Of a stretch of 36,915 bases of DNA, positions 1-36,915 are shown in pieces. Below the pieces are notes generated by a model that did no database searches, was not told where the DNA came from, and worked only from the letters and a program-made list of their open reading frames with translations. Source of the stretch: a virus; the UHGV virus genome UHGV-0071814. One strand, given 5' to 3'. The position numbers and the translations under genes were made by a program. How positions within the stretch are numbered: the stretch's first letter is position 1; the number at the start of each line of letters is the position of its first letter.

Positions 1-491
1 TTTACATTTAAGAAAAGAGCATTGTTTTCATGCTGAGTTATAGTTACAGCCCCGGTAAATGGCTGCCTTACCCCAATTAATGCATCACCTTTTGAATCAT
101 CATTAATGTATGCTCCTGATTGAGATAACTGCTCTTTGAAGTCTGGGCCAAACTGATCTGGATCGTATTTTAATACATTTGGAAAATAAAACTGCTGAGT
201 GCCATAAGCATCGTAAACAGCCATAGAATGGCCTTGCACGGTTACGAATTTGGCAATCTGTCCGTTATATACCGGATATCCAGCAGCGTTAATGATTATT
301 GGTTGCGAAACAGGAATGTGAGAACCGTCTTCGTTCTCTACATAAACCTGAATCTGGTTTTCAGGATTTACCGGGTCAGTGTCAATTTTACCGATATAAA
401 TTTTGCCATTGGCTACGGCTTTAAAAGAACGCGCCATAGTGAAGAGTTGCGAAGGCATACTCACTACAACATTGGCTGTAATGTCTGTCAT
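1..491 (-). CDS. Tailspike protein, N-terminal head-binding domain (partial; gene continues past window start)
   Basis: Minus-strand translation from ATG at 491-489 reads [43 protein letters not shown]..., matching the conserved P22/Sf6/HK620 tailspike N-terminus as I recall it; not in the ORF track because there is no stop in the window. Confidence 0.85.
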
Positions 492-559
492 TTAATTTGC
501 TCCAGATACAAGGAATCGCCGCAGCATTGCCACAGTGATGCATTATTAATCAAACAAAG

Positions 560-574
560 AGACCACTGTGGTCT
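560..574. promoter_or_regulatory. 15-bp perfect palindrome AGACCAC-T-GTGGTCT in the mnt/tailspike intergenic region; candidate Mnt operator
   Basis: Inverted repeat read directly; lies between the divergent mnt and tailspike starts. Confidence 0.45.
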
Positions 575-637
575 TATTGAGGATGCAACCAGCAGATAAT
601 AAGATGCCGATCCACTCACAAAAGCGAGGCATCAAGA

Positions 638-889
638 ATGGGAAGAGATGACCCGCAATTTAATCTGCGGCTACCTTACGAATTAAAGGAAAAACTAAAA
701 CAGCGAGCCAAATCCAATGGCCGCTCTCTTAATTCAGAATTAGTTCAGATAGTGACTGATGCCGTATCAAAGCCATCCAAAATTTCAGGCTATCGAGACG
801 ATGCGGAACGCATCGCTGATGAGCAGTCTGAACTTGTTAAGAAGATGGTGTTTGATACGCTGAAGGATTTGTACAAAAAACCCACCTGA
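638..889 (+). CDS. mnt: Mnt repressor (ribbon-helix-helix, Arc/Mnt family)
   Basis: 83 aa, MGRDDPQFNLRLPYELKEKLKQRAKSNGRSLNSELVQIV...DEQSELVKKMVFDTLKDLYKKPT; same length and near-identical C-terminus to P22 Mnt as recalled. Confidence 0.85.
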   Translation: MGRDDPQFNLRLPYELKEKLKQRAKSNGRSLNSELVQIVTDAVSKPSKISGYRDDAERIADEQSELVKKMVFDTLKDLYKKPT

Positions 890-906
890 AGGTGGGTTAA
901 TTTTTG
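879..906. terminator. Intrinsic terminator hairpin (AACCCACC-TGAA-GGTGGGTT) with T-tract; mnt stop codon lies in the loop; A/T runs on both sides
   Basis: Stem-loop and flanking A/T tracts read directly. Confidence 0.6.
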
Positions 907-988
907 CATTTACCTGGGCCATATTGACTACTTATAAAATGAGATCAATATTTAATCGCCCAATAACGGGTGTATGTTGAGGTATATC

Positions 989-1168
989 ATGGCGAAAAAA
1001 CCAGGTGAAAACACAGGAAAAAACGGCGGAATATACCAAGAAGTTGGCCCACGCGGCGGTAAGAAAGACAATTTTGCAACCGTCAAGGACAACGAAAGGC
1101 TTCCACCAACAACAAAGCCAGGTCATGGCTGGGTATTGGATAAGCGAACTCCAGACAGCAAAAAGTAA
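989..1168 (+). CDS. YjzC-like small protein (KGG/stress-protein-like)
   Basis: ATG at 989 with GAGG 7 nt upstream; MAKKPGENTGKNGGIYQEVGPRGG...ERLPPTTKPGHGWVL resembles the YjzC-family pattern. Confidence 0.5.
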   Translation: MAKKPGENTGKNGGIYQEVGPRGGKKDNFATVKDNERLPPTTKPGHGWVLDKRTPDSKK

Positions 1169-1174
1169 TAATCA

Positions 1175-1197
1175 AGCCGGGTCACTCCGGCTTTTTG
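1175..1197. terminator. Intrinsic terminator (AGCCGG-GTCACT-CCGGCT + TTTTT) between convergent genes
   Basis: GC-rich hairpin followed by T-tract; sits between the ends of the 989-1168 and 1182-1547 genes. Confidence 0.55.
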
Positions 1198-1547
1198 ATA
1201 TGTCGCTCGCAGAACTCAACAAGCCTGCTCATTAAGTAGCAGTAAGTCTCGTTGGCTCTTCCTGGTTCAACATCAACACCTACCCTTGAGCAGATATCGA
1301 ATGCCATGTGAGCGCACTCATGGGCAATAGTAGATAGTTTGCCATTGAACACGCCTATCACATGCAAAACACCATTCTCGCTACTCATTGTATGAGACGC
1401 TCCGTTGGCGTCCGAGTCATGCACGTCAACGCCAAGTTTTTGATGCAGGCGTTGCCATTCTGGAAAGTCTCTACAAAACACAATTGTACCGCTCTCAAAG
1501 AGCGGAACGAGCATCTTTGGTACGTTTCCAATGTTAACTTTTTTCAT
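1182..1547 (-). CDS. Hypothetical protein with HExxH motif (possible small metallopeptidase-like protein)
   Basis: 121-aa ORF; HECAH within IAHECAHMAFD; AGGAT upstream of start. Confidence 0.45.
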   Translation of the reverse strand: MKKVNIGNVPKMLVPLFESGTIVFCRDFPEWQRLHQKLGVDVHDSDANGASHTMSSENGVLHVIGVFNGKLSTIAHECAHMAFDICSRVGVDVEPGRANETYCYLMSRLVEFCERHIKKPE

Positions 1548-1581
1548 GGTATCCTGCGCAAAACTAAGGAGAGTTAATTAT

Positions 1582-2067
1582 ATGAAAAAATCACTGTTAA
1601 TTATCCCGCTTCTGCTGGCTGGGTGCGCAAAAGTAAGTGACTATCAAGCAAGTTGCGAACAACGCTATCAAAAGCTTAGCGATATGGCTAATTGCCTTGA
1701 TGCCAGTGTGAAGAACGACTCACGCATGGCATCAGCACCAACACCTAAGCTGTATGTCCTTGCTGCAAAGATGCTCGGGCAAGGTGTCGATGAAGGCAAG
1801 ATAAGTGACGCACAGGCAAGACTTGAGCTTCAGAATCTTTATGTTCAATTACAAAGCCAAGAACAAGCCCAACAAATAGCACAAAGCCAAGCATTCCAGC
1901 AGGCTTTATTGAATTATCAGGCTGTAAACACAATGCAAGCGATCGAGCAAAAAGCGCGCCAGCCTGTTATAACTCAACCTTACCCAACACGCGTTGACAC
2001 ATATACAAACTGCAATTCAGGATTTGGAAACGCGGTAACATGCAACAGTAGCAGTAACATCAGATAA
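1582..2067 (+). CDS. Lipoprotein (signal peptide plus lipobox LLAGC), Q-rich C-terminal part
   Basis: ATG at 1582 with GGAGAG upstream; MKKSLLIIPLLLAGC; start trimmed from ORF-track 1531. Confidence 0.65.
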   Translation: MKKSLLIIPLLLAGCAKVSDYQASCEQRYQKLSDMANCLDASVKNDSRMASAPTPKLYVLAAKMLGQGVDEGKISDAQARLELQNLYVQLQSQEQAQQIAQSQAFQQALLNYQAVNTMQAIEQKARQPVITQPYPTRVDTYTNCNSGFGNAVTCNSSSNIR

Positions 2068-2157
2068 CAATCAGCAAAGGTATCGCCTATGCAGAGGAAT
2101 ACGATAAACCTCGCGTTCTACATATTTGGTTTTTGCACGTTCCTGGTGTTTGAAAGG

Positions 2158-4155
2158 CTATTCTGACAACGAATCAGACTTAGCACCCTGCGTCAGTGCA
2201 TTAATCGCTTTTTGCGCTTGCTGCATGGCTTTCTCAAACGCTGTCGATCCGCGTGGTGTGTTTGCCATTCGGAGCATTGCATTTCTGAATGGTTCGCTCT
2301 CATAGGCGCGAGTAAGAAGTCCGTAGCTTACCGCTGCGCCAGTTGTCGCCGGGTTCATTGCTGTCCCATACCCGATAATGAACGGGATGGTTTGCTGCCC
2401 TGTTGGTGTTGTTACTGCCGCTTTTGCAGCCTGCTGCGTGGATTGCAGGTAGTTTTTCAATCCTTTCAGATAAGCAGCGTCCTGCCCCTTAAATGTGATG
2501 CCAGTCTGGTTTTGCAGGATGTTAAGCTGTCGAAGGAACTGATCAGGGGAACCACCTGATTTCTCCATCGCCTTTCCAATGATGCCATTGCGCATTTGCG
2601 CCCTGCCAACACGACCAACTGAGTTATACAGCGTCTTAATTTCCGATTTGTTCTTGCTGAATAGCATGTTGTTGACAACTTCCGGCGTCAGGTCGCCTTT
2701 CATGAGAACATTCTTCAGCATGGTATTCTTTAGTTTCGCCGCTTCGTCAGCGTAGACGGCATTGGCCTGCTGATATTTACGGAGAGTATCGTTGCCAAGA
2801 TTCTGACCAATGGCACCATTGATATCGTCGGTCATTGCCTTGTAAACGCGCTGAATGGCAGCATCGGAACGGTTTGGTAACACTGGTCGCTCACCCTTCA
2901 CATCCATTCTGAACTGGCTGCGCAGATCGCTTAATTGCTTCAAATCCAGATTTACCGGACCATCAGGACCAGCATTGCGAACAAGCTCATCACGATAGGA
3001 CTGAAGTTTTGAAATAGTCTCGTTATCAGCAACCTTACCAAGCTTCTGCAGGTTAGATATTTCTGTATCAATCTGCTGAATTGCTCTTGCAGGCTGAATG
3101 TTTATTCCCGCCATAGCATTCTGAACCTGCTCCAGTCGATTACCGGCGGCACGACGAATTCCTGATGTTTTCGCTTTAAGGCTGTCAATAACAACCGCTG
3201 GATCATACTCACCGAATTTATCAGCAAATCTCTGAACCAACTGGCTTCTCGCTTCCTGTTGCGTTGCTCTCATTCCGCTTGTGCCAGCCAGGGGGATATT
3301 TTCTGCTGTCGTTTGCGCCATTTTTCCGACGCGGGAAGTAGGCTGTAACAGGTCTGTGGTGTGCAGAGGAACTCCTTCACGCTCTGCAAATCTGATAGCC
3401 TGCTGCGCTTCTGGCGCAATAGCACCACGAACGCCACGATAAGCAGCACCTAATCCACGTCCGGCAGCGTTAATAGCACCGCCAGCCAGAACGCCAACGC
3501 CTAAATCGGTGGCGAGTGCTTCCGCATCATCTTTCGCACTATTTGCAGCAAGTGATCCAACTGCGTTTTCTGCTAGAAGGCGAGTTGCCCCCTGAGCAAT
3601 TCGACCAGCAAGTGTTGGTGCCTGTGCTGCCGCTCTCTCAACGCCAGCAGGAGTGAGGTAAGGCAATGCTTCAGCAAATACCCTTCCCTCTGTCGTTTGT
3701 GGAGTGAGCGCGCCTTGCTGAAGGCCAAAGTCCTGCTCTAACCCCTGCGTTGTTACTCGTGGCGCTGGTTGATATGTACCATCGCCAATGCCGAGTTTAC
3801 CGCCAGCCCATGCCGCCGCGCTTGTTACAGCATCGGCAACTGATGCAGGTATGTTTGCCACGTTCACGCCAGCCTGCACCAGTCCGCGACCAGTTTCTTT
3901 CACGGCTTCACCAAGATCCGACATAAATCCACTTTGCTGTGGTTGTTGCTGTGATACTGGTTGTTGTGTCTCCACTGGCTGCACAGATGGCAATGGATAG
4001 GCAGCATAGAAAGCTTGCTTAGCCTGCTCTGCATTTTCTCCGGCTTGCGGGGCAACGACTTCATTGAAGTATTGCTCCTGAGCCTGCGCTTTTTGTTCTG
4101 GTGCTAACGCCTGATACTGTGGAGAGGCGATAACATCTTTCCATGCTTTAGCCAT
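2158..4155 (-). CDS. DNA ejection/injection protein (P22 gp16-like)
   Basis: 665-aa Ala/Gly/Gln-rich protein at the end of the gp7-gp20-gp16 block after the tail needle. Confidence 0.7.
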   Translation of the reverse strand: MAKAWKDVIASPQYQALAPEQKAQAQEQYFNEVVAPQAGENAEQAKQAFYAAYPLPSVQPVETQQPVSQQQPQQSGFMSDLGEAVKETGRGLVQAGVNVANIPASVADAVTSAAAWAGGKLGIGDGTYQPAPRVTTQGLEQDFGLQQGALTPQTTEGRVFAEALPYLTPAGVERAAAQAPTLAGRIAQGATRLLAENAVGSLAANSAKDDAEALATDLGVGVLAGGAINAAGRGLGAAYRGVRGAIAPEAQQAIRFAEREGVPLHTTDLLQPTSRVGKMAQTTAENIPLAGTSGMRATQQEARSQLVQRFADKFGEYDPAVVIDSLKAKTSGIRRAAGNRLEQVQNAMAGINIQPARAIQQIDTEISNLQKLGKVADNETISKLQSYRDELVRNAGPDGPVNLDLKQLSDLRSQFRMDVKGERPVLPNRSDAAIQRVYKAMTDDINGAIGQNLGNDTLRKYQQANAVYADEAAKLKNTMLKNVLMKGDLTPEVVNNMLFSKNKSEIKTLYNSVGRVGRAQMRNGIIGKAMEKSGGSPDQFLRQLNILQNQTGITFKGQDAAYLKGLKNYLQSTQQAAKAAVTTPTGQQTIPFIIGYGTAMNPATTGAAVSYGLLTRAYESEPFRNAMLRMANTPRGSTAFEKAMQQAQKAINALTQGAKSDSLSE

Positions 4156-5456
4156 TAATCACCCCATAGCGAAGAAAAGTTACTGCCAGTAGTAGATTGT
4201 TGCCCTGGCATATTCTGCACCGGCTCCTGATAATCAAACTGTTTTTTAACAGTGCTCAACTTGCTTTCAAGCTGATTTCTAATCTTTCCGATAGAGTCAC
4301 GAAAAGCCTTTTCACTCATTTTGGGGCTTAGGGCACCAACCGCATCGGATAATTTTTTACCCTCTGCATCTGAAAGAGCGCCCATACCCTTCAGGGACTG
4401 CACCATAGGAAGGAATGTTTGAGCTTTAAAGGTGTCGAGCCTTGCTTCAAAGTTAGCCGCATCAGAGCCAGGAACTGTCGGAAACGCTGAGCGAATTCCT
4501 ACTGCTTTTGAAAGGCCGGGGCTTTGCTCTATCTCGTTGAGAGAATCAAGCGCGGTGCTGAACGTATCAACTGCACCCTGAGCGGCGGCCTGCCTGTCAG
4601 CGCGGGCTATGTCAGCCTTTTGCCGAACATCTGCCTGTTTCTGTTTTAGCTCTTCAAGCTTTAACTGATTGCTTTCTCTGGCTATCTGTCTGTCCAGAGC
4701 CTTTTCTTGTAATTCTGCTCTTTGTATTTCTCGGGAAAGAGCAGCATTCTGTGCGCTGATGTTCTGTCCACGTATCTGGATGTCCTGACCTCGAGCTGTT
4801 AGTGCTTCTCCTGCCTGATTGCTGCGGATTGTCTCTGCCAGCCTGCCTCGGTCAATCTCACGACCAGCCATCTTGTCCTGAACATTGAAGTAATCAATCG
4901 GACCAAGAGCAGCCATTCCAAGGTGATCAACAAACTCACCAAATCCTGAAGGATTCTGCTGATACATCTGAGCAACGTTATTAGGGTCAACACCGACGCG
5001 AGTCAGTTCCTTGGCGTTGTTTTGCAGCCATGATTGCATTGCTTCTGGAGACGATGACGCAAGGCGTGCGCCAGCCGCTAAGGTACCGATGGAATTGCGC
5101 TGGTCTTCGTCTGCCCACTTCATACCAGACTGAATCTTCTCTAATTGACCAGGATATTTGGTCATCAGATTTCGAACCTGCTGTCGATCGCCGGACTGGA
5201 TGGCTGCCGCATATTCTTTTTGGAATGCAGCATCCGCTTCCTGTTGCTTTGCGGCTTGATATGCTTGAGCGACACTACCAAGACCCTGCAACGCCTGAAG
5301 GCCGATGTTATTGCGACCTGAGCGCTCCATTTCGTTGTTCTGGCGAATATAGGCCAACGCCTCACTTACATCACTTGCCTTTGGCGCATTTGAGTTTTGC
5401 CCACCGATACCAGCAAGAAAGCCGCCTGAGTTGATTCCTTGTTGCCAAGTAGCCAT
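4155..5456 (-). CDS. DNA ejection protein (P22 gp20-like)
   Basis: 433 aa, coiled-coil-rich, correct synteny; start overlaps upstream stop. Confidence 0.7.
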   Translation of the reverse strand: MATWQQGINSGGFLAGIGGQNSNAPKASDVSEALAYIRQNNEMERSGRNNIGLQALQGLGSVAQAYQAAKQQEADAAFQKEYAAAIQSGDRQQVRNLMTKYPGQLEKIQSGMKWADEDQRNSIGTLAAGARLASSSPEAMQSWLQNNAKELTRVGVDPNNVAQMYQQNPSGFGEFVDHLGMAALGPIDYFNVQDKMAGREIDRGRLAETIRSNQAGEALTARGQDIQIRGQNISAQNAALSREIQRAELQEKALDRQIARESNQLKLEELKQKQADVRQKADIARADRQAAAQGAVDTFSTALDSLNEIEQSPGLSKAVGIRSAFPTVPGSDAANFEARLDTFKAQTFLPMVQSLKGMGALSDAEGKKLSDAVGALSPKMSEKAFRDSIGKIRNQLESKLSTVKKQFDYQEPVQNMPGQQSTTGSNFSSLWGD

Positions 5457-5465
5457 ATTCCCACC

Positions 5466-6140
5466 TTAAAACAATGATCCAAGCCCACCGATAATACCGC
5501 CACCAATAGCGCCAACAGCTGTACCTATTCCAGGCACCACAGAGCCAATCATCGCCCCTGATGCAGCACCGCTCATGGCACCTCCCAAGGCTGATTGCAG
5601 TCCTGATGGTCGGTTAGCATTAGCCGCAGATGCTGCCGCCTGCTGTTGATACAATTGGCTGACGTTGTTAGCGTAGTTCTGTCCGGCATTTGCCTGACCT
5701 GTAAGAGCACCAAGGCCGATATTTGCCAGATTGTTGTAGTTGTTCATCTGACCTGACAGCCAGTTTTGACCGAGTGTAGGTGCGATTGCTGCTAACTGGT
5801 TTCCTGTTGCTGTAGAGCCTAATCCACCAGTTGCCTCTGCTGCTGCCAGACTCTGATAGCGCGCCTGCCCTGCAAGGTCTTTATACTGCTGAGAGTTGTA
5901 ATACTGGTTAAGCGCCTTACCTTGCCCATGAAGAGAGGAAAGATTTTGCAACTCTGATACGTACTGCTGAGCGAGTGGCGTAAACGGTGCAAGGTTCTGC
6001 ATGTTCGTTTGCCACATTTCACGCTGCAGTTCGATGCCCTTCTCAGTGGCGCGTGCCTGGGCTTTTGAACCGCCATCACCGCCACCTTTGCAGTAAACAG
6101 TTTTGCTGAGGTGCTTATTGGCAATCTGGAAAATTAACAT
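5466..6140 (-). CDS. DNA ejection protein (P22 gp7-like)
   Basis: 224 aa, Gly/Ala/Gln-rich C-terminus, synteny. Confidence 0.6.
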   Translation of the reverse strand: MLIFQIANKHLSKTVYCKGGGDGGSKAQARATEKGIELQREMWQTNMQNLAPFTPLAQQYVSELQNLSSLHGQGKALNQYYNSQQYKDLAGQARYQSLAAAEATGGLGSTATGNQLAAIAPTLGQNWLSGQMNNYNNLANIGLGALTGQANAGQNYANNVSQLYQQQAAASAANANRPSGLQSALGGAMSGAASGAMIGSVVPGIGTAVGAIGGGIIGGLGSLF

Positions 6141-6597
6141 TCTTTAGCTCCTCGTATTTTGAGCGCGGTAACTGATAAATCGTGATGCCTACAGGCTTTC
6201 CATTGCTGGTATAAGCATCATCAAGGTGACCAACACGGGTAGCGCCAAGCAAACGGATAATTGACCGTCCGTATTTCGTGGTGTCAGGAACCATAGTGAT
6301 GCTGTTAAGGAATGGTGAGTTTTCGAGAAGCCATTTGCAGAATAATCGATGCCCTTGCAGTGCATATTCGCCACGGAATCCGGGGTCGTACACCGCATGG
6401 CATTCAACAACGCTATGCCAGAAGTTACGCACTTCATGCACTCCGACCAGCATCAGTCCTTCGTAGATGCCGAGGTATACCGCATCAGGCTTGATGTAGT
6501 ATTTGTCTCCACTGTCTACGATATTTCCCGTGTTTGCCGGGTTGTTGAGGAATTCTGCAAGCTTCACCGGATTATCGATGAGCTTTATTTCCATCAC
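6115..6597 (-). CDS. gp14-like virion protein
   Basis: 160-aa ORF between tail needle and ejection genes; assignment by position. Confidence 0.5.
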
Positions 6598-7442
6598 TGC
6601 TCCGCAATGATTTTGATGGTTGTGGCAGTAAACGCCGCCCCATTTGACTGAATGGTTAACGTACTGCCATTTGTGGCAAGAAAGCCGTCTTTATCCACGC
6701 TGAAGAACGTAGCTAACAGGATGTTGTCGGTTGTTGTCGCCGCATTACGACTGCTGACCAACGTGTCAGGAACAGAGCCGGAAAAGGTTAGCTGCATTGA
6801 CCTGTTGGCGGTTCCGCTGGGCCACGTCCCGACGATCGACAGCTTGAAGAACAAGGTTTTGTTCTCGTTGAACACAACCATCTTGTTGTTAACGGTGTCG
6901 AAGAATGGTGCCAACGAGCCTGATGACGGCGTGAGCGTTTTCAGCAGGCTAACAAGGTTGGTCGGCGCTGTCGGGATGGTTACAGATACGCCAGAGTAAA
7001 CAACCTCTGACTTCTTGCGAGTAGTGGCATACTCCAGGGCATCGATGCGCGTTTCATGGTCTGAAACCTGCGACTCCAGCGACTGAACTCTGGTATCAAG
7101 AGACGCAATATCGCTTTCATTCTGAGCGATTCTCGTTTCATGTTCCTGAAGAGTTGATTCTGCCTGGCTGATTCGCTCCTCATGATTAACAAGCGTTGCT
7201 TCCGCAGCAGAAATTCGCTGCTCATGGTCAGCGAGAATCACATCCTGCTCATCGTTCCTGACTTGTGCGTCATAAGCGCCCTGTCCGGCCTCGTTGGCCT
7301 TGTTAGCCACGTTACCAACATCAGTGTCCTGTGCGATAACGTAAAGCAGATACGACTGCGAGAAGATATTGCGTGGAAGGACTGATGTATCAAGCCGCGT
7401 AGCTTGGATGATTACCGGCACATTGAGATTCGAATCCGCCAT
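6594..7442 (-). CDS. Tail needle (P22 gp26-like) with extended C-terminal domain (Sf6-type knob)
   Basis: [43 protein letters not shown]... matches gp26 N-terminus as recalled; heptad coiled coil; 282 aa versus 233 in P22. Confidence 0.85.
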
Positions 7443-8860
7443 TACTCAATCCTTATCTGGCAACCAGACAGAGTGACAGGTGACTTCGTGATAACGCGCA
7501 ATTTGAAACCGACATTTTTCCTGATGCGCCCTACTCGCTTCCACAAAACGCGTTTGTCGTAAACGAACGGTTCATTCTGCTCAATCATCTGCTCACGCCC
7601 GTAATTGATGCCGTCAGTGGTTGCAGAGAGGAACAGGCGGTCGGCGTACTGAGCTACGCCAGTGGATGATTCCACCTCCAGATCGAAGCATCTGGCGTTA
7701 TCCGCTTTGAACAGTGGAGTAAACAGCAGGTGTTCCTGTTGAAGCCCATACTGACTGCTGATATCGAACTGCAATTTCCCGGTCACCGATTCCAGCTTAT
7801 CGCCGCACGTTATCTGATTTCCTTCGTAAATGAAGTCGATAGCGCGGTACACATCGTCATACAAGCCTGTTTTCAGTACACACCATTGTGGGCCATTGGC
7901 GCTTGAAGATGCGTCGTACACGAGGACGTGACGCGGAAGGTGGATAATCAGCAACTCATGAGCATCAAATCGCAGAGACTCCATCACGCCATCAGCCAGT
8001 TCATCAGCAGTGTAGGAGCGGAGGATTTTCTCAATGCTCGCGCTGGCGATTGGTGATACCTGACCAGATCCGATGATGTACACAGACGGCGCACCTGTTG
8101 CCGGATTGCTGATGAACGCATACGAATCAGCGAATGGTGTTTTACAGTAGGTTCCGGCAATACCTTTCTGCACCATCAGCGATGGCTGCGCGACATACAA
8201 AGCAGCACCAACGGTAGTTGCGCCTGTCAGGGAGAAATATTCAATCGTCGATGAACCAAAGCAGACGATGAAGTCTCGCCATGTTCCGATGCCGATGATG
8301 CCGTCAGGCTGAGACTCGGCACGATATTGTGCGCTGTAACGGTCAGGATGTGTTTCGTCATCAAGGTCAGTGATAAACCATGAATCAGTGCCGTCTTTTG
8401 ACCACGCATAACGCCCGCGCAAGCGCGTAATGTCACGAACCGAACCTAACTCATACTGAGTGAATCCGCTATCTGTAGGCCAGTTTGAGACGGTTTTAAC
8501 CGTGCCATCATAGCGGTATTCGACCAGTTGCCCGTTAACACCTACCGCCTGTGATGTCCGACCATGTGCCATTGATACGCGACCACTTCCGGCAACGTCA
8601 CCGACTTCACTTTCGCCTTTGTAGAGCTTGCCACCACACACGCGATAAACAGCACTCTGCGCCATGTTGTACTCGACGCCGCGCGATACACCGTTCACAT
8701 CAGAGCGTTTGGCAATGCCCGGGAATGAGCGAAGATATCCGCTGCTGTTCAGGATTTCTTTGGGTGTAGCCAACATATTCACTGGCAGATAGTCGATATA
8801 GTCAGCGTTTCGAAAGTCTTTGCCGACACCTTTCATAAGCGGAAGTTGCTGAATCGGCAT
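7442..8860 (-). CDS. Tail hub/head completion protein (P22 gp10-like)
   Basis: 472 aa (same length as P22 gp10), synteny. Confidence 0.75.
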
Positions 8861-8869
8861 TTATTCACC

Positions 8870-9331
8870 TCACGTACTCGGATCATCTTTCTCGATGTAA
8901 AACCGATTCCACGTAAACGCGCTTTTGTTACCACTACCGCGAGGCATGTCATTTCGCCGCTCAAGTGGTGGTATTTTTGTTAAAGCGATACAGATTGTCT
9001 GATATGCACTGTCAGCAGCGGTCAGGAGAGCATCCGACGGCTGAATGACGTTATCCATGCACACTTGCACAGCGAGCTTCAAAGCGACGCCATCATTTGC
9101 CCATGCAGGGATACCTGAATCATCGTCAGGTAACGGCATGATGCCGTTTTCTGTATCCGCAAACTGATATCCAAGCTCGATACCTTTCGCCTGCCATGCT
9201 GCCATCATGTCTTCAAGGTCATTAATGGCATCTTCAATTGCCTGAGGGTCGGCATCTGTCAACGTGGCATTGGAATACAGCCCGGCTTTTCGTAAAGCCT
9301 TTAGAACGAGATCACCCTTCGTTTTCGCCAT
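8870..9331 (-). CDS. Tail accessory/DNA stabilization protein (P22 gp4-like)
   Basis: 153 aa, position between coat-proximal small ORF and gp10. Confidence 0.6.
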   Translation of the reverse strand: MAKTKGDLVLKALRKAGLYSNATLTDADPQAIEDAINDLEDMMAAWQAKGIELGYQFADTENGIMPLPDDDSGIPAWANDGVALKLAVQVCMDNVIQPSDALLTAADSAYQTICIALTKIPPLERRNDMPRGSGNKSAFTWNRFYIEKDDPST

Positions 9332-9500
9332 CTTCTTCCGCCTTAGCCACTTTTTGCTTCGTTGCGGTTTCTTCAGGAGTTTTTACCCAACCTTTTTTCA
9401 GGTGAGATTTAACTTCTTCGTCATCAACAATGATGTAATCGACAGCAAACTGACCACAGGTGATCATGTTGCCAGGCTTATAGAGCATTGTTCGTGCCAT
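9312..9500 (-). CDS. Small hypothetical protein downstream of coat gene
   Basis: Start moved to internal ATG (MARTMLYKPG...) with GGAG upstream; ORF-track start would sit in the terminator hairpin. Confidence 0.35.
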   Translation of the reverse strand: MARTMLYKPGNMITCGQFAVDYIIVDDEEVKSHLKKGWVKTPEETATKQKVAKAEEDGENEG

Positions 9501-9514
9501 TGTCTTCTCCCAAT

Positions 9515-9540
9515 AAAAATGGGGCCGAAGCCCCACCAAA
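9515..9540 (-). terminator. Hairpin (GGGGC-TTCG-GCCCC) with T-tract just after the coat gene; likely partial terminator
   Basis: Stem-loop and T-run read on the minus strand. Confidence 0.5.
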
Positions 9541-9541
9541 A

Positions 9542-10795
9542 TTACTGCCCGGCAATAACGATGCCCGTATATTCAGGAACAAGTACAGAGCAACCGTACA
9601 GAGTGGTGAAACGAGCAGTGGTTACGCCTTTGATGTGGTCGAAGGCGTAAGACATGATCAGCGTAGCGCCCTGCTCGGTGGTTGCTGTCATTACCTGTGG
9701 ACCCTGACCAGTCGGGAACGCTAGTTTGCCGTACATCAGCTCAACAGAACCATCAGCCCAGAACAGGTTAGCAGGTGCTGCGTTCTTGTTGAGAATGGTG
9801 ATTGCTGCTGATTCTGCCGGTTTGGCATCGACGTTTGCATATGGACGACTCGCAACATCGGTATTTTCAACAGGGAGAATCTTTGGAGAGATTGTTACGG
9901 TAGTTCCGCTAACAGCCAGAACACGGAATACCTGCGGTTGCCCGGTGGTATCTTTTGTGATCTGGTGTACGGAATTCACACCGGCAATGGTGAACGCATC
10001 ACCAACCTGCAAGCCAGATGCAGATACCGTAATAGTCCCCTGTCGGTTATCAACTGGCATACCATTTGAATCTTTCGCTTCAACCTTGTGTTCAGGTTGG
10101 CCTGATACTGTCAAGGATTCAGCGCTTCCTTTCGGTAATCGACCAGAAATATCGGTCTTGTAGCTATCAAAGGAAGCAACCGGAGGGATCTGCGCTTTTT
10201 CGTATGCTGTCAGGGTTGCGCCCTGAGCGTAGGCACGGTGACCAAGCTCGCCAGCAAGGTCTTTGTAGTTGAAGGGGTTCCAGAAAGAGCGACGGTTGAT
10301 ACCCTGCGGTACACCAATCGCCGTCATGGTGGCATCAATACCTGCCGCACAGTTCCACAAATCACGGCCCTGTGTACCTGTGGTTGAGTCAGACATTGTG
10401 ATCACGTTAGTAGCACGCTGCGTAACCATGGAAATCAGGTCAGAGTCAATCTGTGCAGCAAGGCGCATACCTGCGGCGCGACCAGCTTCAGTTTTATGCT
10501 CAGGGTCACGCATTTCACGCGCATCCAGAGTGTACAGAATGTTTTTCGGCTCCTTGAACACAGAAGGAACAAGGCGCTGAACCAGTGCTGTAGGCGTTTT
10601 GCTGCTGAGATCGAGGCCTTCCTCAATGTTCATGTGGTAATGCTGCGGACGATACAGAACATCACCTGCTCGCTGCATTGCTGTATCACCGGGACGGAAT
10701 TTTTTAGCGTTACGGGAAACTACGCAGGCGGCCTCAAAGCCTTCAACGTAGTTTTCGAACATGATTTCAAGGTCTTTTGCTAATTGGTTAGCCAT
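9542..10795 (-). CDS. Major capsid (coat) protein, P22 gp5-like
   Basis: 417 aa, follows scaffold and portal in P22-like order. Confidence 0.85.
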   Translation of the reverse strand: MANQLAKDLEIMFENYVEGFEAACVVSRNAKKFRPGDTAMQRAGDVLYRPQHYHMNIEEGLDLSSKTPTALVQRLVPSVFKEPKNILYTLDAREMRDPEHKTEAGRAAGMRLAAQIDSDLISMVTQRATNVITMSDSTTGTQGRDLWNCAAGIDATMTAIGVPQGINRRSFWNPFNYKDLAGELGHRAYAQGATLTAYEKAQIPPVASFDSYKTDISGRLPKGSAESLTVSGQPEHKVEAKDSNGMPVDNRQGTITVSASGLQVGDAFTIAGVNSVHQITKDTTGQPQVFRVLAVSGTTVTISPKILPVENTDVASRPYANVDAKPAESAAITILNKNAAPANLFWADGSVELMYGKLAFPTGQGPQVMTATTEQGATLIMSYAFDHIKGVTTARFTTLYGCSVLVPEYTGIVIAGQ

Positions 10796-10813
10796 GCTTA
10801 ATGCTCCGATAGG

Positions 10814-11707
10814 TTATTTTTTTGCCTTTTTAGCGGCGAAATACGGCGTCCAGTCACCAGTTTCCAGCGCCTTGGCTTTCAATTTGTCGAGGTTGTTGAT
10901 TACTGCGCCGTTGCTCCCCTTAACTGTCGGGGTTGTGGCTGCCGTGGTTTTTGCTTTTGGCATGATTCTGGCCTTCGATTCGATACGTTCCAGCAGACGA
11001 CCAATTGCTACGGGGTTGGTAGCTTCTGCCAGTTGCTTGCGCAGTTCAGCGTTGCGACCGAGCGCCAGAACAACGATTTCCGGCTTCTCTGACTCAAGAA
11101 GGATCATGTCCTGAATATGAACAGGAACATCTTCGCGTACAGCCTGCTCTGCATCCTGGTAGCCAGCCACTTTCAGTGCTTTTACTCTCTGCATGTAATT
11201 GGCTGCTTTCTGCTGAAGCGTTGCGGTACGCGCCTCTTCCTCTCGCTTCCGCTCTCGTACTTGCTCCTGGTATTTGCCGTTATCCTCTGCCCACTTAGCC
11301 ATGCGTTGCTGGTAGATTTCTTCATCGAAACCGATGTCCTCATCGTCCAGTTTTGGCATTCGCGGTGGTTGAGTGATTACCGGCTGCTGCTCGACGGGTT
11401 TCTGAGACTGACGCATCAGCTCTTTCAGCTCGCGGTCTTTCTCTTTAATCGTCTTGCGCAAGTGTTTTACCAGTCCATGCTCAGCTCCATCTTCGCTGGT
11501 TGGCGAATCCAGCTTTTCGTCACCAAAGTAGAATTCCTGTTCTGATTCGTCGTCATCAGTGTCAGTAGCTTCCTCTGCATCATTTCCTGAGGACTCACTG
11601 CCATCTGCTGTTTCGACTTCTTCAGCCAGTTCGACATCATCAGGAATCTGCTCTGACGCGTCGGTTTCGATTTCAACTTCTGGTGTGTTTTCTGCCATCT
11701 GGTCCAT
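10814..11707 (-). CDS. Scaffolding protein (P22 gp8-like)
   Basis: 297 aa, acidic N-terminus, highly charged helical protein between portal and coat. Confidence 0.8.
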   Translation of the reverse strand: MDQMAENTPEVEIETDASEQIPDDVELAEEVETADGSESSGNDAEEATDTDDDESEQEFYFGDEKLDSPTSEDGAEHGLVKHLRKTIKEKDRELKELMRQSQKPVEQQPVITQPPRMPKLDDEDIGFDEEIYQQRMAKWAEDNGKYQEQVRERKREEEARTATLQQKAANYMQRVKALKVAGYQDAEQAVREDVPVHIQDMILLESEKPEIVVLALGRNAELRKQLAEATNPVAIGRLLERIESKARIMPKAKTTAATTPTVKGSNGAVINNLDKLKAKALETGDWTPYFAAKKAKK

Positions 11708-11797
11708 TTTTTACCCCTGTTTACTCGATGTTCAGCCCATCGGAAGGCAATAGGGTGCCAGGCCTCATAAAGACAGCCATTGCACGTTATGGGTTAA

Positions 11798-13996
11798 TTA
11801 CTGCTGTGGTTGTTGCTGAGTTGATTTTTGCAGGATGCTGTTGATGTCCATGCGCTGCGCATGGCCCTGCGCCTGACTCTTCAGGACAAGCTCTGCATCA
11901 GCACGGGCATTATCTCCTTGCTGTTGCTGGAACTGTCCGAGCAGTTTCAGCGCCTCACGGATATCAGATTTTTGCTGGCTATCGGCAGATGCGAGGATTT
12001 TCACAACATTTGCCGCAGCAACCTGAGCATCCGTCTGTGCCTGGAATGCTTTAACCTGAATGGCTGCTTGTTCGTTCTGCGCTTTCTGCAATTCAGCCTG
12101 ACCAGCAAGAAGCTGACCTTGCGCAGCAACCATAGCCGGATCTGGCTGACTGGCCTGTTGTTGTTTCGCCTGCTCAACCATTTGCTGTTCTTCAGGCGTT
12201 CTCGGCTTGATAACGCCAGACAGAAGCAACTGATTGCGGTTGTATTCTTTCAGGTCGTCCATCCCTTCGCCGTCCATATTGTCGAGAATCATCGACGATA
12301 CAAGGTCATGCTTCGGCGTTCCTGGCGGGATAAGTGCCAGCATGGAAAGTAACGACTTAACCGTTGCATCACGGCGAGTAGCGAACGACTGACCGACATC
12401 GACAGTCACTTCATAGTTACCCTGCGAAAGGTCGTTAAGCGCGATAACCTGCCCTGTCTGACGGTCAACCACTTCACCAGTCATCAGCGCCACGTCATCG
12501 CTGCCGTCCTCATTAACGATACGCATCGGCGTATCGCTGCCATAGACTTCACGCGCCATAGAAAGCCACACAACGCCAGCGCGACGCATGGATTTAGCCA
12601 TGTTGTCCATGTAGATATAGGACTGCGTGTCCATCCGGTTAAAAATGCTATCAACGGTATCGGTGGCGACGTTGCTCGGCATGTTCTCAAGCTGCGAAGC
12701 ACCTGTAATTTGCTGAATAGCCGTTCCGGTGTACTGCAATAGCCCGGCAAGAGCTGGAGGCATTTGTGTCGGAGGCGTCCAGCCAGCAACCTGAGCCTCT
12801 GAAATGACCGTTCCGTTTTTGTCCTTCTTGCTGGTCATGGGAAGAACTGCTGGTCTTTTCTTATTCCTCTCTGCCCAGTGATTCATTAATGGACCGGGAA
12901 TGAAATCAACATCCACGATAGGAATGCCATCACCGCCAGCCTGAGTAGCGTTATCTGCAATCATGGAAACCATCAGGTTCTCAAGACGCTGTGCATCCAT
13001 CGCTTTTGCAGCGTGGCCTTCGATTCGCTCCTGATTATCAACAAATGAGCGACGCCCATATACCGGGATGAGAGGAATATGTTCGCCCGGAATACGCTTC
13101 GGTTCTTCCAGCCATTCAGCGCCAGACAGAAGGCCGCAATAAACGCGGCGTTTCTTCACTGTCCGCTCGCCAATCAGTTCGAATGCGCCATCGGTCAGCT
13201 CGTCAACAATATCTTTGATTTGCTCTTCATCATAGATTGCCGTTTCTCCGCTAACAGGGTTGCGCCACGCCGTGAGCTTCACCTTCTCTATGCGAACTTC
13301 GTAGTAGCGTCCAACATAGATGACATCGGGCGTTGACCAGTCATACTGAGTGCCAGTGTCATCACGAGAAAGGCTTGCCGCGATGGAATCAGGGTATTCA
13401 GTCTCGAACGCTTTAGGCGTCATGGAGAACATTTCCATAGCCCACATAGCATCAGAACGGTCATATTGCTTGCTGTCCTGATCGAAGAAGACGCATGTCG
13501 CTGGGTCGTAAACAGGAAGAAAGCTGATGCGGCGCTGCTCGTTACTCGGATCCATTTCATCTTCGTAATCGGCACACATGCGGAAACAACCGAATCCGCC
13601 CGTTACAGCATCATCAAATGCGTTATCACACGCTTCGCCACCGGATGTTTCCTGATAGTCAGCGCGGAATTTGCCGTTCATCTTTTCGGCTAACGCTTCC
13701 GATGCCTTATCGTCCTTCGGCCTGAATTTAACGCTGATGCGATTCTGTCGATACTCGCCAATGATGCGATCACATTCACGGGCAATCTTATTCAGTTCAA
13801 AGCGCGGGTAATGCTCAAACCTGCCTTCATCAAATGAGTAACCAGCGTTTGTGCTGCCTTCCCACTGTGCGCCGGACACCCGGACGAAACGTTGAGCCTC
13901 AATAATCTGCTCACGCATATCCTGCATTGCTGACCAGGCATTATCAAAGTTGCACAGCACCTTGCGATGCCAGTCAGTCATCTTTTTTTCTGCCAT
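11798..13996 (-). CDS. Portal protein (P22 gp1-like)
   Basis: 732 aa, Q-rich C-terminal barrel-like tail, directly after TerL. Confidence 0.9.
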   Translation of the reverse strand: MAEKKMTDWHRKVLCNFDNAWSAMQDMREQIIEAQRFVRVSGAQWEGSTNAGYSFDEGRFEHYPRFELNKIARECDRIIGEYRQNRISVKFRPKDDKASEALAEKMNGKFRADYQETSGGEACDNAFDDAVTGGFGCFRMCADYEDEMDPSNEQRRISFLPVYDPATCVFFDQDSKQYDRSDAMWAMEMFSMTPKAFETEYPDSIAASLSRDDTGTQYDWSTPDVIYVGRYYEVRIEKVKLTAWRNPVSGETAIYDEEQIKDIVDELTDGAFELIGERTVKKRRVYCGLLSGAEWLEEPKRIPGEHIPLIPVYGRRSFVDNQERIEGHAAKAMDAQRLENLMVSMIADNATQAGGDGIPIVDVDFIPGPLMNHWAERNKKRPAVLPMTSKKDKNGTVISEAQVAGWTPPTQMPPALAGLLQYTGTAIQQITGASQLENMPSNVATDTVDSIFNRMDTQSYIYMDNMAKSMRRAGVVWLSMAREVYGSDTPMRIVNEDGSDDVALMTGEVVDRQTGQVIALNDLSQGNYEVTVDVGQSFATRRDATVKSLLSMLALIPPGTPKHDLVSSMILDNMDGEGMDDLKEYNRNQLLLSGVIKPRTPEEQQMVEQAKQQQASQPDPAMVAAQGQLLAGQAELQKAQNEQAAIQVKAFQAQTDAQVAAANVVKILASADSQQKSDIREALKLLGQFQQQQGDNARADAELVLKSQAQGHAQRMDINSILQKSTQQQPQQ

Positions 13997-13997
13997 A

Positions 13998-15413
13998 TCA
14001 ACCTACACCACAAGGAATTGAGTAACTGGAATAGTCGGGTTGCGCAGCCGACTCCGGGCAATGCATACACATCATCAGCGCATCAGCCAGGTTAGGAGAT
14101 GGGATACCGAGCTTCTGCTTCATTTCGACCTTAGTCATAAGCTCCAGCTTCCCGTTATTATTGAATTTGCGCTGAATCTGCGTCAGTTCTGCAAACAGCT
14201 TCTCCAGCATCTTCTCGCCTATCGCTTCTTTGTCGAAGCTCAGCATGTCGTCGGGGTCTGCATACTCACCGTGGACAACCGCCCGATATGTCAGATACAG
14301 CCTGTCAGCCAGCGCGTAATAGAATTGCGCTCGCTTATTGCGGAACACATCACCAATAGTGCGAACGTTGTCGCCCTGTACGACTTCATCAGCCCATGCT
14401 CCGGCCTGATACGGCGCATCTTCATCGAATGGCGATTCACTGCCCTTGAACATCGTGGCGGTGATTTTCTTACCGGAGAATGCTTCCGTTGTCTGTCTGC
14501 GTAGCCCCGCACCGACGCCATCACCATCCCACAGGTAATGGTCAGCGCTGTCTTCAATCGCCAGCGAAGTAGCCCAGTCAGCACCCTCGTTGATGTCCAT
14601 CAGCAGACCTTCGGCAATGCGCTTAACCACCGAACCGTGACGCGATGCGTAACCTTTAGCATCTGGCCCTGTATCTGACGGGTCATGCGCAGAAACAACC
14701 GCACCTTTCGCTTTCCATCCGAGTTTCTTGTGCGCATCGGTTGCGGCTTCAAGCCATTCACGTTTGATGATTGCCATATCACTTGCGCTTACCGGCTCAC
14801 CAAGCCAGATGTGACGATACAGTGTCGGATTTCTGCGTTTGCACTCTTCCATCTCCAGACGGAGAACTTCAGGAAAGTGCGGGTTGTCGGTGTAGTTCAC
14901 CGTCAGCAGACAAATATCATCGGGAGGGTTTACTACGAATCGCTGATAGGTATCGTCGAGGATGTTTTTCGGGTTGAAGCTCACCCATATTTCGGAAAAT
15001 GGCTTGCGGATGGTTGGTATCAGGATATCCCATGATTCCTTCGTTACCGCTTCCGCTTCCTCCACCCAGCAGATATCAATGCCTTCGAGCGATTTAATCT
15101 TCGTCGGGTTGTTTTTGATGCCGTAGAACATGAACTCAGCATTCGTTCCGAGATGACGAATCATTGAACGCTGAATTTCAAACTCAGCCGAATACCCTTC
15201 CCGCTCTATGGTGTCTTCAAGCAACCGGATTACCGAATCGCTAATACTGTTTTGCAGTTCACGAGCGCAGAGAATACGCACCGGCTGCCGACGCGCCGCT
15301 TCAACAAGCAGCCTCGAGATTGCCCATGACTTACCGCTACCTCGACCGCCTTTGGCGACTTTATAGCGATGCGCCTCAATGAACGGTTCAAAGATAGGAT
15401 TAATCGAGGTCAT
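13998..15413 (-). CDS. Terminase large subunit
   Basis: 471 aa; Walker A KGGRGSGKS near N-terminus; start overlaps TerS stop. Confidence 0.9.
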   Translation of the reverse strand: MTSINPIFEPFIEAHRYKVAKGGRGSGKSWAISRLLVEAARRQPVRILCARELQNSISDSVIRLLEDTIEREGYSAEFEIQRSMIRHLGTNAEFMFYGIKNNPTKIKSLEGIDICWVEEAEAVTKESWDILIPTIRKPFSEIWVSFNPKNILDDTYQRFVVNPPDDICLLTVNYTDNPHFPEVLRLEMEECKRRNPTLYRHIWLGEPVSASDMAIIKREWLEAATDAHKKLGWKAKGAVVSAHDPSDTGPDAKGYASRHGSVVKRIAEGLLMDINEGADWATSLAIEDSADHYLWDGDGVGAGLRRQTTEAFSGKKITATMFKGSESPFDEDAPYQAGAWADEVVQGDNVRTIGDVFRNKRAQFYYALADRLYLTYRAVVHGEYADPDDMLSFDKEAIGEKMLEKLFAELTQIQRKFNNNGKLELMTKVEMKQKLGIPSPNLADALMMCMHCPESAAQPDYSSYSIPCGVG

Positions 15414-15850
15414 TTTCCGAATAGAGTGCTCATCGGTGATGTTTCAATCTGGATTGCGCCGCCGTCTTTGCCTGTTAGCTCGTGATCAACCTTATCGCGC
15501 CATTTATCCTTCTGTCGGTTCTTAAGCCAGAAGATGGCGGCGGTTGTATCAGGCGGGTAATACTTCTCAAGCGGAGTTTCGACAATTCTGTTTTCAATAA
15601 CACGAATATCGATGTCTGGAGCCACGAAGCCCATAGCGCGTTGATAAAGACGATCACTAACTTCTGCATCAGCGACGGCCTTACCCTTTTTTATGGACTC
15701 CGAAAACTCAGGATAATCAAGCTTCCACTTGTTAATAGTTGACTCACTGACCTCGAAGAAATCAGCAAGCTCTGCATCGGTGTAGCCCAGCAAGCACAGT
15801 TTGCGTGCCTGTTCGGCATACGCCTCTTGATACTTTGTTGGGCGCGCCAT
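15410..15850 (-). CDS. Terminase small subunit (Sf6 gp1-like)
   Basis: 146 aa; N-terminal HTH-like region; C-terminus ...GKDGGAIQIETSPMSTLFGK as recalled for Sf6 gp1. Confidence 0.75.
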   Translation of the reverse strand: MARPTKYQEAYAEQARKLCLLGYTDAELADFFEVSESTINKWKLDYPEFSESIKKGKAVADAEVSDRLYQRAMGFVAPDIDIRVIENRIVETPLEKYYPPDTTAAIFWLKNRQKDKWRDKVDHELTGKDGGAIQIETSPMSTLFGK

Positions 15851-15852
15851 GT

Positions 15853-16095
15853 TTATGCTCCGGTAGTGAACAGGTCTAACGCTTCCTTCGATTTACGTAC
15901 CGCTTCGATAGTGCGGGTCGTGATATCTGAATTAGCGCCGCCTGACTGGAAGTGAATTTTGAATAGCTCAAGCTTCAGCTCGTCAGTGCCGATGAATTGA
16001 AATGCTTCTTCTGCGGCTGCGTTCTGGTTCATGACCAGCTTGTAAATCTCTAACTGGAATTTCTGTTCTTCAGTCATGGGAATAATCTCTGCCAT
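15853..16095 (-). CDS. Hypothetical protein
   Basis: 80-aa ORF with GGAG upstream, adjacent to TerS. Confidence 0.45.
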   Translation of the reverse strand: MAEIIPMTEEQKFQLEIYKLVMNQNAAAEEAFQFIGTDELKLELFKIHFQSGGANSDITTRTIEAVRKSKEALDLFTTGA

Positions 16096-16198
16096 TGTTG
16101 GCTCCGTTTATCCGTTAAAAGGGATATCAGTTAAGTTATCCCGTGTAGGGTATAAGCCATTATCAAAGCCACTCTGTAGGGAATGGCTTTTGTAATAA

Positions 16199-16570
16199 CT
16201 ACTGTTCGCTTAGCTTCTGCTTCAGCAAGTAACCTTCGAGCATCCAGATTTTGTTTACAGCATTCTGCCGGGCAATCTTCCGACCGATCTCCGGGTCGAA
16301 GTTTTCCGGGCTGGCGCAGGCACTTTCGCCGGTGACGGTGAAGCCGTTGCGCAGCACCAGGACGCAGAATGTAAGAAGCTTTAATGCTTCCTGACTTTCG
16401 GTTAAATCAAGCGCGGATTTGTATGTCGCCATAGCGCCCTCTCCGCCAATACCATCGTATGCGGTGAAGCAATGCTCGCTTTTAATCACGTCTTCGATGT
16501 GCTGCGGGGTGATTCGCGGTGCCGTTTTGCCTTTCTCAACGATTTCTTTTTCGATTTGCTGGTCGTTCAT
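16199..16570 (-). CDS. Gp49-like phage protein (N4 gp49/Sf6 gp66 family)
   Basis: 123 aa, MNDQQIEKEIVEKGKTAPRITPQHIEDV... recalled as this family. Confidence 0.5.
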   Translation of the reverse strand: MNDQQIEKEIVEKGKTAPRITPQHIEDVIKSEHCFTAYDGIGGEGAMATYKSALDLTESQEALKLLTFCVLVLRNGFTVTGESACASPENFDPEIGRKIARQNAVNKIWMLEGYLLKQKLSEQ

Positions 16571-16748
16571 AATTATGACCCTGTAGAGTGGTTGCTTGAT
16601 TAGGATGTCTTTCCATCAGTCCGCCACCACAAAGAATCTTTTTTGCCATAAGGCTGGAGGTTCATCTTTCAGTGGCTGCCAGTGTTATTTCCCCACTTAC
16701 TGGCTTGGGTTGTTTCGCTGTACTGCCGTTAATTGGTGAGTCCGGGGA

Positions 16749-17234
16749 TTATTTCAGTTCGTTACCAGGCATTTCTTTTAGCTCTTTCAAATGACAACGA
16801 TTGAGACTAAACCACTCCCCGTGCGACCTATAGTTGTAATATTTTTGGTGCAATTTGGTTTCAAGCTCTCTATCGGCCGGAATCTTTGCAATTAGATTTA
16901 GCTTCCCACCACTCATGCGAGATATCTCTGAAATCCGTTTATTAACCCTGCGACTAAACCCTATTTTTGTTAGCCCACTATCTTCAGCATGCAGAACGTA
17001 CACATATGATTTTTGCGAAGCACTGGGTGCGACTTTGTTGTAATTAATCATGTCAAACATGAAGCCTTGCTTTAGCAAAGTTTCAAAAAAGATAGAATTA
17101 ACACACCCATTCCTTCTCAGCTCTGCACTTAGCTTGTCAATTTCCTCTATGATGTCGCCAGACCCCTTTCCACTTATAAGAAAATCTTGGTACATGCGAC
17201 CAATTCTTGAGGTAATTTCAACAAAGTTATTCAT
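16749..17234 (-). CDS. T5orf172 (GIY-YIG-like) domain protein; AT-rich moron
   Basis: C-terminal YVYVLHAEDSGLTKIGFS...LHQKYYNYRSHGEWFSLN fits the T5orf172 pattern; markedly AT-rich versus flanking genes. Confidence 0.6.
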   Translation of the reverse strand: MNNFVEITSRIGRMYQDFLISGKGSGDIIEEIDKLSAELRRNGCVNSIFFETLLKQGFMFDMINYNKVAPSASQKSYVYVLHAEDSGLTKIGFSRRVNKRISEISRMSGGKLNLIAKIPADRELETKLHQKYYNYRSHGEWFSLNRCHLKELKEMPGNELK

Positions 17235-17378
17235 AGCGTTTACCTTTTAGAAAGATGAGCCTGTTCGCACAGAAAAGCCGCCCCGAGATGGTCGCCACCA
17301 TATACGGCAGTTCTCAGGCTCAGCTTTCTGAAAGACTCGGGATTGTTACGCGCTGCGATGCGCGGTTTACTGCAGATG

Positions 17379-17404
17379 TAAAAAAGCCCCGCAAATGCGA
17401 GGCT
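17379..17404 (-). terminator. Intrinsic terminator-like hairpin (CCTCGCATTTGCGGGG + TTTTTT) between Rz and the T5orf172 gene
   Basis: Read on minus strand. Confidence 0.45.
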
Positions 17405-17577
17405 AAATCCTGGTGTTTGTGATGACTGGCTCTTATCTCAACGCAGCCCCTTACCGCGCGCCAGATGCTCAATATCAAGCATCAGCAATGAGATGTTTAA
17501 TCTGGATTCACTCCAGAAGTGTTCACCACCCTTCCTACAGAGCCAGATGTGAAGGATGATGAGTAAAATTATCGCTA

Positions 17578-18015
17578 TCATCGAAGGCATTGCGTCCTGA
17601 TGTACTCCTGCAGGTAGTTAACCTGCGCGGTTATCCTGTCGATTCCACTTCGGAGACGGTAATAATTGAGTTCAGCATCTGCTGTAAGTCTTGGGCTTTC
17701 TCCATCGCCCATGCTGCTGGCTCCGGTCGTTGACTTTGCACAGGTGGCGGCGACTTGCAGGCGCTTACGACCAGCAGAAACATCAGCACGGAGACTTTCG
17801 ATAGTCGCGTTAGCATCAGCAAGCTCCTTTGTGTATCTGGCGTCGAGTTCTGCTACATCACGTTGACGCTTCTGCATGTCAGCGATGATGGATGTGGCTT
17901 TATCGCGCTGGTCTTTGTAGGCGATGGCGTTATCACGGTAATGATTAACAGCCCATGACAGGCAGACGATGACGCAGATAACCAGAGCGGAGATAATCGC
18001 GGTTACTCTGCTCAT
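17578..18015 (-). CDS. Rz: Rz i-spanin
   Basis: [31 protein letters not shown]...; N-terminal TM helix, lambda Rz-like. Confidence 0.85.
17631..17822 (-). CDS. Rz1: Rz1 o-spanin lipoprotein, embedded in the +1 frame of Rz
   Basis: Signal peptide, lipobox VVSAC, proline-rich [13 protein letters not shown]; fully nested in Rz. Confidence 0.75.
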
Positions 18016-18488
18016 ACCTCAATCTCTCTGACCGTTCCGCCTGCTTCTTTAAATTTTGCAATCAGGCTGTCAGCCTTATGCTCGAACTGACCATAACCAG
18101 CGCCCGGCAGTGAAGCCCAGATATTGCTGCAACGGTCGATTGCCTGACGGATATCACCGCGATCAATCATCGGTAAAGCGCCACGCTCCTTAATCTGCTG
18201 CAATGCCACAGCGTCCTGGCTTTTCGGAGAGAAATCTTTCAGGCCAAGCTGCTTACGATAGGCATCCCACCAACGGGAAAGAAGCTGGTAACGGCCTGCA
18301 GCTGTTGATTTGAGTTTGGGGTTTAGCGTGACAAGTTTGCGAGGGTGATCTGAGTAATCAGTGAATAGCTCTCCGCCTACAATGACGTCATAACCATGAT
18401 TTCTGGTTTTCTGTCGTCCGTTATCAGTTCCCTCTGACCACGCCAGCATATCGAGGAACGCCTTACGTTGATTATTGATTTCCACCAT
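18012..18488 (-). CDS. R: Endolysin, lambda R-type lytic transglycosylase
   Basis: 158 aa [35 protein letters not shown]..., near-identical to lambda R as recalled. Confidence 0.9.
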
Positions 18489-18795
18489 CTTCTACTCCGG
18501 CTTTTTTAGCAGCGAAGCGTTTGATAAGCGAACCAATCGAGTCAGTACCGATGTAGCCGATGAACACGCTCGTTATATAAGCGAGATTGCTACTTAGTCC
18601 GGCGAAGTCGAGAAGGTCACGAATGAACCAGGCGATAATGGCGCACATCGTTGCGTCGATTACTATTTTTGTAAACGCACCGCCATTATATCTGCCGCGA
18701 AGGTACGCCATTGCAAACGCAAGGATTGCTCCGATGCCTTGTTCCTTTGCCGCGAGAATGGCGGCTAACAGGTCATGTTTTTCTGGCATCTTCAT
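18472..18795 (-). CDS. S: Holin, lambda S-type (dual-start Met1-Lys2-Met3)
   Basis: 107 aa [22 protein letters not shown]...; three TM segments. Confidence 0.9.
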
Positions 18796-19037
18796 GTCTT
18801 ACCCCCAATAAGGGGATTTGCTCTATTTAATTAGGAATAAGGTCGATTACTGATAGAACAAATCCAGGCTACTGTGTTTAGTAATCAGATTTGTTCGTGA
18901 CCGATATGCACGGGCAAAACGGCAGGAGGTTGTTAGCGCAGCCTCCTGCCACCCGCTTTCACGAAGATCATGTGTAGAAGGCCGCAGCGTAACTATCACT
19001 GATGAGTTCAGGATAGCCAGTGGCTACGGCTCAGTTA

Positions 19038-19113
19038 TGGTGCTGGTTAACGGACTTGAACCGCTACCCATTCGCTTACAAGGCGACTGCTCTACCATTG
19101 GAGCTAAACCAGC
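19038..19113 (-). tRNA. tRNA, probably Thr (anticodon UGU)
   Basis: Manual fold: 7-bp acceptor stem, D arm GCTC/GAGC, anticodon loop CUUGUAA, T arm with GGTTCAAGTCC, 3' CCA. Confidence 0.6.
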
Positions 19114-19118
19114 ATATT

Positions 19119-19193
19119 TGGCGGGACAGCGTGGACTCGAACCACGATAAGAAGGTTAACAGCCTTCCGTAATGACCTTTATACGACTGACCC
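19119..19193 (-). tRNA. tRNA, probably Asn (anticodon GUU); one T-T mismatch in acceptor stem
   Basis: Manual fold: anticodon stem GAAGG/CCTTC, loop CUGUUAA, T arm GGTTCGAGTCC, 3' CCA. Confidence 0.55.
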
Positions 19194-19196
19194 AAA

Positions 19197-19216
19197 TAAA
19201 AAATCCCGAAACCGTT
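19197..19216 (-). terminator. tR'-like intrinsic terminator (end of lambda 6S-like leader)
   Basis: Minus strand AACGGTTTCGGGATTTTTT; flanking sequence matches my recollection of lambda tR'. Confidence 0.6.
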
Positions 19217-19386
19217 GTGCAGGCTCTAACTATTACCTGCGAACTGTTTCGGGATTGCATTTTGCAGACCTCTCAGCCTGCTATGGTTGGAGTTCCAGAC
19301 GATACGTCGAAGTGACCAACTAGGCGGAATCGGTAGTAAGCGCCGCCTCTTTTCATCTCACTACCACAACGAGCGAATTAACCCAT

Positions 19387-19878
19387 CTATCCCATACTGG
19401 AGAATTCACCATGATATTTTATCCTGGCATTTTCCATTGCCTTTCTCGCCTCCTCGATATCGTCAAAACACCCTACATGAATCCTTTTACCATTGACCCT
19501 AATTCTTCCAACCCACTTGTTTGCAGCAGAATTAAAAGTCACCCCCTTCACACCAGATGAATTGTTTTTCCTCATCTTGCTGTTCCATGAGTTTTGAGTG
19601 TTAGTAACAACACGAAGATTGGCTATCCGGTTATCAGATCTATCACCATTAATATGGTCAATCACATCGGTTGGCCAATCATTGTAAACCATCAGCCATG
19701 CAATTCTATGGACATATAGCCGCATTCCATAAAGTTTTACCTGCAGATATCCATTTGTTTCATAGCCAACAACAGCGCCATAGATAAATCTAGAGGACCG
19801 AGGTGGATTCTTCCATGTAAGAATTCCAGTATCTGGATTGTAATTAAAAAGTCTCAATGCATCTTCACGTTTTAACAT
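19387..19878 (-). CDS. HNH homing endonuclease with C-terminal AP2-like domain
   Basis: 163 aa; ...VHRIAWLMVYNDWPTDVIDHINGDRSDNRIANLRVV...SGVKGVTFNSAANKWVGRI... Confidence 0.7.
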   Translation of the reverse strand: MLKREDALRLFNYNPDTGILTWKNPPRSSRFIYGAVVGYETNGYLQVKLYGMRLYVHRIAWLMVYNDWPTDVIDHINGDRSDNRIANLRVVTNTQNSWNSKMRKNNSSGVKGVTFNSAANKWVGRIRVNGKRIHVGCFDDIEEARKAMENARIKYHGEFSSMG

Positions 19879-20078
19879 AGGCGAACCACATAGATATTAG
19901 AGCCTGCTGACATAGAAATATCACCACGAGAGAAGTCGCCAAAAGCGATATTTCTCAGGCTCTATTCCTATGTGCTCTCGAGTTTATGATGCGCATGTCA
20001 GTGCGCTTAGAACTTAAAGATGAGGTGGGTAAAAGCTGAAAGAATGTGAACGGATATAAATCTGCCATTCTTGGGTCA

Positions 20079-20107
20079 AATTTACCCAACTTTATTCAAA
20101 AAGTCAA
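20079..20107 (-). promoter_or_regulatory. Late promoter PR' (-35 TTGACT, 17-bp spacer, -10 TAAATT) with Q-utilisation region
   Basis: Minus strand TTGACTTTTTGAATAAAGTTGGGTAAATT just downstream of Q; closely resembles lambda PR' as recalled. Confidence 0.6.
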
Positions 20108-20149
20108 TATCATGCCGTTAATATGTTGCCATCCGTGGCAATCATGCTG

Positions 20150-20773
20150 CTAACGTGTGACCGCATTCAAAATGTTGTCTGCGATTGACTCTTCTTTGTG
20201 GCATTGCACCACCAGAGCGTCATACAGCGGCTTAACAGTGCGTGACCAGGTGGGTTGGGTAAGGTTTGGGATTAGCATCGTTACAGCGCGATATGCGGCG
20301 CTTGCTGGCATCCTGGAATAGCCGACGCCTTTGCATCTTCCGCACTCTTTCTCGACAACTCTCCCCCACTGCTCTGTTTTGGCAATATCAACGGCCCGGC
20401 CAGTACCGTGGCAATCTCTGCATCTTGCGCCCGGTGTCGCGGCACTACGGCAATAATCCGCATAAGCGAATGTTGCGAGCACTTGCAGCACCTTTGCCTT
20501 AGTATTTCCTTCGAGCTTTGCCACACCACGGTATTTCCCCGATACCTTGTGTGCAAATTGCATCAGATAGTTGATAGCCTTTTGTTTGTCGTTCTGGCTG
20601 AGTTCATGCTTACCGCAGAATGCAGACATTCCGAATCCGGCTTGTGATTGCGCCATCCCCATAGCAGCCATCACATCAGTACCGGAAAGAGAGTCAGAAG
20701 CCGTAGCCCGTGGTGAGTCGCTCATCATCGGGCTTTTTGGCGAATGAAATTTAGCTACGCTTTCGAGTCTCAT
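20150..20773 (-). CDS. Q: Late antiterminator Q (lambda-type)
   Basis: 207 aa MRLESVAKFHSPKSPMMSDSPRATASDSLSGTDV..., near-identical to lambda Q as recalled; zinc-binding Cys cluster. Confidence 0.9.
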   Translation of the reverse strand: MRLESVAKFHSPKSPMMSDSPRATASDSLSGTDVMAAMGMAQSQAGFGMSAFCGKHELSQNDKQKAINYLMQFAHKVSGKYRGVAKLEGNTKAKVLQVLATFAYADYCRSAATPGARCRDCHGTGRAVDIAKTEQWGRVVEKECGRCKGVGYSRMPASAAYRAVTMLIPNLTQPTWSRTVKPLYDALVVQCHKEESIADNILNAVTR

Positions 20774-20958
20774 GGTCTTCCCCTCTTGCCCTGTTTGACC
20801 ATCAGGACGCCGTTAACTATTACGTGACGCTCACCTTTGCTGTCTCGGTTGTACTTGAGCACTGTTCCTCTTGCACAGGAAAGCATCCTCGCCACTTCGG
20901 TCTGATTGCCTCGTGTCTGGATAAGAAGCTCTGGTATCGTTTGAATTGTGGCGTTCAT
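20770..20958 (-). CDS. ninH: NinH-like protein
   Basis: 62 aa with GNQTEVARMLSCARGTV HTH-like motif, position between rusA and Q. Confidence 0.65.
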   Translation of the reverse strand: MNATIQTIPELLIQTRGNQTEVARMLSCARGTVLKYNRDSKGERHVIVNGVLMVKQGKRGRP

Positions 20959-21317
20959 ACGTTCTCCAGTTCGGTGATTTTTATTCCAAGCCTTCCGCCT
21001 GGTACTTTCACGCCACGAATTACGCGAATGTCATCGAATTGCTCGTCGTCTTCCGCAAATCCGGCGTGGATAAGGGAGTCGAGTAAACCTTTCAGGATGT
21101 TGTCGAGGTCGCGGCGGCGGGAGTCTGGAACGTCTGCGATGACTTTGATGCGGAGTCGTGATTTGGTGAAAATGTCTAACTTGAGTTGGCGGATGATTTG
21201 CTGAACGTCTTTTCGGTATTTCTGGCCTTTATCGCTGATGTAGTATTGGCTTCCCCGTCTTCGCCAGTAGGTGTTCAGCGACGGTGGGTACGGAAGTGTG
21301 AATCTGTATTCTGCCAT
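20955..21317 (-). CDS. rusA: Holliday junction resolvase RusA
   Basis: 120 aa MAEYRFTLPYPPSLNTYWRRRG...; RusA family. Confidence 0.85.
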   Translation of the reverse strand: MAEYRFTLPYPPSLNTYWRRRGSQYYISDKGQKYRKDVQQIIRQLKLDIFTKSRLRIKVIADVPDSRRRDLDNILKGLLDSLIHAGFAEDDEQFDDIRVIRGVKVPGGRLGIKITELENV

Positions 21318-21842
21318 TTATCCTCTCCCATGATTATGGTGATAGCCCAATCGTGATTCCGCCAATTTTCTGGCATTAACGGCTAGAGATATGTCATCGT
21401 ATAATCCAAGAAATATCTTTTTATTATCACTGTTTATATATGCGCCCCACTTTTTATTCTTCTTATAGTAGGCAACACCAATTACTCCAGAGCGATTATT
21501 AATAGGCTTTTTTCTGTTCCTTGAGTTCTGTTTATCATCTACAACGCGCAAATTGCATATTCTGTTATCGCTTTTAATTCCATTTATGTGGTCAATTTCC
21601 CCATCAGGTTCACTTCCATAAAAGGATATCCATGCGATTCTATGAGCTCGACAAACTTTTTTATTTACAGATATACGAACGTATCCTTTTTCATCTATAG
21701 AACCAGCAATCTTACCGGCATATGTTGAATTCCAGCACTCTCTTACACTTTCTCTTCTCTTGTATATAAACAAACCTGTTTCGCTATTATATTCATACAA
21801 TTCATTGATTTCTTTTTGTGTTGGATATCTTTTACCGTTCAT
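21318..21842 (-). CDS. HNH homing endonuclease with AP2-like domain (paralog of 19387-19878), AT-rich
   Basis: 174 aa; ...RAHRIAWISFYGSEPDGEIDHINGIKSDNRICNLRVV...SGVIGVAYYKKNKKWGAYI... Confidence 0.7.
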   Translation of the reverse strand: MNGKRYPTQKEINELYEYNSETGLFIYKRRESVRECWNSTYAGKIAGSIDEKGYVRISVNKKVCRAHRIAWISFYGSEPDGEIDHINGIKSDNRICNLRVVDDKQNSRNRKKPINNRSGVIGVAYYKKNKKWGAYINSDNKKIFLGLYDDISLAVNARKLAESRLGYHHNHGRG

Positions 21843-22129
21843 GGCTTAATCTTCCCCTCCTTCAGCAGTATCGCCTGCGTCCTGATCACGCCTTCGAGGT
21901 GGTAAAGTCTGGCGTCTTTGTTGTCGAGATTATAGGTGCGTCGGTCGATTTCATCGTGACACGCGCTACAAGCCCATGCGCCGATCAGGTCGTCAGGCTT
22001 CATTCCCGTTCCGCAAATTCCAGCCATCCGGTAATGTGCCAGAACTGTAGTTTCAGGATTGCCATTGCATACGCCGTAAATACGTACCTGGCATTCTCTG
22101 CCGCGTGCTTCTTTGCGTAGATTAGCCAT
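21839..22129 (-). CDS. Cys-rich phage protein (NinX/DUF1364-like)
   Basis: 96 aa with CQV...C...C...CSAC spacing; family assignment from memory. Confidence 0.45.
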   Translation of the reverse strand: MANLRKEARGRECQVRIYGVCNGNPETTVLAHYRMAGICGTGMKPDDLIGAWACSACHDEIDRRTYNLDNKDARLYHLEGVIRTQAILLKEGKIKP

Positions 22130-22851
22130 TAAGCAGCCTCCCCTGTTACTTTCAGCATTCCGTTATCGAGCAGCTTTCTGGTCAGCCACTGTTGACCACG
22201 CCCGGTGATTTTTGTGGTGAACGATATCTGTATTCCGTGATTTGTGTTGACCGCTGTTTCTTTCACTGTGAAATAGCCGCGCTCCATATATTCCTGCATT
22301 GGCACATTGCGCCGGGAACCTGAAGCAATAAGGATTTTGTGATCGCGCATCCACGCAAACAGTTTGTTTGGACCAATTCCAACAACCTTTGCAAAGTTTC
22401 CAATCAAAATTCCACTGGCCTCGCCAACGCGATCGGCAAACTCAACTTTAGGTGCGGCAATTGCGAGCTGGTTTTCCAGTTGCATTTTCTGCTCAGCAAG
22501 ATCAGCAGCAAGGCGCAACGCTTCTGGTAGCGTTTTTGGGATATTAACCGCAGCTTCTTCAAGCTCTCGCCAACGGTCAACAAGGCGAGCCGTGAATTCC
22601 GGCGACAACTGGGCAACGACAATAATGCTGTCGCGCTTACCTTGTTCGCCTTCGAAGACGTAAGCCTCGACACTACGGCGCAGTCCTAAGTTATTGATTT
22701 TTTCGAAAACCTGCAATGCAGGAAGTTGAATAACTCCAGATTTAGCCAGGCGCTCTATTGATATTTTTACATTATCTGGACGACTTCCCACCAACTCAGC
22801 GATTTCAATGCTTGTCATTTTGATGGCATTGCCATTTATTAACTCATTCAT
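22129..22851 (-). CDS. Rha-family regulator/antirepressor (Rha N-terminal domain + KilA-C/ANT C-terminal domain)
   Basis: 240 aa; domain assignment from memory of family patterns. Confidence 0.6.
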   Translation of the reverse strand: MNELINGNAIKMTSIEIAELVGSRPDNVKISIERLAKSGVIQLPALQVFEKINNLGLRRSVEAYVFEGEQGKRDSIIVVAQLSPEFTARLVDRWRELEEAAVNIPKTLPEALRLAADLAEQKMQLENQLAIAAPKVEFADRVGEASGILIGNFAKVVGIGPNKLFAWMRDHKILIASGSRRNVPMQEYMERGYFTVKETAVNTNHGIQISFTTKITGRGQQWLTRKLLDNGMLKVTGEAA

Positions 22852-23014
22852 CGTCTTCTTCCTCGTACATTGAGCTATTCGGATCGCTCATCAGTTCTGC
22901 GCAGCAGTGCTCACACACGTGAACTTCCAGCACATGCAGCTTCTGACCGCAGTTAGCGCACGTTAAAGCCCGCTCGACGCTTTCTTGTTCGTAACTTCGA
23001 TTTGGGTCAATCAC
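22844..23014 (-). CDS. Small zinc-ribbon protein (NinF-like), GTG start
   Basis: Manual translation (M)[55 protein letters not shown]; GAGGA 7 nt upstream of GTG; stop overlaps downstream start; absent from ORF track (<60 aa). Confidence 0.35.
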
Positions 23015-23193
23015 CTTGTTTTCCTCGCACGTTCTCTAAGCCACCGGATATCCCACAGGTGAGCCGTGTAGTTGAAGGTTTTTACGTCAGATTCTTTTGG
23101 GATTGGCTTGCGTTTATTTCTGGAGCGTTTCGTTGGAAGGTATTTGCAGTTTTCGCAGATTATGTCGGTGATGCTTCGTCGCTGTCGTCTCAT
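23011..23193 (-). CDS. ninE: NinE-like protein
   Basis: Internal ATG at 23193 gives 60-aa [52 protein letters not shown]...; ATGA overlap with methylase stop. Confidence 0.6.
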
Positions 23194-23717
23194 GCAGCCC
23201 TCCTGACGCCCTGCCCGATCGCCATCAATGCCGCTTTGGATACGGTAGTAAACATCCGTCGAGGACTGATGAACGGTCGCCAAATCAGCAGCATGGAGCC
23301 TTTGCTGTTTCCCTTCTTCTCCAGCCCTGTCGATGGTTCGATAAAATTAATCCGTCCATCAGTGATAATACGAACTTCGTCAACACTCTCCAGAGCCTTG
23401 CTGAACCATCCGACAGACATATCCTCTGGCACAAGCATCACTACCGTCTGTCGCTGTTGTATACACTGCTCAGCGGCTTTTTCCACCCACGGCCTGATAT
23501 TGCTGTACGGTGGGTTATTCCAGATTGCACCGTGGCTTACCCACTCAGAATTGAGCGCGTCGTCGTCCTCAGTTAGCCAGTGAGCACACAGAGCATTTTT
23601 GTCGCTCGCTGCCGAATCCAGCCAGAATCCAAACTCAATATCCAGTGCATCAAAAAGCCAAAGCGGCGTTTGCCAGCAGTCCTTGTCGTGTGCTGGCGTA
23701 TTTGATTTGATAGTCAT
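23190..23717 (-). CDS. DNA N6-adenine methyltransferase (phage Dam-like)
   Basis: NPPY motif (WNNPPYSN); start [18 protein letters not shown]... at ATG overlapping ninB stop. Confidence 0.75.
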
Positions 23718-24154
23718 GCAGCCCGATCTCCCCATCTCGCTTTCCACTCCAGAGCCAGTCTCGCTTCGTCTGACCACTTAACGCCACGCTCTGTACCGAA
23801 TGCCTGTATAAGCTCTAATAGCTCCGCAAATTCGCTTACACGCATCCTGCTGGTTGACTGGCCTATTACCACAAAGCCATTCCCGGCAAGGTTAGGAACA
23901 ACATCCTGCTGCTTTAATGCTGCGGTAAACACACACTTCCAGCTTTCTGCATCCAGCCAGCGACCATGCCATTCAACCTGACGAGAGACGTCACCAAGGC
24001 AAGCCCAAAGCTTTCGATTCTGGTCTAAGCTGCGGTTGCGTTCCTGAATGGTTACTACGATTGGTTTGGTTGGGTCTGGAAGAATTTGCTGTACCGCGTG
24101 AATAGCGTTTTGCTGATGTGCTGGAGATCGAATTTCAAAGGTTAGTTTTTTCAT
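23714..24154 (-). CDS. ninB: NinB recombination protein
   Basis: MKKLTFEIRSPAHQQNAIHAVQQILPDPTKP..., near-identical to lambda NinB as recalled; start trimmed to MKKLTF. Confidence 0.85.
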   Translation of the reverse strand: MKKLTFEIRSPAHQQNAIHAVQQILPDPTKPIVVTIQERNRSLDQNRKLWACLGDVSRQVEWHGRWLDAESWKCVFTAALKQQDVVPNLAGNGFVVIGQSTSRMRVSEFAELLELIQAFGTERGVKWSDEARLALEWKARWGDRAA

Positions 24155-24170
24155 GACTTCCCTCTCCCCC

Positions 24171-24202
24171 AAATAAAAAGGCCTGCGATTACCAGCAGGC
24201 CT
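24171..24202 (-). terminator. Intrinsic terminator (tR2-like) between helicase gene and ninB
   Basis: Minus strand AGGCCTGC-TGGTAATC-GCAGGCCT followed by TTTTTATTT. Confidence 0.6.
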
Positions 24203-24230
24203 GTTATTAGCTCAGTGATGTAGATGGTCA

Positions 24231-25682
24231 TCAGAATCCTCCTTTCTTCTTGGATTGCGGTTCCTCGCGTTCACGGCGGCGCATTTCAGCAGACTGTTGG
24301 TCTGTGTCATAAATAGCGCCATTTGCCTGAATGCAATACACCGTGCCGGTATTGCCATGACGATTGAGACGAAGGATTAGTTCGGTTTCACCAGGTGGAA
24401 CACTGTCATCAAAAGCGCCTTCACGATGGATCCCAACCCAATAATCGCAATCCTGTTCAATCTGCCCTGTATCTCGTGAGTCACTTGGTAATGGGCGTTT
24501 ATTGGTTCGGCTTTCCAGTGCGCGGTTAAGCTGTGTCAGAAGCACAACAACGCAATCAAGCTCTTTGGCAAGGTTCTTCAGTCCTTTGGTGATCATGCCG
24601 TAAGCAAGGTCGTTGCGATCGGCCTTCTCAGCAGTCATTAGTGTCAGGTAATCGACCAGAATCATGCCAACACATCCTTTTTCTCGCTTGATTCGACGGC
24701 TTTCGCTGACGATTTGAGCCAGAGATAATCCCGGCGTGTCGTCGATGTAAAGCATGTCGATTTCACTCAAGCGATTGGCTGTTTCGATCGCCCTGTTGAA
24801 GTCACCATCGTAATCACCCTGATAGCCGTCATCGGCGTCATTTGTCGCCGGAAGGTAAAAAATATTCGGGTTAACACCAGACTTCTGCCCTACCAGTTTT
24901 TCCAGTATCTGATCACCTGGCATTTCAAGGCTGAACATCAGAGCGGGCTTTTTCTCATGCACTGCGCAATTGATTGCCATCTGGCTGTATAGCGTCGTTT
25001 TCCCCATCTTAGGGCGAGCGCCAATGACAAACAGAGAGCCTTTCACCAGACCTTTCGGTGACAGCATCCTGTCCAGCGATGGGATCCCTGTGCTCATTCC
25101 TCGCTGTTCGCCTGACGGGTCAAATCGCTTCTCAAGGTCGCTAACCCAGTCTTCCATGACCTCACCAAATGAGCGAAGGCCGCGACGCGATCCGGTTTTT
25201 GCATGGTCTGTCAGTTGCGTGAAAATCGCCTGAATAGCTTCGTACTTCTGCGTTGCAGTCATTCCGTTGCGGGAATAGAGCAATTCCGTCGCTTCAGTCA
25301 TGCGGTTGATGGCGTAGCGTTCCATTGCGGTTTCACGAACCTGCATTGCATAGGCAACGATGTTTGCTGCGCTTGGCGTGTTCTTTGCGATCTCAGCGAT
25401 ATAAGCAAAACCGCCAACAGACGCCGTTAACGATTTACGCTCCAATTCATCGAAAAGCGTCAGGCCATCTACTGGCTTTTGCTCCCGGTGCATTCTGGTT
25501 ATTTCTTCGAAAAGGATTTTGTGTGGCCGGCTGTAAAATGAGTCAGGCTTCAGCATCGCCAGAACTTTCTGGACGCGCTCACTGCTGTCATCATCCAGAA
25601 GCAATCCACCAATCACCGCCTGCTCTGCCTCGATGCTATGGGGCGGCGCATAAAAATTATCGGTCATCGTGTTCACCCTCAC
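24231..25682 (-). CDS. Replicative DNA helicase, DnaB family (P22 gene 12-like)
   Basis: 483 aa; Walker A GARPKMGKTT; DnaB-like N-terminal domain. Confidence 0.9.
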   Translation of the reverse strand: MRVNTMTDNFYAPPHSIEAEQAVIGGLLLDDDSSERVQKVLAMLKPDSFYSRPHKILFEEITRMHREQKPVDGLTLFDELERKSLTASVGGFAYIAEIAKNTPSAANIVAYAMQVRETAMERYAINRMTEATELLYSRNGMTATQKYEAIQAIFTQLTDHAKTGSRRGLRSFGEVMEDWVSDLEKRFDPSGEQRGMSTGIPSLDRMLSPKGLVKGSLFVIGARPKMGKTTLYSQMAINCAVHEKKPALMFSLEMPGDQILEKLVGQKSGVNPNIFYLPATNDADDGYQGDYDGDFNRAIETANRLSEIDMLYIDDTPGLSLAQIVSESRRIKREKGCVGMILVDYLTLMTAEKADRNDLAYGMITKGLKNLAKELDCVVVLLTQLNRALESRTNKRPLPSDSRDTGQIEQDCDYWVGIHREGAFDDSVPPGETELILRLNRHGNTGTVYCIQANGAIYDTDQQSAEMRRREREEPQSKKKGGF

Positions 25683-26547
25683 GAACTTTCAGGTAGGTAT
25701 TATCGTTAAGCAGGAAATCAAATCCCTTTTTGTGCCAGACGGTTCCGCGTTGATGGTTTGGGCGTTCTTCGAACATCCATCGGCAATTTTCGCCTACGTA
25801 GCTCAAATAATTTCTCCAGTCCTGCATCGTGAACCCATGCCCGTCAAGCTGGCGGGTTATCACTCCGGCTTTGCGCCAGAACGTTCGGATCTGGTTTTTA
25901 CGCTTGTCATTCAGTGCGCGGATTCTTGGCGCTTCAGGAAGGATTTCGTGGTAAGCATCGACAACATCCTGACAGCTAACGGAAGGTTTTTTCTTGTCAG
26001 ACTTTTTGTCTGCTGTGGCACTCTCTAATACGTCAGTATTAGAGATATTATTTATATTATTGTTTATGGACAACCATTGGACAACCGTTGGACAATCTCC
26101 GCTGAGAGTCGCGCCATTACTGGTGTTTGCGTTGGACAACCGTTGGACAACCGTTGGACAATTTTTTGCCTGAAAATCGTCATATTTAACGATTGTAAAC
26201 AGGCTAAATTTCTTCCCCATCGAGCAAATATTAAGCATCCCTTTCGACTCAAAAGTCCGTAATAAGCTCCGAACTTTGTTGTCGGGGATGAATGTTTCTC
26301 TGACCAGCGACGGGCGTCCAGTTATCATCTGACCGCGATCAACAGTTATCGGACCGATATCCGTATTGACGACAGTAGATTCGTGATTAGCCTTGAGGAT
26401 TAAGTGAAGCCAAAGATGTACTGCCTGAGAGTCCTTATAGAGCCTGCTGTCCATAAACTGGCGGTGTATAGAGACATACCCCATACTGGATGCCTCCTGA
26501 TGTTGTACAGGGTTATGCCTGTAATCAGCTAACTTAACGACGCCCAT
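25657..26547 (-). CDS. Replication initiation protein (O-like; P22 gene 18-like); alternative start at ATG 26484
   Basis: Iteron array lies inside the gene; both candidate ATGs have AGGAG-type RBS. Confidence 0.7.
   Translation of the reverse strand: MGVVKLADYRHNPVQHQEASSMGYVSIHRQFMDSRLYKDSQAVHLWLHLILKANHESTVVNTDIGPITVDRGQMITGRPSLVRETFIPDNKVRSLLRTFESKGMLNICSMGKKFSLFTIVKYDDFQAKNCPTVVQRLSNANTSNGATLSGDCPTVVQWLSINNNINNISNTDVLESATADKKSDKKKPSVSCQDVVDAYHEILPEAPRIRALNDKRKNQIRTFWRKAGVITRQLDGHGFTMQDWRNYLSYVGENCRWMFEERPNHQRGTVWHKKGFDFLLNDNTYLKVREGEHDDR
26068..26163. repeat. Replication origin iterons: two clusters of three 11-bp-phased repeats (TTGGACAACCG/TTGGACAAT) flanked by AT-rich tracts
   Basis: GGACAACC/GGACAAT at 26068, 26079, 26090, 26134, 26145, 26156; AT-rich 26046-26066 and 26161-26215. 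Confidence 0.75.
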
Positions 26548-26695
26548 GTTTCACTCCTGCTTTGGCTAGTCTGTAAACACCAACAAGGCGCTCTGCGAAC
26601 GCCCTGTTATTTGCTGCGGCTACCACTGATCCCTCAGGTGAATCAGGGTGTCGAATCTCTTCTTTTTCCTGGTATTTCTTACGACGTTTTGTCAT
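26534..26695 (-). CDS. Small basic hypothetical protein between cII and O
   Basis: 53-aa ORF MTKRRKKYQEKEEIRHPDSPEG... with AGGAG 6 nt upstream; below ORF-track size cutoff. Confidence 0.3.
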   Translation of the reverse strand: MTKRRKKYQEKEEIRHPDSPEGSVVAAANNRAFAERLVGVYRLAKAGVKHGRR

Positions 26696-26729
26696 AATTA
26701 CTCCTGTGGATTGATCCAGTCTTTCTACA

Positions 26730-27008
26730 TCAGGCCTCGAAGAATTCGCCGTTCTTCGGGGCTTTTTCTTTTGTCAGCATTCTTGCTACTTTCTTAGCCA
26801 GTTTCGCCAACTCCTCGTCTTCAACACCCCATTCAAGAACAGCAAGAAGCATTCCCATTTTGGGGATGAAGCTGTCTTTCCATCGCGAAATTTGCGATTC
26901 ATTAATCCCTAACGCGTCGGCAACCTTTCGCTGACCACGTACAGCAATTCGATTCAGGATGTTGCTTGTAATTGCATTCGCTTTCTTGCGAGTACTTGTA
27001 AGTTGCAT
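26730..27008 (-). CDS. cII: cII-type transcriptional activator
   Basis: ...GINESQISRWKDSFIPKMGMLLAVLEWGV... matches lambda cII/P22 c1 core as recalled. Confidence 0.8.
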   Translation of the reverse strand: MQLTSTRKKANAITSNILNRIAVRGQRKVADALGINESQISRWKDSFIPKMGMLLAVLEWGVEDEELAKLAKKVARMLTKEKAPKNGEFFEA

Positions 27009-27066
27009 ATGTAAGTATTTCCTTAACTAATAAGAAGTTATGCGCATCAACTTATGCGCGTTGTAT

Positions 27067-27111
27067 TCCCGCATTTCGGCGGGAATGAGGACCATGACTG
27101 TTAAAGAGCGG
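27067..27111 (-). promoter_or_regulatory. nutR: boxA (CGCTCTTTAAC) followed by boxB hairpin (CCCGC-CGAAAT-GCGGG)
   Basis: Same boxA and boxB sequences occur at nutL (28740-28779) on the plus strand. Confidence 0.65.
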
Positions 27112-27116
27112 TGTTA

Positions 27117-27317
27117 CTATTTGTTTTTCTTGTTGCTTGGGAAAGGACGAACTTCCTCTCCAATCACACTGCCATCAGGCTTTACCGTAACCATAATGTT
27201 ACGGCCTGCCAGAATGGCCTTGCTGATAGCGCACTGGATTACACCAAAGTCACTGGCTGCTTTAGCCTGTCCATGGATTTTGGCGTAATCGGCAAGTGTC
27301 ATTCGAATCATATGCAC
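27117..27317 (-). CDS. cro: Cro repressor
   Basis: 66 aa; ...[37 protein letters not shown] resembles lambda Cro; divergent from cI. Confidence 0.8.
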
Positions 27318-27342
27318 TCTCCGTTATTAACCATGAACAAAG

Positions 27343-27406
27343 AATACTACAGGTATTCAAAGCAATCAATACTCAGGGTATTTTTAGTTTAAGTACCTTA
27401 GCTATT
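27343..27406. promoter_or_regulatory. OR operator region: three 15-bp sites with AATAC-N5-GTATT symmetry (27343-27357, 27368-27382, weaker 27392-27406), overlapping PR/PRM
   Basis: Palindromic half-sites read directly; centre spacing about 25 and 24 bp. Confidence 0.6.
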
Positions 27407-27417
27407 AGAATTAAGCT

Positions 27418-28134
27418 ATGGAAAATAAAAAATCACTGACGACAGAACAGCTCGAAGACGCTAAGCGGCTTAAGGCTTTGTATGAGTCAAAAAAGAAAGA
27501 ATTGGGAATAACCCAATACTCAATCGCTGATGAACTGGGTATCACCCAAGGAGCGGTAGGGCATTATCTTAATGGCAGAAACGCGCTAAACGTTGAGGTT
27601 GCATCTGGTTTTGCACGATTGTTGCAAGTCTCAATTGCTGATTTTAGCCAGTCAATTGCTGCCAAGGTTGCAGAACAGGCAGAAAGCCTTAAGAGCGATG
27701 CCAACGTAAGGTATGCAGGGGAATACAGAGCAGGAAAGAGGTATCCGGTGTTAAGCAGTATCCAGGCTGGCTCGTGGTGTGAAGCATGCGAACCATACAC
27801 CATTAAAGACATAGATGTTTGGCTTGAGTCTGACGCGCATATTCAAGGTAATGCGTTCTGGCTTAAAGTGGAAGGTGATTCAATGACGGCACCGGTTGGG
27901 TTAAGCATTCCAGAGGGAACATTCGTTCTTTTCGATACCGGAAGGGAGGCGATCAACGGCAGCTTGGTCATAGCAAAACTTTCTGACTCTAACGAAGCAA
28001 CATTCAAGAAGCTGATAATCGACGGCGGAAATAAATACCTCAAGGGACTTAATCCTGCATGGCCTCTCGTGCCAATCAATGGAAACTGCAAGATTATAGG
28101 CGTTGCAATTGAGACAAAACTAAGGCTGGTTTGA
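27418..28134 (+). CDS. cI: CI-type prophage repressor (HTH N-terminal domain + S24 LexA-like peptidase domain)
   Basis: 238 aa; LTTEQLEDAKRLKALYESKKKELG..., FWLKVEGDSMTAP...; homologous to lambda cI as recalled. Confidence 0.9.
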   Translation: MENKKSLTTEQLEDAKRLKALYESKKKELGITQYSIADELGITQGAVGHYLNGRNALNVEVASGFARLLQVSIADFSQSIAAKVAEQAESLKSDANVRYAGEYRAGKRYPVLSSIQAGSWCEACEPYTIKDIDVWLESDAHIQGNAFWLKVEGDSMTAPVGLSIPEGTFVLFDTGREAINGSLVIAKLSDSNEATFKKLIIDGGNKYLKGLNPAWPLVPINGNCKIIGVAIETKLRLV

Positions 28135-28151
28135 TCACGCAAGGGGCGATT

Positions 28152-28520
28152 ATGGTTGGAACCGCTATAGCAAGCTTTTTGGGGATGTTGGCAATCTCAA
28201 CAATTTACGGCTTAGCGCATGCTTTTATTGCGAAATCTCTATCAGAAAAAATAAGCCAGGCTTGGGCGCATAGATCTGCTCGTTTCATGATTCTGGTGAT
28301 CATAGCAATACAAGGGATATCTGCATTTATCCTCTATGGATCAAGCTTATACCTGTTGTATCAAGGCGCGACATTTACGCCTTACACCAGTGATTACGGA
28401 ACTCTATACGATGGTAGTGAAGACATCTCTATGGCTTGGATCGTCTTTGGTTTATCTATGGCCGTGTCTGTTGTAGCAGACATCATTAAGGTAATTCTCG
28501 TCTTAACCTTCGCTGACTAA
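28152..28520 (+). CDS. Small multi-pass membrane protein directly downstream of cI (rex-position cargo)
   Basis: ATG at 28152 with AAGGGG upstream; about 122 aa with three or four hydrophobic segments; ORF-track start 28131 is TTG. Confidence 0.55.
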   Translation: MVGTAIASFLGMLAISTIYGLAHAFIAKSLSEKISQAWAHRSARFMILVIIAIQGISAFILYGSSLYLLYQGATFTPYTSDYGTLYDGSEDISMAWIVFGLSMAVSVVADIIKVILVLTFAD

Positions 28521-28606
28521 CCTATAATCCCGGCAGCAATAGCTATCGGGATCCACTTCACATATCCCGCATAAAAAGCACTGAACAAGCAGACACCGAA
28601 AAAATA

Positions 28607-28691
28607 AATATCCTTTGTATTCATTTGCTTATCATTATTTCACCCAAAATAAATACCTTGGGTATTTACACAATAAAATACCTACAGTATT
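28607..28691. promoter_or_regulatory. OL operator region/PL: three sites with the same AATAC-N5-GTATT symmetry (28607-28621, 28652-28666, 28677-28691); candidate PL -35 TTTACA / -10 TATTCT
   Basis: Motifs identical in half-sites to OR sites. Confidence 0.55.
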
Positions 28692-28739
28692 CTTTAGCCA
28701 TCAGCAGGACGCTGGTAGCCAAACGGAACAGATTGGCAG

Positions 28740-28779
28740 GCTCTTTAACATTGATGGGATTGTCCCGCCGAAATGCGGG
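28740..28779 (+). promoter_or_regulatory. nutL: boxA GCTCTTTAA and boxB hairpin CCCGC-CGAAAT-GCGGG
   Basis: Exact counterpart of nutR elements; about 110 bp upstream of N. Confidence 0.65.
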
Positions 28780-28887
28780 AACCAAAGAGTAGTTGGCTTT
28801 GGGGTGACGTGAAGTGCAGCTGCACGACGGCAACCGGAAGATAAGCACCCGGCGCGTCACCGCCAAAGTCAATCATCGGAGGTCAAC

Positions 28888-29193
28888 ATGACAGTAGTCA
28901 TTACATATCTGGCTGATGATAACGCCAGAAATCGCCGCAGAGCACGCAGACAGGCTCAACGTGAACAGGCAATGCAAGAGCAGCGACTGGCACGAAAAAT
29001 TGCGCTAAAGCTCTCTGGTTGCGTCAGAGCAGATAAAGCAGCATCACTCGGAAGCCTTCGCTGCAAGAAGGCAGAAGAAGTCGAGCGTAAACAGAACCGT
29101 ATTTACTACCGCAAGCCACGCAGTGAAATGGGTGTGACTTGTTCAGGCCGCCAGAAGCAACGCGGAAAATCAATTCCAGCTTATTACGATTGA
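28888..29193 (+). CDS. N: Antitermination protein N
   Basis: Arg-rich motif NARNRRRARRQAQREQ near N-terminus; C-terminus ...YRKPRSEMGVTCSGRQKQRGKSIP like lambda N; AGGAGG RBS. Confidence 0.8.
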   Translation: MTVVITYLADDNARNRRRARRQAQREQAMQEQRLARKIALKLSGCVRADKAASLGSLRCKKAEEVERKQNRIYYRKPRSEMGVTCSGRQKQRGKSIPAYYD

Positions 29194-29200
29194 GGTGAGC

Positions 29201-29338
29201 CATGCTCAAGAAAGTCAAACGCCGACTTTACAAAGAAGGTAGATATTCATGCCATTTGCCAAAATGCGACACAGCAAAATGGAGTGTCGACGATTGGTGT
29301 AACTGGATAGATAGATACGGAACTTGGTGGGATAAATA
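29201..29338 (+). CDS. Small Cys-rich hypothetical protein
   Basis: 45-aa ORF MLKKVKRRLYKEGRYSCHLPKCDTAKWSVDDWCNW...; GAGGTGAG upstream; below ORF-track cutoff. Confidence 0.3.
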
Positions 29339-29393
29339 ACAGGTAACTTAAGCATATTTACTTTCGCAGCAAACCACTTATTTGAGGTGAGAT

Positions 29394-29864
29394 ATGACAA
29401 AATCATGGAGCGTACCTTTTCCTGAATCAGAAACTGAACATGATGGAATGCCTGTTTTCTGGAGATTCCAGGCGACAGTTGAAGAAGATGGAATCAAAAT
29501 ATTCGCACTTCAATATATAGCTTTTCATCAGACAGAGCATTATGCATGGTTGGTTCCTGCGCATTGGATTGTTAATTTTAAACCAACACCAAATCAGTGG
29601 TTACAGGAATGGAAACAAAGGAGAAATAGATATGCAATTAAGAAAGTAGCAAAAAATGCAGAAAGATCTTTTGCATTCCCGACGAAGAAACTTGCCATTG
29701 AAAGTTTATTGCGCCGGAAGAAATACCATTTAATGAGAATCAAACAAGATTTGGCTGTTGTATCAACTCTTGTTGATGGGATGAAGAATATTGATACATC
29801 AACACCAGATATTGAATATAACTTTGGACACAACCAAGAAACAGAAAACTGGGTGTTTTATTAG
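29394..29864 (+). CDS. Hypothetical protein, AT-rich moron downstream of N
   Basis: 156-aa ORF with low GC; followed by two hairpin terminators. Confidence 0.5.
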   Translation: MTKSWSVPFPESETEHDGMPVFWRFQATVEEDGIKIFALQYIAFHQTEHYAWLVPAHWIVNFKPTPNQWLQEWKQRRNRYAIKKVAKNAERSFAFPTKKLAIESLLRRKKYHLMRIKQDLAVVSTLVDGMKNIDTSTPDIEYNFGHNQETENWVFY

Positions 29865-29968
29865 TACGAATAAGCACTGTGTATTCATTCCAACGAGTGA
29901 ATACACGGAGCAATGTCGCTCATAACTAAACAGGAGCCGACTTGTTCTGATTATTGGAAATCTTCTTT

Positions 29969-29994
29969 GCCCTCCAGTGTGAGGGCCTTTTTAT
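29969..29994 (+). terminator. Intrinsic terminator (GCCCTC-CAGTGT-GAGGGC + CTTTTTAT)
   Basis: Read directly; a second weaker hairpin plus T-run at about 30013-30035. Confidence 0.5.
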
Positions 29995-30058
29995 ATGCAT
30001 ACCAATAACGCTTCACTCGAGGCGTTTTCGTTATGCATTCAAACAGAAGGAGCATCCT

Positions 30059-30229
30059 ATGCAACAGTTCGCTATTGCAGGGGCGGCATTGGTTCGCCCT
30101 TTCAACCCGATTTTATCGGTACAGCATTCACGAAAAAATATTTTAACCGGAGCAGACTTTAAACAACCAAGAATGAAAAGTTTGCTCGAAAAGCTTTGGG
30201 ATATTTTGAAACAACAAGGCCGTCCATGA
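30059..30229 (+). CDS. cIII: CIII-like protein (candidate FtsH inhibitor)
   Basis: 56 aa MQQFAIAGAALV...LWDILKQQGRP resembles lambda CIII (MQYAIAG...LIDILNQPG) as recalled; AGGAG RBS. Confidence 0.45.
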   Translation: MQQFAIAGAALVRPFNPILSVQHSRKNILTGADFKQPRMKSLLEKLWDILKQQGRP

Positions 30230-30384
30230 GTTTTACAGATAACTGGTCAGACGAAGAATTCATTCGTCAGATGAAAGAATTAATCGGTAACGAAGGAGAT
30301 ATTCATGTCACTTGCAACCACAGTGAAGGAGAGCAAGTTACAGAGACGCATGTACACGCAGAAAGCTCTCTGGTATCGCCATAA
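30226..30384 (+). CDS. Small acidic hypothetical protein
   Basis: ATGA overlap with preceding gene; MSFTDNWSDEEFIRQMKELIG... Confidence 0.35.
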   Translation: MSFTDNWSDEEFIRQMKELIGNEGDIHVTCNHSEGEQVTETHVHAESSLVSP

Positions 30385-30483
30385 TGGTGACCGCGAAGGA
30401 ATGCGGGTATGCCTTAATTTGTCCCGAGTCGAAGTATTAAATCAGCGTTATTTCCTTGGGCCGTGTCCATTCTGAGGTGAATT

Positions 30484-31191
30484 ATGGATTTGAATAAATT
30501 CGATGAGCCATTCAGCCCTGAAGATATCGAATGGCGAATACAGCAAAGCGGTAAAACACGCGATGGCAAAGTGTGGGCTATGGTGCTGGCTTATGTCACG
30601 AACCGGGCAATCATGAAACGCCTGGACGATGTTTGCGGCAAAGCAGGATGGCGCAATGAATACCGCGATATTCCCAACAACGGCGGCGTTGAATGCGGCA
30701 TATCAATAAAGATTGATTCCGAATGGGTAACCAAATGGGATGCTGCTGAAAACACGCAGGTAGAAGCCGTCAAAGGTGGTCGTTCCGGTGCAATGAAGCG
30801 CGCTGCCGTTCAGTGGGGAATCGGTCGGTATCTGTATAACCTTGAGGAAGGTTTCGCACAAACATCTCTCGATAAAAAGCAGGGATGGCACAGGGCAAAA
30901 CTCAAGGATGGAACAGGATTTTACTGGCTCCCTCCATCGCTGCCGGGATGGGCAATCCCAGCATCTGGCAATCAACCATCACCAGAAAATACCAACCAGA
31001 AATCTCCATCGGTTGACTGCGAGCAAATCCTGAAAGACTTCAGCGATTATGCGTCAACAGAAACTGACAAGAAAAAACTCATCGAGCGTTATCAGCATGA
31101 CTGGCAATTAATGGCTGGCAATGAGGATGCGCAGGCTAAATGCGTTCAGGTAATGAGCATCAGAGTTAACGAACTAAAACAGGCGGCATAA
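30484..31191 (+). CDS. Single-strand annealing recombinase (Rad52/Sak-type SSAP)
   Basis: 235 aa; motif ...AAVQWGIGRYLYNLEE...; immediately upstream of ssb. Confidence 0.65.
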   Translation: MDLNKFDEPFSPEDIEWRIQQSGKTRDGKVWAMVLAYVTNRAIMKRLDDVCGKAGWRNEYRDIPNNGGVECGISIKIDSEWVTKWDAAENTQVEAVKGGRSGAMKRAAVQWGIGRYLYNLEEGFAQTSLDKKQGWHRAKLKDGTGFYWLPPSLPGWAIPASGNQPSPENTNQKSPSVDCEQILKDFSDYASTETDKKKLIERYQHDWQLMAGNEDAQAKCVQVMSIRVNELKQAA

Positions 31192-31665
31192 ATGGCAAGC
31201 AGAGGCGTAAATAAGGTGATCATTATTGGTCGCCTTGGGCATGATCCAGAAATCAGATATTCACCATCAGGAACGGCATTTGCAAACCTTACAGTTGCTA
31301 CGTCAGAAAAATGGCGTGATAAGCAAACTGGAGAGCAAAAGAAGCAGACGGAGTGGCACCGCGTGGTAATGAGCGGAAAACTGGCAGAAATTGCCAGCGA
31401 ATATCTGCGAAAAGGCTCTGAGGTTTATCTTGAAGGAAAATTGCGGACAAGAAAATGGCAGGATCAAAGCGGACAGGATCGGTTCACTACCGAAGTTATC
31501 GTAGGCGTTGGTGGAACCATGCAAATGCTTGGTGGCAAGCAAGGAGGCAATGAACAGTCTTCACCTCAGCGAAATAACGGTCAGCAACAAAGACAGCAAC
31601 CTCTGCAGCAGGGAAATCACAGCGAACCACCTATGAACTTCGACGATTCGGATATTCCGTTCTAG
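31192..31665 (+). CDS. ssb: Single-stranded DNA-binding protein
   Basis: OB-fold N-terminus [27 protein letters not shown]..., Gly/Gln-rich linker, acidic tail DDSDIPF. Confidence 0.9.
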
Positions 31666-31674
31666 GAGCTGAAT

Positions 31675-32154
31675 ATGAAAATCTGCTCAAGATGCCATCA
31701 ACAGAAGGAAGAAAAGGACTTTCAAATCAGAAGAGCATCCAGAGATGGATTAACTGCCGCTTGCCGGGCTTGCCTGGCTGAATACGACAAAGAGCGCGCG
31801 GGATTGCCACATCGAGTATCAGCAAGGAGAGAATATCAATCATCGGAACGCGGCAGAGAACGGTGTAACGCAGCCAAAAAGCGGTTCATTCAGAGCAACC
31901 CATGGAAAAGAAAAGCCCACATCATCGTGGGTAATTTTTTGCGCGACGGTAAGCTAATCCGACCACCACAATGTGAGTGCTGCGGATCAGAATGTAAACC
32001 ACAGGCGCACCACTGCGACTACAGCAAACCAACCGATGTGATGTGGCTCTGCAAGTCATGTCATGTCGAGTGGCACAAACATAACAAACCTATCTACCCA
32101 GACGAGGAACCAGTAACTCTCCCCTTCCCTCGTCACGCTATTCACGCAATTTAA
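31675..32154 (+). CDS. Cys/His-rich protein, possible HNH-type nuclease
   Basis: 159 aa; CxxC pairs and HHCDY...CKSCH...WH. Confidence 0.45.
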   Translation: MKICSRCHQQKEEKDFQIRRASRDGLTAACRACLAEYDKERAGLPHRVSARREYQSSERGRERCNAAKKRFIQSNPWKRKAHIIVGNFLRDGKLIRPPQCECCGSECKPQAHHCDYSKPTDVMWLCKSCHVEWHKHNKPIYPDEEPVTLPFPRHAIHAI

Positions 32155-32167
32155 TCAGGAGAAAATC

Positions 32168-32464
32168 ATGCCAGCGCCTCTGTATTGTGCGGATGACGCG
32201 CGCCGCTGTTCCGGCAATTCCGTATCGGAGGTGCTGGATAAATTCAGAAAAAACTACGATCGAATAATGTCTCTACCGCAGGAAACGAAAGAGGAAAAGG
32301 AATTTCGCCACTGTATATGGCTTGCAGAGAAAGAAGAACGCGAGCGAATTTACCAGACATCAATCCGACCATTCCGCAAAGCCACATATACCCACTTCCC
32401 TGAATATATCGACCCGCGCCTGCGTAATTACCGCTCACGCTATGGCGCTATCAGTAATGACTGA
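32168..32464 (+). CDS. Hypothetical protein
   Basis: 98-aa ORF in early-left operon. Confidence 0.45.
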
Positions 32465-32475
32465 GGAATTTACCA

Positions 32476-32639
32476 TGAGAGGTCTTGCATACAATCCCGG
32501 CATTCTTCCGGCAGAAATGATTATTCGCCAACGCGTAAAGCCAATGCCATCGAGAGAGGAATTGCTAAAGAGAAATTCTTTTCCGTCAGTGAATCAAAAC
32601 AAATATCTGAATGCGATGTGGCGGAGTGGGAAGAAATGA
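32476..32639 (+). CDS. Small hypothetical protein
   Basis: 54 codons with GAGGAA RBS; stop overlaps next start (ATGA). Confidence 0.3.
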
Positions 32640-33118
32640 AACAAATGTCACTAATTGAGATGGATGGATTTCTGAAAGGTAAATGCATCCCAAGTGATTT
32701 AAAGGTTAACGAAACAAACGCTGAATACCTTGTCCGTAAGTTCGGTGAACTTGAATCAAAACTGGAAACGGCGTTGCGGGAGTGTAGTTCTGCTGGAATC
32801 ACGATTGATAACCTTGAGGCTAAATGCGCGAAGATGGCTGCTGAAAATACCTCACTTAAGCAATCTGAGAAGGAATTTAATGACTTTTGTCGTGAGGAGT
32901 TTAGCGAATGGGAAGATGATGTTACTGAAACCCCAGCCACCGATGCTTTCCTGGCTGAAGTACGGGCGCAGGGGGTAGAGATGTACGCAGATAACCTCGA
33001 CAACGGAGCAGACGACGCAGAACGAGGTGGTTTTGATGATGCCGTTAAGTTTCTACGCAGTGAAGCGTCTGGTGTACGTTTGTTCGCCGACCAGCTTCGC
33101 AAAGGAGGCAACCAGTGA
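32636..33118 (+). CDS. Hypothetical acidic coiled-coil protein
   Basis: Start at ATG 32636 ([11 protein letters not shown]...) rather than ORF-track GTG 32618. Confidence 0.45.
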
Positions 33119-33666
33119 GCAAGATTGATTATCAGGCACTGCGTGAGGCGGCAGAACGTGCAATTTCGGCAATGGAACGCCTGTTAATGTTGCCAGTTGA
33201 TGATGATCCGATAAGCGAACAGGAACTTAAAGATTACGGTGTGGATATTGATGCGCTCAACGCCTTCAAATTTCTGGCCGGACCAGAAACCGTGCTGGCG
33301 CTGCTGGATGAACGGGAAAGAAACCAGCAATACATAAAACGCCGCGACCAGGAGAACGAGGATATTGCTCTTACTGTTGGGAAGCTGAGAGTTGAGCTTG
33401 AGGAGACAAAATCAAAACTCAACGAGCAGCGTGAGTATTACGAAGGTGTTATCTCGGATGGAAGTAAGCGCATAGCAGAGTTAGAAAGTGATTCTCAGGC
33501 ACAAAAGTTAGTTGAAGCAATCATTGTTGCGATAGAAAACGAACAGGAACGTCTTTTTGATGAAGATTACCTAATGGATTCGAAAGAATGCATTGACGTA
33601 ATTCGTGAAGAAGTAAAGCGATGGAATGATTCCCGCGCCGCTGGCATTCGCATCAAAGGAGAGTGA
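33115..33666 (+). CDS. Ead/Ea22-like protein
   Basis: N-terminus [16 protein letters not shown]... typical of Ead/Ea22 family as recalled; coiled coil. Confidence 0.5.
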   Translation: MSKIDYQALREAAERAISAMERLLMLPVDDDPISEQELKDYGVDIDALNAFKFLAGPETVLALLDERERNQQYIKRRDQENEDIALTVGKLRVELEETKSKLNEQREYYEGVISDGSKRIAELESDSQAQKLVEAIIVAIENEQERLFDEDYLMDSKECIDVIREEVKRWNDSRAAGIRIKGE

Positions 33667-33667
33667 T

Positions 33668-33865
33668 ATGGATAAAAACACTACTGCTTACTGGAGTCTG
33701 TCACTTGATACCGAATGTCCCAAATGTGGTCACAATTTCGATCTGCTTTGTGATCCAGATTTCTGGGAGTTTTCTGGAGCTAAACAGGCATGTGAAGAAA
33801 TAAAAGGTTACGAAACATGCTGTCCAGAATGTAACCATGAATTTAAAACAGATTTTGTGTATTGA
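33668..33865 (+). CDS. Small zinc-ribbon protein
   Basis: MDKNTTAYW...CPKCG...CCPECN; GGAG RBS. Confidence 0.4.
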   Translation: MDKNTTAYWSLSLDTECPKCGHNFDLLCDPDFWEFSGAKQACEEIKGYETCCPECNHEFKTDFVY

Positions 33866-33875
33866 GGCATAACAA

Positions 33876-34487
33876 ATGACCACTATTACCAGAGAACAGG
33901 CACAGAAAATTATTCAAGCAGCCGATGAGGTTATTAGTGCGCTGGCCGGAACTAATGAGGATGTTAACCCTGATAGCAATGACATGCTACGTCTGTGGGA
34001 TGACCTGAATGACCGTCACGCGCCCCCTGAAGTTGTGCGTGAGCTGGCACGAATTGCACTGGCATCACTGGGAGCAGAACCTGTAAGCCAAGCTTACAAC
34101 TTGCCAGAATTAATCGAAGGCATGGAGGTTTCCATTGATGTAAGCACTTGTGATGCGGATTTAGGTAATCGCTATTTCGGTACCGTCACCGAGGCGTTAG
34201 AACTTGATACTGCCAAGAATGGTTACATCCTCCTGGTTCAGGACGCAGAGCCAAACTTCGATGTAAATGGCAACTCTCCGGTAACTCCAGATGGTTGGAT
34301 AAGCTGTAGTGAGCGAATGCCCGCTCAAGATGATTGGATTTTAATTTATTCAAAGCACGGTGAGTATATGGCAGGACAGGGGCAAGGGGAATACGTGGAG
34401 TTGAGCGACGGCACTTTATCCTGGTTAGGGAACGCCTTGTTCTGGATGCTGCTACCAGAACCGCCGCAGGAGGTTAACCGTGGCTAA
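33876..34487 (+). CDS. DUF551-domain protein
   Basis: C-terminal WISCSERMPAQDDWILIY... fits DUF551 pattern. Confidence 0.5.
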   Translation: MTTITREQAQKIIQAADEVISALAGTNEDVNPDSNDMLRLWDDLNDRHAPPEVVRELARIALASLGAEPVSQAYNLPELIEGMEVSIDVSTCDADLGNRYFGTVTEALELDTAKNGYILLVQDAEPNFDVNGNSPVTPDGWISCSERMPAQDDWILIYSKHGEYMAGQGQGEYVELSDGTLSWLGNALFWMLLPEPPQEVNRG

Positions 34488-34764
34488 CCTGCAACTTGCC
34501 GTAAAAGGTGAATACTTCGATGCCATGATTCGCGGAGAGAAAACGGAAGAGTATCGCCTGTGTAATGACTACTGGAATAAGCGAATTATGTTCCGGGAGT
34601 ATGACCGCCTGATTATCACAAAGGGATATCCGAAGCGCGACGATTCCATCCGTAGAATTGATGTTCCGTATGATGGATATGAAATCAAGACAATCACGCA
34701 TCCCCACTTCGGCGATAAACCGGTAAAGGTGTTCGCGATAAAGGTGAATATCGGCAATGAATAA
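34480..34764 (+). CDS. ASCH/DUF3850-like protein (GTG start)
   Basis: 94 aa ...KGEYFDAMIRGEKTEEYRLCNDYW... Confidence 0.4.
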   Translation: MANLQLAVKGEYFDAMIRGEKTEEYRLCNDYWNKRIMFREYDRLIITKGYPKRDDSIRRIDVPYDGYEIKTITHPHFGDKPVKVFAIKVNIGNE

Positions 34765-34836
34765 CAATCCTCGCATTCGCGGGGATTTCTTTTATCTGAA
34801 CTCGCTACGGCGAGTTTTGTTTTATGGAGATGATAA

Positions 34837-35004
34837 ATGCACTTCCGAGTCACAGGTGAATGGAATGGAGAACCATTCAACAGAGTTATCGAAGCAGAGA
34901 ACATCAACGACTGCTATAACCACTGGATGATATGGGCGCAGATAGCGCATGCAGACGTAACCAATATTCGAATTGAAGAACTGAAAGAACACCAAACCGC
35001 CTGA
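34837..35004 (+). CDS. Small hypothetical protein
   Basis: 55-aa ORF with GGAG RBS; stop inside terminator loop. Confidence 0.3.
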   Translation: MHFRVTGEWNGEPFNRVIEAENINDCYNHWMIWAQIAHADVTNIRIEELKEHQTA

Positions 35005-35017
35005 TGGCGGTTTTTTA
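34995..35017 (+). terminator. Intrinsic terminator (AACCGCC-TGAT-GGCGGTT + TTTTTAT)
   Basis: Read directly. Confidence 0.55.
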
Positions 35018-35030
35018 TTGGAGACAAGAA

Positions 35031-35375
35031 ATGTCAGATTTGGCTATGAAGATTTTGAAATGGCAATCGACTGGCGATGTCGGCATCAGTAGCGCAACTC
35101 TTGCCTCAATCGCATGTGGTCTGAAAAAGAATATCTATGGTCATCACTTCGGCGCTCCCCATGACGCAGCAGACTTCCGGCGATGCGTTGCACTTGTTGA
35201 GCAGATTCCAGAAATCAGAGATTCATTCGACAAGGTTGCAAAGCGTGTTCCGGCATTCAAAGGCATCCTCAACGAATGGGATTCCCTCGTTGCTCTGTTG
35301 AAGTCTGAAATGAAGATACACGGAAACAAAGCACCAGAGACTTACAGAAGAATCAGCGAGCTACGCAAGGACTAA
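35031..35375 (+). CDS. Hypothetical protein
   Basis: Start at ATG 35031 (MSDLAMKILKW...) with GGAG RBS. Confidence 0.45.
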   Translation: MSDLAMKILKWQSTGDVGISSATLASIACGLKKNIYGHHFGAPHDAADFRRCVALVEQIPEIRDSFDKVAKRVPAFKGILNEWDSLVALLKSEMKIHGNKAPETYRRISELRKD

Positions 35376-35390
35376 CCCGCCTCACACTCG

Positions 35391-35810
35391 ATGAGGCCTG
35401 TACATTTCTCAAGATATCCAGACCTACCGCAATCATGTCAATCCAATAAATGGAGATTCCAGGTGGAAGAAGAAATCTTCACTCGTGAAGAAGCTGCGTC
35501 GTATCTGAAGGTAGACAAAGGCACTATCACACAGTGGATACGAAGTGGACGACTTCAGGCCGCAAAGATAAATCCAGATAAACCTAAAAGTCCATATCGC
35601 ATTTGCAAGTCAGACTGCATTGTGGCGCTTAAGTCTGTGAGACACAATAGCGCGGTGAATGCGGTTGATGTGCAGGAGGTTAAAGCATGTCAATCAAACT
35701 ACGCGGTGGCACGTGGCACTGCGATTTCGTCGCGCCAGATGGATCAAGAGTTAGACGCTCTCTTGAAACATCGGACAAAAGGCAAGCGCAAGAACTTCAC
35801 GATCGTCTAA
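35391..35810 (+). CDS. xis: Excisionase-like DNA-binding protein; start uncertain (ATG 35391 or GTG 35461); overlaps int by about 124 bp
   Basis: HTH-like segment FTREEAASYLKVDKGTITQWIRSGRLQAAKI; immediately upstream of int. Confidence 0.55.
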   Translation: MRPVHFSRYPDLPQSCQSNKWRFQVEEEIFTREEAASYLKVDKGTITQWIRSGRLQAAKINPDKPKSPYRICKSDCIVALKSVRHNSAVNAVDVQEVKACQSNYAVARGTAISSRQMDQELDALLKHRTKGKRKNFTIV

Positions 35811-36847
35811 AAGCAGAAGCGTGGAGAGTAAAAAATCTCGGGGAATCACCGAAAAAGCTATTCAAGGAAGCCTGCATACGGTGGCTGCGTGAGAAATCGG
35901 ATAAGAAGTCCATTGATGATGACAAGAGCATTATATCGTTCTGGATGTTGCACTTCAGAGAAACCATTCTCTCAGACATAACAACAGAAAAAATAATGGA
36001 GGCGGTAGACGGGATGGAAAACCGCCGCCATCGCCTGAACTGGGAAATGAGCCGGGACAGGTGTTTGCGGCTTGGCAAGCCAGTGCCGGGGGATAAACCA
36101 ACGTTGGAAAGCAAAGGAACGAAGACGCGGCATCTGGCAATACTTCGCGCTATTCTCAATATGGCTGTTGAATGGGGATGGCTTGACAGGGCGCCCAAAA
36201 TATCAACACCACGCGTTAAGAATGGACGAATCAGATGGCTTACAGAGGAGGAATCGAAGCGCCTGTTTGCAGAAATTGCTCCTCATTTCTTCCCTGTGGT
36301 CATGTTTGCAATCACGACAGGCCTTCGCCGTTCCAACGTTACAGACCTTGAGTGGTCACAGGTCGATCTGGATAAGAAAATGGCATGGATGCACCCTGAT
36401 GAAACAAAAGCTGGCAATGCGATCGGAGTTCCTCTTAACGAAACCGCATGCCAGATATTAAGAAAACAGCAGGGTCTCCATAAGAGATGGGTGTTTGTCC
36501 ACACCAAACCTGCCTACCGAAGCGACGGAACAAAAACAGCAGCGGTAAGGAAGATGAGAACCGACAGCAACAAGGCATGGAAGGGAGCGTTAAAGCGGGC
36601 AGGCATTAGCAACTTCCGCTTCCATGACCTGAGGCATACCTGGGCAAGCTGGCTGATTCAGTCCGGTGTCTCTCTTCTTGCACTTAAAGAGATGGGAGGA
36701 TGGGAAACTCTCGAAATGGTTCAAAGATACGCCCACCTTTCAGCCGGGCATCTCACCGAGCACGCGAGCAAAATCGATGCGATTATAAGTCGCAATGACA
36801 CAAATACGGCACAAGAGGAGAACGTAGTTTACTTAAATGTGAGATAA
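35687..36847 (+). CDS. int: Tyrosine-type site-specific integrase
   Basis: 386 aa; catalytic motifs ...FRFHDLRHTWAS... and ...VQRYAHL...; AGGAGG RBS; adjacent to tRNA. Confidence 0.9.
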   Translation: MSIKLRGGTWHCDFVAPDGSRVRRSLETSDKRQAQELHDRLKAEAWRVKNLGESPKKLFKEACIRWLREKSDKKSIDDDKSIISFWMLHFRETILSDITTEKIMEAVDGMENRRHRLNWEMSRDRCLRLGKPVPGDKPTLESKGTKTRHLAILRAILNMAVEWGWLDRAPKISTPRVKNGRIRWLTEEESKRLFAEIAPHFFPVVMFAITTGLRRSNVTDLEWSQVDLDKKMAWMHPDETKAGNAIGVPLNETACQILRKQQGLHKRWVFVHTKPAYRSDGTKTAAVRKMRTDSNKAWKGALKRAGISNFRFHDLRHTWASWLIQSGVSLLALKEMGGWETLEMVQRYAHLSAGHLTEHASKIDAIISRNDTNTAQEENVVYLNVR

Positions 36848-36861
36848 CTTATTGATTTTAA

Positions 36862-36915
36862 TGGTGCCGATAATAGGAGTCGAACCTACGACCTTCGCAT
36901 TACGAATGCGCTGCT
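36862..36915 (-). tRNA. thrW: tRNA-Thr (anticodon CGU), 3' portion only; prophage attachment site
   Basis: Minus strand ...AGCGCATTCGTAATGCGAAGGTCGTAGGTTCGACTCCTATTATCGGCACCA; anticodon loop and T arm through CCA match E. coli thrW as recalled; truncated by window end. Confidence 0.8.

Follow-up and report, generated by a model that had tools for sequence, protein, structure and literature searches.

The gene that directly follows the cI repressor gene in the virus genome UHGV-0071814, the 36,915-nucleotide stretch of DNA analysed here (hereafter, the window), is the hkaS gene of coliphage HK620 (AAK28867), which was already annotated in 2001. The open reading frame (ORF) is thus a known one; it is read here as a constrained cargo gene that is predicted to encode a protein with three transmembrane (TM) helices. 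Given its location in a slot that holds rexAB and other anti-phage cargo in related phages, HkaS is a reasonable candidate for a phage-exclusion factor.

The hkaS gene in the cI operon

The hkaS coding sequence spans positions 28152..28520 of the plus strand (122 codons and a stop), an assignment that draws on profile matches, identity to HK620, the ratio of nonsynonymous to synonymous change and an AlphaFold2 model. The product matches PHROG 6534 from end to end (E 1.1e-78, residues 1-122 on profile positions 1-122 of 122) and is 96.7% identical to the HK620 protein across residues 1-120 (tblastn); identity to the copies in HK620, HK140, mEpX2 and Stx2c phages ranges from 96.7 to 100%. In HK620, the gene lies between cI and tIMM/OL, as it does in the window, and its product field in GenBank reads 'unknown'. 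A literature search found no functional study of hkaS and no paper that names it together with HK620, the bare term 'hkaS' retrieving only papers that refer to the fungal herbarium HKAS.

The upstream gene (27418..28134, plus strand) encodes a 238-aa cI repressor of the HK620 immunity type, which contains HTH_3 and Peptidase_S24 domains (PHROG 4) and is 100% identical to the cI of mEpX2. The first-pass annotation began the downstream gene at 28131, a TTG in the same frame; a start there would overlap the cI stop and lengthen the protein to 129 aa. The conserved start is instead the ATG at 28152, from which translation on the cI strand to the stop at 28520 gives exactly the product of about 122 aa that had been anticipated. 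The gap after the cI stop is short, as had been stated, but measures 17 nt rather than 18. The ribosome-binding site attributed to the gene is present as the Shine-Dalgarno sequence AAGGGG (28141..28146, plus strand), read from the sequence 5 nt before the ATG. The Hafnia and Salmonella lineages have retained an AAGGA-type sequence at a comparable distance despite the diverged spacer, and in the latter lineage, the hkaS ATG comes directly after an in-frame TAA.

A promoter and terminator scan found neither kind of site between cI and hkaS. A stem-loop that starts 7 nt after the hkaS stop (28527..28552, plus strand; RNA fold -13.7 kcal/mol, z -3.15) is likely to mark the end of the cI-hkaS transcript or to serve as its terminator (tIMM); its U-tract is weak in the window allele. 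Stable hairpins directly follow the hkaS stop in all 4 lineages that were folded, three of them mutually non-homologous: those of the Salmonella lineage and of locus L012 occupy the same place without being homologous, the latter being a canonical intrinsic terminator. The shared strand, the 17-nt gap, the lack of a promoter or terminator in between and the hairpin after the stop identify hkaS as an accessory (moron) gene of the PRM operon. With high confidence, hkaS closes the operon as its second cistron, after cI.

The three right operators of the PR/PRM switch (27343..27406), OR1 (27343-27357), OR2 (27368-27382) and OR3 (27392-27406), include two perfect matches to AATACN5GTATT and one with 2 mismatches, at positions that agree with the HK620 annotation. 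Perfect matches to this consensus are found at only four places in the window, namely OR1, OR2, OL2 and OL1 (starting at 27343, 27368, 28652 and 28677, respectively). A putative PRM -10 hexamer, TAGAAT (27406..27411, plus strand), read from the sequence and without a counterpart in the HK620 annotation, ends 6 nt before the cI ATG, and a cI-hkaS mRNA that originates from it would be leaderless, as in lambda.

Downstream of hkaS, OL2 (28652-28666) and OL1 (28677-28691) are perfect operator matches within 28652..28693 on the plus strand, and the promoter scan places PL on the same strand, with the -35 TTTACA at 28665-28670 and the -10 TATTCT at 28688-28693; both assignments are shared with the HK620 annotation. 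The first PL gene, an N-like antiterminator (28888..29193, plus strand; PHROG 271, E 2e-36, and a weak match to Pfam N_peptide), forms the far boundary of the slot. The left operators, the PL-like promoter (28665-28693) and the N-like gene all lie 3' of hkaS, in accord with the earlier placement of the gene upstream of OL/PL. An additional operator-like site, AATATCCTTTGTATT (28607..28621), has 1 mismatch to the operator consensus and is probably the true OL3: in a comparison of the E. coli, Hafnia and Salmonella lineages, the interval from hkaS to OL2 is best conserved in the block that holds it, and the E. coli and Salmonella copies do not differ at the site. Operator-like sites within hkaS (28307 and 28348, 2 mismatches) are at chance level, with 17 found against 13.2 expected. 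A search of Rfam with positions 26500-29500 detected no RNA family.

The first-pass annotation saw no obvious partner gene, and this holds up, given that the only neighbouring ORF, encoding a hydrophobic peptide of 35 aa on the minus strand (28517..28624), is not conserved. Considered as a possible partner or toxin, this ORF was rejected: in the Salmonella and Hafnia lineages, a stop codon ends it after only 10-12 codons, its frame is broken in 23 of 80 IMG/VR contigs, and its variants are mostly nonsynonymous (46 versus 5 synonymous). The same ORF is annotated in phage HF4s, and its conserved 5' end is an operator-like site.

The predicted HkaS protein

The hydrophobic segments noticed previously resolve into three predicted TM helices (residues 2-29, 41-74 and 89-121), on which the Kyte-Doolittle profile and AlphaFold2 concur; the AlphaFold2 model (pLDDT 91.6) is a three-helix membrane protein. 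Within hkaS, on the plus strand, the prediction places TM1 at 28155-28232, a cytoplasmic loop at 28233-28283, TM2 at 28284-28361, a periplasmic loop with a beta-hairpin at 28362-28430 and TM3 at 28431-28511. HkaS is thus predicted to be a three-pass inner-membrane protein with an N-out/C-in orientation, and the loop charges obey the positive-inside rule in all members and lineages of the family. In this topology, the cytoplasmic loop is 17 residues long and positively charged, and only about 19 residues of the protein face the cytoplasm. The predicted periplasmic hairpin loop is acidic, rich in Tyr and Gly, and conserved.

Invariant residues are most frequent in the periplasmic loop (52%) and TM3 (48%), compared with 31% in TM1, and include the motifs YxLYxG..Y.....YG..Y.G and DIxKxIxVLTFAD. 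Within the TM helices, Gln54, Asp110 and Lys113 are invariant and, as estimated from residue numbering, lie at a similar membrane depth; a GxxxA motif in TM3 is invariant as well.

When 1.84 billion representatives were searched exhaustively with an HMM, the only matches were the HkaS family itself, one fragment and one repeat protein. The repeat protein, of 5,949 aa, was dismissed as a remote homologue, its nine near-identical 27-residue repeats contributing about 7 bits each to a repeat-inflated chance match. Searches of Pfam, PHROG, PADLOC and NCBIfam, together with fold searches, detected no similarity of sequence or fold between HkaS and known exclusion or defence proteins. By these comparisons, HkaS is a narrow orphan family confined to prophages of Enterobacterales.

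A constrained gene in a cargo hotspot

The 'rex position' to which the first-pass annotation assigned the gene is literal: a Siccibacter prophage with a 76% identical cI carries rexA and rexB in the same slot. Other sister cI loci hold the PADLOC candidates PDC-S42, PDC-M63A and PDC-M03A, the last of which is a HipA-like kinase, and further ones contain 434-hex-like genes, with hex itself present in 434 and Sf101. A Tlde1-domain protein is also among the cargo; the Tlde1 family is associated with bacterial antagonism rather than phage defence. The slot is empty behind related cI genes in Serratia OS31, mEp213 and SEN22, and in BHUENT3, the same lineage of the cI C-terminal domain (CTD), at 85% identity, adjoins different cargo. 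The Ewingella prophage L091 carries in the same slot a protein that likewise has 122 aa and three TM helices; with CxxC pairs in its loop and a score of 5 bits, it is unrelated to HkaS.

The interval between cI and N is a common moron site (bioRxiv 10.1101/787010; PMC3564112). In phage 933W, for example, an exclusion kinase is co-transcribed with cI (PMC3564112), and in BTP1, cI and bstA form one operon that is transcribed from one start site (bioRxiv 10.1101/787010). The interval behind the cI lineage described here is a compact, easily mined cargo hotspot. For hkaS, location in this slot raises the prior for phage exclusion but proves nothing.

Several lines of evidence indicate that hkaS is, with little doubt, a real, constrained gene rather than a chance ORF. 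Between the window and Hafnia alleles, dS is 0.72 and dN is 0.099 (dN/dS 0.14); all full-length alleles, including those with no more than 54% identity, are exactly 122 aa long and free of indels; and none of the 80 copies retrieved from IMG/VR is broken, with cI immediately upstream in each of the 79 that could be assessed. The cI and hkaS genes have diverged together to synonymous saturation (pS ~0.8), at which 40-odd HkaS residues are still invariant, and nonsynonymous change is about 3.5 times faster in hkaS than in cI.

The gene is present in 146 of 5,426 complete E. coli genomes (~2.7%); the hosts of these vary, and its chromosomal coordinates are scattered. The phages that carry it differ in genome, from HK620 (a 38-kb Lederbergvirus) and HK630 (47 kb) to Stx2c-converting phages of 61-65 kb. 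Frameshifted or internally deleted alleles occur occasionally, in HF4s, P0004, P0005, P0007-P0009 and P0013. As the alignment of the window, HF4s and HK620 shows, the HF4s copy has lost 1 nt in an A6 run (28246..28251, plus strand; codons 32-34), and the out-of-frame tail of the database fragment P0013 is what this deletion would produce. HF4s is a temperate phage that forms lysogens (bioRxiv 10.1101/2021.06.09.447823). The frameshift in HF4s and the unoccupied slot of related immunity regions suggest, indirectly, that hkaS is cargo (a moron) that is dispensable for lytic growth and lysogeny.

The same occasional broken alleles, together with the ratio of about 0.3 within the E. coli lineage (22 synonymous versus 21 nonsynonymous variants), are what would be expected if hkaS were a translated but functionally decaying passenger, one that persists only because cI on one side and the operators on the other hem it in. 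This appears highly improbable when set against the retention of exact length, topology and invariant residues at synonymous saturation, the dN/dS of 0.14 at intermediate distance and the overwhelming majority of intact alleles in the hkaS cluster.

In every copy examined, including that in the window, hkaS is located immediately 3' of a cI of the HK620 lineage and before OL/PL/N. A single lineage of the cI CTD adjoins every hkaS found, even in locus L046, where the DNA-binding domain next to hkaS has been swapped (CTD 88% and N-terminal domain 21% identical). Such strict linkage could mean that HkaS tunes the switch of its own prophage, affecting spontaneous induction or establishment, for instance, through a membrane protease such as FtsH. 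Among slot cargo, 434 Hex and lambda RexAB are precedents for effects on the switch (PMC3564112; bioRxiv 10.1101/2021.04.19.439022). Hex stabilises lysogeny, and RexAB aids the lysogenic-to-lytic transition. The same CTD lineage is also accompanied by other cargo (BHUENT3) or by none (OS31), so the linkage is explained by adjacency alone; about 19 cytoplasmic residues are ill-suited to act on cI or RecA; and HF4s still forms lysogens with its frameshifted hkaS. A role in the switch thus seems quite improbable.

Possible functions and relationship to known exclusion systems

Tentatively, we favour the possibility that HkaS works by itself at the membrane as an exclusion factor, keeping heterologous phages from entering. 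The protein would be made from PRM whenever cI is made, that is, in lysogens, and would act alone, presumably at the inner membrane, in superinfection exclusion of heteroimmune phages. To hamper genome entry, it might bind an entry factor in the inner membrane or, alternatively, the ejection or tape-measure proteins as they arrive, making contact through the conserved periplasmic hairpin and TM3, in the manner of P22 SieA, HK97 gp15 and T4 Imm. We prefer an entry block to abortive infection because there is no partner or sensor gene and only some 19 residues face the cytoplasm. Other reasons are that conservation peaks in the periplasmic loop and TM3, that P22 SieA, predicted to have three TM helices, provides a stand-alone precedent (PMC10461980), and that the window lacks a SieA homologue and any significant SieB match.

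SieA of P22 is an inner-membrane protein expressed from the prophage that acts alone to block DNA injection (PMC10461980). Three TM helices are predicted for it, as for HkaS, but it is longer (162-164 aa) and unrelated in sequence (BLASTP E 29). PHROG 7745, which P22 SieA matches at E 9e-109, does not match HkaS; among SieA proteins, only the P22 type was compared directly. T4 Imm is another small phage membrane protein that blocks genome entry. HK97 gp15, which is cited in PMC10461980, is a small inner-membrane moron product that is expressed in lysogens and also blocks genome entry. Both Imm and gp15 differ from HkaS in the number of TM helices and in genomic location, and no Pfam or PHROG relationship to either was detected.

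Several considerations weigh against an entry block. HkaS resembles no known exclusion or defence protein in sequence or fold; known entry blockers travel with the virion type that is excluded, whereas hkaS travels with the immunity module; the invariant Gln54, Asp110 and Lys113 would fit an element that conducts ions or is coupled to them no less well than a passive blocker; and most of the characterised slot cargo works by abortive infection rather than at entry.

Lambda RexB is a small protein that spans the inner membrane several times, as is predicted for HkaS, and its gene, too, lies between cI and OL in the cI (PRM) operon. Unlike HkaS, RexB contains four helices rather than the predicted three and works with RexA, on which its exclusion activity depends; directly upstream of hkaS lies cI, not a RexA-type gene, and there is no second conserved ORF between cI and OL. 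The Pfam profile of RexB (PF15968), which scores lambda RexB at 305 bits, does not match HkaS at E up to 1, and no PADLOC model, including those for Rex, does so at E up to 10. Together with the BLASTP result (E 3.9) and the absence of a partner, these differences make it unlikely that HkaS is a sensor-less abortive-infection effector, which would oligomerise into, or gate, an ion path and depolarise the membrane in response to disturbance of the envelope by a superinfecting phage. The protein also offers scant cytoplasmic surface for sensing, and an ungated channel expressed constitutively would be toxic. Nevertheless, a RexB- or SieB-like role without a RexA-type cytoplasmic sensor would be in keeping with the presence of rexAB behind the 76% identical cI, with the kinases encoded next to cI (PDC-M03A in the slot and the exclusion kinase of 933W; PMC3564112) and with the invariance of the three polar residues and of GxxxA in the TM helices.

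The Hex protein of 434 is encoded, like HkaS, by the second cistron of a PRM transcript, behind the closest well-studied relative of the window cI (52% identical), and is responsible for heterologous exclusion of P22 (PMC3564112). It differs in length (134 aa as re-annotated), in that its start overlaps the cI stop, and in sequence (BLASTP E 4.0), belonging to a separate PHROG, 2651; its hydrophobic N-terminus looks like a signal peptide rather than part of a three-pass membrane protein. On the basis of these comparisons, homology of HkaS to RexB, SieA or Hex was rejected. The cI-bstA pair of BTP1 resembles cI-hkaS as a single accessory gene behind cI in a P22-like prophage, but BstA is a cytoplasmic abortive-infection protein of about 300 aa that is neither located in the membrane nor homologous to HkaS.

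Another function, unrelated to phages, would be lysogenic conversion, with HkaS acting as an orphan immunity protein against a pore-forming bacteriocin or as a modulator of a host transporter or sensor that aids fitness. The immunity proteins for E1-type colicins and for microcins are three-pass inner-membrane proteins of about 100 aa, a class that HkaS fits in size, topology and lack of a partner. The spread in E. coli over varied hosts and coordinates and the Tlde1-domain protein among the slot cargo point in the same direction, as does the faster nonsynonymous change in hkaS than in cI, which would be expected of a protein tracking a variable partner. The Pfam and NCBIfam families of colicin or microcin immunity proteins do not match HkaS even at E up to 1-10, and the locus contains no bacteriocin gene, so this explanation, too, has to be considered unlikely.

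It is possible, although rather doubtful, that HkaS is the first example of a new class of membrane defence that needs one gene and no sensor and is independent of the virion type of the carrier. In that case, the invariant periplasmic Tyr/Gly hairpin and the polar Gln-Asp-Lys cluster within the TM helices might plug or hijack a DNA-entry route in the host inner membrane that is used by many heteroimmune phages or, alternatively, HkaS might be an ion path that gates itself and is triggered directly by the arriving injection machinery.

Few prophage genes are permanently expressed in lysogens, and those few are the ones co-transcribed with the repressor; among them, rexAB, hex, nun, stk and bstA founded paradigms of phage exclusion. 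Should HkaS have no phage phenotype, hkaS would be a candidate lysogenic-conversion factor, involved, for example, in bacteriocin immunity or envelope physiology. If HkaS excludes phages alone, it would be among the smallest defence determinants known and would provide a small tool for studying how phage genomes cross the inner membrane, a step of entry that is poorly understood.

The hkaS gene in a lambdoid immunity region

The immunity region of the window is lambdoid and follows the lambda arrangement, with the plus strand of the window corresponding to the leftward transcription of lambda; outside this region the genome is P22-like (Lederbergvirus-type). On the minus strand lie a cII-like gene (26730-27008) and a cro-like gene (27117-27317), and on the plus strand cI (27418-28134), which encodes a 238-aa protein matching HTH_3 and Peptidase_S24. 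Next comes hkaS (28152-28520, plus strand), followed by OL2 and OL1, perfect operator sites with a PL-like promoter (located by operator and promoter scans), and then by an N-like antiterminator gene (28888-29193). AATACN5GTATT is matched perfectly at just four sites of the 36.9-kb window, OR1, OR2, OL2 and OL1, which places hkaS between cI and OL. From cro through the 5' part of N, the sequence shares 98.8% identity with coliphage HK620 and 99.1% with phage HF4s. The best-conserved block of the interval contains an operator-like site with one consensus mismatch (28607-28621, AATATCCTTTGTATT), which does not differ between the E. coli and Salmonella lineages. The stretch labelled OL3 in the HK620 GenBank record AF335538 (28629-28645 in the window) is not conserved, and the record may give the wrong position for OL3 and for the 'tIMM' feature that overlaps it.

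The ORF is hkaS of HK620 (AAK28867, annotated product 'unknown'; hypothetical protein in RefSeq), and its product belongs over its full length to PHROG 6534, which has no assigned function. HkaS has no match above threshold in Pfam, NCBIfam or PADLOC, and a literature search returned no paper naming hkaS together with HK620. The first-pass annotation started the gene at 28131, which is an in-frame TTG overlapping the cI stop; the lineage-conserved start is the ATG at 28152, directly preceded in the Salmonella lineage by an in-frame TAA. From this ATG, the product has the expected length of 122 aa. The proposed ribosome-binding site is present (AAGGGG, with the ATG 5 nt after it), and the distance from the cI stop is 17 nt, not 18.

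Scanning the window reveals no promoter-like or terminator-like site between cI and hkaS. Ahead of cI, TAGAAT (27406-27411) ends 6 nt before the ATG, and a weak -35 element is abutted by OR2, a sequence reading that suggests a lambda-like, cI-activated PRM with a leaderless transcript; the HK620 record has no PRM annotation. We infer that hkaS is expressed in lysogens. The hkaS stop is followed by a stable hairpin (28527-28552; -13.7 kcal/mol, z -3.15), and each of the three further lineages folded also has a hairpin at this position. The one in Hafnia is homologous to that of the window; those of Salmonella and of another hkaS lineage (L012) are related neither to it nor to one another, and the one in L012 is a canonical intrinsic terminator.

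As previously noted, hkaS has no obvious partner, and we find no sensor partner gene. A 35-aa hydrophobic ORF on the minus strand (28517-28624) converges on hkaS, overlaps its stop by 4 nt and is annotated as a CDS in HF4s. In the Salmonella and Hafnia lineages it is cut short after 10-12 codons, in 23 of 80 IMG/VR contigs its frame is disrupted, its variants comprise 46 nonsynonymous versus 5 synonymous changes, and it is most likely not a gene.

Constraint on hkaS and linkage to cI

The hkaS ORF is a real, constrained gene. Comparison with the Hafnia allele yields dS of 0.72 and dN of 0.099 (dN/dS 0.14). In the comparison with the Salmonella alleles, cI and hkaS alike have reached saturation at synonymous sites (pS ~0.8), so that the pair has been kept together over a long time; the nonsynonymous divergence is 0.27 for hkaS and 0.08 for cI, that is, hkaS evolves ~3.5 times faster. 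No full-length HkaS allele, even at 54% identity, departs from a length of 122 aa or has an indel, and over 40 residues are invariant. The gene is intact in all 80 sampled IMG/VR contigs, which are the best full-length matches, a selection that somewhat favours intactness, and cI is immediately upstream in 79 of the 79 assessable ones. Frameshifted or internally deleted alleles exist but are rare. The temperate phage HF4s carries a copy frameshifted by the loss of one A from an A6 run (28246-28251), which argues that hkaS is dispensable. A database fragment (P0013) ends in the out-of-frame sequence expected from a 1-nt deletion in this run; the deletion could reflect a recurrent slippage site or sequencing error.

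HkaS is a narrow orphan, with 11 clusters at 90% identity among 5.8 billion proteins and one representative at 50% identity among 1.84 billion. The named sources of the clusters are E. coli, Hafnia and Salmonella, an additional copy is present in a Buttiauxella genome, and 146 of 5,426 complete E. coli genomes carry the gene. The 16 phage records with hkaS are exactly the 16 with a cI at least 99% identical to that of the window. They include HK620 (Lederbergvirus), HK630, HK140, mEpX2, vB_EcoP phages and two Stx2c-converting phages; hkaS thus follows the immunity module and not the virion type. All copies examined lie 17-20 nt behind a cI gene and ahead of N. In the Buttiauxella locus (L046, 2495-3543), the N-terminal DNA-binding domain of cI is unrelated to that of the window (21% identity), the C-terminal domain is 88% identical, and hkaS is kept; thus, hkaS is linked to the 3' half of the cI lineage, independent of immunity specificity. 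Enterobacter phage BHUENT3 (L016, 1441-2886) has a cI with the same C-terminal domain lineage (85% identical) followed, in the place of hkaS, by genes for a 127-aa Zn-ribbon protein and a 109-aa coiled-coil/TM protein, and in Serratia phage OS31, with a 71% identical cI, the slot is empty. Hence adjacency explains the linkage, and a functional interaction with cI is not required. A role of HkaS in modulating the prophage switch seems very improbable. The L046 and L016 repressors, with 85-88% identity in the C-terminal (S24) domain and 21-33% in the N-terminal domain, exemplify domain swapping inside the repressor gene.

Cargo in the slot behind cI

The slot between the window-type cI and OL/N is a cargo hotspot. 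Among 80 loci with relatives of the window cI (40-76% identity) from species-representative genomes, 26 contain a cargo ORF (ATG start no more than 120 nt after cI, at least 45 aa), and the content is diverse: the 10 scanned include one RexA, three matches to PADLOC candidate-defence families (PDC-S42, PDC-M63A/DUF6932 and the HipA-like PDC-M03A), one Tlde1-domain protein and five without assignment. The proposal that hkaS occupies the rex position is borne out by a Siccibacter colletis prophage (L022, 3324-4613), in which rexA and then a rexB almost identical to that of lambda lie directly behind a 76% identical cI, which means that the rex cassette has passed from one immunity type to another. 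Phages 434 and Sf101 (cI 52% and 51% identical, respectively) carry hex in the slot, and hex-like ORFs occur in 2 of the 80 surveyed loci. Accessory exclusion genes, namely, rexAB, the 933W kinase and hex, are frequent on PRM transcripts (PMC3564112), and morons are commonly found between cI and N, with cI-bstA of BTP1 forming one operon (bioRxiv 10.1101/787010). In Ewingella sp. (L091, 2991-3359), the same slot behind a cI relative encodes an unrelated 122-aa protein with three hydrophobic segments and two CxxC pairs in the central loop, a further example of small membrane-protein cargo with no assigned function.

HkaS is none of the known exclusion proteins compared: RexB (no match to the Pfam RexB model, which gives 305 bits for lambda RexB; BLASTP E 3.9), P22 SieA (E 29; separate PHROGs) or 434 Hex (E 4.0). 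In the window, SieA has no homologue and SieB no significant match. The hydrophobic N-terminus of 434 Hex (MIRIAALLSILLTTSANS...; 2409-2813 in lambda imm434, L014, as re-annotated) looks like a signal peptide, which fits oddly with the published cytoplasmic role of Hex, that of blocking the RecA-stimulated cleavage of the repressor; according to the GenBank note on 434 hex, the paper inferred the wrong start codon.

Predicted topology and possible function of HkaS

Several hydrophobic segments had been noticed in HkaS, and hydropathy analysis and AlphaFold2 alike predict three long helices (2-29, 41-74 and 89-121). The AlphaFold2 model is confident (pLDDT 91.6, pTM 0.78), with a short helix (31-38) in the first loop and a small beta-hairpin (~78-86) in the second. 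In every lineage, the net charge is +3 to +5 for loop 1 and about -1 to -4 for loop 2, so that, under the positive-inside rule, the protein is predicted to be N-out and C-in, with loop 1 cytoplasmic and loop 2 periplasmic. The fraction of invariant residues is lowest in TM1 (31%), 48% in TM3 and highest in the periplasmic loop (52%); the conserved motifs are YxLYxG-x3-Y-x5-YG-x2-Y-x-G and DIxKxIxVLTFAD. The invariant Gln54 (TM2), Asp110 and Lys113 (TM3) would, from residue numbering, sit about equally deep in the cytoplasmic leaflet. Generic helical bundles were all that fold searches of viral models and solved structures returned.

Our leading idea is an anti-phage function at the inner membrane of lysogens, because the gene is conserved, is probably dispensable, encodes a predicted three-pass protein and is the final cistron behind cI, in a slot that holds phage-exclusion systems in other loci. 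Tentatively, HkaS might block genome entry at this membrane. We favour such a block over abortive infection because HkaS has no sensor partner, just ~19 of its residues are predicted to be cytoplasmic, its best-conserved surface is predicted to be periplasmic, and P22 SieA, a stand-alone inner-membrane protein that likewise has three predicted TM helices and can block genome entry, sets a precedent (PMC10461980). However, entry blockers usually track the excluded virion type, which hkaS does not; most cargo of the slot is of the abortive-infection type, and Gln, Asp and Lys within TM helices would suit an ion path. Even so, we consider it unlikely that HkaS acts by abortive infection. Equally doubtful is lysogenic conversion unrelated to phages, for example, orphan bacteriocin immunity, as the role of this partnerless membrane protein.

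The ORF has been in GenBank since 2001, and in its position and likely co-transcription with cI it is a typical lambdoid moron. For this uncharacterised protein, which is inexpensive to test, the present analysis adds the selection on hkaS, a predicted topology and fold, its narrow distribution as an orphan family, its link to the C-terminal domain of cI whatever the immunity specificity, and a survey of what the slot carries.

Follow-up and report, generated by a model that had tools for sequence, protein, structure and literature searches.

What fills the interval between the N and cIII genes in the virus genome UHGV-0071814, and are the two small open reading frames (ORFs) found there an autonomous acquisition or a regular part of the phage early operon? 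The window examined here, meaning the whole analysed stretch of 36,915 nucleotides, is one that we take to be a P22-like prophage, judging by the sizes of its other large ORFs, presumably a tailspike of 665 aa (2158-4155) and an integrase of 386 aa (35687-36847). A preliminary description of the interval had proposed an AT-rich moron equipped with tandem terminators of its own, whose product might be an exclusion or anti-restriction factor of a new family. Our analysis leads to a different reading. The stretch is an ordinary piece of the early leftward operon of a lambda-like prophage, and very probably it represents a variable accessory slot of the lambdoid pL operon, followed by the conserved tL2 region of lambda.

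All features named below lie on the plus strand, the layout of which resembles the leftward early region of lambda. This part of the window opens with a gene for a LexA-type cI repressor (27418-28134), followed by a gene for a 129-aa membrane protein, a pL-like promoter (TTTACA-17-TATTCT, 28665-28693) situated downstream of the cI operon as in lambda, and a nutL-like site (about 28740-28780), whose boxA GCTCTTTA and boxB hairpin were recognised by motif search, folding and direct reading. Then come the N antiterminator gene (28888-29193), our two ORFs, a structured noncoding stretch, a cIII-family gene (30059-30229; phrog_550 CIII, E 2.7e-22) that marks the downstream end of the slot, and genes for a Rad52-type annealase and SSB. 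The N assignment relies on a weak Pfam N_peptide match (E 0.002) and on the annotation of this gene as N in the matching phages. Elsewhere the slot between N and cIII holds ral/sieB (lambda), a gene for a Nun-like protein (phage 434) or a sieB-like gene (HK620), and the location of the locus where lambda has ral/sieB had been correctly recognised at the outset.

How would the two ORFs be transcribed? In a consensus scan, pL was the sole sigma-70-like site upstream of the two genes, and none was found from 28693 to 30232. Since no promoter-like site lies ahead of them, the two ORFs should be read from pL together with N. The corresponding scan for terminator-like sites on the plus strand between 28500 and 30600 returned positions 29969 and 30007 only; it thus detected no intrinsic terminator between pL and the first of these, tL2a, Rho-dependent termination being outside the reach of such a scan. 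In lambda, the terminator tL1 follows N, and the HK620 record annotates tL1 at the matching place, whereas the window has no tL1-type terminator ahead of the small RNA PreS described below. From the lack of an intrinsic terminator between pL and tL2a we infer that N, the 45-aa gene, the 156-aa gene and PreS share one N-independent transcript. Transcription from pL would pass N, then the 45-aa gene of the DUF5484 family and then the 156-aa gene of the Gp45 family, and both proteins would be made at once upon infection or induction, without N. The terminator tL2a would be the first that pL transcripts meet.

The 45-aa ORF (29202-29339) directly follows N and is a member of Pfam family DUF5484 (PF17583), the family of Sf6 gene 36. 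The match (E 1.2e-11) scores 44.5 bits, above the Pfam gathering cut-off of 27, and phrog_1871 is matched with an E value of 1e-21. At 90% identity or more, the protein clusters with Sf6 gene 36 and SfI gp44. Homologs with about 51% identity exist in roughly 1,000 T4-like phages, where they belong to a set of small ORFs flanked by nrdH and gene 55, and the family shares the conserved motif PK.DT.KWSV.DW...ID..G.W. The product had been called Cys-rich, which overstates its composition: it has three cysteines and five tryptophans, and none of the three cysteines is conserved in the T4-like homolog, so that T4-like members of the same family do without them. It matched neither the Ral nor the SieB family in Pfam and NCBIfam. 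The preliminary description had placed both ORFs correctly after N and had seen no recognisable motifs in the 156-aa ORF, which indeed has no recognisable domain.

The 156-aa ORF (29394-29864) is an ortholog of HK97 Gp45, 933W L0079 and phi24B vb_24B_11c. It is 98.7% identical to HK97 Gp45, and its identity to the HK97, 933W and phi24B proteins ranges from 98.7 to 99.4%. The same gene is annotated as a hypothetical protein after N in 933W, H-19B, BP-4795 and phi24B. The HK97, 933W and phi24B copies have the same length as ours and the same place after N and before tL2a, but the window differs from their arrangement in having the DUF5484 gene between N and Gp45. Over its full length (residues 1-156) the protein matches phrog_1636 with an E value of 1e-111. 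Gp45 is common: it is present in 598 of 5,426 complete E. coli genomes (11%), always annotated as hypothetical, and tblastn found the gene in 87 phage records; its carriers include the Shiga-toxin phages 933W, H-19B and phi24B. More divergent homologs (56-85% identity) are found in prophages of Pectobacterium, Brenneria, Rosenbergiella and Cronobacter. The notion of a new family did not survive these comparisons, the sequence family being that of HK97 Gp45, 933W L0079 and PHROG 1636.

A profile search of 1.84 billion representative sequences extended the family to 88 relatives, most of them 125-170 aa long and 20-26% identical to Gp45, and a reciprocal tblastn search from one distant member recovered HK97 Gp45. 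Two apparent fusion proteins in this search, P0056 and P0080, were discarded as repeat or low-complexity artefacts. The idea that P22 gene 17 is a Gp45 relative was also dropped: P22 is absent from the tblastn matches, and the "gp17" feature of H-19B is a different gene. Pfam, NCBIfam and PADLOC returned no match, either for the 156-aa protein or for any of the 76 aligned members of its family. No function is assigned to the PHROGs that make up the family (1636, 13631, 25384 and 28215), nor did any source consulted give a name to one of its members. A literature search with HK97 gp45, L0079, vb_24B_11c, phrog_1636, NP_037731 and DUF5484 found nothing relevant; Gp45 is mentioned neither in the phi24B expression paper (PMC3342100) nor in the supplementary text searched for the accessory-gene screen (PMC12373910).

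Are both ORFs really genes? The 45-aa ORF is very short, as a chance reading frame might well be. Against chance frames stand the Pfam and PHROG matches, homologs spread across genera and phage families, and the good Shine-Dalgarno sites that direct reading found ahead of both ORFs. Among E. coli phage copies, the dN/dS ratio of the 156-aa ORF is 0.04-0.07, and this ORF is under strong purifying selection. The probability that one or both are chance frames is negligible in our estimate, and both ORFs are real, conserved genes.

The noncoding stretch that follows Gp45 is highly structured and widely shared. RNA from 29865 to 30075 folds at -70.7 kcal/mol (z = -6.6), and none of 200 shuffled sequences folded as well. 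A search with 29865-30058 matched 346 phage records, including lambda, mostly at 90% identity or more. Positions 29874-29994 equal the interval between ral and ea10 of lambda nearly base for base, and 29995-30058 match the lambda interval between ea10 and cIII. The first structure in the stretch is a hairpin with a 12-bp stem and a CAAC loop (29879-29906), just 5' of PreS and identical to lambda 34013-34040; its stem consists of nine perfect pairs, one G-U pair and two more pairs. An inverted repeat had been noted earlier, and it is real, but it lies about 14 nt away from the 29893-29920 then given and its stem is of 12 bp rather than 9 bp. Salmonella phage epsilon34 retains this hairpin at the same place with a different stem sequence, a compensatory change. 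This conservation of the structure in spite of the changed stem, seen in one divergent lineage, suggests a structural role, for example in processing or in protection of the upstream mRNA, and we regard the hairpin as a putative processing or stability element.

Two terminator hairpins follow. The first, tL2a (29969-29994), is canonical: the hairpin GCCCTC-CAGTGT-GAGGGC (29969-29986), with a stem identical to lambda 33933-33950, is followed by the T run CTTTTTATAT up to about 29994, and the terminator scan confirmed it at the position first proposed. The second, tL2b, also passed the scan, with a weaker T tail (TTCGTTAT). Its existence had been foreseen, at about 30013-30035; the core stem in fact occupies 30007-30026, is identical to lambda 33493-33512, and forms the tip of a longer imperfect hairpin (29995-30038). 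This same core stem lies in lambda, as in the window, directly upstream of the cIII Shine-Dalgarno sequence, and tL2b is at the same time the cIII leader. In the alignment with lambda the two terminators keep their order before cIII. In lambda ea10 stands between tL2a and tL2b; its absence is the reason why tL2b here comes directly after tL2a. In HK97 and HK620 ea10 is likewise absent and the tL2 blocks abut. The cIII allele downstream in the window differs from that of HK97. Annotation in other phages agrees with these assignments: the HK620 record (AF335538) lists tL2A and tL2B at the two hairpins, and a terminator is annotated at the first in HK97 ("putative terminator"), 434 and epsilon34.

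The first terminator is more than a terminator, a point that had escaped the preliminary description: it forms the 3' end of a known small RNA. According to a 2024 preprint (bioRxiv 10.1101/2024.10.31.621285), lambda LPR1, renamed PreS, is an Hfq-bound sRNA encoded between ral and ea10, with its 3' end at tL2a; it is expressed only in the lytic cycle and is detected as a species of about 88 nt and a processed form of 68 nt. The same text reports that PreS pairs upstream of the dnaN start codon, freeing the ribosome-binding site and raising the level of DnaN, the sliding clamp, that it represses alaS, and that when its seed or the whole RNA is deleted, phage DNA replication declines and the yield of phage falls two- to four-fold (bioRxiv 10.1101/2024.10.31.621285). 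By its near-identity to lambda 34012-33925, the segment of about 88 nt at 29905-29992 (ends within a few nucleotides), which ends at tL2a, is a PreS/LPR1 homolog. Over a body of about 80 nt it departs from lambda at a single position, and the remaining differences are next to the U tail, which reads CUUUUUAUAU in the window and GAUUUUUUAUC in lambda; it falls within the range of at least 92% identity at which LPR1/PreS has been counted in 2,537 genomes, according to the preprint (bioRxiv 10.1101/2024.10.31.621285). Going by the northern-blot sizes given there, the start of the 68-nt processed species would be near 29925 (bioRxiv 10.1101/2024.10.31.621285).

The window copy shares with lambda PreS the GC-rich stem with its U tail, the place in the pL operon and the seed for the dnaN leader. 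The single-stranded seed region (29942-29970) is complementary to the E. coli mRNA at the dnaA-dnaN junction. Paired with the MG1655 sequence from -48 to -16, counted from the AUG of dnaN, it gave -28.7 kcal/mol, a value that none of 1,000 shuffles equalled; this pairing was computed with the single-stranded linker alone. The exactly complementary blocks are 12 nt (29958-29969) and 10 nt (29944-29953) long. For the duplex of full-length PreS with dnaN the energy was -51.9 kcal/mol while shuffles averaged -46, a difference that is uninformative. The activity of PreS in this phage would be that of lambda PreS, carried over on the strength of sequence identity and predicted pairing. The gene upstream is different, being ral in lambda and Gp45 in the window, and PreS may here be made without N, given that no tL1-type terminator precedes it. 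Another candidate for this block, the CUS-3 "boundary sequence" bsq5, was rejected, as bsq5 lies between cI and N.

Could the hairpins after Gp45 be just terminators, or sequence left at a mosaic junction, that yield no RNA product? The block does sit at a module junction, where a variable gene meets ea10 or cIII, and Rfam 15 has no model that matches it. We nevertheless consider this improbable: according to the preprint, the lambda copy yields an Hfq-bound sRNA with validated targets (bioRxiv 10.1101/2024.10.31.621285), the window copy retains both the body and the seed of PreS, and the first hairpin shows the compensatory change in epsilon34. The want of an Rfam 15 model has a practical side, in that automated pipelines will therefore miss PreS.

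With the flanking elements identified, the proposal of an autonomous AT-rich moron, carrying tandem terminators of its own and coding for a ral/sieB-type protein that serves exclusion or anti-restriction, can be weighed. The AT-richness is genuine: Gp45 has a GC content of 36.3% (GC3 29%) against 47.9% for the window, a base composition unlike that of its neighbours, and in low GC and patchy presence it resembles classic lambdoid morons such as HK97 gp15. The slot is also the one that holds ral and sieB in lambda, and unrelated intrinsic terminators occur 3' of the divergent homologs in Pectobacterium, Brenneria and Rosenbergiella prophages as well. Unlike the classic morons, however, Gp45 lies inside a repressed early operon, with no promoter of its own found by the consensus scan between pL and 30232 and with a terminator that is shared. 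The supposed private terminators are the ral-ea10 and ea10-cIII intergenic blocks of lambda, joined without ea10; the tL2a block occurs in 346 phage records and the Gp45 gene in 87, most records with the block thus being without the gene, and the terminator is not Gp45's own. The 156-aa protein, moreover, matched neither Ral (NCBIfam) nor SieB (Pfam). In a prophage of E. coli GF66.2 the Gp45 gene directly follows ral, so that it is not simply a replacement for ral. Finally, phages infecting a wide range of bacterial groups have fold-level relatives of Gp45, and for those of them that we take to be strictly lytic, exclusion by a lysogen would make no sense. Taken as a whole, the moron proposal appears very unlikely to us. 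Exclusion of other phages by the prophage is in itself an improbable function for Gp45, because pL is repressed in lysogens and because of those presumably lytic relatives; we give it a similarly small chance. What stands is the reading of the locus as an accessory slot of the pL operon.

If Gp45 is not a moron product of the ral/sieB type, what might it do? The preliminary description had recommended remote homology searches and structure prediction for the 156-aa ORF. These gave the distant family described above and a confident model, but no homology or fold match that carries a function. AlphaFold2 run on a shallow alignment of close homologs produced a poor model (pLDDT 64), whereas the 76-sequence alignment gave one of high confidence (pLDDT 95.9, pTM 0.83). 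A three-stranded sheet formed by residues 19-55 is followed in the predicted structure by two short helices, a short strand (83-86), a 33-residue helix (98-130) and an ordered C-terminal tail. Our search found no solved structure that resembles the model, no similarity to solved folds of defence or anti-defence proteins, and no match to known DNA- or RNA-binding folds. A likeness of the segment RYAIKKVAKNAERSFAFPTKKLA to DNA-binding domains of the AP2/Arm type found no support, since hhalign aligned the segment with a probability of 0.4%. Residues G33, T47, K87 and A101 are conserved across the wide family, as is a strand-helix motif, K[RK]IxK..SRFAF.TKEEA...L..RK..QL.HL. With a pI of 9.07 the protein is basic; residues 56-130 carry a net +12, and both ends are acidic. 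In its basic character it is unlike the DNA mimics Ocr and ArdA, which speaks against a counter-defence role. The basic centre of the model, a strand plus the long helix, would be suited to bind nucleic acid or an acidic partner.

The gene neighbourhoods of the family offer some orientation. In unrelated phages and elements, the genes for ral, Lar, a C5 DNA methylase or a NADAR- or SLOG-domain protein are found at a distance of one to five genes from relatives of Gp45. This possible association has to be seen against the fact that early regions of temperate phages often carry anti-restriction genes. Lambda Ral and Rac Lar are, like Gp45, small early accessory genes of the same slot in the pL operon. 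Ral and Gp45 nevertheless share no sequence similarity and differ in length (66 aa and 156 aa), and the two co-occur. Other relatives of Gp45 adjoin genes for Rha, YopX, ParB-like proteins, RusA or DUF2800, or the xis-int genes.

Neither homology, nor a fold match, nor a published experiment was found that points to any function of Gp45, and the following assessment is correspondingly tentative. Our best guess, which we put forward at clearly less than even probability, is an early counter-defence or nucleic-acid-binding role. The most likely single role, to which we give about the same guarded support, would be that of an early protein which, during lytic growth, counters host defence or interferes with the host. 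Slightly less probable, though still possible, is that Gp45, rather than countering a defence, serves phage DNA metabolism or regulation as an accessory that binds nucleic acid, its substrates being, for example, early transcripts or the intermediates of replication or recombination. The basic centre with its 33-residue helix would fit such an accessory, as would the conservation of K87, the RSFAF strand and basic residues of the helix, and the presence of relatives in early replication and recombination modules, beside the Rha, YopX, ParB-like, RusA, DUF2800 and xis-int genes listed above. It agrees less well with the lack of a match to known DNA- or RNA-binding folds, with the very low hhalign probability of the AP2-like resemblance, and with the dispensability of the gene, many lambdoid phages being without it. 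The remainder of the probability falls to roles other than counter-defence, nucleic-acid accessory or exclusion. Gp45 would be a horizontally mobile early protein that the phage can do without, its fold being unseen among solved structures.

What do these findings mean for the annotation and biology of lambdoid phages? Each element of the region is near-identical to a catalogued one, so that at the level of sequence the region holds nothing new: judged by these matches, its counterparts are HK97 Gp45/933W L0079, DUF5484/Sf6 gene 36, and lambda tL2a, tL2b and PreS. Nothing here will surprise a specialist in lambdoid phages. For annotation it matters that an apparent pair of terminators after a hypothetical gene contains a copy of lambda PreS, and that in HK97-, 933W- and P22-like prophages it is the Gp45 gene, and not ral, that has PreS as its 3' untranslated end. 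Between the two proteins, Gp45 is the more attractive subject, because its confidently predicted structure is unlike solved ones and because it is common in Shiga-toxin phages. Functional work on Gp45 appears worthwhile, as the gene is common, Shiga-toxin phages included, strongly conserved and probably expressed very early, and as its relatives are repeatedly found near restriction-evasion genes while its confident predicted structure resembles nothing solved. It is possible, and we advance this as a speculation, that the Gp45 family (PHROGs 1636, 13631, 25384 and 28215) is a widespread early-phage effector with a fold absent among solved structures, which may act against host defence, for example of the restriction type, or may hijack a host nucleic-acid process by a mechanism not yet described.

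A consensus scan of the window between the pL-like promoter (28665-28693) and the tL2a terminator (29969-29994) detected no intrinsic terminator and no equivalent of tL1. Therefore, the antiterminator gene N (28888-29193), the Gp45 gene (29394-29864) and the small RNA PreS (about 29905-29992), whose 3' end is tL2a, may share an N-independent immediate-early transcript in this phage, as well as in HK97 and 933W. A canonical intrinsic terminator is also found about 40-120 nt downstream of each divergent Gp45 homolog examined in prophages of Rosenbergiella, Brenneria and Pectobacterium (comparison loci L005, L006, L007 and L008). The sequences of these terminators are unrelated to tL2a, and xis is the very next gene in three of the four loci.

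Directly 5' of PreS lies a 12-bp hairpin (window 29879-29906; lambda 34013-34040), the sequence of which is the same in lambda, HK97, 933W, 434 and HK620. Salmonella phage epsilon34 retains a hairpin at this side of PreS (L022, about 1173-1198), with a different stem sequence and compensatory changes. The hairpin could mark the 5' processing site of PreS, or protect the upstream mRNA. A search of window 28500-30600, PreS copy included, against Rfam 15 gave no matches at E <= 1. This release thus lacks a curated model for the PreS/LPR1 sRNA, published though it is, and standard annotation will overlook it.

Examination of unrelated phages and prophages placed Gp45-family genes one to five genes from ral, a gene for the restriction-alleviation protein Lar, C5 DNA methylases, or NADAR and SLOG-domain genes (in locus coordinates: L003 3987-4723, L032 2800-4447, L012 2465-3980, L017 1-3914, L029 4001-6576 and L011 3459-4981). 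These are raw neighbourhoods, compared with no background rate, and are suggestive only.

Other small ORFs flank this region. A 129-aa multi-pass membrane protein (phrog_6534; 28131-28520, plus strand), encoded by a gene overlapping the end of cI, occupies the same position as lambda rexB, and a 35-aa hydrophobic ORF (28517-28624, minus strand) separates its gene from pL; both may be genes for exclusion or toxin-like functions that the prophage expresses. After cIII, two overlapping ORFs of 52 and 56 aa (30226-30475) match PHROGs 2123 and 1723. Both PHROGs are labelled "recombinase", which looks doubtful for such small proteins.

The 45-aa DUF5484 gene directly after N (29202-29339) occurs in lambdoid and P22-like phages, and some 1,000 T4-like phages (Tequatrovirus and Klebsiella or Enterobacter relatives) carry homologs about 51% identical to it. 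There it is located between nrdH and gene 55, amid small ORFs (for example L014 2495-2626). Thus, this tiny gene is common to temperate and virulent phages.
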